Made by a program: the position numbers and the translations under genes. From an uncultured archaeon (GTDB lineage: Archaea; Asgardarchaeota; Lokiarchaeia; Sigyniarchaeales; SOKP01), in contig CAZBPC010000007.1 in assembly GCA_964493715.1 (NCBI GenBank), positions 57,710-76,079 on the forward strand: a stretch of DNA of 18,370 bases, read 5' to 3'. The notes below the pieces were generated by a model. It was not told the DNA's origin. It was given only the letters and a program-made list of their open reading frames with translations, and did no database searches. Within the stretch, counting starts at the first letter, position 1. The number at the start of each line of letters is the position of its first letter. Shown here piece after piece: positions 1-18,370 of this stretch.

Positions 1-1599
1 TCAATAACCGAAGAAGACTCAGGAAGTGAAGCCACAGGATATGTAACAATTGAAGGACCATTTGAGTATTTCATAATTATAGAACAATTTGCTGAAGGAA
101 CATTTACTTTAGATTTGAATATGCTGGATCCGAAAATCTGCGAGCTTGGTTTCTATACAGCTACCCTCTATGCCGAGAATAATGATGAAGACGGATGGGT
201 TGGAGACGAAGAATCTACATCTATTAGCTTAGAATTCGAAATTACTGATGATGATGAAAATCCGCCTGTTATCACAATTACTTTAGGCGAGATAAATTGG
301 TATACATCAGGAGATTTAGTCAACTTCACGTTTACTGTTGAAGCATTTGACGAGAGTGATTTCAGTTCGATTTATATAAATATAGGTACATATACCGCAG
401 ATTTCTTAGGATATCATGAAGCAATTTTACCAGAGGGCTTTTTTGATCTAAACGTTATAATATGGGATAATGATAATGATCGGATAATTGAAGACGATAA
501 ATTATCTTCAACTGAGATACTCTATAATATCGTCTTAGATCTAACCCCTCCAGTAACAGAAATTATCATTGATCCTTTTTACGACGATGGATTAGGAAAT
601 ATTTATGTTACTTTAGCTACTCAATTTACTTTAGAAGCTACCGATGAGGTATCTGGTGTTGCACACACTTATTATTGGATTGATGATGGTCCCGTTAATG
701 AAGACATTCTAACATTTTCGTTAACAGATCTTCCAGATGGGATTTATAGAATCCATTTTCAAAGCATTGATGAAGTTGGTAATGAAGAAGACGTAAAATT
801 TATAGACGTAACTTTAGTCAGTATAACGGTAGAATCTTATATCTCTAACGGAGTAGCAGCTGACGTGATTGACGATTTCGACGTAATCTTTAGAAAATGT
901 AAAGAAGATGGCGTTAACGGCTTTATGCTAGTAGCTACAAATCCCGGTCAAGTATTCTATCACATCGATATAATTAATTATTGGCCTATACCTATAGATG
1001 AACTTACTATCTATCCTAATATCCCTTCAGATTTTGTGATGAAGAGCAGTGAACCTATCCATATCTATTTGGATGGAGTACAAATAACCACATCTTGCAT
1101 TATCGTCGATGGAACAATCAAAATACTCAATGTCCCCTCAGGTAGTAAAGTAGAGATTGTTATCCATTTAGATTACGGATTAAAAGGAACGTTTTATGAA
1201 TATCTGGAGGCATTTTGGTTAAGAATATATTCATTTGAACCCATTGTATATGGAGTTGGAGGAGATATAACAGATGAAAACAATTTATTAACTGGTACTT
1301 ATAGCTTTTCAACAGGATTTAAAGTATTTGAGAAGAAAGTTACAGCTATAGCCGGTTTTATTATGGACCAAAATGGAAATCCCATAGTAAATGCGATGGT
1401 AGAACTGCGACAGTCAGATGGAACCATTTTAGTGGCATTCACAGATGAAGATGGTCTCTATTTCTTTATTGAGCTAACGTGTGGAGATTACCAAATTCGC
1501 GTAGTTTATGAGGATTTAATATCTGAGTGGCAATTGGTAATTGCATTGAAGGATGAAATAACTTGGTTTGACTATATAGTAACTATTTTAATACCCTGA
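1..1599 (+). CDS. 5'-partial large acidic extracellular/surface-type protein with Ig-like repeats, an OmpL47-like beta-sandwich domain and a C-terminal carboxypeptidase-regulatory-like domain
   Basis: Frame is open from position 1 (SITEEDSGSEATG...), so the track start at 115 is internal. Very D/E-rich and beta-strand-like. Motifs: DLTPPVT...ATDEVSGVAHTYYWIDDG...SIDEVGNEE (from 538) and IAGFIMDQNGNPIVNAMVEL...TDEDGLYFF...GDYQIRV near the C-terminus. Ends at TGA 1597-1599. Confidence 0.7.
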   Translation, partial: SITEEDSGSEATGYVTIEGPFEYFIIIEQFAEGTFTLDLNMLDPKICELGFYTATLYAENNDEDGWVGDEESTSISLEFEITDDDENPPVITITLGEINWYTSGDLVNFTFTVEAFDESDFSSIYINIGTYTADFLGYHEAILPEGFFDLNVIIWDNDNDRIIEDDKLSSTEILYNIVLDLTPPVTEIIIDPFYDDGLGNIYVTLATQFTLEATDEVSGVAHTYYWIDDGPVNEDILTFSLTDLPDGIYRIHFQSIDEVGNEEDVKFIDVTLVSITVESYISNGVAADVIDDFDVIFRKCKEDGVNGFMLVATNPGQVFYHIDIINYWPIPIDELTIYPNIPSDFVMKSSEPIHIYLDGVQITTSCIIVDGTIKILNVPSGSKVEIVIHLDYGLKGTFYEYLEAFWLRIYSFEPIVYGVGGDITDENNLLTGTYSFSTGFKVFEKKVTAIAGFIMDQNGNPIVNAMVELRQSDGTILVAFTDEDGLYFFIELTCGDYQIRVVYEDLISEWQLVIALKDEITWFDYIVTILIP

Positions 1600-1634
1600 A
1601 ATCGCTAATGGTTAATAATTATTAAATTTAAATC

Positions 1635-1643
1635 TTTTTTTTT
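1635..1643 (+). terminator. Candidate archaeal oligo-T terminator
   Basis: T9 run about 35 nt after the stop of the upstream CDS. Confidence 0.4.
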
Positions 1644-1893
1644 ATATTTAAAAACGAGCTTAAATGTTCTTTCTCGCAATTTAATTAGTTAAATTATAAA
1701 AATTTTTTCTGTTCTTTTCATTAAAATTATCATAATAAATTATTTAATCATTAAAATTTAATTTGTAAACCCCATAATTTTTAATCCTTTTTCTACTATT
1801 TTCCATAATAAATCAGCATTTTTTTTTCAATATGAATTAAAATTGCTTATTTGATAATAAAATTGTTAAGAATCGCTAATATCGGCTAATGCG

Positions 1894-1917
1894 ATAAATA
1901 TATAAATATAAATATAT
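1894..1917 (+). promoter_or_regulatory. Candidate TATA-box region for the hdr cluster
   Basis: ATAAATATATAAATATAAATATAT upstream of the hdrA start at 2075. The region is very AT-rich, so specificity is low. Confidence 0.25.
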
Positions 1918-2020
1918 TCAAAGTTAAAATAAAATAAAGTCAATTATAAAAACGTAAGGTATTTCGTAATCGAAAGTTATAAGAATAGGATATAGCTCAA
2001 GAATTTAAAGAGTAAATACT

Positions 2021-2035
2021 AAGTCTATTAGACTT
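2021..2035. repeat. Perfect inverted repeat AAGTCTA-T-TAGACTT, possible operator
   Basis: 7-bp arms are exact reverse complements with a 1-nt centre, 40 nt upstream of the hdrA ATG. Confidence 0.45.
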
Positions 2036-2074
2036 TACAAAATTGTAGAAATAAGAGGTGGATGAATAAGAAAG

Positions 2075-4045
2075 ATGCTGTCTGATAATCAGACCATAAA
2101 TAAAAAAAAAGAGAGTACGAAAAAAATTGGGTATTACGCATGTCAATGAGGTATTAATATCAAAGGGAAAATTAATTGCAATAAACTGGTAGAATACGCT
2201 AAAGGACTTGATGGAGTAGTCATATCGAAGACGCACGCTTTTCTTTGAACCGAAAGTGGGCAAAATGAAATAATTGAAGACATCAAGGCAAAGAAATTAG
2301 ATCGAGTAGTTGCTTCAGCTTGAACTCCAAGAACTCACGAGCCAATTTATCGAGGATCAATATCGGAAACAGAAATGAGTCCTTATTATTTTCAGATGGT
2401 AAACGTGCGAGAACATTGCAGCTGGTGTACTGAAAGTAGTGAAGAAGCTCTTGAGAAAGCAAAAATTCTCGTGAGAAGTGGAATCGAACGCGCAAGGGGA
2501 TTAGAAATAGTTCCTATTAAAACCGTTTCCGTCGAAAAAGCGACATTAGTGATTGGTGGTGGAATTGCTGGAATGAATGCAGCATTAGATCTCGCTAATC
2601 AAGGAATTAAAGTCTACTTGGTTGAAGAGAAAACCACGATTGGAGGAAGGATGGCCCAGCTTGATCGAACATTTCCTACAGATGATTGTAGTATCTGAAT
2701 CTGTGGACCCATAATGTTGGAAGTAAATCGAAACAAAAATATTGAAGTCTTGAGCTTCAGTGAAGTAAAAAGCGTTAATGGTTATGTCGGGAATTATGAA
2801 ATCATAGTTGAGAAAAAACCTCGATTTATAGATACTGAAAAATGTAATGGGTGTGGTGCTTGCACTGAAAATTGCCCCACTTATACGACGAACTTTTTTG
2901 ATGAATTCTTAGGAGCAAGAAAAACAATTGATATCGCATTTGGACAGGCAGTACCATTTTTATATGATATACATCGTGAAACTTGCGTGGAATGTTTTGC
3001 CTGTGTGGAAGCTTGTGAGTTAGACGCTATAGATTTTAGCCAATTAGCCGAAGATATCACTTTTAAAGTAGGTACAATAATAATTGCGACAGGATGGGAT
3101 ATTTATGAACCATTTGGTGAATATGGTTATGGTGAATATGAAAATGTTATCACCCAAGCTCAACTCGAACGAATGCTTGCTCCAAATGGACCTTTAGAAG
3201 GTCACGTGCGAAGAATTTCTGATAATAAAAAACCACAAGAAATAGTGTTTATTCAATGCGTAGGAAGCAGAGAAACTGAACGAACGTATTGTTCGGGAGT
3301 ATGTTGCATGTTAGCCCTTAAAAACGGCAAGCTTCTCAAGGAAGAATTTCCAGATTCGAATATAACCATCTGTTATATAGACATTCGTACGAACGAAAAA
3401 GGTTTTGAAGAATATTACCAACGTGCGAAGAATTCTGATATCAGAATGATTCGAGGAAAAGTAGGAGAAATAACTGAAAATCCCGAAACTAAGGATGTGA
3501 AAGTGCGCGTTTATTCTTCATTAACTGATGAAATCATTAATATAAATGCAGATTTAGTAGTTCTATCAACAGCAGCATTACCAAGTAAAGGAACGAATAA
3601 AATCGCTAAGTTGCTGAATTTAGACCTCGATAGAAATGGTTTTCTTACGGAAAGCCATTTTGGTCTATCACCGCAGGAGACAAAAACAAAAGGGATTTTC
3701 ATTGCAGGATTTGCCCAAGGTCCAAAGGATATAGCCTATTCAGTTTCACAAGCTCGAGCAGCAGCAAGTAAGGTTGCGGAATTAACATCTGCAGGTGAAA
3801 TTGATTTGGAACTAATTGTAGCTGAAGTTGATAAAGAATTTTGCATATCCTGTGGGCGCTGTGAAAAAGAATGTCCAAAAGGAGCAATTAGAATCATTGA
3901 ATCTGAAGGAGCTGTTGTAGATGAGATAAATTGCGACGGTTGTGGAATTTGCGCGACTTGTTGTCCGACACAAGCAATTGATATTCGATATTTCCGAGAT
4001 GATCAATTAATAGCTGAAATTAATGGAATGTTAGAAGGTGGTTAA
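2075..4045 (+). CDS. hdrA: Selenocysteine-containing heterodisulfide reductase subunit A (656 aa; Sec at U25, U58, U83, U208)
   Basis: ATG 2075 is in frame with track ORFs 2375 and 2714. In-frame TGAs at 2147, 2246, 2321 and 2696 give IGYYACQUGINI, HAFLUTESGQ, VVASAUTPRTHEP and TDDCSIUICGP. These match IGVLICHCGINI, NLYSCSSDSQ, FIVASCTPRTHEA and TNDCSLCILAP in the paralogue at 8491. Also present: GGGIAG FAD motif, inserted 2x[4Fe-4S] ferredoxin, QCVGSR...YCSGVCC, GPKDI and a C-terminal ferredoxin. Stop is TAA. Confidence 0.93.
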
Positions 4046-4050
4046 ACGAG

Positions 4051-4494
4051 ATGGAATATAAGTATAATATAATAATGTTTGCTTGCCTAAAATGAGGCTA
4101 TGGAGCTGCTGATTTAGCTGGTGTTTCCCGAATGAAATACACTCCCGCAATAAAGATTATTAAAGTAAGGTGTACTGGAAGAGTGGATGCTAAATATATC
4201 CTTCATTCCATAAAACAAGGCGCTGATGGCGTGATGGTCGTAGGTTGAAGACCAGATGAGTGTCAATATAAGGTCGGGAATTTTACGGCTCAAAGGCATG
4301 TCGATTTTGCTAATCACATCTTAGAAAAAAGAGGTTTTGGTAACCAAAGAGTTAACATGTACTGGTTAAGTAGTGCTGAATCAGAGAAGTTAGTTAAAAG
4401 TGTTGAAGACGCTTTTGAAAAAATCCAACGTTTAGGTCCCAATCCGATAAGTACTCAGGGTTTAGAAAAAAAAGAAGTTGCAACAACCCCATAG
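4051..4494 (+). CDS. mvhD: Selenocysteine-containing MvhD/VhuD-type [2Fe-2S] subunit (147 aa; Sec at U15, U66); absent from the ORF track
   Basis: [46 protein letters not shown]...GADGVMVVGURPDECQY...NMYWLSSAE...LGPNP. TGAs at 4093 and 4246 align with CNWC and TGC of the Cys paralogue at 11598. AGGTGG SD-like motif at 4036-4041. Stop is TAG 4492-4494. Confidence 0.93.
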
Positions 4495-4552
4495 AATGAC
4501 TCCTATAAAAAAATTCTAGTTATAGGATGACTATCCTAGCAAGGATGGGGTT
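4485..4552 (+). promoter_or_regulatory. Eukaryote-like (Lokiarchaeia-type) SECIS element
   Basis: AUGAC (4496-4500), perfect 8-bp stem TCCTATAA (4501-4508)/TTATAGGA (4520-4527), 11-nt loop AAAAATTCTAG, then UGAC (4528-4531). This gives the UGAN/NGAN tandem G.A core. Possible basal helix AACCCCAT (4485-4492)/ATGGGGTT (4545-4552). Lies directly after two multi-UGA genes. Confidence 0.85.
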
Positions 4553-4601
4553 TAGTATTGTTTAATTTGTTTAATTTAAATAAAAAAAGATTTGAAAAAA
4601 T

Positions 4602-6110
4602 ATGGTATCAATAGAAAAGAACAGCATGTTTAGTAATATCCCTCTAGAAGATTTGATGGATGCAACCTATCTTGCTTCCACGAATTTTCAAGTCAGAGCA
4701 TTTTTTGAAGCAAAAAATGAAATTTTGAAGACAGGAAAATATTCAGAAAAAGAATTTTATGAAATTTTAGATGCTCTGGTTGATGCGGAAACCGAAAGAA
4801 AAATTGTTCTCGAAAGACTTCAAGGAAAATATCCGTTATTCCTATCAGAAATAGCAGGTGAAATCACGTTATTTCCCCCCGAAAATGTAATTCGTGATGT
4901 AATCTACTTGAAAGAACAAGGTTATGTAGAGGAACACGTTGAAATAAAGACCAAAATGGTCACGAAAAAGATAAAAGGTGAAGAGAAACAAGTTGAAGTC
5001 AAGGAATATTTTTACCGTTATCAAGCAAAAAAACTTCCCGATGATTTTATGGAAATTCATTTTAAACCTGTATCAATTGTATTTGATGCAGGAGTTTGCT
5101 GTCAATGTGGATGGTGCTCTTCTATATGCCCTGTAAATGCAATTACGGTAGATGCGGATAATTTAGAAATAGATGATGAATCTTGTATGAAATGTGGATT
5201 ATGTTTTAGTGTTTGTCCTCGTTCTTTTTCTATTGACCAAGCTAATGAAGCAATCAAGAAATTAGATAAAGAATTGAAATGGTCAGATAATATTGGAGCT
5301 TATTTCAACTCTTATTCGGGAAGTACTAAAAATGAAGATATAATGAAAGTAAGACAAGATGGAGGCGTAGTAACCACAATCGCCGAATATCTGTTAAAGA
5401 ATAAATTAGTAGACGCAGTAATTGCAGTACAACATTCAAAAGAGCTATGGAAACCTGAACCCGTCATTATCGATACCTTGAAAGATTTATATAAAACGGG
5501 AGGTACAAAATATGCGAATTCTCCATCTTTAAAAATAATAGATCAAGCTAAAAAGTATGATCGGGTGGCTTTTGTCGGAGTTCCTTGCATGATGAAAGCT
5601 CTGGAAAAAGGAACACTATTTCCATGTGGTTTACCCTTTTTTAAAAATATTAAATACAAGATCGGTCTTTTTTGCATGGAATCGTTTCCATACGATGGAA
5701 TTGTAAGGCTAGCAAAAGAGAAATTCAATAAAGACGTTAATGAATTGACAAAAATGAACATCGGGGGAGGTAAATTCATCATTAAAGTAAAATCTGGAGA
5801 ACAGTTAGATGTTCCACTAAATGATGTCAAGAGTTATGCTCGTCATAGTTGTCACTTTTGTGAAGACTTGACCTCGGATTATGCTGACATTTCTGTAGGA
5901 TCGATTGGGTCGCAAGATGGATGGTCTTCTGTAATAACGAGATCGAAAGATGCAGATAAATTATATAATGAAATTGTTAAAGCAGGATTAATTGAATCAC
6001 AGAGTTTGAAAGATGTAAAGCCCGGACAATTTTTAGTTGAGCGAATTGGCGGAACGAAAAGAAAAAATTGTAAACCAATAAATTTGAAAGAGAATCAAGA
6101 TGACCACTAA
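4602..6110 (+). CDS. FrhB/FdhB-family (F420-interacting flavoprotein) with a 2x[4Fe-4S] ferredoxin and an N-terminal ~150-aa helical/winged-helix-like extension
   Basis: CCQCGWCSSICP and CMKCGLCFSVCP ferredoxin motifs. FrhB motifs RQDGGVVT, VAFVGVPC, IGLFCMESF and CHFCEDLTSDYADISVGSIGS. Confidence 0.88.
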   Translation: MVSIEKNSMFSNIPLEDLMDATYLASTNFQVRAFFEAKNEILKTGKYSEKEFYEILDALVDAETERKIVLERLQGKYPLFLSEIAGEITLFPPENVIRDVIYLKEQGYVEEHVEIKTKMVTKKIKGEEKQVEVKEYFYRYQAKKLPDDFMEIHFKPVSIVFDAGVCCQCGWCSSICPVNAITVDADNLEIDDESCMKCGLCFSVCPRSFSIDQANEAIKKLDKELKWSDNIGAYFNSYSGSTKNEDIMKVRQDGGVVTTIAEYLLKNKLVDAVIAVQHSKELWKPEPVIIDTLKDLYKTGGTKYANSPSLKIIDQAKKYDRVAFVGVPCMMKALEKGTLFPCGLPFFKNIKYKIGLFCMESFPYDGIVRLAKEKFNKDVNELTKMNIGGGKFIIKVKSGEQLDVPLNDVKSYARHSCHFCEDLTSDYADISVGSIGSQDGWSSVITRSKDADKLYNEIVKAGLIESQSLKDVKPGQFLVERIGGTKRKNCKPINLKENQDDH

Positions 6111-7212
6111 ATCATTTCAAGATTTAATTAAGGAAGTACATGAGAAAGGAATTTGTCAAGAATGTGGAGGCTGTGTAAGCTTTTGTAGCTCAGCAGAATT
6201 TAACATTATTGGATTTAAGGACCAATATTCTCCTCCAGTATATATTAATAAGGATAAATGCTTGGAATGTGGAATATGTTATTATATTTGTCCTCAAACC
6301 CATATTATAGATGATGAACTTAACAAAACGTATAATTTTTCAGATTACGCGTCAATGCCTTTAGGAAATTTCGAAAACATTTATTCTTGTCAAGCTACCG
6401 ATAAAGAGTTCTTGGACTATGGAACTGATGGTGGCGTGGTAAATTCAATCATTAATTTCTTAATTGAAAAAAAAATGATAGATGGTGCCGTCGTCTCCAA
6501 AACTGAAGCTCCATTTTCAAGAGAAGCAACTTTTGCCGATAGTAAGTATGATTTATTAAAAGCTTCGGGAGTAAAGTTAAATATTACCCCTCAACTGGAT
6601 GAAATTCAAAAGTTTTGTACTTACACTCATTCAATTCCAAAATTGAACCATTATAAATTTAAAAAATTAGCAGTGGTAGGGACACCGTGTCAGCTATATA
6701 CTATTGCTTGCATGAAAGATTTGGGCGTTACACCTTCCCAGAATGTTGAAGTTTGTCTAGGATTATTTTGTTATGAAAATTTCTTCTTCGAAAAATCACA
6801 AATTGAAAAGTTCGAAAAGGATTTTAACATTAAATTTAGCGAAATTAAAAAGATAAATATCAAGGAAGATGTCATATTTACACTAAAAGATTTAGGGCCT
6901 GGTGAGAAGAATATTCACGTCCCTTTTAATCATTTAAAAGATTATATGCGTGCTGCTTGTAATGCGTGCGCTGATTTTACAAACATATATTCTGACATTT
7001 CGTTTGGAGGATTAGGGTCTCCAGAAAAATATACGACCGTTATTCCTCGAACTGAAAAAGGAAAGGACTTATTTAAAAAAGTCCTTAACGCCGGCGTAAT
7101 TAAACAAAGAGATCTTAGCGACGAGAAAAAGAGAGAGATGGTGAATCTCATCACTCAATTTTCTAAGTCAAAAGTTAACCGAAAGGAACAATTCATGAAA
7201 AATTTATCTTAG
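6100..7212 (+). CDS. Second FrhB/FdhB-family protein with N-terminal ferredoxin
   Basis: CQECGGCVSFC and CLECGICYYICP. FrhB motifs GTDGGVV, AVVGTPCQ, GLFCYENF and CNACADFTNIYSDISFGGLGS. Overlaps the upstream gene by 11 nt. Confidence 0.88.
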   Translation: MTTKSFQDLIKEVHEKGICQECGGCVSFCSSAEFNIIGFKDQYSPPVYINKDKCLECGICYYICPQTHIIDDELNKTYNFSDYASMPLGNFENIYSCQATDKEFLDYGTDGGVVNSIINFLIEKKMIDGAVVSKTEAPFSREATFADSKYDLLKASGVKLNITPQLDEIQKFCTYTHSIPKLNHYKFKKLAVVGTPCQLYTIACMKDLGVTPSQNVEVCLGLFCYENFFFEKSQIEKFEKDFNIKFSEIKKINIKEDVIFTLKDLGPGEKNIHVPFNHLKDYMRAACNACADFTNIYSDISFGGLGSPEKYTTVIPRTEKGKDLFKKVLNAGVIKQRDLSDEKKREMVNLITQFSKSKVNRKEQFMKNLS

Positions 7213-7225
7213 AGAGGAGAAAACA

Positions 7226-8491
7226 ATAATAGAGTCAAAAAGGGACACAGAACGGAAAAAATTATTTGATGATACCTTAAAATATCTTGGTAAGATTTAT
7301 GATCCAAACTTAAGGGAACTTTTAAAAAAGTGTTATCAATGTGGTCGTTGTTCAGGTGTTTGTCAATTAAGTAAAGTGCAAAAATATACTCCGAGTAAAA
7401 TAATTCAACTTATTTTAGAAGGTTTTGAAGATAAAGTTCTTGATAGTGGTGATTTATGGGATTGTTTAACATGCAATCAATGTCTTAAAGACTGTCCCGA
7501 AGATATTAATTTTGCAGACATTGTCAGAACAGCAAGGTATTTAATGCGACATAGGGACCAATCTGTCGATGAGTATGTTGCTCATAAAGGAATATATACA
7601 ACTCTTTCTGAAATAATGAGTAGACCTTATATAAATCCCGAAAGAAACATGGAGTGGGTCCCAAAAGGTTGTAAAATCTCAGACAAAGGAAACATATTAT
7701 ATTATGTAGGGTGTTTGCCCTTTTTTAACTATGAATTTGAAGGTTTAGATACAATTGCTAAAAGTACCTTGCAAATTATGTGCAAAGTTGAAAATGAGCC
7801 TATAGTTGTTTTATCCGAAGAGACTTGTTGCGGACACGATATCTATTGGGGGCAAGGTAAATTAAAAACGTTTATCAAGCTAGCAAAAAAGAATATAGAC
7901 AAATTTGAAAAAACAGGAATTTCAAAGATTGTGACTGCCTGTGCGGAATGCTATAGAACATTTAAGATTGATTATGCTCAATTATTTGAGGAGTTTGAGT
8001 CGAAATTTGAAGTTAAACATCTCATCGAATATATTTACGATAATTGGAAGGAAGGAACCATTGAATTTGTAAAACCCAATAAATCCGAAGAAATCACGCC
8101 TTTTACTTACCATGATCCATGTAGGTTGAGTAGATTTTTATCCAAGGAGAACGACATTACAGGGATGACTCGGGAAATTTTCAAGGAATTCGAAAAATTA
8201 GGTTATAAATTTAATGAAATGAAGCATAACAAGGAAAACTCATTATGTTGTGGAGTCAATTCCTGGATGAATTGCAATGAAAAATCAAAAGCATTAAGAT
8301 ATACGCGAATGTTAGAGGCAAAAGAAGCTGGAACGATAATGGTTACATCTTGTCCTAAGTGTAACATTCATTTGAGCTGTCTTCAAAATGATTTCGAAGA
8401 TATAGCCTCTATTGAGATATTAGATTTTTCCGAATTTTTAGTTAATCACATTAAAGTTAATAAACCAAGGAAGAAGGAGGAGTCTAAGTAA
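7226..8491 (+). CDS. HdrD-like Fe-S oxidoreductase (HdrC-type 2x[4Fe-4S] domain plus two CCG domains); probable non-canonical ATA start at 7226 or 7229
   Basis: In-frame CYQCGRCSGVC (7331-7363) lies upstream of the track start 7376 and pairs with LWDCLTCNQCLKDCP. CCG domains: YYVGC...CCG...TACAEC and YHDPC...CCG...TSCPKC. GAGGAG at 7214-7219. Stop TAA overlaps the next ATG (TAATG). The exact start is uncertain. Confidence 0.82.
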   Translation: MIESKRDTERKKLFDDTLKYLGKIYDPNLRELLKKCYQCGRCSGVCQLSKVQKYTPSKIIQLILEGFEDKVLDSGDLWDCLTCNQCLKDCPEDINFADIVRTARYLMRHRDQSVDEYVAHKGIYTTLSEIMSRPYINPERNMEWVPKGCKISDKGNILYYVGCLPFFNYEFEGLDTIAKSTLQIMCKVENEPIVVLSEETCCGHDIYWGQGKLKTFIKLAKKNIDKFEKTGISKIVTACAECYRTFKIDYAQLFEEFESKFEVKHLIEYIYDNWKEGTIEFVKPNKSEEITPFTYHDPCRLSRFLSKENDITGMTREIFKEFEKLGYKFNEMKHNKENSLCCGVNSWMNCNEKSKALRYTRMLEAKEAGTIMVTSCPKCNIHLSCLQNDFEDIASIEILDFSEFLVNHIKVNKPRKKEESK

Positions 8492-11400
8492 TGCAAGGAA
8501 GCGTATTAGTAATAGGTGGAGGCATAGCCGGCATCCAAACTAGCCTTGATCTCACAGAATTAGGATTTAAAGTCTATCTCGTTGAGAGGAATCCTTCTAT
8601 TGGAGGTAGAATGGCACAACTTGATAAAACCTTCCCTACAAATGACTGTTCATTATGTATATTGGCTCCCAAGATGGTTGAAGTGTTTAGAAACCCGAAT
8701 ATCGAGCTAATGACGTATCATGAGCTAAAAGCAGTATCTGGGACTCCAGGCGATTTTATAGCAACTATTATTAAGAAACCTCGGTATATTGATGAAACAA
8801 GATGCAAAGGTTGTGGAGATTGTGCTGCGAAATGTCCTAAGATCCAAGTTCCCAATCTCTTTGACATGAATTTAGGAAAAAGAAAGTCTGCTTATATACC
8901 ATTTCCTCAAGCAGTCCCTCCAATTTATCTCATTGATCCTGAAATATGCCTAAAATTAACTAAAGGCGTATGTGGGGTATGTGCTAAGGTATGCCAAGCT
9001 GAGGCAATTAATTTTGAACAAGTAGAACAAGAGATAAAGATAAATGTGGGAGCAATTGTGGTTGCTACGGGATTTGATATGCCTGCTGAAAAATTATCTT
9101 CAAGGTGGGGATATAGATTTGAGAATGTTGTAAGTGCTTTGGAATATGAAAGAATATTATGTGCTTCAGGACCCTTTGGTGGTCACGTGTTAAGACCGGG
9201 TGATCATGAAGAACCTGAAAAAATCGCATTCATTCAGTGCGCAGGTTCAAGAGATCTACACGAAGGAATCCGATATTGTTCTAGCGTGTGTTGCATGTAT
9301 ACCGCTAAAGAAGCCATCATCACTGCAGAACATTCAGAAAAATCAAAATGCTTTGTTTTCAGGCATGACATTCGTGCTTTTGGGAAGAATTTTTATGAAT
9401 TCACGCAAAGAGCACAAAAGGAATATGGTGTAAAATATATTCAGACTAAAATCAGCAAGATAGAAGAAAATCCTGAAACGAAGAATTTGACAATTCACTA
9501 TGAAAATTTAAAAACGGGAGAATTTGATGATTTTGAAGCTAATTTAGTGGTTTTAGCCACTCCATTGGTTCATTCATCCGGAAGTCAAGAGTTATCGGAA
9601 ATATTAGGAATTGAAGTAGATGAGTATAATTTTTTTAGAGAGTTAGATTATTATAACAAATCAAAATCAACAAAAGAAGGGATCTATTTATGTGGTTTTT
9701 GTCAAGGTCCAATGGACATCCCAGAGACCGTTGCAGATTCGAGTGGAGTAGCTGGACAAGTTGCAACTTACTTAAATTCAGTAAAGTTTGAACAAATTAA
9801 AGAAAAGGATATAGAAATCCCCGAATTGGGAATTAAAGATGATGATGAACCGAGAATAGGCGTGTTGATATGTCATTGTGGAATTAATATTGGTAAATAC
9901 GTACACGTTCCTTTATTGGCTGAATACGTGCGAGCTTTACCAAATGTAATTCAATGTGAAGACAATCTTTACTCTTGTTCATCAGATAGCCAAGCAAGAA
10001 TTAAAGAACTCATTATCAATAACAAATTAAATAGATTTATTGTGGCTTCTTGTACCCCAAGAACTCATGAAGCATTATTTCAAGAGACTTGTGTGGAAGC
10101 AGGTTTGAATAAATACTTGTTTGAAATGGTCAACATTCGAGACCAATGTTCCTGGGTTCACATGGACGATGCGGAAGCAGCGACACAAAAAGCTAAAGAT
10201 TTGATAAGAATGGCAGTTGCTAAAGCACGATTATTAAAGCCCCTGAAAGAAGAATTGTTAAAAATCACCCCTACAGCATTAATCATTGGTGGTGGAATCG
10301 CAGGAATGACTGCTGCCTTAAATACAGCCAATCAAGGGTTTAAAACATTCATAGTTGAAAAGGAAACCGTTCTTGGGGGAAATTTAAATTACTTAAACGA
10401 GCTGTACCCATTCGAACAAGATGCTTCGGATTTCCTTAATCGAACCATAGATACAATCGAGAAGAATGAGAACATTCAAACGTTCTTGAATGCTAAAATA
10501 AAGAAAGTCAAGGGATACGTGGGAAACTATGTTGTCTCAGTAGAGGAATCTAATGGAAATGTCCAAGAATTAAGCATTGGAACAATCATCGTTGCCACGG
10601 GAGGCAAAGAATATAAACCCAAAGATCTCTTTCAATACAAAAAGGAGAATAAGAATGTTATAACTCAACTAGAGTTAGAGCAATTATTAAAAGAAAAAGG
10701 GAAATCGTGGCTTGATGATATCAACCGTATCACTACAATTTTATGCGTAAATGCAAGACAAAATGAAGGAATAACCTATTGCTCTAATATATGCTGTGGT
10801 AATTCAATCAAGAATATAGGACTTCTAAAGAAGCTTAAACCGGAACTTGAATTGATTGTCCTTTATAGAGATCTACAAATGGCAAAGAAAAGATATGAAG
10901 ATTATTACCGAGAACGTAGAAAGGATGCAATGTTTTTGCGATATGATTTGGACAACTTGCCGATTGTAAAAAGAAAGAGTAAATCTCCTGAAAAATATGG
11001 AATAAAATATTATGATACGAACTTGCAAGACTTTTTAGAATTTGAAACAGATTTGATCGTATTGTCGACTCCAATGGTTCCATCAGACAATTTGATGGAT
11101 TTAGCTAAAATGTTAAAGGTACCGTTGGATAAAAATGGATTTTTCCTCGAGGCTCATGTTAAATTAAGACCACTCGATTTTGCTACCGAAGGAATATTTC
11201 TATGCGGCTGCGCTCAATGGCCAAAAAATGTCCAAGATACAATATCCCAAGCAAATGGTGCTGCAGGAAGAGCCAGTAGATTTTTAAGTGCTAAAGAAAT
11301 TACCACTTCGGGCATTGTTGCAGAAGTAAATCCAATAAATTGTATAGGTTGCGGAAAATGTGCTAGTGTTTGTGCTTATAATGCCATTGATATTTTAGAT

Positions 11401-11577
11401 TCAATAAAGGAATATGAAGATGTAAGCCTTTTAGTGAAAAAATCGTTCATAAATTCTGCGTTATGCAAGGGATGCGGTACATGTGCAGCGACTTGCCCAA
11501 ACGGAGCGATCTCTATAAAACAATATGATTTTGATCAAATATCTGCAATGATTGAGTCATTTTTATTAGAAACATAA
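8491..11577 (+). CDS. hdrA: Long HdrA-family protein (1028 aa) with two FAD modules and an internally placed HdrA N-terminal-type Fe-S domain; Cys-only
   Basis: GGGIAG at the N-terminus, TNDCSLC, inserted ferredoxin and QCAGSR...CSSVCC. Then RIGVLICHCG...ASCTPRTHE...RDQCSWVH, a second GGGIAG, CSNICC, EAHVKLRP and a C-terminal ferredoxin. AGGAGG at 8475-8480. Confidence 0.92.
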   Translation: MQGSVLVIGGGIAGIQTSLDLTELGFKVYLVERNPSIGGRMAQLDKTFPTNDCSLCILAPKMVEVFRNPNIELMTYHELKAVSGTPGDFIATIIKKPRYIDETRCKGCGDCAAKCPKIQVPNLFDMNLGKRKSAYIPFPQAVPPIYLIDPEICLKLTKGVCGVCAKVCQAEAINFEQVEQEIKINVGAIVVATGFDMPAEKLSSRWGYRFENVVSALEYERILCASGPFGGHVLRPGDHEEPEKIAFIQCAGSRDLHEGIRYCSSVCCMYTAKEAIITAEHSEKSKCFVFRHDIRAFGKNFYEFTQRAQKEYGVKYIQTKISKIEENPETKNLTIHYENLKTGEFDDFEANLVVLATPLVHSSGSQELSEILGIEVDEYNFFRELDYYNKSKSTKEGIYLCGFCQGPMDIPETVADSSGVAGQVATYLNSVKFEQIKEKDIEIPELGIKDDDEPRIGVLICHCGINIGKYVHVPLLAEYVRALPNVIQCEDNLYSCSSDSQARIKELIINNKLNRFIVASCTPRTHEALFQETCVEAGLNKYLFEMVNIRDQCSWVHMDDAEAATQKAKDLIRMAVAKARLLKPLKEELLKITPTALIIGGGIAGMTAALNTANQGFKTFIVEKETVLGGNLNYLNELYPFEQDASDFLNRTIDTIEKNENIQTFLNAKIKKVKGYVGNYVVSVEESNGNVQELSIGTIIVATGGKEYKPKDLFQYKKENKNVITQLELEQLLKEKGKSWLDDINRITTILCVNARQNEGITYCSNICCGNSIKNIGLLKKLKPELELIVLYRDLQMAKKRYEDYYRERRKDAMFLRYDLDNLPIVKRKSKSPEKYGIKYYDTNLQDFLEFETDLIVLSTPMVPSDNLMDLAKMLKVPLDKNGFFLEAHVKLRPLDFATEGIFLCGCAQWPKNVQDTISQANGAAGRASRFLSAKEITTSGIVAEVNPINCIGCGKCASVCAYNAIDILDSIKEYEDVSLLVKKSFINSALCKGCGTCAATCPNGAISIKQYDFDQISAMIESFLLET

Positions 11578-11597
11578 CTATACATTAAGAAGAAATA

Positions 11598-12035
11598 ATG
11601 TCAAAAACTAAATCGAAAGAGAAGTTTCCTGATTTTAACCCAGAAATCTTAGCATTTTGCTGTAATTGGTGTTCTTATGCAGGTGCAGATCTAGCTGGTG
11701 TATCTCGCTTTCAATATCCTCCTAATATTCGAATTGTTAGGGTAATGTGCTCTGGTCGAGTTGATCCTTCTTTTGTTATAAAAGCATTAAAAGACGGAGC
11801 CGATGGGGTTTTAATTACGGGTTGTCACATCGGAGATTGCCACTACATCACTGGAAACGAATATGCTAAGGAAAGGTTTGAAAGGTTGCATGAAATTTTA
11901 ATCAAGCAACTTGGGATAAATCAAAAAAGAGTAAGGTTGGAATGGATAAGTGCTTCGGAAGGAAAGCGGTTCGCAGAGGTAATTACAGAATTCACAAATG
12001 AAATTAAAGAATTAGGACCTCTAAAAGTTCTTTAA
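11598..12035 (+). CDS. mvhD: MvhD-type [2Fe-2S] subunit, Cys-only paralogue
   Basis: [51 protein letters not shown]. Confidence 0.95.
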
Positions 12036-12118
12036 AATATATGTTTATACCCTTTTTAATTTAGATTTACGTCAGTTTTAAATAAATTTTGATTGATCAC
12101 TTTTATTCAATAATTTTC
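11994..12118 (+). repeat. Direct repeat copy 1 (3' end of mvhD plus downstream sequence)
   Basis: 11994-12038 matches 13585-13630: 24 identical nt, 2 mismatches in 3 nt, 11 identical nt, a 1-nt indel, then TTAAAAT. TGATCACTTTT...AATAATTTTC at 12094-12118 matches 13676-13699. Confidence 0.85.
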
Positions 12119-12318
12119 TCTAACAGAGAATTTAATATATATATTTAATATATCAAATAATATTGGTGCAATGATCTAAATTTGGTTGATTCACGTCCTT
12201 TCATCAAGAACATATAGTAATTAATAAGAAGTGAATTAAACTCGTTAGAAATAGTTTGAAAATATTAAAAATTAGTTAAAATTAAGAAACATTCGCGTAT
12301 TTAATTATAAGAAGTTAA

Positions 12319-12345
12319 AAAAAAATCAAAAAAATCAAAAAAATC
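12319..12345 (+). repeat. Short tandem repeat (AAAAAAATC)x3
   Basis: Three exact 9-nt units about 70 nt upstream of the UroD-family gene. Confidence 0.7.
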
Positions 12346-12415
12346 TTCCATTCTTTTTAGCTACAACTCAATCATTTGATAAAACTTAAATTTAAATAAA
12401 GATTGTTTGGGGATT

Positions 12416-13573
12416 ATGAATAGTCAAGAGAGAGTTTGGGCAGTACTAAACCAAGAACCAACTGATCGAGTTCCAATTCATATAATTACTTTAGATGGGA
12501 AAATATGCGATGAGGTATTAGGAAAACCTGCTCGAACCACATTCGACACTATTGACGAATTAGAGAACCAATATCCTGACGATTGGGTTGAAAGAATTAA
12601 CGGAATACTCACTAATATAGAGATTTCTATATTTTCAAGATCCTTAGAAGCTGCTGCACAGCTTGGATTTGATACAGTTGGGGCGGGATATATTCCTTTT
12701 ATATTCGAGAACAAAAATGATATGTCTGATATTTTTGGGAGAAAATACCAAATCATTAACACCCATGGACATATTATGCCTTATTATATGGATGGTCTAA
12801 TTAAAAACCGTGAAGATTGGGAAAATTTTCCTAAACCCGATTTCTCAAAGATATTTATGGAAGCAAAAAAGCTTTATAAAACTGTACTGAGGAGAAAAAA
12901 AAAATGTGCGAATCCTAATATGTGCATTATGGCTCAAGATGACTATGTATCTGTGTTTCCACCTGTATGGCAGTCAATGGGTATGAATGCATTCGTTAGA
13001 AATTTAAAAAAGGATCCTAAACTAATTGAAGAGATCTTAGATTTTAGTACTGAAATAGTTATAGGGCTATTCAAGACTTATTCTGAACTTGGAGCTAAAG
13101 TATTTTTTGAAGCTAGTGATTTAGCGTTTAGATCCGGACCTCTGCTTAATCCAAAATATATAAATGAATATGTATTACCTTGCATGAAAAGAGTTACTGA
13201 TGAAATCCACAAGTTAGGGGGGAAAATAATTTTTCATTCTGATGGAGATATCACCTGTCTTCTCGATTTTATCGTATCTTCTGGTTTTGATGCTGTTCAT
13301 TGCTTAGAACCTCCTTATGTTAAGCTAGATCCCCTTAAAAAAAAATATGGCGAAAAATTAAGTTTCCTTGGAAATATTGATACTTCACATGTTTTAGTCA
13401 GTGGGACAAAGAGAGAAGTTGAAGATGCGGTGAAATTCGCTATTAAAAACTTAGGACAAGACGGAGGGCTAATAATTTCTCCTACTAATACCCACCCTGC
13501 AATGAATTTAAAGCAAATAGTTTGGATGATTGAAGCTACAAAAAAATATGGTATTTACCCAAGTAAGCTCTAA
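12416..13573 (+). CDS. Uroporphyrinogen decarboxylase-family protein (UroD/MtaA-CmuA methyltransferase-like TIM barrel)
   Basis: Typical N-terminus MNSQERVWAVLNQEPTDRVP (ATG 12416 preferred over TTG 12407). Motifs SDLAFRSGPLLNP, IIFHSDG, HCLEPP, LSFLGNID and GGLIISPTN. Confidence 0.85.
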   Translation: MNSQERVWAVLNQEPTDRVPIHIITLDGKICDEVLGKPARTTFDTIDELENQYPDDWVERINGILTNIEISIFSRSLEAAAQLGFDTVGAGYIPFIFENKNDMSDIFGRKYQIINTHGHIMPYYMDGLIKNREDWENFPKPDFSKIFMEAKKLYKTVLRRKKKCANPNMCIMAQDDYVSVFPPVWQSMGMNAFVRNLKKDPKLIEEILDFSTEIVIGLFKTYSELGAKVFFEASDLAFRSGPLLNPKYINEYVLPCMKRVTDEIHKLGGKIIFHSDGDITCLLDFIVSSGFDAVHCLEPPYVKLDPLKKKYGEKLSFLGNIDTSHVLVSGTKREVEDAVKFAIKNLGQDGGLIISPTNTHPAMNLKQIVWMIEATKKYGIYPSKL

Positions 13574-13584
13574 TATGTATTATT

Positions 13585-13699
13585 ACAAATGAAATTAAAG
13601 AATTAGGATCCCTAAAAGTTCTCTTAAAATTTTATTAAAAATTTACATTAATGACAACATTTCAAAATTTAAAGATGATCACTTTTTCTAATAATTTTC
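13585..13699 (+). repeat. Direct repeat copy 2: non-coding remnant of an mvhD 3' end (would read [13 protein letters not shown])
   Basis: Near-identical to the last 13 codons of mvhD ([13 protein letters not shown]) and its downstream region. Starts 12 nt after the UroD-family stop. Confidence 0.85.
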
Positions 13700-13762
13700 C
13701 AATAATTGTCTAAAAATAGTAATGATTTTTAATTAAATGATCAAATCTTTACAAATTTAAAT

Positions 13763-13777
13763 GAAAATATTTATATA
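13763..13777 (+). promoter_or_regulatory. Candidate BRE/TATA for the third hdrA
   Basis: GAAAATA followed by TTTATATA (13770-13777), about 100 nt upstream of ATG 13877. Confidence 0.3.
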
Positions 13778-13876
13778 ATCGCTTATCCTTATTTTTAGAA
13801 TAACATAAAATAACTTAACTGATTTGTAAGGAATCAGTCTATTTTTTAATGAAATTAATTGGGGTATTTTATAATA

Positions 13877-16627
13877 ATGGAAGGTTCTGTTTTAGTAATA
13901 GGCGCTGGCATAGCAGGAATCCAATCTTCACTGGATCTAACTGAACTTGGCTTTAAGGTTTATCTTATCGAAAAAGAAGCTTATATTGGAGGACATATGG
14001 CTCAATTCGACAAATTATTTCCTGCTAACGACTGTAGTTTATGCGTGCTCGCTCCAAAGATGGTTGCGGTGTATAGAAATCCTAATATTTCTCTCTATAC
14101 ATTATCTGAAGTTAAAAAAGTATCTGGGAAAGCTGGAAACTTTAAAATTAGTATCCAGAAGAGTCCTCGATACGTAGATGAAAGCCGATGTAAAGGATGT
14201 GGAGATTGTGCTGCAAAATGTCCTAGAGTGGAAGCCCCGAATCTCTTTGACATGAATTTAGGAAAAAGAAAATCCATTTACATCCCTTTCCCACAAGCAA
14301 CTCCTCCTGTGTATCTTATAGACCCGGAGATTTGTCTTTATCTCAATAGGAATGTGTGTCGGGTATGTGAAAAAGTTTGCCAGGCTGGAGCAATAGATTT
14401 TGGTCAGAAACCAGAGGATATAGAGTTTAATGTTGGTGCAATTGTAATTGCGACCGGGTATGAAATGCTAAGCGAAGAATTAGCTTCGAAATGGGGATAT
14501 CAATACAAAAATGTCGTGAATGCTTTAGAATATGAAAGAATTCTTAGCCCTACTGGACCATTTGGAACCCAAATTTTAAGACCCAGTGATGAAAAAGAAC
14601 CAAAAAGTATCGCATTTATCCAATGTGCTGGATCCAGTTATTTAAATGATAATGTTCCCTATTGCTCTCGAGCTTGTTGCATGTATACAACGAAGGATGC
14701 AGTTTTGACGAAACAATATTCTCAAGACATTCAGATTTCTATATTTAGGCATAATATCAGAGTATTTGGCAAAAATTTTTATGAGTATACCAAGGAAGCT
14801 CAAGTTGATTATGGTATAAACTACTTCAATTCTAACATTAATTCTATTGAAGAAGAACCAGAAACTCATGATATTATCATTAATTTTGATGATTTAAGAA
14901 AGGATGAATATGGAAAGAATTATAGGGCAAATTTAGTAGTTCTCGCAGCTCCATTAGTACCTTCTCGTGGATCTAGAGATTTGGCTGATATTATAGATGT
15001 TAGGCTAGATAATTTTGGATTTTTTCAAGAATCTTCTTATTTTGACAAGTTACTATCGACTAAAGAGGGGGTATATTTATGTGGGTTCTGTCAAGGTCCA
15101 ATGGTCATTTCAGAGACAGTTGCAAATGCGAGTGGAGTTGCATCTCAAATATCTACGTTTTTGAATTCTGCTAGATACACGCAAGTAGTTGACAAAGAAA
15201 TTGAGACCAAATCTGAAGAAGAAATAATAAGGATTGTTCCTCGAACATTAATAATTGGCGGTGGCATATCTGGAATAACAGCAGCGTTAAATATAAGTAA
15301 TCAGGGATTTGAGACAATTCTAGTTGAAAAAAAAGATAAATTGGGTGGAAATTTGAATCATCTCAACTTGATCTATCCGACTCAAATAAAAGCATCAAAT
15401 TTCTTAGAGGATAAGTTAAACCAATTATCTAACAAAGAAAATGTTAAAGTCTTTCTCAATTCTTATATAGAGGAGTTGGAAGGGTCAATAGGAAATTACC
15501 ATGTAAAAATTGCCAATCAAGAAAATAAATATAATTTTGAAGTAGGTACTATTATTGTAGCAACTGGAAGTAAAGAATTTAAACCTCAGGGTCTTTTTCA
15601 ATATAATGAGAGAAATAGAAACGTTTTAACACAATTAGAATTAGAAGAGCGATTAAAACGAGGGGATAAAGATTGGCTTAAAAATATTGAACATATCACC
15701 ACAATAATGTGTGTGAATGCCCGACAAAAGGGTGGATTTTCCTATTGTTCTAATATATGTTGTAGTAATACTATTAAAAACATTAGCATATTAAAAAAAT
15801 TGAAACCACAATTAAAAGTTGTTGTTCTGTTTAGAGAATTACATATGGCTAAAAAGGAATTTGAAGAATACGTAAGCAAGAGAAAAAAAATTGCTGAGTA
15901 TTTAAAATATGATTTAGAAAATCTACCACATCTAACTAAGATTAATGATAGTCCAGAGAGATATGAGATAAACGTTCAAAACATCGTGGATCAAAAGGAA
16001 ACGATTAGGTTTGAAACCGATCTCGTTATATTGTCCACGCCAATGATCCCTCCCGAAGATGTGCACGATCTTGCTGAAAAAATAAAAGTCCCCATCGATG
16101 AAAATGGATTTTTCATAGAAGCTCATAAAAAACTCAGACCCTTGGATTTGACAACTTATGGGATTTTCATTTGTGGGTGTGCTCAATGGCCTAAAAATGT
16201 TCAGGATTCCATTTTAGAAGCTAATGCAGCAGCTGGGAGAGCAAGTAGATTTTTAAGCATTAAAGAAATATCGACTACCAAATTAGAGATGTTGTCAGTT
16301 TTCCTCTCTATAGAATGTTTTTTCAAGGATATGAAAGTAAATATTGAAAGATGTAATGGTTGTGGTCAATGTGCTGAAGTTTGTCAATTTAAAGCGATTA
16401 CGCTCGAGGATTTAAAACAAGAATACGAAGATGTGAGTATTTCCACGAAAAAAGCACATATTAATCCCGCTTTATGTAAAGGGTGCGGTAAATGTTCAGC
16501 AACATGTCGCTTAAAAGCAATAGAACCCCTCCATTATGATTTTAAGCAACTAACCTCTATAGTTGAACCATACTTTCTTGATAAAAGCAAGAGGAAAGAA
16601 ACCGAAGAATACATGTATGCTGAATAG
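13877..16627 (+). CDS. hdrA: Third HdrA-family protein (916 aa), close paralogue of the 8491 gene lacking the central Fe-S domain
   Basis: MEGSVLVIGAGIAG matches MQGSVLVIGGGIAG, so ATG 13877 is preferred. Contains ANDCSLC, a ferredoxin insert, CSRACC, GGGISG, CSNICC and a C-terminal ferredoxin. A 32-nt block is identical at 8854-8885 and 14240-14271. Confidence 0.9.
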   Translation: MEGSVLVIGAGIAGIQSSLDLTELGFKVYLIEKEAYIGGHMAQFDKLFPANDCSLCVLAPKMVAVYRNPNISLYTLSEVKKVSGKAGNFKISIQKSPRYVDESRCKGCGDCAAKCPRVEAPNLFDMNLGKRKSIYIPFPQATPPVYLIDPEICLYLNRNVCRVCEKVCQAGAIDFGQKPEDIEFNVGAIVIATGYEMLSEELASKWGYQYKNVVNALEYERILSPTGPFGTQILRPSDEKEPKSIAFIQCAGSSYLNDNVPYCSRACCMYTTKDAVLTKQYSQDIQISIFRHNIRVFGKNFYEYTKEAQVDYGINYFNSNINSIEEEPETHDIIINFDDLRKDEYGKNYRANLVVLAAPLVPSRGSRDLADIIDVRLDNFGFFQESSYFDKLLSTKEGVYLCGFCQGPMVISETVANASGVASQISTFLNSARYTQVVDKEIETKSEEEIIRIVPRTLIIGGGISGITAALNISNQGFETILVEKKDKLGGNLNHLNLIYPTQIKASNFLEDKLNQLSNKENVKVFLNSYIEELEGSIGNYHVKIANQENKYNFEVGTIIVATGSKEFKPQGLFQYNERNRNVLTQLELEERLKRGDKDWLKNIEHITTIMCVNARQKGGFSYCSNICCSNTIKNISILKKLKPQLKVVVLFRELHMAKKEFEEYVSKRKKIAEYLKYDLENLPHLTKINDSPERYEINVQNIVDQKETIRFETDLVILSTPMIPPEDVHDLAEKIKVPIDENGFFIEAHKKLRPLDLTTYGIFICGCAQWPKNVQDSILEANAAAGRASRFLSIKEISTTKLEMLSVFLSIECFFKDMKVNIERCNGCGQCAEVCQFKAITLEDLKQEYEDVSISTKKAHINPALCKGCGKCSATCRLKAIEPLHYDFKQLTSIVEPYFLDKSKRKETEEYMYAE

Positions 16628-16660
16628 AATTCTACAAAATTTAAATAATAAATTTTTCTA

Positions 16661-16668
16661 TTTTTTTT
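16661..16668 (+). terminator. Candidate oligo-T terminator
   Basis: T8 run after the hdrA stop, between convergent genes. Confidence 0.4.
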
Positions 16669-16737
16669 ACTTCCCCTGGAAAATGGACAAAAGAAATGAA
16701 CAAGTTTGATTAGGAGTACAAGTTATTTAAGAAATTT

Positions 16738-17934
16738 TCAATTACCTTTTAGATTTTCTGCAAATTTATATAATAATATTAAAACAACCAGAAGCATCGT
16801 AGAAATTATGAGAATTATCATATATACTAAGGTTATTCCTCCGGAATTAAAAAATGGTTCTAATGTTGTTGGAACGAAAGCAATTCCGACAAAAAGAAAC
16901 GCCGTTGTTAGACCCGCGAGAGCACCACGTCTTTTTTTTGATATCGTTTGGCTATAAAACATGACTAATGTCATTAATATTCCCCCAGCGAAACCCATAA
17001 AGAGAAGTCCAAGGGAAGTGAACAGAAGCGCTTCGAAACTGTTATAACCGAATAATACTAATATTAGATTAGCAATAAATAATGAAATAAATCCGATCGT
17101 TAAGGCAAGTTTTACCCCTTTATGTTTAATAATGAATCCCGTTAAAATACCGCCAAAAAATCCCATTACCCCAAATATAGCAATTACTATTCCTGAAATC
17201 GCCTCGGGAATTATATGAGTAAATGATCGCGAAGTCCAGATTACAGCTGCAGTAGAAGTATGTGAAAGCAAAAATGCTGATATAACTAATAAGATGACTG
17301 GTAAGCGACGCATTTCTTGAGTTAAATGGGAGAAAAATGTTCGAATCCTTGCATCACTTTTAGTGACCGATTGATTTTTTCTTAAAATATTAATAATTAG
17401 CATACCTAGTACTGTAATACTCAAAAATATCACGTACATATATCTCCAGCCCACATTTATTATTATACCCGCAAGTAATGGACCTATACCGACTCCTAAA
17501 TTAGCAACAGCACCCAACAAGCCTATTTTTTTGGAAATTTTAGGTCCGGGAGTGATATCCGTGAGCAATGCTATTAAAACAGGATTGACAAAACCAAAAC
17601 CAATTCCAGCTAAGATATTAGCAATAATAAAAACTAATAACGAAAAGGATGATGTTGCTATGACCATTCCTATTCCAAAAATTGTTAATCCTAAAAGAAT
17701 TACGGGAAAACGACCTTTTACGTCGGAAATAGCTCCAGAAAATAGTTGAACTAATGCAAATGGGAACATGAATGATGGTATCGCAATCAATATGGCGTTA
17801 GGAATTACTGAAAATTCCAAAGAAAGTACACCGAATAAAACTAAAATAACGTTTCCTGTAAGGGGACCTAATGCGTATAGTATAAAAATAATTGCTTCAC
17901 CTAAACTTGAAGTTTTGATCGGTTCCGTATTCAT
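16738..17934 (-). CDS. Major facilitator superfamily transporter (drug:H+ antiporter-like)
   Basis: 398 aa with about 12 hydrophobic segments. MFS motif A-like GAISDVKGRFPV and motif C-like GVGIGPLLAG. Ends in TGA. Confidence 0.9.
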   Translation of the reverse strand: MNTEPIKTSSLGEAIIFILYALGPLTGNVILVLFGVLSLEFSVIPNAILIAIPSFMFPFALVQLFSGAISDVKGRFPVILLGLTIFGIGMVIATSSFSLLVFIIANILAGIGFGFVNPVLIALLTDITPGPKISKKIGLLGAVANLGVGIGPLLAGIIINVGWRYMYVIFLSITVLGMLIINILRKNQSVTKSDARIRTFFSHLTQEMRRLPVILLVISAFLLSHTSTAAVIWTSRSFTHIIPEAISGIVIAIFGVMGFFGGILTGFIIKHKGVKLALTIGFISLFIANLILVLFGYNSFEALLFTSLGLLFMGFAGGILMTLVMFYSQTISKKRRGALAGLTTAFLFVGIAFVPTTLEPFFNSGGITLVYMIILIISTMLLVVLILLYKFAENLKGN

Positions 17935-18120
17935 GATAATTCATCTATTCAATTTTTAAAGATATTAGTATAAAAAATTGGTTTCTCATATTAAACTCTC
18001 TGCTATTAAAAAATAAAAAAAAGTAAAGAAAAACAAAAAAACGATGATAGAAAATTGGACTATAGAAATATTATTAATTCAGAAGAAAATATGATCTCTA
18101 AAATCAATTGTGTTTATTGA

Positions 18121-18370
18121 ATGAATTCAAAAAAAACCGGTTATGAGAGAGAAATGCCTAAAACGCATTTCTATCACATTATAATACCCATCACTTTTAT
18201 GGTAATCTGGATTCTGGACACAAATATTTTTCGGATATCGACTATACTGGATGATTATATTCCTTTTATCTTGCGATTTATATTATTCATAGTTATATTG
18301 ATTATAGCCTATTCTTTCATATATATATCACATAAAACTCTATTTAAATCGCATGAACCACCTACTACTC
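18121..18370 (+). CDS. 3'-partial membrane protein, possibly isoprenylcysteine/phospholipid methyltransferase (ICMT/PEMT) family
   Basis: ATG 18121 is open to the window end: MNSKKTGYEREMPKTHFYHIIIPITFMVIWILDT...LFIVILIIAYSFIYISHKTLFKSHEPPTT, with two TM segments. The diagnostic family motif would lie beyond the window, so the family call is tentative. Confidence 0.6.
   Translation, partial: MNSKKTGYEREMPKTHFYHIIIPITFMVIWILDTNIFRISTILDDYIPFILRFILFIVILIIAYSFIYISHKTLFKSHEPPTT

Follow-up and report, generated by a model that had tools for sequence, protein, structure and literature searches.

The window, i.e., the whole stretch of 18,370 nucleotides analyzed here, stems from an uncultured archaeon of the order Sigyniarchaeales (Lokiarchaeia) and contains on its plus strand a gene for heterodisulfide reductase subunit A (hdrA, 2075–4045). 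Translated with TGA as selenocysteine (Sec, U), its frame runs uninterrupted through 656 residues to a single terminal TAA and includes exactly four in-frame TGA codons, located at 2147–2149 (U25), 2246–2248 (U58), 2321–2323 (U83), and 2696–2698 (U208). This agrees with an earlier annotation made before any database search (the sequence-only reading), which had described four in-frame TGAs within an otherwise intact full-length hdrA and had expected standard pipelines to fragment the gene; translation table 11 indeed splits it into 2375–2698 (107 aa) and 2714–4045 (443 aa). Starting 5 nt past the hdrA stop, a vhuD (mvhD) gene follows on the same strand (4051–4494, 147 aa, stop TAG) with two further in-frame TGA codons at 4093–4095 (U15) and 4246–4248 (U66), and 1 nt past its TAG begins a Loki-type SECIS element (4496–4530, plus strand). 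The two-Sec vhuD and the SECIS had both been missed by the sequence-only reading. Further downstream, the window hosts an frhB/fdhB-like gene (4602–6110, plus strand), a second frhB-like gene (6100–7212), genes for a CCG-domain HdrD/TfrB-like protein (7376–8491), a fused double HdrA of 1028 aa (8491–11577), an all-Cys MvhD (11598–12035), a URO-D-family protein (12407–13573), and a HdrA-like protein of 922 aa (13859–16627). No hdrB or hdrC adjoins hdrA within the window, and a CCG-domain protein lies at 7376–8491, beyond the two frhB-like genes.

Comparison of the hdrA product with structurally characterized proteins by phmmer yielded full-length matches, led by 9sfi_A of M. maripaludis (E 5.5e-199, residues 15–654) and followed by 5odc_A (5.7e-194), 8rvu_a (7.5e-188), and 7bkb_A (4e-161), each covering approximately residues 15–654. 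Matches to Pyr_redox_2, FAD_oxidored, and NAD_binding_8 at residues 157–202 mark a FAD-binding Rossmann domain of the thioredoxin reductase type, and the ferredoxin domains expected of HdrA are present as well. The Cys sets for six [4Fe-4S] clusters could be located, namely Cys/Sec 23/25/58/83, four CxxCxxCxx(x)C motifs, and C395, C406, C410, and C411, which we take to be the motif of the thioredoxin reductase domain. The product shows the standard architecture with an N-terminal [4Fe-4S] domain, a FAD/thioredoxin reductase domain, and inserted as well as C-terminal ferredoxin domains. It missed the NCBIfam equivalog cut-offs for HdrA2 (756.6 vs 1100 bits) and HdrA (590.5 vs 1400 bits); these models span 762–777 positions, the last ~130 of which are matched in each case by the query protein P0002, so that both include a fused MvhD portion and are geared to methanogens. 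Taken at the level of sequence, these data confirm 2075–4045 as a genuine full-length hdrA, the UGA codons of which are predicted to be decoded as Sec.

All four TGA codons fall onto positions occupied by Cys in 5odc_A and 8rvu_a. U208, within the motif C205-S-I-U208, represents the canonical site and aligns with Cys197 of 5odc_A and with the modelled Sec (X, Sec197) of 9sfi_A, in line with its earlier assignment to the methanococcal Sec site. U25, in the N-terminal domain, closes a C-x-U motif that follows strand beta1, U83 is the first residue of the invariant motif xTPRTHEP, and both are found, together with U58, opposite Cys in the alignments with solved HdrAs. The paralogue at 8491–11577 likewise carries Cys at all four sites, as claimed before, although split over the two halves of the fused protein: the site matching 208 lies in the first half and an N-domain-like part at residues ~449–590. 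Among further HdrA paralogues of the same genome, those on contigs C59, C39, and C74 have Cys at positions 58 and 83, and those on C96, C117, and C38 have Cys at all four.

A HdrA homologue was detected at E ≤ 1e-100 in 151 out of 152 genomes of the same order. The search brought up about 1000 HdrA matches in all. The 93 HdrA matches of at least 75% identity, counted by hand and excluding the window's own match, comprise 61 with four TGA codons, 26 with three, five with five, and a single, N-terminally cut one with two, making the four-TGA gene the majority form of the orthologue within the order searched. In the 30 best orthologous loci, all from different species genomes and 74–92% identical, positions 25, 83, and 208 are encoded by TGA without exception, and position 58 alternates between TGA (16) and Cys (14), which substantiates TGA/Cys alternation at this codon. 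In each of the 30 loci hdrA ends with TAA or TAG, the frame is open apart from the TGA codons, and an frhB-like gene lies downstream of vhuD. Toward more distant relatives, Cys is invariant at 23, 25, 58, and 83 in 31 out of 31 HdrA-like proteins; among these, the non-Cys residues named beforehand as an argument against Sec do not occur at the three N-terminal sites. The underlying homologue alignment consisted of 46 of 50 matches, leaving out P0012 (incomplete, 412 aa) and P0040–P0042 (near-duplicates, an arbitrary choice).

The distribution of Sec over the family follows a recognizable pattern. U25 and U208 co-occur in every Sec-HdrA examined (30 orthologues, three same-genome paralogues, and 20 loci of relatives), and Cys takes both positions in the three all-Cys paralogues of the genome. 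Positions 58 and 83 are optional, with Sec at 58 alone in loci L057 and L060 and, of the two, at 83 alone in L059, L066, and L067. Additional TGA codons of relatives lie within ferredoxin motifs, i.e., CVECFSU at position 310 (L061, L062, L064), CVEU at 307 (L065–L067), and CDGU at 623 (L063), the carriers being the five-TGA relatives plus the pair L066/L067 (65–66% identity, four TGA). Since these codons are part of canonical CxxCxxCxxxC motifs, Sec does replace textbook [4Fe-4S] ligands within the HdrA family.

The vhuD product contains a FlpD domain, and its U15 and U66 align with the two Sec (X) positions in the M. maripaludis counterpart 9sfi_K (E 5.5e-37); the NCBIfam VhuD model scored 162.8 bits, under its cut-off of 215. 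The SECIS behind it reads AUGA-C, UCCUAUAA, AAAAAUUCUAG, UUAUAGGA, and U-GA, i.e., an 8-bp stem closed by an A-rich apical loop of 11 nt, and is extended by a predicted lower stem pairing about 4485–4492 with 4545–4552. A SECIS occurs at the equivalent position in 29 of the 30 best orthologous loci, with changes on both sides in four of the eight stem pairs; only locus L050 gave no match under the fixed 8/11 geometry, and with perfect stems and flexible geometry 22 of the 30 loci matched. The percentage of paired positions is inflated and partly circular, as the alignment windows were picked by the stem pattern itself. Within the 3.68-Mb genome, the strict pattern matched six times, three of these behind HdrA-VhuD or VhuU genes (the pair in the window, HdrA-VhuD on C59, and a VhuU-like gene on C12), two behind small ORFs that lack annotation and contain in-frame TGA (C4 and C14), and one at a site on C8 without a clear ORF. 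A Pfam search with the two small ORFs returned no family above threshold, the C4 product giving a chance-level match to Herpes_pp85 (E 0.021). Under a relaxed pattern, the Sec-HdrA genes on C39 and C74 were also found to be followed by VhuD and a SECIS-like element. An Rfam scan of 1600–4700 at E ≤ 10 contained two chance matches and no SECIS family. We propose that hdrA and vhuD are two selenoprotein genes, most likely on one mRNA, in which the single Loki-type SECIS after vhuD would direct the decoding of six UGA codons (4+2) over 2.1 kb.

The genome is equipped for Sec incorporation. A tRNA-Sec gene was recognized above the Rfam cut-off (59 bits) and by ARAGORN (SeC, anticodon TCA), adjoined by SepSecS (476 bits). 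PSTK was found at E 1.9e-49, below the curated cut-off and with PSTK as top family for the query, as were two SelD genes with one TGA in each (Sec-SelD). Approximately 3 kb from tRNA-Sec lies an EFSec candidate of 484 aa with selB as best family (233.8 bits vs 129 for EF-Tu), scoring under the curated cut-off of a family that is still its top match. Apart from the Sec codons, TGA is an ordinary stop in this genome: it terminates 300 of 1780 ORFs of at least 250 aa with a median run-on of 9 codons to the next TAA or TAG, and it also ends the upstream neighbor gene (1–1599) of the window. The hdrA gene unites the features of a selenoprotein gene, with TGA at Cys columns, Sec/Cys alternation, a SECIS in range, and the Sec machinery in the same genome.

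Two explanations without Sec were weighed against these data. A genome-wide reassignment of TGA, e.g., to Trp, is assumed by the public protein collections, where the orthologues P0003–P0018 are translated with W at these positions, yet it is highly improbable given the many ordinary TGA stops, the invariant Cys instead of Trp at these sites in homologues, and a tRNA-Sec with the anticodon TCA. Just as improbable is that the TGAs are real stops, whether in a pseudogene or through an error of assembly or sequencing: the two fragments under table 11 would suit it, but the same codons recur in 30 out of 30 orthologous loci within an otherwise open frame, SECIS and Sec machinery are present, and contigs of three DNA runs (X3, X4, X18) show no other letter, neither TGT nor TGC, at the TGA codons covered, one run representing a strain that shows 18 further differences over this stretch and another a different study and year. 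In contigs from one RNA library (X20), the codons at 2147 and 2321 likewise read TGA, at a depth of about 2, which is no proof of transcription. Conservation, sequencing runs, SECIS, machinery, and normal TGA stops taken together, pseudogene, sequencing error, and reassignment are excluded for practical purposes. Judged from the sequence data, it is thus very probable that hdrA and vhuD are decoded with Sec from six UGA codons via one shared SECIS, in a conserved hdrA-vhuD-frhB-like cluster.

The sequence-only reading had further proposed that three Sec residues cluster on one Fe-S site formed by five conserved positions of the N-terminal domain, C115 included. The number of five did not hold up: position 115 is variable among the 31 distant homologues (C/D/N/V = 8/4/5/14, with V/I at position 118) and is taken by Asp in two (9sfi_A and 8rvu_a) of the three solved HdrAs with alignments, leaving four invariant Cys in this domain. 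The clustering itself stood with respect to position, three of these four (U25, U58, U83) being Sec in the window. An AlphaFold (AF2) model of residues 15–138 reached a pLDDT of 94.1; its alignment contained 25 loci chosen from 44, as 7 of 51 loci had failed the motif regex, and was supplemented from the window with the query N-domain and the N-domain-like region of the 8491 paralogue. Foldseek superimposed the model on the N-domains of 5odc_A, 8rvu_A, and 7bkb_A with TMq values of 0.91–0.95 and an rmsd of 1.2–1.6 Å. In the model, the C-terminal end of strand 1 holds C23, with U25 right behind it, U58 lies four residues past strand 2, and U83 immediately after strand 3, such that the sites share one edge of the Rossmann-like sheet. 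The invariant His88 could supply an alternative ligand for the cluster of this domain. A likeness of the HdrA N-domain to MvhD, considered in addition, was discarded, as BLASTP gave E values of 0.45–0.8 and hhalign probabilities of 0.1% (global) and 1.2% (local), and no MvhD chain was among the Foldseek matches listed for the model. As the sequence tests failed to confirm this likeness, a residue equivalence between VhuD and the N-domain was not used.

The [4Fe-4S] cluster of the N-domain, termed HA3 or A3, is described as mobile, acting as the shuttle cluster during the bifurcation cycle (PMC13518236, PMC13580544). Model and alignments thus support, in position only, that the three N-terminal Sec residues sit on invariant Cys of the HA3/A3-carrying domain. 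With regard to the ligands, the accessible text of Chadwick et al. (2022, PMC9012536), summarizing the crystal structure of Wagner (2017), states that the cluster is bound by N-domain Cys together with Cys197 of the partner HdrA, the latter corresponding to U208 of the window HdrA by alignment. In the open text covered, which also included PMC12350162, PMC6019823, PMC6037941, PMC8097209, PMC12054007, and bioRxiv 10.1101/2024.09.26.615249, this general statement was the only one on the exact HA3 ligands. If the four invariant-Cys residues of the N-domain serve as ligands, selenium would make up three out of four; if three of them are joined by U208 of the partner (U208'), it would be at least three out of four. 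That three of the four invariant Cys holding HA3 are replaced by U25, U58, and U83, and that U208 of the partner can approach or ligate it, is in our estimation an evenly balanced proposition. Should this placement hold, the cluster environment would be largely selenolate rather than thiolate, selenium would be located at the point of bond making and breaking during docking and release of the mobile arm, and U25 and U208 may form an exchanging pair, either by a ligand swap or by a Se-Se or Se-S bond.

In the C-P-C motif of ferredoxin:thioredoxin reductase, one Cys is a cluster ligand and the other is redox-active. The C-x-U motif of HdrA resembles it, which would fit a second role for selenium in a correctly decoded protein: the Sec residues would not be Fe ligands but redox-active selenols, operating as a selenylsulfide or diselenide relay beside cluster and flavin. 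The constant co-occurrence of U25 with U208 is compatible with such a relay. Mariotti et al. (2016, PMC4989117) proposed this non-ligand view and considered the Sec sites not to be cluster ligands, writing before a HdrA structure was available. Recent cryo-EM papers discuss it for Sec197: in the studies of 2026, a density without assignment, situated between HA3 and FAD, is surrounded by Sec197/Cys205 and Cys194/Cys202, and the authors consider a selenylsulfide relay instead of ligation of the cluster (PMC13518236, PMC13580544), one study suggesting a selenosulfur bond for the Cys-Sec197 pair around this density (PMC13518236) and the other an unknown ligand bound by the pair Cys202/Cys205 (PMC13580544). 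A similar argument has been made for the Sec of BamF in the available part of a 2026 preprint (bioRxiv 10.64898/2026.04.10.717634). On the other hand, the N-domain offers only four invariant Cys and yet must hold its [4Fe-4S] cluster even when swung away from the partner (PMC13580544). If the ligands are drawn from these four, counting alone requires that no fewer than two of the three Sec be ligands, and relatives carry Sec at unambiguous ferredoxin ligand positions. We regard an exclusively non-ligand role as rather doubtful.

Going beyond the mere placement, selenolate ligation can be formulated as a more specific proposal: HA3 of a widespread Asgard HdrA would be held by three or four selenolates, i.e., U58, U83, and U25 and/or U208', representing a natural Sec-ligated [4Fe-4S] cluster, relatives would extend this chemistry to positions 307, 310, and 623, and a contact of U25 with U208 (Se-Se bond or ligand swap) would gate the docking of the arm in bifurcation. 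We consider this proposal tentative, with somewhat less than even prospects. No printed claim of an Asgard HdrA Sec ligating an Fe-S cluster was found in the open text consulted, and supplements may list positions.

The locus as such has a precedent in the literature. According to the text of Mariotti et al. (PMC4989117) available to us, Loki HdrA can carry as many as four Sec, distributed over five possible positions that all align with conserved Cys, and forms an invariable tandem with a two-Sec VhuD, separated by a very short spacer with UAA or UAG as hdrA stop, in which a single lokiSECIS after VhuD serves up to six UGA codons over about 2 kb. Consistently, the accessible text of a 2024 survey (ISME J, PMC11227280) names HdrA and FrhD/VhuD as the selenoprotein sequences found in greatest number among Asgard archaea; the two are always neighbors and share a SECIS. 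A HdrA of ~660 aa in which the canonical site is always among the up to four Sec positions, a VhuD that follows directly on the same strand, and a SECIS after it with an AUGA...GA core and an A-rich loop of 11 nt are all described there (PMC4989117); the locus studied here differs in nothing essential from this description, being the orthologue from another genome. A stem of 9 bp is given in that text versus 8 Watson-Crick bp here. We infer that the five positions correspond to 25, 58, 83, 208, and 629, the last one (C629-C630) because the fifth site is described as the Sec of the last motif with a following extra Cys. The Sec sites 307, 310, and 623 of the relatives do not appear in the Loki HdrA description of the same partial text. 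Multi-Sec selenoproteins of Lokiarchaeota, named correctly in the sequence-only reading, have thus been in print since 2016 including HdrA with up to four Sec, and any implied novelty lapses (PMC4989117).

The Hdr-Vhu-Fwd complex of Methanococcales (9sfi; PMC13518236) shares the full-length HdrA architecture, the CxxU Sec, and both VhuD Sec positions. It differs in a single Sec per HdrA, with Cys at the N-domain positions, and, as cited in the accessible text of PMC4989117, in an archaeal-type SECIS for each gene as opposed to the one shared here; the window in turn has no adjacent hdrBC, and its downstream neighbors are frhB-like. A bacterial counterpart is found in BamE/BamF of the class II benzoyl-CoA reductase of Geobacter, which, in the part of the preprint covered, combines a HdrA-type bifurcating module with a MvhD-type adaptor that bears Sec beside its cluster, a CxxC pair nearing the N-domain-type cluster E3 in one state, whereas the domain order is another and Sec is reported in BamF only (bioRxiv 10.64898/2026.04.10.717634).

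The HdrA of the window therefore belongs to an already known type, and the locus adds no new kind of gene; the multi-Sec HdrA-VhuD pair with its shared eukaryote-like SECIS has been recognized as characteristic of Lokiarchaeia since 2016. What may be of interest to specialists is to read the Sec sites again in the light of the structures that have appeared since 2017. Mariotti et al. had denied a ligand role, yet the sites match three of the four Cys that are invariant in the HA3 domain, as well as the reported ligand from the partner subunit. According to the structural papers of 2026, the route of electrons connecting HA3, the CxxC/U pair, and FAD has yet to be resolved (PMC13518236, PMC13580544, bioRxiv 10.64898/2026.04.10.717634). 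A selenium-loaded HdrA would be a good spectroscopic handle on this route, e.g., by Se EXAFS or 77Se, and it is the putative selenium-rich environment of the shuttle cluster in which the residual interest of this HdrA lies.

Throughout all Asgard HdrA sequences examined, positions 25 and 208 (numbered on the product of the hdrA at 2075-4045) are either both Sec or both Cys, without exception. The set comprised the copies of the window's own genome, with contigs C7 (bearing this hdrA), C59, C39 and C74 set against C96, C117 and C38, as well as the relatives' loci L022-L071. The Asgard Sec-HdrA sequences in this set carry Sec at 25 and 208 together, in contrast to methanococcal HdrA (M. maripaludis structure chain 9sfi_A), where only the 208 equivalent is Sec. 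Some relatives' orthologues have an additional TGA within a canonical CxxCxxCxxxC motif of a ferredoxin domain, whether the inserted or the C-terminal one, at position 310 (L061, L062, L064), 307 (L065-L067) or 623 (L063); these extra Sec residues occupy textbook [4Fe-4S] ligand positions. In public protein collections, the full-length orthologues P0003-P0018 have TGA rendered as Trp, found at positions 25, 83 and 208 and in some at 58, which would mislead alignments.

The window also encodes a fused double HdrA of 1028 aa (8491-11577), with the Cys197-type CxxC confined to its first half. An N-domain-like Cys set is located mid-protein (residues ~449-590), and the second half following it lacks Cys197; this is the same complementary pattern as described for the fused HdrA of ANME by Chadwick et al. 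2022 (PMC9012536).

The Sec machinery of this genome is clustered on contig C26 (11835-17262), the tRNA-Sec lying directly 5' of SepSecS and an EFSec candidate ~3 kb off, while C18 hosts two selD genes in tandem, each Sec-containing. In the SECIS at 4496-4530, sequencing run X4, a strain variant, shows A>G at 4522 in the 3' arm of the stem; this converts a U-A into a U-G pair, and pairing is therefore retained.

Elsewhere in the genome, the strict lokiSECIS pattern was found 9 nt 3' of two small ORFs. The one on C4 (about 10794, - strand) follows a 135-aa ORF (L072:102-509) with two adjacent in-frame TGA codons (..ITAHADUUADNF..) and TGA as its own stop codon; its sole Pfam match, Herpes_pp85, was chance-level (E 0.021, below the family cut-off). 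This ORF may represent an undescribed selenoprotein; alternatively, the gene may be short and its 3' region long. On C14 (about 11303, + strand), the pattern follows a 64-aa hydrophobic ORF (L073:303-497), a candidate small membrane selenoprotein, whose in-frame TGA forms a U-x-C motif (..DDGGGUGCF..) and which matched no Pfam family.

Downstream of vhuD (4051-4494), the window contains two frhB/fdhB-like genes (4602-7212). Because such a gene follows vhuD in all 30 orthologous loci (L022-L051), the data suggest that HdrA, VhuD and an FrhB-like protein make up a conserved module for electron input, with no hdrBC next to it.

Follow-up and report, generated by a model that had tools for sequence, protein, structure and literature searches.

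A single Asgard type I SECIS element behind mvhD predicted to serve six UGA codons of an hdrA–mvhD gene pair

We analysed a stretch of 18,370 nucleotides of DNA (the window; contig C7, positions 57710 to 76079) from a 3.68-Mb genome with 31% G+C, and found a single hairpin of the SECIS type directly behind the neighbouring genes hdrA and mvhD. Very probably this hairpin is an Asgard type I SECIS on a bicistronic hdrA–mvhD message, and is predicted to serve all six in-frame UGA codons of the two genes. A single SECIS for hdrA–mvhD, covering as many as six UGAs within about 2 kb, has been on record since 2016 and was surveyed in Asgard archaea in 2024; the locus is therefore a further well-supported example and no discovery. 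The nearest public relatives of the locus are labelled Promethearchaeota (Loki-type Asgard archaea). The two genes and their putative translation signals are arranged as follows.

2055–2060, + strand: Shine-Dalgarno-like GAGGTG before hdrA, read from the sequence; the block is kept in the aligned upstream regions of the orthologues
2075–4045, + strand: hdrA (heterodisulfide reductase subunit A), 656 aa when translated with TGA as U, stop TAA at 4043–4045
4036–4041, + strand: Shine-Dalgarno-like AGGTGG of mvhD, inside the end of hdrA
4051–4494, + strand: mvhD/vhuD (FlpD family; PF02662, E 8e-44), 147 aa when translated with TGA as Sec, stop TAG at 4492–4494

HdrA carries Fer4 and FAD domains (Pfam) and matches solved HdrA chains with E 5.5e-199, and MvhD matches solved VhuD/MvhD chains. 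Directly behind mvhD lies the core of the element, ATGACTCCTATAAAAAAATTCTAGTTATAGGATGAC.

4496–4531, + strand: SECIS core consisting of AUGA, helix II, an 11-nt A-rich apical loop and UGA-C, identified from the sequence, descriptor scans, a covariance model and covariation

The core starts 2 nt 3′ of the mvhD stop TAG with ATGA (4496–4499), followed by C4500. Positions 4501–4508 then pair perfectly with 4520–4527 to form helix II (8 bp), which encloses an apical loop of 11 nt (4509–4519) with AAAAA at its start and AG at its end, and TGAC follows at 4528–4531. The first-pass annotation of this DNA had reported the motif, the stem, the loop, their coordinates, the 2-nt distance and the gap of only 5 nt between the hdrA stop (4043–4045) and the mvhD ATG (4051), and all of these are exact in the sequence.

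Its statement that similar elements had been described in Lokiarchaeota is likewise correct: the lokiSECIS of Mariotti et al. 2016 (PMC4989117) was defined by the same features, namely an AUGA directly ahead of the main stem, a stem length fixed at around 9 bp, an 11-nt loop with mostly A in the first five positions and a last G that usually follows an A, GA or AA directly past the stem, and a location near the end of a gene that contains UGA. In the HdrA-VhuD tandems of Lokiarchaeota, the same paper describes one element per pair, placed behind VhuD, and an hdrA stop that is never UGA. The element found here agrees with this description in every sequence feature and in its placement, with the base of the stem as the sole small deviation; the helix II position adjoining the core is C·U here, such that the published "9-bp stem" amounts to 8 Watson-Crick pairs plus a mismatch. 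It also fits the type I eSECIS-like model of Huang et al. 2024 (PMC11227280), which combines a core GA_[G/A]A with an upper stem of 7–15 bp and an apical loop of 8–20 nt. That survey covers 227 Sec-using Asgard genomes and reports that neighbouring hdrA and frhD genes share a structure.

The first-pass annotation had further called the element eukaryote-type, which applies to the core motifs and not to the whole structure. Like eukaryotic SECIS of form 1 (Rfam SECIS_1), the element has the AUGA/GA kink-turn quartet and unpaired adenines in the apical loop, stands 3′ of the coding sequence and presumably acts at a distance. Unlike form 1, its helix II is shorter (8–9 bp) and its lower part is three-armed with a side hairpin. 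The Rfam SECIS models did not match it: cmscan of the whole window with E up to 10 returned four matches, none of which belonged to a SECIS family. Archaeal SECIS tools, for their part, were reported to detect nothing in Loki genes (Mariotti et al. 2016, PMC4989117).

The six UGA codons of hdrA and mvhD are predicted Sec codons. The farthest of them (2147) lies 2349 nt 5′ of the AUGA.

2147–2149, + strand: UGA, Sec25 of HdrA; TGA in 14 of 14 orthologues; the aligned residue in solved HdrA is Cys
2246–2248, + strand: UGA, Sec58 of HdrA; TGA in 9 and TGT (Cys) in 5 of 14 orthologues; the aligned residue in solved HdrA is Cys
2321–2323, + strand: UGA, Sec83 of HdrA; TGA in 14 of 14 orthologues; the aligned residue in solved HdrA is Cys
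2696–2698, + strand: UGA, Sec208 of HdrA, the canonical HdrA Sec position; TGA in 14 of 14 orthologues; aligns to X of 9sfi_A
4093–4095, + strand: UGA, Sec15 of MvhD; in 14 of 14 orthologues; invariant Cys column in alignment A1; X in 9sfi_K
4246–4248, + strand: UGA, Sec66 of MvhD; in 14 of 14 orthologues; invariant Cys column in alignment A1; X in 9sfi_K

The codon alignment of hdrA comprised 14 genes, each with three to four conserved UGAs where hdrA is complete, and the non-standard residue X of the solved complex 9sfi is presumably Sec. The genome contains tRNA-Sec, SepSecS (374 bits) and two selD genes, both with a single UGA, as well as a SelB-like GTPase on the same contig as the window, which at 231 bits scores slightly below the bacterial selB cut-off. 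The single UGA of another open reading frame (1–1608) was rejected as a Sec codon and is taken as an ordinary stop, with a TAA or TAG only three codons further on.

Elements of this kind are rare in the genome. A strict descriptor (AUGA, 1 nt, 8 bp, a loop of 9–14 nt starting with AAA, 1 nt, GA) matched six times in 3.68 Mb, always with an 11-nt loop, compared with 0–2 matches (mean 1.0) in 12 simulated Markov-1 genomes and one match in the reversed genome. Five of the six matches directly follow open reading frames that contain an in-frame UGA; two of these frames are mvhD, one is VhuU-like and two are other genes. The sixth (C8) was taken as a chance match, since its loop does not end in G and no convincing UGA gene was seen there. 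Four Sec-type hdrA–mvhD pairs exist in the genome (contigs C7, C59, C39 and C74), each with an element directly behind mvhD; the stem sequences of these four are unrelated to each other, the element on C39 is the AUGA_AA variant that the type I model also admits, and one element carries a mismatch. By eye, no element was seen 3′ of any of the seven Cys-type mvhD genes of the genome.

A search for related loci returned 50, of which 14 (L008–L021) are Asgard orthologues with a MvhD identity of 66–91% and a gap between hdrA and mvhD of −11 to +22 nt. All 14 carry one element at, overlapping or just past the mvhD stop, with a 12-nt loop in L013 and AA in place of GA in L008. Both the covariation across orthologous loci that the first-pass annotation had named as a check and the conservation of the hairpin behind Sec-containing orthologues, whose lack it would have held against its reading, are thus found. 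In the alignment of 18 sequences, 98.6% of the cells of the 8-pair helix II are paired and six of the eight pairs show changes on both sides, values that were reached in none of 500 shuffles, while AUGA, GA and the A-rich loop do not vary. A strain variant on a DNA contig of another sample (4522 A>G) turns an A-U pair into G·U and keeps the pairing.

These data also bear on the reading of the hairpin as a plain terminator or stability hairpin, with UGA-interrupted genes that are pseudogenes or read otherwise. A scan for bacterial-type terminators does flag 4531–4548 with its T-rich tail, but it reports three sites where 1.6 are expected, which is not significant. A core and loop that stay invariant while the stem covaries, the same element behind other UGA genes such as the VhuU-like gene, and the full Sec machinery of the genome all speak for a SECIS, as do UGA positions that all 14 orthologues share, in frames that are otherwise open and with Sec/Cys exchange. 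The terminator reading is therefore extremely improbable.

Around the SECIS core, the analysis pointed to two further helices.

4486–4494, + strand: 5′ strand of a closing helix (4486–4492, pairing with 4545–4551) and G4494 (pairing with C4531); overlaps the last mvhD codons and the stop
4535–4544, + strand: side hairpin CCU/AGG with the loop AGCA, extendable to 4532–4547; situated past the GA and ahead of the second strand of the closing helix
4545–4551, + strand: 3′ strand of the closing helix with the sequence AUGGGGU, next to which comes a U-rich tract; from fold and alignment

The sequence fits a kink-turn with the pair G4494-C4531, the bulge A-A-U, and the pairs G4498·A4530 and A4499·G4529. 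The nucleotide two positions ahead of AUGA (−2) and the one adjoining GA on its 3′ side (+1) can form a Watson-Crick pair in 42 of 42 elements, compared with a mean of 31.4 after shuffling, and the pair is G-C in 35, U-A in four, A-U in two and C-G in one of them. Judged from sequence, this pair stands where the canonical helix would be expected to end in a kink-turn whose bulge has 3 nt. For the closing helix, RNAalifold and pair counts over 15 orthologous sequences gave six pairs with 90% of cells paired and four both-side changes. The complementarity of the 5′ and 3′ flanks was evaluated over 25 non-redundant elements and reached −11.1 kcal/mol for matched flanks versus −7.6 kcal/mol for mismatched ones; none of 20,000 permutations was as good.

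The same 25 elements all have a small hairpin starting 1–8 nt past the GA, whereas shuffled flanks yielded one in 6.6 ± 2.1 elements (maximum 13), and the loop of this hairpin holds a GC dinucleotide in 21. When helix II was fixed, 20 of the 25 folded as a three-armed junction, whereas shuffled flanks gave this fold in 7.4 on average. The elements close to hdrA at loci with two SECIS elements (described below) carry the same side hairpin. Since it is thus also present behind hdrA and in front of mvhD, the side hairpin is unlikely to be simply a terminator.

The first-pass annotation had found no second element of this kind by eye. This is borne out within the limits of a geometry scan, a covariance model and a relaxed descriptor, and together with the fold analyses these scans revealed no separate SECIS within or upstream of hdrA. 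A scan of the 18.4-kb window with fixed geometry gave a single match, at 4496. The covariance model (R1) was built from alignment A4, which leaves out two elements that were mis-gapped in A3. With filters off, R1 scored 66 bits at 4494–4533 and 10.3 bits (E 1.2) for the runner-up; this match (1551–1574) and a further one at 3444–3476 (9.7 bits) were rejected as they lack a stem. Of 17 loci scanned with R1, 16 contained a single match that scored above 50 bits; in the remaining one, L001, R1 missed the element, which the pattern scan finds. The held-out element of L013 was recovered at 52.9 bits. However, R1 is over-fitted to the orthologue group: the held-out VhuU element of contig C12 scored 12.8 bits, and the held-out mvhD element of contig C59 was not listed. 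A search of the own genome with R1 scored 150 of 12,491 candidates and is no inventory. The silence of R1 elsewhere in the window is therefore weak evidence when taken alone. The relaxed descriptor matched five times in the window, with 8.5 matches expected by chance. Its matches at 3795–3835, 11890–11946, 13722–13764 and, on the minus strand, 16638–16682 were rejected as being at chance level; the first is the only one inside hdrA, and its GUGA core is kept in just 4 of 14 orthologues, with some of its pairs lost.

These searches are most relevant to the idea that the SECIS serves mvhD only and that the UGAs of hdrA are recoded via local structures, a 5′-UTR element or a trans-acting factor. 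The poor sensitivity of R1 to divergent elements leaves some room for it, and synonymous conservation in hdrA is mildly raised directly 3′ of Sec25 (z 1.6) and strongly so over the very first codons (z 5.3), where the N-terminal region is gapped. Against it, synonymous conservation shows no increase 3′ of Sec58, Sec83 and Sec208 (z 0.4, −1.7 and −1.3), 127 sliding alignment windows revealed no conserved fold within hdrA (best −4.2 kcal/mol, SCI 0.33), and the 220 nt 5′ of hdrA have no consensus fold, only the conserved GAGGTG and AT-rich boxes.

A natural contrast came from 40 distant Sec-hdrA loci of other Asgard families, which were picked from a search of 151 genomes and are not a random sample. 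In 13 of them the spacer between hdrA and mvhD measures at least 109 nt, and all 13 have SECIS-like elements both after hdrA and after mvhD. The element close to hdrA lies 13–20 nt past the hdrA stop; ten of these were canonical by scan, while one with an AUGG core and two with 5-bp stems were judged by eye. The 21 distant loci with a short spacer have no element between hdrA and mvhD. In three others hdrA and mvhD are fused in frame, so that all UGAs stand in one open reading frame with one terminal element, and in two that have hdrA without mvhD the element directly follows hdrA; the remaining locus is cut by a contig end. An element of its own thus accompanies hdrA only where the spacer has room for it, and where the spacer has collapsed, as here, the mvhD element alone remains. 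While the 13 long-spacer loci show that an hdrA-specific element exists, its confinement to them and the three fusions with a single terminal element argue against a SECIS dedicated to mvhD, which we regard as improbable. Huang et al. 2024 describe the intergenic region between hdrA and frhD as always very short, in contrast to the spacers of at least 109 nt with a second element in 13 of our 40 non-random loci.

The hdrA stop codon is TAA or TAG and never UGA at all four loci of the genome, at 14 of 14 orthologous loci and at all 36 distant loci where hdrA is a gene of its own, whereas TGA terminates 16.7% of the long open reading frames in the genome; the loci being related, these counts are no formal test. 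The comparative loci, taken together, support the suggestion of the first-pass annotation that a single element recodes UGAs up to about 2.35 kb upstream and across a cistron boundary. We infer the co-transcription of hdrA and mvhD, the action of the element on the upstream cistron and the existence of a binding partner.

Whether the element stands in a 3′ UTR or between cistrons depends on the extent of the transcript, for which the region in front of the next gene is relevant.

4575–4582, + strand: TTTAAATA, a possible archaeal TATA box read from the sequence, 20 nt 5′ of the ATG at 4602
4602–6110, + strand: frhB/fdhB-like gene 3′ of the element, without UGA (Pfam PF04432 and PF04422)

We lean towards a bicistronic hdrA–mvhD mRNA whose 3′ UTR contains the element, because the frhB-like gene has no visible Shine-Dalgarno motif but does have TTTAAATA, unlike hdrA and mvhD, which bear Shine-Dalgarno-like motifs. 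The lack of such a motif before 4602 would fit a promoter of its own and a leaderless or short-leader mRNA, and the closing helix with its U-rich tract may likewise mark an end of the message. AT-rich boxes like TTTAAATA are also present in the orthologues, where the sequence 3′ of the element similarly reaches an ATG. Alternatively, the SECIS would serve both genes from an intercistronic position in a longer mRNA that continues into the frhB-like genes (4602 onward). The order of hdrA, mvhD and the frhB-like gene is kept in the orthologues, the spacer behind the element is just 70 nt, and no run of at least five T follows the element; moreover, the element between hdrA and mvhD at two-SECIS loci suggests that an internal position is tolerated if the genes are co-transcribed. 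Given the putative promoter and leader features in front of 4602, we consider this longer message possible but rather doubtful.

Sequences from other samples contribute little to this point. DNA contigs of two samples cover 1700–4744. One metatranscriptome run yielded six short contigs of low depth, all within hdrA, which leave mvhD and the element uncovered and are uninformative on transcript ends. Those from the RNA library (depth about 2) include hdrA 2084–2234, 2259–2409 and 3402–3786, two of them crossing Sec25 and Sec83, and may be DNA carry-over.

For the favoured arrangement, with a type I Asgard ("loki") SECIS at the 3′ end of a bicistronic hdrA–mvhD message, the following mechanism may be envisaged. 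The kink-turn would carry the helix of 8–9 bp with its 11-nt A-rich loop, and the element would most likely recruit the Sec-specific elongation factor with Sec-tRNA(Sec), either directly or via a kink-turn-binding protein. A ribosome arriving at any of the six UGAs would then insert selenocysteine. The reach of the element would include two UGAs of mvhD 250–400 nt upstream and, across the cistron boundary, four UGAs of hdrA 1.8–2.35 kb upstream.

We give about even odds to a broader proposal with two joint parts, namely that the functional Asgard SECIS is a kink-turn within a three-armed junction and that the shared SECIS is the end state of spacer collapse. Its arms would comprise a closing helix overlapping the stop codon, the AUGA/GA helix capped by the A-rich loop, and a small, indispensable side hairpin. 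The loop of this hairpin, in which GC(A/G) is usually present, could offer a SECIS-binding factor a second site of recognition. Other Asgard families, with one junction per gene or with fused genes, might then represent living intermediates.

Parts of this structure have counterparts in known RNAs. The published description of the VhuD SECIS of Methanococcales and Methanopyrus (PMC4989117) agrees with the G-C pair and the closing helix seen here, but that SECIS also has the methanogen GAA_A bulge, and hdrA has its own SECIS there. A k-junction (Wang et al. 2014, PMC4005666) is likewise a kink-turn that bears a third helix, which lies on its non-bulged strand. We draw no more than a likeness here; in the present elements, as far as can be judged from sequence, the branch point usually lies 1–4 bp away from the kink-turn. 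Huang et al. 2024 (PMC11227280) speak of lower stems and of an internal loop in a general way. The closing helix is not mentioned in the main text of Mariotti et al. 2016 (PMC4989117), and we found neither the side hairpin nor an Asgard hdrA with its own element described in the main texts of either paper. Judged by title, none of the papers found on SECIS elements and three-way junctions deals with Asgard archaea, and the accessible part of a 2026 review contains nothing more on SECIS sharing. A lokiarchaeal SECIS was nonfunctional in Methanococcus maripaludis according to Peiter et al. 2025, and SBP2 is not known from Asgard genomes (Huang et al. 2024, PMC11227280).

Recoding of six UGAs, spread across two cistrons and 2.35 kb, by one 3′ element would be unusual, and bears on the origin of the eukaryotic SECIS mechanism. 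The conserved three-armed junction and its side hairpin offer concrete RNA targets in the search for an Asgard SECIS-binding factor, and hdrA–mvhD loci with two SECIS elements, with one, or with fused genes provide a natural series in which the reach of a SECIS across a cistron boundary may be studied.

Three of the four selenocysteine (Sec) positions of HdrA lie in its N-terminal domain (window 2147-2323; HdrA residues 23-83). This domain contains a C-x-U-G motif similar to the C-x-x-U-G motif of MvhD, and alignment revealed that all three N-terminal Sec positions match conserved Cys residues of solved HdrA.

The arrangement of hdrA, mvhD and their SECIS-like elements was compared among distant Asgard loci encoding Sec-containing HdrA. 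In three of these (L084, L085 and L086), a single ORF joins hdrA in frame to mvhD, with no stop codon separating the two parts. The fused ORF holds UGA codons from both parts (6-7 by read-through count, which may take in UGAs past the ORF end) and is followed on its 3' side by a single SECIS-like element. At L075 (genome G141, contig C12), hdrA carries five UGAs and has no neighbouring mvhD. The element located 26 nt 3' of this solitary hdrA is homologous to the SECIS of an hdrA-mvhD pair on contig C39 of the Lokiarchaeia genome from which the window derives, but has AUGC in place of AUGA, with AA following the stem.

A different organization was found in 13 hdrA-mvhD loci of other Asgard families (L058, L065, L070, L072, L078, L079, L081, L082, L088, L089, L090, L095 and L096), where the spacer measures at least 109 nt and a second SECIS-like junction directly follows hdrA in each. 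On the 3' side of this hdrA-proximal junction, the spacer is AT-rich and contains a Shine-Dalgarno-like motif. Judged by sequence, these loci look as if hdrA and mvhD each had a transcript of their own.

The window also encodes Cys-only relatives and other genes:

1-1608: surface-type protein with a CarboxypepD_reg domain
within 8491-12035: Cys-only HdrA-like fusion, 1028 aa, 5' of a Cys-type mvhD
11598-12035: Cys-type mvhD, after the 1028-aa fusion
13859-16627: Cys-only HdrA-like protein, 922 aa
elsewhere in the window: two frhB-like genes, one CCG-domain (HdrB-like) gene and one URO-D family gene

No SECIS-like element was found 3' of the Cys-only HdrA-like and mvhD genes at 8491-12035 and 13859-16627. 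A UGA three codons 5' of a TAA or TAG at the end of the first ORF (1597-1608) was considered as a Sec codon and rejected; we read it as an ordinary stop.

Elsewhere in the same genome, a 60-odd-residue ORF on contig C14 (stretch L007) combines a hydrophobic stretch with a GGG-U-GC motif and directly adjoins a lokiSECIS at L007:2304, ending approximately 6 nt 5' of it. Its product may be a small membrane selenoprotein. An ORF of approximately 154 aa on contig C4 (L004:208-669, minus strand) contains two in-frame UGAs side by side (..HAD-U-U-ADN..), and a paralogue near position 22205 of contig C48 reads ..GC-U-U-EK.. at the UGA pair. Both are followed by a canonical lokiSECIS within 7-8 nt. The U-U ORF matched no Pfam family at E up to 0.1, the sole match (13 bits) being at chance level. 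The two ORFs may represent a selenoprotein family that has been described poorly or not at all.
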